A stretch of 8,741 nucleotides of DNA, taken from positions 1-8,741 of the forward strand of contig JBHLKY010000054.1 of assembly GCA_048886185.1 (NCBI GenBank). Reading direction: 5' to 3'. Source of the stretch: Candidatus Hermodarchaeota archaeon (GTDB taxonomy: Archaea; Asgardarchaeota; Heimdallarchaeia; Hodarchaeales; Hodarchaeaceae). How positions within the stretch are numbered: the stretch's first letter is position 1; the number at the start of each line of letters is the position of its first letter. Position numbers and translations under genes: made by a program. Below, one piece after another: positions 1 to 8,741 of the stretch. The notes beneath the pieces are model-generated. The model had not been told where the DNA came from. It made no database searches and was given only the letters and a program-made list of their open reading frames with translations.

Positions 1-245
1 TTCGTGGGCGAACTTCTCCACTTAGGAGTTAAGCTCTGCTTCCTACTGTTTGGATTGGAGAGTACTTGGGAGTTTTAAGATGGCTACAAATAATGAGGGT
101 ACCAAGAGAGATTCCGTGCAGTTGATAAATCTACCACTATTGTCATTAATGTTTGCTCACATAACAATGTAAAATTCCCTCGTGTGAATTGAAAAACCAG
201 TATTTTAATTTGAATAAATTCTCGCGAAACATTTTAAAGTGATAG

Positions 246-260
246 TTACGAGTCTCGTAA
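246..260. promoter_or_regulatory. Perfect palindrome, candidate transcription-factor operator upstream of the cytochrome gene
   Basis: TTACGAG-t-CTCGTAA (7-1-7) in an otherwise very AT-rich intergenic region. Confidence 0.4.
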
Positions 261-299
261 TAGTTTCTCAAATTTATTAATTCTTTAATGTAAAAATAT

Positions 300-315
300 T
301 AAAAACATTTAAATT
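300..315 (+). promoter_or_regulatory. Possible archaeal BRE/TATA promoter of the cytochrome gene
   Basis: A-rich AAAAACA followed by TTTAAATT (308-315). The region is AT-rich, so the match is weak. Confidence 0.3.
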
Positions 316-444
316 ATATTATTGATACATTAAAGGAAAGACCAGAGAAATCAATCAGGACTAAAGAAATATTAGTAAAAAAACAATAATTCACCCATTA
401 AGTTACGGTGATGGGTGAGGATTGTGTTTTACGGCGGTATATTA

Positions 445-1836
445 ATGAATAACCAAGAAGAAAAACTAATACATAAGACTAGATGGAATAGTAGAAGATT
501 TCTCCTTTTGTATTGGTTCGCTTTCGTTTTCATTGGGACAGCCGCAGCAGCTGGTTTAGGAACAAGTGTATTAAATCCTAAATTACACCTTAATGAAGTG
601 GATCACAGCTCACTCAACTTACCGAGTGAATGGGCTCCAGAAGACTGTATGGGTTCCATGTGTCACAATGATACGGTCGCCTCTTGGAATGAGACAGGTC
701 ATTCAAAAGCCGGTAAACTTTTATCAAATGGTTCATGGCTTGTAGGAGACGATCATATCTACAATGATACCTTTTTCCGTTCTTGTTACGGAGGCGATGA
801 AGCATTAATTCAATGCCATACTACTCGTTACAACGAAACAGATGGGACCTACTGGACTGGAACTGATGGTGTTAGCTGTGCAGCTTGTCATGAAGAACCA
901 GGCACAATAGATTATGCAGCTGATAGCTGTCAAAGTTGTCACGAATATTCTAGCAATAATATAACTGGAGACTATCAGATGAGTGCACACAGCGGATCAT
1001 ACGAGGATTTATTAGCAGGTGGTTATGCTCCTAGCTATTGTATGCACTGTATGACTGGACAAGGTATGTATATGGATGTGACAGGTAAAGAAGATTTTTT
1101 GACTTCGATCAACTGTGGAACTTGTCATGATCCTCATGATGCAACTAATACAGCCCAACTCAGAGAAGCCGAGGTTATTGACCTCTGTGGGACTTGTCAT
1201 ACTGTTGAAGTATTCGAAGATTCTAGTAATAAACACTTAGCTTACGTAGATGAAGGATGTGTTTCGTGTCATGGTTACCAATTGGATCCCAAACCCTGGA
1301 ATCCCAACAATGCTCGTATAAACCATACTTGGGAAATTAATTTCGAAGATGCCTGCGGACAATGCCACACGGGACAAGTCGATGCACGAAAAGAAATGTT
1401 AGAAAATATTCATGGTGACTATGAAACTTTGAATGCCACATACCATACTCAGGTCGCAAATGTCACTGCTAAAGTTGATGAAGCAAATGGTACAGCTGGA
1501 GTGGATCTGTGCACAATCGAAGATGCTTATGCTTTGATAGAGGAAGCTGAAGAACTAATTAGTCTACTTGAACATGACGCAAGTCGTGGGTTCCATAATC
1601 CCACAATGATGGAAGATAACTTTGCACTAGCTCTAACCAAACTAAACGAGGCTTACGCTAAAGCTGAGGCTGCTATTGACGGTGAATCACCTGGTACAAC
1701 CAGTATAACTGGTACTACTAGTACTAGTAGTAGTAGTACTAGTAAGGCAGCTAGTACGCCAGGGTACCAATTTTTCGCTGTTTTGGTAGCTATTAGCATC
1801 GTATCAACTGTCTTAATCTATAGAAAGAGACGCTAA
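445..1836 (+). CDS. Cell-surface multiheme c-type cytochrome (up to 9 hemes) of the NrfA/HAO/OcwA structural superfamily, with signal peptide and PGY-TM-basic C-terminal anchor
   Basis: Canonical CxxCH at 877-891, 928-942, 1114-1128, 1186-1200, 1258-1272 and 1354-1368. Non-canonical CMGSMCH (646-666), CYGGDEALIQCH (784-819) and CMHCM (1039-1053). The last hemes are followed by a long helical region with DASRGFHNP (1576-1602), matching the DGSxGxHNP motif of cytochrome c552/NrfA-type C-termini. Hydrophobic N-terminal signal (FLLLYWFAFVFIGTAAAAG), Ser/Thr linker and TPGY-TM-RKRR tail. ATG at 445 is preferred over the track's GTG at 415, but the start is uncertain. Confidence 0.92.
   Translation: MNNQEEKLIHKTRWNSRRFLLLYWFAFVFIGTAAAAGLGTSVLNPKLHLNEVDHSSLNLPSEWAPEDCMGSMCHNDTVASWNETGHSKAGKLLSNGSWLVGDDHIYNDTFFRSCYGGDEALIQCHTTRYNETDGTYWTGTDGVSCAACHEEPGTIDYAADSCQSCHEYSSNNITGDYQMSAHSGSYEDLLAGGYAPSYCMHCMTGQGMYMDVTGKEDFLTSINCGTCHDPHDATNTAQLREAEVIDLCGTCHTVEVFEDSSNKHLAYVDEGCVSCHGYQLDPKPWNPNNARINHTWEINFEDACGQCHTGQVDARKEMLENIHGDYETLNATYHTQVANVTAKVDEANGTAGVDLCTIEDAYALIEEAEELISLLEHDASRGFHNPTMMEDNFALALTKLNEAYAKAEAAIDGESPGTTSITGTTSTSSSSTSKAASTPGYQFFAVLVAISIVSTVLIYRKRR
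1714..1743 (+). repeat. ACT/AGT trinucleotide low-complexity repeat encoding the Thr/Ser linker (TTSTSSSSTS)
   Basis: Read directly: actactagtactagtagtagtagtactagt. Contains most of a perfect 20-bp palindrome at 1713-1732. Confidence 0.85.
1759..1836 (+). other. PGF-CTERM-like (PGY) protein-sorting signal of the cytochrome
   Basis: PGYQFFAVLVAISIVSTVLIYRKRR-stop after a Ser/Thr linker has the motif + TM helix + basic cluster layout of archaeosortase substrates. The sortase itself is not in the window. Confidence 0.75.
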
Positions 1837-1871
1837 ATAGTTGGTTAATTCCATCTCAAGGAAGCAAAGCA

Positions 1872-1907
1872 ATAACAGCACTGTTGCTGTTATCTTTACC
1901 TTTTTTT
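1872..1907 (+). terminator. Probable terminator downstream of the cytochrome gene (stem-loop plus T-tract)
   Basis: ATAACAGCA-ctgt-TGCTGTTAT (perfect 9-bp stem, 1872-1893) followed by ctttaccTTTTTTT (T7 at 1901-1907), starting 35 nt after the stop codon. Confidence 0.6.
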
Positions 1908-2072
1908 CCAGTACTGTGGGGAAAGAGAAAGGTCTCGTTGTAAAACATGAGTTTGTCGAGACAAGCTTAGATGAAATGATCCTCTAAGATTGAATTGGTT
2001 ATTCATTAGTATACCGCCATATATTACGATCGAATTGATACCCCTTTCAGAAAAAATGAGATGATTTAATAA

Positions 2073-4241
2073 ATGCGAAAAAGTTTATTTACACCCTTTA
2101 AGCCTACTCAACGGCTAAAATATCTATTCATCCCTTTACTAGTGTTACTCATAATCGCTCCAATTATGATGGACTCTCCAATCACTAATAAAGTGTTGGA
2201 TTTGGAAGAGTCTCAAAAACTCACTTCTGATATTTCTCCTAAAGTAAGTAACCACAAACAAGACAGTAATCCTGAAGCATATTTTCCAAATTTTCTTTAT
2301 TATTCAATTTCCTTGGCAGATACTCTAATTGATTACTTATATGACGATGAATCTGGTGGGTTCTTCCGCTCTGTTAATCAGTTCTGGTCTAATGATACCA
2401 TTAATAAGTTGAAGTATTCTTACGATCAAGCTCAAGCTATTCTTGCATTACTGAAGCTTTCTGATGCTGTAATTAATGAATCTGAGCGTGATCTTGCACT
2501 TCATTATGCTCAACTGACTGGTAACTACATGATTACACACCTATATGACGATACATTTGGAGGATTCTATACTTATTCTGGAAGTTCATATAAAAAACCT
2601 GGAGTTAATGGTAAGGTCATCCTTTCTCTCTTGTCTCTTTTCAAGACTACTGGCAATAGTACTTATAGAGATAAAGCCATTGAAGCTTTTGAGTTTATTG
2701 ACAAATTTGGTTGGGATAGTAATAGTGGGGGGTATGTTTACTTATTATCCCACACGGGTATTGTTGCTTCTTCTAATCCCAGTTCAACGGATCCTTATGA
2801 TCCTCAATCAAAAAAAGTGGATCATAATGTGATTATGGGGGAAGCTATACTAGATCTTTACCAGTTAAATTCTGATTCTAAATATCTTTCTAGAGCAATC
2901 GAAATTTATAAATTGATCAACACCTCTTCTAGAGATCCTACAACTGGTTTATTCTATATTGGGTTCAATAGTGATGGAATTGTTGAACCAGATTATACTG
3001 ACATTTTTATCAATTCTCTTGTGCTTGAATTCCTTTCCCAGCTGTATAATGCTACTGATAATAGTGTATATTTTAATGATTTTCAATCTCTAATAAACGC
3101 TGTTCTTTTGAATTTTTGGGATTCTTCCCATGGAGGGCTGTATGCAACACATCCGTATAATAGTCAAGTTGAGAGAGATGATAAAAAATATACAGAAAGA
3201 CAGTTTTATGCAATTAGAGCTCTTGATGAAGCCTACAAACTGACTAACAATAACCTGTATTATAATATAATTCTTGATATTATGGAATTTCTCAATAATA
3301 ATCTTTATGATAATATTCATGGGGGATATTATCTTTTGACAAATGCTGATGGCAGGGAAGGAGATCAAAACTGGAAGGACAAATATTCTGTTACTCAATC
3401 CTTGGCCATGTATGAACTAGCTAATCTCTGGTTATATAGTAAGCCTAGTGTTCTTAATGCTATCTGGTCGCCTTTAAATCCTAGACCAACGGATAATGTT
3501 ACTATTAGAATTGCAGCTTTCGATGCAGATGGTCTTTCCAATGTATTGTTGAATTATTCTATGAACAACCAGCCGTACAAATTAATGGAAATGTCATCTA
3601 ATGATCTAATAGGAAATATGTTCGAAATTATTCTTAATTCTCAACCACATGGAACAACAGTCAATTTTAACATCGTAGTTAATGATACCTTAGGAAACGT
3701 TATAGTGCGAGAATCGTATTTCTTTGTTTGGGAGGTTGATGTGTTACCTCCTCATGTTATGTTATTAGGGGTAGATCCAAGTAATAAGATTCTTGTCAAT
3801 ACTAATTTTAGTATAACTGTGAGTGTACATGATAATCCTACCCAAGGAGATGTTACGAGTACCCGTATGTACTATAAAGAAATAAGTCAATCAAAATGGG
3901 AGTCTAGAGCATTATTTCGAGTCGGAGATTACTTATGGAGGATTGAATTTCCAGATGGTCTCGAAAAACCAAATAATTATGTCTATTTCTTTGAAGCTAT
4001 TGATAATCGTGGGAATTTTGGATTTAGCTCTAATTTTTACTTGGAAATTCAGGATCAGCCAGAAAATTTCCCCTTAACCGCATTTGTAGGTACACTTTTT
4101 TTCATATTATTTATTGTTCCTGGATGCATTATTGTTTTCAAAGAATACGACAAAAATAAAGCTCGTACAACTCTAAAAAACATTAAGAAGACACGTAGCG
4201 CGGCACGGAGGAAAAAGAGAGGGACAAAGCGTATAACGTAA
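2073..4241 (+). CDS. Membrane-anchored extracellular (alpha/alpha)6-toroid protein (AGE-epimerase/YyaL-SSP411-like six-hairpin fold) with two Ig-like domains, C-terminal TM helix and basic cytoplasmic tail
   Basis: N-terminal hydrophobic segment (LFIPLLVLLIIAPIMM). Six repeats YDDESGGFF, YDDTFGGFY, WDSNSGGYV, RDPTTGLFY, WDSSHGGLY and YDNIHGGYY (2340-3332). Two beta-rich repeats (IRIAAFDADGLSNVLLNY; ITVSVHDNPTQGDVTSTRMYY). TM FVGTLFFILFIVPGCIIVF and a Lys/Arg-rich tail. At least 8 N-x-S/T sequons. Fold assignment is by motif recognition; function is unknown. Confidence 0.75.
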   Translation: MRKSLFTPFKPTQRLKYLFIPLLVLLIIAPIMMDSPITNKVLDLEESQKLTSDISPKVSNHKQDSNPEAYFPNFLYYSISLADTLIDYLYDDESGGFFRSVNQFWSNDTINKLKYSYDQAQAILALLKLSDAVINESERDLALHYAQLTGNYMITHLYDDTFGGFYTYSGSSYKKPGVNGKVILSLLSLFKTTGNSTYRDKAIEAFEFIDKFGWDSNSGGYVYLLSHTGIVASSNPSSTDPYDPQSKKVDHNVIMGEAILDLYQLNSDSKYLSRAIEIYKLINTSSRDPTTGLFYIGFNSDGIVEPDYTDIFINSLVLEFLSQLYNATDNSVYFNDFQSLINAVLLNFWDSSHGGLYATHPYNSQVERDDKKYTERQFYAIRALDEAYKLTNNNLYYNIILDIMEFLNNNLYDNIHGGYYLLTNADGREGDQNWKDKYSVTQSLAMYELANLWLYSKPSVLNAIWSPLNPRPTDNVTIRIAAFDADGLSNVLLNYSMNNQPYKLMEMSSNDLIGNMFEIILNSQPHGTTVNFNIVVNDTLGNVIVRESYFFVWEVDVLPPHVMLLGVDPSNKILVNTNFSITVSVHDNPTQGDVTSTRMYYKEISQSKWESRALFRVGDYLWRIEFPDGLEKPNNYVYFFEAIDNRGNFGFSSNFYLEIQDQPENFPLTAFVGTLFFILFIVPGCIIVFKEYDKNKARTTLKNIKKTRSAARRKKRGTKRIT

Positions 4242-4258
4242 CGTATGGAGATATAATA

Positions 4259-6487
4259 ATGATTTATATTGATTTTGGAGCTTTTGGGATGGATTTAGGC
4301 ATGTTACTATTACTTTTTGGTTTGACTGCCCTTTTGTTTGATGTTTTTTTAGTGATCTATGGAGGGTACATTGAAAAGTGGGAAATTTATTCAGAAATAT
4401 GTCTTTCTGCTAGTATTGTGGCTATTATTGTATCCTTCATGTATTTCAGTTATTCAATCATAATAGCTGATTATAGCTTTACCTACGTGAGTGATCATAT
4501 AAATAACAACATGGACTTTTTCTTAAGACTATCAGCCATTTGGTCTGGACAGTCTGGGTCATATTTCTTTTGGGCATTTTTGGTTGCAATAATTTATTTA
4601 ATCTTCAGAGTGATGTTCAGAGAGTACGCGCATGAAACCATTTACTGGCGAGCGTTTGTACTGTCAGCTCTTCAGGTAGCTGTTTTAGTGGCCCTAACAC
4701 TTCTAAGTGATCCGTTTAAATTAAATGATAACCTGGTTTCTGATGGTATTGGATTAAATCCCTTATTAATGACTTATTGGAATCTCATTCACCCTCCAGT
4801 TATTTTCATTGGATATGCTCTATGTTTAATTCCAATGGTCATTGGAATAACAAGAATTTCTATCCTTAAAGATGGCAAAGTTCCAGACTTTGAAGGTAAA
4901 GAAAAATTGGATGCACTCTTTGAATTTATGGTTTCATTGGCATGGCTCGTTTTAAGCTTTGGAATAATAATTGGTGCTTATTGGGCTTATGTCACTCTCG
5001 GTTGGGGTGGTTTCTGGGCATGGGATCCCGTGGAAACTGCTTCATTGATACCTTGGCTCTTTATAACACTTTATTTTCATGGAAAACCATTCTTTGGAAA
5101 AAGTAAATACTTTGCAGATTATATTGTGAGCATGAGCTACATTAGCGCATTGTTTGCCACGTATTTGACAAGAAGTAATATAATTTCAAGTGTACACACA
5201 TTTCAACCAGAAGCAACCTTAGAGAATATTCTTAAACATTTTATCCCAAAAAATAGTTTTCTTATGACCATTATCTTGCGATTCATTCCTGATGAAAGGA
5301 TGTTATTACTTTTCATCGTCATATTAATCACTTTTTTCATTCCACATCTTTTTGGAATTAGGAATAAGGAAATAACAAAGATTCCCCTCTCTTTTGAAAG
5401 AAAAGATCTACAAGGATCTAGATCTGGTATAACTGCATTAAAAGTTTCCTTCATTTCAGGTCTTTTAGGTTCTTATGTTATCATCATTGGTTTAATTGCT
5501 CCAGTCATCTATGATATTATTGGTTATGTGATCACTTTTAGTCCAGAAGGATTTGGTTCAAGCATTATTATAGACCAATTGTTCTTTAATACAGTCATAA
5601 CGATTTTTGGAGGAATTATGTTACTCGCGCAATTTTTCTGCACTTTCTATCCAAGATTAGATGTTAAGAAGAAGCTTGGATTAATGATAAGTGGATTGAT
5701 CGCAGGAATCACATTTTCAGTAGGTGGAATGTTTTATAGAAATGGTTTCCTTGATCAGTTTCTGGGAGAAAAAAATCCACTACTTGTATTATTTAGTAAC
5801 TTCTGGACGACTAGTGACAAAGCAAACCTAATTATTCCTCTTCTATTTCTGGGAGTAGTTGGATTATTGGCGGAATTCATAAACGTGGCATTTAATGAAG
5901 AGAAAAATCTTATCAGGAAAACATCTCAGATACTGTTGCATCTTTCTTTCTTAGTCATTCTTTTTGGTGCATTAATGAGTGCCAATATGACTGTTTCTAG
6001 TCAAATCTTGGTTCAAGAAGGGCGTGAATATCAAATTCAAGGCTCCTCTGTAACAATTACTATTGTGGATTTAGATCAAAGATTCCCCGAATCAGGATTT
6101 AATATTGTAGAATATGATACACAATTCATGTTGTCATCTGGTGCGCGAGTTATTGGATTTGGAATCAGTAGGCTCGCTTATGATAAGGTGAATCGAATGG
6201 ATCATGAGGTAACGATAATTAGTGACCTCTTTTCCAATATTTACATAGTTACTACTGGAGTTTTCGAGAACTCGCTCTCTGGTATCTTTGAGGGTAGTTT
6301 ACTCCAAATTAAAATCATCCCATATATCAATATATTATGGGCTGGATGTATCTTCCTCCTTTTTGCAATTCTTCCTTTGACCGTAGGGAGGTTTATTACT
6401 CTAAAAAAGACTTTTTCATTAAGAGAAATAGAACAAAAAGAAATGAAGACTGAAATAGTATTAAGTGAGAGTGTAATAAATGATTAG
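4259..6487 (+). CDS. ccmF: Cytochrome c synthase / heme lyase CcmF (System I cytochrome c maturation)
   Basis: WWD motif WGGFWAWDPVET (5003-5038), GLNPLL..IHPP (4751-4798), YFH after the WWD domain, TRSNIISSVHTF and a late TM His (LLHLSF). These correspond to the four conserved CcmF histidines. Highly hydrophobic polytopic protein. GGAG lies 8 nt upstream of both ATG 4259 and the alternative ATG 4289. Confidence 0.95.
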   Translation: MIYIDFGAFGMDLGMLLLLFGLTALLFDVFLVIYGGYIEKWEIYSEICLSASIVAIIVSFMYFSYSIIIADYSFTYVSDHINNNMDFFLRLSAIWSGQSGSYFFWAFLVAIIYLIFRVMFREYAHETIYWRAFVLSALQVAVLVALTLLSDPFKLNDNLVSDGIGLNPLLMTYWNLIHPPVIFIGYALCLIPMVIGITRISILKDGKVPDFEGKEKLDALFEFMVSLAWLVLSFGIIIGAYWAYVTLGWGGFWAWDPVETASLIPWLFITLYFHGKPFFGKSKYFADYIVSMSYISALFATYLTRSNIISSVHTFQPEATLENILKHFIPKNSFLMTIILRFIPDERMLLLFIVILITFFIPHLFGIRNKEITKIPLSFERKDLQGSRSGITALKVSFISGLLGSYVIIIGLIAPVIYDIIGYVITFSPEGFGSSIIIDQLFFNTVITIFGGIMLLAQFFCTFYPRLDVKKKLGLMISGLIAGITFSVGGMFYRNGFLDQFLGEKNPLLVLFSNFWTTSDKANLIIPLLFLGVVGLLAEFINVAFNEEKNLIRKTSQILLHLSFLVILFGALMSANMTVSSQILVQEGREYQIQGSSVTITIVDLDQRFPESGFNIVEYDTQFMLSSGARVIGFGISRLAYDKVNRMDHEVTIISDLFSNIYIVTTGVFENSLSGIFEGSLLQIKIIPYINILWAGCIFLLFAILPLTVGRFITLKKTFSLREIEQKEMKTEIVLSESVIND

Positions 6488-6543
6488 ATCCGAAAACCTG
6501 TCGAAGTACGAAGAGGGAGACCCTTTGTTGTACAAGAATATCA

Positions 6544-7059
6544 ATGAATAATATAGAGATGAACATAAAAATGAGAAATCAATCAAAGAAAATTAAATCA
6601 GTTGATGAAAATCTTGAATGGGATACAGAATTTCAACACTTCCTAAAGGAATGGTTCTCTGGGCTTATAGCTGGAATTGAAAAACTAAATGATGATATAT
6701 GGCCCAAAGTTTTAGAATTAACTGGTCGTGCTTGTGCACATGTCCATTCTAATGAATTGTTTTGGGAAACATGGGAAGCTACCCGAAAACTTGATGAATT
6801 CCTAAAGAAAATTAATGAAATATATGGAGAGAAAGTCTTCGAGATAATCGATGATAATACAATATCAGTATTTTATTCTAAGTGTACTTGCCCATTAGTT
6901 GAACACGGATTAGTAGACTCACCTCTCCTATGTAATTGTTCTCCTAGCTGGTTAGCTGAGAATTTTGAATCCATTCTACAAAAGCCTGTAACAGTAACGA
7001 CCAAAAAAACGATTTTACAAGGAGCTAAAAGCTGTAATTTCATTATTTCATGGGAATAA
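6544..7059 (+). CDS. Small soluble Cys-rich V4R-like protein (resembles DUF6144 family), probable metal-binding
   Basis: Pattern GRACA ... KCTCP ... LCNCS ... FESILQKPVTV..TILQGAKSCNF (six Cys at 6733, 6883, 6889, 6931, 6937 and 7033). The C-terminal G..C.F is typical of V4R-type folds. No signal peptide. The start could be 6544, 6559 or 6571. Family name is from recall, not a search. Confidence 0.65.
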   Translation: MNNIEMNIKMRNQSKKIKSVDENLEWDTEFQHFLKEWFSGLIAGIEKLNDDIWPKVLELTGRACAHVHSNELFWETWEATRKLDEFLKKINEIYGEKVFEIIDDNTISVFYSKCTCPLVEHGLVDSPLLCNCSPSWLAENFESILQKPVTVTTKKTILQGAKSCNFIISWE

Positions 7060-7155
7060 ATGACTCTCACACAGTCGAGAGAACGAACAAAGAAAATTGA
7101 TATATTCTCCTTTTATGGTATTAAAGGATTACTTTGCAGCTAAGAGATTTCGAAT

Positions 7156-7974
7156 TTAAAGAACAGGTTCCAAAATTATTACTGTACAATTTGCTTTTTC
7201 TTGAAAGTCTTTGACCTCATTTAAATTTCCAATGGTCATATTACCTATAGTTACAGGATATGTGTAATGCATTGGAATAACATACTGTAAGTCTGATAAG
7301 ACTTGAAGAGATCCGACTGCTTCAGCTCCTTCTTCATCTGACATTAATCCAGTTCCCAATATAGGAAGAAAAGCTATATCGCAATCAATTTGTGTCATTT
7401 CAGGAATATGGGCCGTGTCTCCAGCATGGTATATTCTTACATTCCCAAAATCGACAATTACTCCCGTCCAATTGGCATCACGGGGATGACTATCATCATA
7501 AGCAGGCACAAATTCGAGAGTAATTCCAGATTCTTCTTTATGATCCCAAGGTTTGGTATAGCAGATTGTTTTGACTTCTAAGGACTCAATCTCTTCGAGA
7601 TCGGTCCCATATTGATCTACTTGTGCTGGTTTAGGAGTATAAAGGGTGGTGTTAATGTCAGCAATAATGCTGATATCAGATGGATAGAGATGGTCATAAT
7701 GGTCATGAGTAGCAATCACAATGTCTGCCCTTTCAGCACCACTTGGAAGGAGATACGGATCAATATAGACCACTAAATCACTTGTTTTGAGTTTAAAAGC
7801 TGCAAATCCATGCCAAGTTATATTAACTCCATCATAATAAAGGAAATTCTTCTCAACAATAATTTCTGGCTGCTCTTCGGTATCATTATCATTTGGCACT
7901 AAAATAAACGCTATAGCAACTAGTAAAACAAAAAATACAGCTCCAACTATTCCTACAGCTAAATACTTATTCAC
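7156..7974 (-). CDS. MBL-fold (metallo-beta-lactamase superfamily, UlaG/Lactamase_B_3-like) metallohydrolase with N-terminal membrane anchor
   Basis: Motifs TWHGFAAF, YIDPY, THDHYDH (HxHxDH, 7690-7710), SH, YHAGDT, DIAFLPI and VIPMHY. N-terminal TM YLAVGIVGAVFFVLLVAIAFILV. The reading frame is open to TTG 8061 (track), but GTG 7974 or TTG 7977 fits better: AGGAAG lies upstream and the TTG at 8061 falls inside the divergent promoter. Confidence 0.88.
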   Translation of the reverse strand: MNKYLAVGIVGAVFFVLLVAIAFILVPNDNDTEEQPEIIVEKNFLYYDGVNITWHGFAAFKLKTSDLVVYIDPYLLPSGAERADIVIATHDHYDHLYPSDISIIADINTTLYTPKPAQVDQYGTDLEEIESLEVKTICYTKPWDHKEESGITLEFVPAYDDSHPRDANWTGVIVDFGNVRIYHAGDTAHIPEMTQIDCDIAFLPILGTGLMSDEEGAEAVGSLQVLSDLQYVIPMHYTYPVTIGNMTIGNLNEVKDFQEKANCTVIILEPVL

Positions 7975-8042
7975 CAAATTGAACTTCTTCCTTTTATGCT
8001 TAGTAAGCTGATCCAAAAGAATTAAACGAATTTTTCCATCTT

Positions 8043-8122
8043 GATTTAAATATATTTCCAAAACTTGGAACGATGAAAAATATGGAAATATATTTATAAT
8101 AATCCCTCCGTATTTGGAACGA
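8043..8122. promoter_or_regulatory. Divergent promoter region with mirrored BRE/TATA elements and TTGGAA repeats
   Basis: 14-bp perfect inverted repeat TAAATATATTTCCA (8047-8060) / TGGAAATATATTTA (8083-8096). TTTATAAT at 8093-8100 (+) and TTTAAATC at 8050-8043 (-). TTCCAA-aac-TTGGAA (8056-8070). TTGGAACGA direct repeat at 8065-8073 and 8114-8122. Confidence 0.6.
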
Positions 8123-8125
8123 AAA

Positions 8126-8131
8126 AGGTGA
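8126..8131 (+). promoter_or_regulatory. Archaeal Shine-Dalgarno site
   Basis: AGGTGA 5 nt upstream of ATG 8137. Confidence 0.7.
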
Positions 8132-8136
8132 TTTTT

Positions 8137-8741
8137 ATGAGCGAACCCTCCAATAAAAATGATTATTTGTCTAGTAAAACTATTGTAAAGGGGATAATAG
8201 TATTTTTATTATTTCGATCTGGCAGCCTCACAGCTAAACAGATTCAAAAAAGAATTGGGTTAAAAAGGCAAACAACGTACAATTACCTCAAAGAATTGCA
8301 GGAAGAGGGGAGAATAGAAGCTAAATATGAAAGGTTAGAAGATCGACCCAATCTAAGTGTTGCATATTATTCCATAAAAAAACCACCCTTCTCTGAAAAT
8401 GAGGATAAACCTCTCACTCAAAGACACAAAGAGGGATTTAGTGTTGAAAGAATAAAAAACGCACTTGACTCGAATATTGCTGCTCTAATAGAGCTTAGAG
8501 CAACGTTCAATCGAATGACTCACGATGAAATTGATAGTTTTGTCAGATGTGCTCCTGAAGTATGGGGTTATTATGGATTCACATATTTGTTAACCGATGG
8601 GGAGTATGGGGAGCTTCAGATAGAGTTTAAAGAAATGTTGAATAGACTCCATAAAAAATGGAGTGAAAGTCAAGATCATGGAAAACATTCAGGGAATGTC
8701 TTTACCTTCACTTTCTACAAATCAGTTGCTGATTTCTTATA
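8137..8741 (+). CDS. Winged helix-turn-helix transcriptional regulator (ArsR/TrmB-like), reaching the window edge; absent from the ORF track
   Basis: Manual translation is open from ATG 8137 to the end (201 full codons): MSEPSNKNDYLSSKTIVKGIIVFLLFRSGSLTAKQIQKRIGLKRQTTYNYLKELQEEGRIEAKYERLEDRPNLSVAYYSIK...LLTDGEYGELQIEFKEMLNRLHKKW...FTFTFYKSVADFL. The HTH (LTAKQI..RIGL.RQT.YNYL.EL...G.I) is followed by a wing. The window ends in 'ta', possibly the start of a stop codon. Confidence 0.85.
   Translation, partial: MSEPSNKNDYLSSKTIVKGIIVFLLFRSGSLTAKQIQKRIGLKRQTTYNYLKELQEEGRIEAKYERLEDRPNLSVAYYSIKKPPFSENEDKPLTQRHKEGFSVERIKNALDSNIAALIELRATFNRMTHDEIDSFVRCAPEVWGYYGFTYLLTDGEYGELQIEFKEMLNRLHKKWSESQDHGKHSGNVFTFTFYKSVADFL

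Follow-up and report, generated by a model that had tools for sequence, protein, structure and literature searches.

The four-gene cluster analyzed here is probably a duplicate, reduced in part, of a module that only one Hodarchaeales genus carries, with a CcmF that is probably a facultative duplicate and not one specialized for particular heme motifs. The window, meaning the whole stretch of DNA analyzed, corresponds to contig C54 (8,741 bp) of a metagenome-assembled genome (MAG) that is 96% complete with an estimated contamination of 4.96%; its G+C content is 35.3%, versus 35.2% for the genome. An earlier note, made from these letters alone, had described a cytochrome with three non-standard heme motifs, a toroid/Ig protein, ccmF and a six-Cys protein, all co-oriented and with no ccmA, ccmB, ccmC or ccmE beside them, and we verified all of this in the window, including the gaps between the genes. 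The same note took the cluster for a candidate self-contained system, but it must borrow CcmABCE encoded on another contig of the genome, C1. Indeed, within this genome the CcmE and CcmC models matched C1 alone and gave no match in the window; next to ccmE and ccmC on C1 lie ccmA and ccmB. The note had also raised the possibility of a second, housekeeping ccmF accompanied by ccmBCE. A second ccmF is present on C1 with ccmE-C-A-B, but it is not a generic housekeeping copy, as it is preceded by genes for a cytochrome with atypical motifs and a toroid, both paralogous to those of the window. Identities between the window and C1 paralogues were 36% for the cytochrome, 46% for the toroid and 63% for CcmF. 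Only two ORFs with at least two CxxCH motifs were found in the 96%-complete genome, in which cytochrome c family PF00034 was not found and the CcmH/NrfF family (PF03918) was not found either. The Ccm system of the window genome appears to serve a single family of proteins, namely OcwA-like nine-heme cytochromes of the cell surface.

Synteny, which the earlier note had wanted tested, held across the genus. The order cytochrome-toroid-ccmF-ccmE(-CAB) was standard in 17 of 17 ccm-bearing genomes, while four genomes of this genus lack cytochrome, toroid and CcmF all together; the comparison genomes are fragmented MAGs in all but two cases. The full module would consist of the cytochrome gene, then toroid-ccmF-ccmE-ccmC, then ccmA-ccmB, and gene spacing suggests that these three blocks are separate units. 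In genome G008, the two module copies share a contig, with 16 kb between them, and the orthologue of the window cluster there has a ccmE. The cluster is found in several states: cytochrome-toroid-ccmF-ccmE-six-Cys in G008 (locus G008a), cytochrome-toroid-ccmF-six-Cys in the window, cytochrome-toroid-six-Cys in G017 (G017a) and six-Cys-cytochrome-toroid on metagenome contig L053. Contig C183 of G017 and contig L053 thus hold the cytochrome, toroid and six-Cys genes with no adjacent ccmF, an absence that applies to these contigs, as a second ccmF may lie elsewhere in G017 or in the organism of L053. The cytochromes of the window type combine CX4CH, CxxCM and a long-spacer heme 2 (CX9CH in G017, CX3CH in L053). 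Two cytochrome-toroid pairs were found in each of G019 and G017.

The first gene of the cluster (445..1836, + strand) encodes a predicted nine-heme OcwA-like c-type cytochrome of 463 amino acids, which matched Pfam multiheme families as well as PF02335 (residues 271-411, 28.5 bits). According to the family consensus, it starts from the ATG at 445 instead of the GTG at 415. In the protein, a conserved N-terminal tail and a transmembrane (TM) helix precede the heme domain, behind which come a C-terminal three-helix bundle, a Ser/Thr linker and a sorting signal of the Loki-CTERM type (PGF-like motif, TM helix and basic tail), the last with a marginal pass (NF033507, 20.7 vs a cut-off of 19.9); the Heimdall-CTERM model scored 18, under its cut-off of 24. 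N-glycosylation sequons reached 2.2 per 100 amino acids, above the 95th percentile of the genome. Because the AF2 model of the cytochrome (pLDDT 64, <50 around the CxxCM site, helices at residues 312-412) was too poor for a fold search, we relied on profile alignment instead. The family profile aligned with OcwA of Thermincola potens (PDB 6I5B) at an E-value of 2e-27 with all nine motifs in order. A single-sequence phmmer search against the PDB did not find OcwA and gave a weak MtrA-like match alone, in which CMHCM was aligned with a CxxCH motif. OcwA belongs to the NrfA/c554/MccA superfamily and is a terminal reductase at the cell surface, with nine hemes. It shares with the window cytochrome the one-to-one order of nine motifs, the C-terminal three-helix bundle, the special positions 2 and 5 and a cell-surface location, predicted or shown. 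The two proteins differ in that OcwA has CxxCH and distal His-His at hemes 2 and 5, whereas here these are CX9CH and CxxCM and the positions of the His pair are not His; moreover, the similarity is undetectable by single sequence, the host is archaeal, and the N- and C-terminal membrane and sorting segments are present here. Taken together, the protein is probably an N-glycosylated, cell-surface nine-heme cytochrome of the OcwA/NrfA superfamily. Identity with NrfA was rejected, given nine motifs and not a pentaheme arrangement, and CxxCM instead of CxxCK at the equivalent of the catalytic heme 1; the NCBI name "ammonia-forming nitrite reductase c552" is not justified for these cytochromes. A terminator-like hairpin followed by a T-rich tail (1872..1893, + strand) lies 36 nt 3' of the stop codon, and the 236-nt spacer before the toroid gene is typical of the family (87-283 nt, mostly about 230-280 nt). 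A scan for sigma-70 promoters returned 39 versus 35.5 expected, with a consensus that is not informative for an archaeal host.

Nine Cys-pair motifs are found in the cytochrome, six of them CxxCH and the others CX4CH, CX9CH and CxxCM. At the heme-1 site, CMGSMCH (CX4CH; 646..666, + strand), residues C68, C73 and H74 were invariant in an alignment of the 42-member family, and the spacer was 1, 2, 4 or 9 residues long across the family. The CX9CH of heme 2 (C114...C124-H125; 784..819, + strand) aligned with CAGCH of OcwA. Its C124 was likewise invariant, the upstream Cys being 0, 2, 3, 8 or 9 residues away and the following residue being H, M, K, R or F depending on the homologue. The heme-5 site, CMHCM (CxxCM, residues 199-203; 1039..1053, + strand), aligned with CLKCH of OcwA and reads C[LM]HCM[STA]G in most of the 42 homologues, with the variants CLHCK and CM[VP]CV; CxxCK occurred there in two homologues only. 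One subclade has lost this site, including the C1 paralogue, in which we found CX4CH and CCM and no CxxCM. Judged from family conservation and the alignment with OcwA, the three non-standard motifs are not due to chance. CX9CH and CxxCM occupy the positions of OcwA hemes 2 and 5, the latter also that of NrfA heme 1, and it is at these two sites that family variation is concentrated. Hemes 2 and 5 are the two open-site hemes of OcwA, with heme 2 pentacoordinate (PMC6703420). The canonical CxxCH has been lost at both sites of the window cytochrome, where CX9CH and CxxCM are inferred to carry heme, with Met as a putative axial ligand. Across the family, the residue in the proximal position of the two catalytic hemes varies naturally (H, M, K, R, F, V). 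In the literature we found no heme-c site that is naturally CxxCM.

The second gene (2073..4241, + strand) encodes a membrane-anchored toroid/Ig protein of 722 amino acids, with a Pfam match to GlcNAc_2-epim (4e-12). Between TM helices at its N and C termini, it has an (alpha/alpha)6 barrel of the AGE superfamily followed by two beta-sandwich domains, and the chain ends in a basic tail. Its AF2 model (pLDDT 82) matched glucose and cellobiose 2-epimerases in Foldseek with target-normalized TM scores of 0.73-0.83, a probability of 1.0 and 14-20% identity, with an E-value of 8.5e-24 to 8H1L, which identifies an (alpha/alpha)6 fold. HMM alignments to solved AGE enzymes were repeat-shifted and out of register, and thus placed none of the catalytic residues, such as the His pair of the epimerases, on the toroid. 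The barrel is shared with the AGE superfamily (GlcNAc, cellobiose and glucose 2-epimerases, YihS) and GH76, from which the toroid differs in being extracytoplasmic, with two TM anchors, two Ig-like domains and 14-20% identity. In Hodarchaeales the toroid family was found only together with the cytochrome, and it headed the ccmFEC unit at every locus examined, the gap between toroid and ccmF ranging from -1 to 19 nt at 13 loci (17 nt in the window). The constant partners of the cytochrome are the toroid and, in the clade of the window, the six-Cys protein. Of the two, it is the toroid that qualifies best as a candidate accessory specific to the cytochrome. It could help the cytochrome mature, as a chaperone at the ccm apparatus, or be its partner at the surface. 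A complex prediction of toroid residues 66-665 with cytochrome residues 48-420 scored 0.01, which counts neither way. Literature searches found no description of a toroid-like component of Ccm systems.

The third gene (4259..6487, + strand) encodes CcmF, the System I heme lyase, with 742 amino acids and as the second copy of the genome. Both Pfam thresholds were exceeded (PF01578, 92.7 bits vs 29.9; PF16327, 29.6 vs 28.7), and the WWD motif WGGFWAWDPVE aligned with CcmF of T. thermophilus (6ZMQ). The four functional His expected of the family, two on either side of the WWD domain and two in TM helices, have counterparts in H178, H274, H313 and H561, which were conserved among 21 aligned CcmFs (H561 in 20 of the 21), and H561 presumably corresponds to TM-His2. 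Compared with the G008 orthologue, dN/dS was 0.15 for ccmF and 0.14-0.17 for all four window genes. The window type of ccmF has been kept in at least three lineages (the window, G008a and L054). Purifying selection and retention fit a non-redundant role, such as dosage or a preference for the cognate substrate. Among the 21 aligned sequences, no fixed differences separated window-type CcmFs from all others, and near-invariant positions were unchanged in the window clade. The window CcmF grouped with the main CcmF of G008, G017 and G003, whereas the window cytochrome and toroid grouped with locus G019a and G006. The cytochrome and toroid trees were concordant and the CcmF tree conflicted with them, each dataset rejecting the other topology (AU p of 0.0008 and 0.005). 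The window ccmF appears to have recombined with the other ccmF of the genome lineage. The sole CcmF of G017 fell in the clade nearest to that of the window, and it is possible that a specialization is shared by the wider clade containing both.

How the window CcmF relates to the atypical motifs can be read in several ways. As we see it, the window CcmF would be an intact, selectively maintained heme lyase that depends on C1-encoded CcmABCE for its heme because its own ccmE was deleted. Relatives would mature such cytochromes with only one CcmF or with a non-adjacent one, and it is the toroid (with the six-Cys protein in the window's clade) that always travels and co-diverges with the cytochrome. 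The earlier note had instead proposed a CcmF paralogue specialized for CxxCM and/or CX9CH, an NrfE-like dedicated lyase next to a C1 copy serving ordinary CxxCH, and we consider this quite unlikely. It draws on the presence of two ccmF genes in the genome, the other with ccmECAB, on the intact state and purifying selection of the window copy, on CxxCM occurring in this genome only on the window cytochrome and not on that of C1, and on the precedents of NrfE and ANME CcmF2. However, CxxCM cytochromes were found alongside a single CcmF in the closed genome G010, in G014, G001 and others, and window-type cytochromes occurred without an adjacent ccmF in G017a and L053, an observation that the note itself had named as refuting its reading. 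The tree conflict described above decouples CcmF from the cytochrome; there were no clade-specific substitutions, and the loss of ccmE also speaks against specialization. The TIGR03145 (NrfE) model scored 151.5 on the window CcmF, far under its cut-off of 927.3. An NrfE-type dedicated lyase was rejected on this score, on the lack of PF03918 in the genome and on the tree conflict. An extra ccmF in this setting is no evidence of a specialized lyase.

Alternatively, the atypical sites may be free of heme, the protein then having seven hemes, with CxxCM and CX9CH being relics or serving another purpose, such as a disulfide or a metal site, and no special maturation being required. This would suit the F or V, neither able to ligate iron, that follows the second Cys in some homologues, the complete loss of site 5 in one subclade, a site 2 that may be a spacerless CC, and an AF2 model uninformative in the region. 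Yet the Cys pairs are strongly conserved exactly at the OcwA heme 2 and 5 positions, some members have there CxxCK or CxxCH, both known heme motifs, and the loss of heme 2 or 5 would interrupt the chain of nine hemes known from OcwA; we hold heme-free sites to be unlikely. It is very improbable that the duplication is a binning or assembly artefact, with C54 coming from a different, co-binned Hodarchaeales population and this organism not really having two modules. The contig is short (8.7 kb), the contamination estimate is the 4.96% given above, and a pair made of a regulator gene and a 301-aa gene, which flanks the cluster in G008 and G017, sits on C1 and not on C54 in the window genome. Against this, the G+C content of C54 equals that of the genome, its end shares a 77-bp exact overlap with that of contig C42 of the same assembly, the two module types share a contig in G008, and cytochrome-toroid pairs likewise number two in G019 and in G017. 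The assignment of C54 to the rest of the genome is based on G+C content, genus-level synteny and this overlap; a contig-join search showed that C42, despite the overlap, lacks the neighbors that the cluster has in G008. Finally, and with rather low probability, the genus may use a System I variant in which the toroid is a cytochrome-specific apocytochrome handler that functionally replaces CcmH, CcmI or NrfG and so lets CcmF attach heme without the canonical His. If so, the heme sites served would be CxxCM, CCH, CCM and CxxC[KRFV], and mature surface cytochromes would carry covalent c-hemes with a proximal Met or no motif ligand at both catalytic positions.

Known systems offer partial parallels to the facultative duplicate that we favor. 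In ANME archaea, CcmF2 adjoins MHC-B, an archaeal case of a CcmF paralogue linked to a particular multiheme cytochrome. Both this case and nrfA-nrfEFG (with a lyase for CxxCK) resemble the window in having a CcmF-family gene beside a multiheme cytochrome with non-CxxCH motifs and more than one CcmF per genome. In our case, by contrast, genomes often have no CcmF besides the linked one, relatives can do without it at this locus, and its divergence does not follow that of the substrate; NrfF, NrfG and CcmH were not found. The suggested archaeal analogue of nrfA-nrfEFG stands for the linkage of CcmF with a cytochrome, precedented by ANME CcmF2, and fails on NrfE score, partners and lineage. The archaeal System I variant comprises CcmABCEF without CcmH and a CcmE with CxxxY. 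The window genome (on C1, not in the window) similarly has ccmF-E-C-A-B, a CcmE ending in CPSKY and no CcmH found, but differs in the AGE-fold toroid/Ig gene that heads the ccmFEC unit. Recent physiology papers report having found no class-I cytochrome c, cytochrome f or blue-copper carrier in Cox-possessing Heimdallarchaeia, another recent one mentions only ccdA and qcr genes, and our search found nothing specific on multiheme cytochromes or Ccm in Hodarchaeales. A complete Ccm system is nevertheless present in a Hodarchaeales genus, and its apparent use, in the window genome, for a family of surface nine-heme cytochromes alone points to redox chemistry outside these cells or on their surface. 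The points of interest are the strictly co-occurring toroid at the head of the ccm operon and the natural CxxCM.

The last gene (6544..7059, + strand) encodes a cytoplasmic protein with exactly six Cys and a putative DUF6144/MetOD1-like fold. Its probable start is at 6571, corresponding to Met10, as in the G008 orthologue and the ESM Atlas record, which would place it 83 nt from ccmF instead of the 56 nt counted from 6544. In the Atlas, it matched DUF6144 clusters with a features score of 0.94 and a structure TM score of 0.84, and the Pfam MetOD1 model (PF18546) scored 16.7, below its threshold of 23.8. Pairwise similarity to the neighboring HTH-MetOD1 regulator of G008 was marginal (E-value of 0.09). 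Orthologues adjoin window-type cytochromes in G008, G017 and L053, with or without ccmF; hence, the six-Cys gene tracks the cytochrome and not CcmF. A regulatory or sensory function is more likely for this protein.

The window makes up the entire contig C54 (8741 bp) of a metagenome-assembled genome of 4.84 Mb (96% complete), and near-identical public proteins carry the names Hodarchaeales, Hodarchaeota or Promethearchaeota. ORF calling reproduced the four co-oriented genes and the gaps described in the earlier note, and ccmA, ccmB, ccmC and ccmE are indeed absent from the window. Pfam and NCBIfam models identified a multiheme cytochrome of 463 aa (445-1836, + strand), a protein of 722 aa that contains an (alpha/alpha)6 domain and is here called the toroid (2073-4241, +), and a 742-aa CcmF encoded 17 nt downstream of it (4259-6487, +). 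A 171-aa protein with six cysteines follows (6544-7059, +; true start probably 6571). Beyond this cluster are a divergent gene for a hydrolase of the MBL fold (PF13483; TM segment at the N terminus; 7156-8061, -) and a winged-helix (TrmB/MarR-like) HTH regulator gene cut by the contig end (8128-8739, +), neither of which was found at the orthologous clusters of two congeneric genomes, G008 and G017. The initial 77 bases of the window and of contig C42 (16.1 kb, same assembly) are exactly reverse-complementary to each other, a pattern resembling a k-mer overlap from the assembly graph; C42 begins with a paralogue of the MBL-fold gene at 7156-8061.

The window cytochrome contains six CxxCH motifs together with CX4CH, CX9CH and CxxCM. 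The best match of a profile built from 42 homologues was OcwA of Thermincola potens (6I5B, E 2e-27), followed by MccA, octaheme nitrite reductases and NrfA. The NCBI label "nitrite reductase c552" for these cytochromes was set aside, being based on the C-terminal helices only. In the profile alignment, the nine window motifs pair, in order, with the nine CxxCH of OcwA, which places CX9CH at heme 2 and CxxCM at heme 5. These are reported to be the two pentacoordinate, solvent-exposed hemes of OcwA, heme 2 corresponding to the active site of c554 and MccA and heme 5 to heme 1 of NrfA (PMC6703420). Across the family, the Cys pair and His are invariant at the seven other sites, where spacer changes are confined to sites 1 and 4. 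Site 5 is mostly C[LM]HCM, in a few cases CLHCK or CM[VP]CV, or is lost, and site 2 is CxHCM, CCH, CCM, CX3/8/9CH or CxxC[RFK]. Since variation is concentrated at these two sites, the sequences indicate that the unusual motifs are a family-wide remodelling of both catalytic-type hemes, not a quirk of the window gene. Heme attachment at sites 2 and 5, and the identity of any ligand there, are inferred. At either site, a motif followed by Met mostly has His just before its second Cys (CxHCM). The two sites change in concert in some homologues: among P0020, P0022, P0023, P0035 and P0036, some have CxxCR (site 2) together with CxxCK (site 5), others CxxCF with CxxCV, and one has CxxCK at site 2. 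A full-text literature search for natural CXXCM returned only an engineered mutant, and natural CxxCM plus variable-ligand sites at both catalytic heme positions are worth following. The conserved N-terminal tail and TM helix, the high density of N-glycosylation sequons and the C-terminal sorting signal (a Loki-CTERM match in NCBIfam for the window protein) fit a surface-anchored glycoprotein.

Contig C1 of the same genome carries another ccmF, with ccmE, ccmC, ccmA and ccmB after it; the C terminus of this CcmE is CPSKY, of the archaeal CxxxY type. Directly upstream are paralogues of the toroid and the cytochrome, and the window and C1 proteins are 63% (CcmF), 46% (toroid) and 36% (cytochrome) identical. 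The C1 cytochrome is likewise atypical: it has a CX4CH motif, its site 2 is a vicinal CCM, and site 5 is missing. An all-ORF scan of the genome found at least two CxxCH motifs only in these two cytochromes, and neither a class-I cytochrome c domain nor CcmH was found there. With only these two multi-CxxCH proteins and no class-I cytochrome c, the Ccm system of this genome seems to exist for this cytochrome family alone. That Hodarchaeales have a c-type cytochrome system of this dedicated kind deserves further attention. The ccm clusters lie within a heme island (L005, which is C1:1-20000 of this genome; L026 13797-19018; C1:45387-46727) that includes a UbiA-family gene, probably for heme O synthase, conserved membrane proteins of 527, 221-234 and 244-255 aa lacking Pfam matches, an FTR1-type iron permease and a DUF438/hemerythrin/PAS protein, with COX1 about 30 kb away. 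Its gene order is inverted relative to that of G008.

CcmF occurs in 17 of the 21 other species of the GTDB genus; in the remaining four genomes the cytochrome and toroid were likewise not found. In every fetched locus that reached upstream of a window-type ccmF, the order cytochrome, toroid, ccmF, ccmE is conserved, mostly followed by ccmC, ccmA and ccmB, and the closed genome G010 has this standard order with a single copy found of each gene. The cytochrome-toroid spacer mostly measures approximately 230-280 nt, with one locus at 87 nt, and a terminator-like hairpin lies 3' of the window cytochrome. Toroid and ccmF are separated by -1 to 19 nt, ccmF and ccmE overlap in most loci, and the spacer preceding ccmA is approximately 185-270 nt. 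Matches to the toroid and cytochrome families carry almost exclusively Hodarchaeales-type names; CcmF by itself is more widespread in Asgard archaea (87 of 400 genomes). The gene system is more general than the single window of the earlier note could reveal.

The second ccm locus, the conserved synteny and the linkage of lyase and substrate genes stand. Five results speak against the earlier note's view of the window CcmF as a paralogue specialised for CxxCM and/or CX9CH, an archaeal analogue of nrfA-nrfEFG, and a refuting condition that the note itself had named applies. CxxCM cytochromes in the genus are mostly served by one CcmF. Window-type clusters form a graded series, from cytochrome-toroid-ccmF-ccmE-six-Cys in G008 (contig C50, which also holds a complete second module 16 kb away), through the window, which has lost ccmE, to cytochrome-toroid-six-Cys in G017 (C183), where the toroid and six-Cys genes abut and a single ccmF was found in the genome. 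A 30-kb metagenome contig (L053) has six-Cys-cytochrome-toroid followed by Hdr/Mvh-type genes, and a fifth contig (L054) has kept ccmF. In the cytochrome and toroid trees, the window clade lies beside G019a/G006 (support 99/98 and 100/100), and in the CcmF tree beside the main CcmFs of G008, G017 and G003 (96/94); in AU tests, the topology of either side was rejected by the data of the other (p 0.0008 and 0.005). Identity in sliding windows is suggestive of a window ccmF whose centre resembles the G008b/G017 type and whose C-terminal end resembles the G019a type. Together, these patterns suggest that resident ccmF paralogues recombined with each other, which would be unlikely to persist had they diverged in function and so counts against specialisation. 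The window CcmF has the WWD motif and all four functional His, and no window-clade changes were found at positions near-invariant in other CcmFs. NrfE models scored far below threshold. Weighing the other way, purifying selection acts on the intact window ccmF (dN/dS 0.15); its product is probably functional, its role perhaps being one of dosage or kinetic preference.

The predicted structure of the toroid is good (pLDDT 82) and comprises an N-terminal TM helix, an AGE-superfamily barrel, two beta-sandwich domains, a C-terminal TM helix and a basic tail. Its single Cys sits inside a TM helix, which makes a CcmH-like thiol-redox role unlikely. The toroid co-diverges with the cytochrome, its gene is translationally coupled to ccmF where the latter is present, and it remains with the cytochrome in loci that lost ccmF. 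A second cytochrome copy of G021 (L052, 8289-9776 on its contig C1) adjoins opposite-strand ccmC-A-B without a toroid or ccmF of its own; just a single toroid gene and a single ccmF turned up in G021. We read the toroid as a cytochrome-specific accessory, which might help in maturation or be a partner at the surface or related to glycans; a toroid gene heading a ccm operon also merits follow-up.

The six-Cys protein, which lacks a signal or TM segment, is similar to DUF6144/MetOD1 domains, and its gene stays with the cytochrome whether ccmF is present or absent. It is more likely to have a regulatory or sensory function than to take part in heme ligation, which occurs outside the membrane. In G008 and G017, a gene for an HTH-MetOD1 regulator lies upstream of the window-type cytochrome in divergent orientation (L026 4047-4736, -; L051 7582-8286, -). 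Its homologue in the window's genome, 80% identical and adjoining the same 301-aa neighbour gene, lies on C1 (23886-24563), so the window cluster appears to have been parted from its regulator, or the assembly broken at that point.

In L053 (13437-19337), the genes directly after the cytochrome and toroid encode a CCG protein like HdrD, a protein like HdrA, MvhD/FlpD and both the small and the large NiFe hydrogenase subunit, which hints at a possible electron source. The ccm locus is rearranged in the single-contig genome G015 (L028, L029, L030): one ccmF stands after a cytochrome-toroid pair, another ccmF, full-length and separate, precedes an ORF that resembles ccmE only in part, and a 214-aa C-terminal ccmF fragment precedes ccmE-C-A-B. 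G016 has the standard cytochrome-toroid-ccmF-ccmE module and, in addition, a divergent CcmF (L035, on its contig C16, 8969-10990, -; 37-45% identity) within a few kb of ccmC-A-B and a ccmE; this divergent protein is about as similar to the window CcmF as are CcmFs from other Asgard families.
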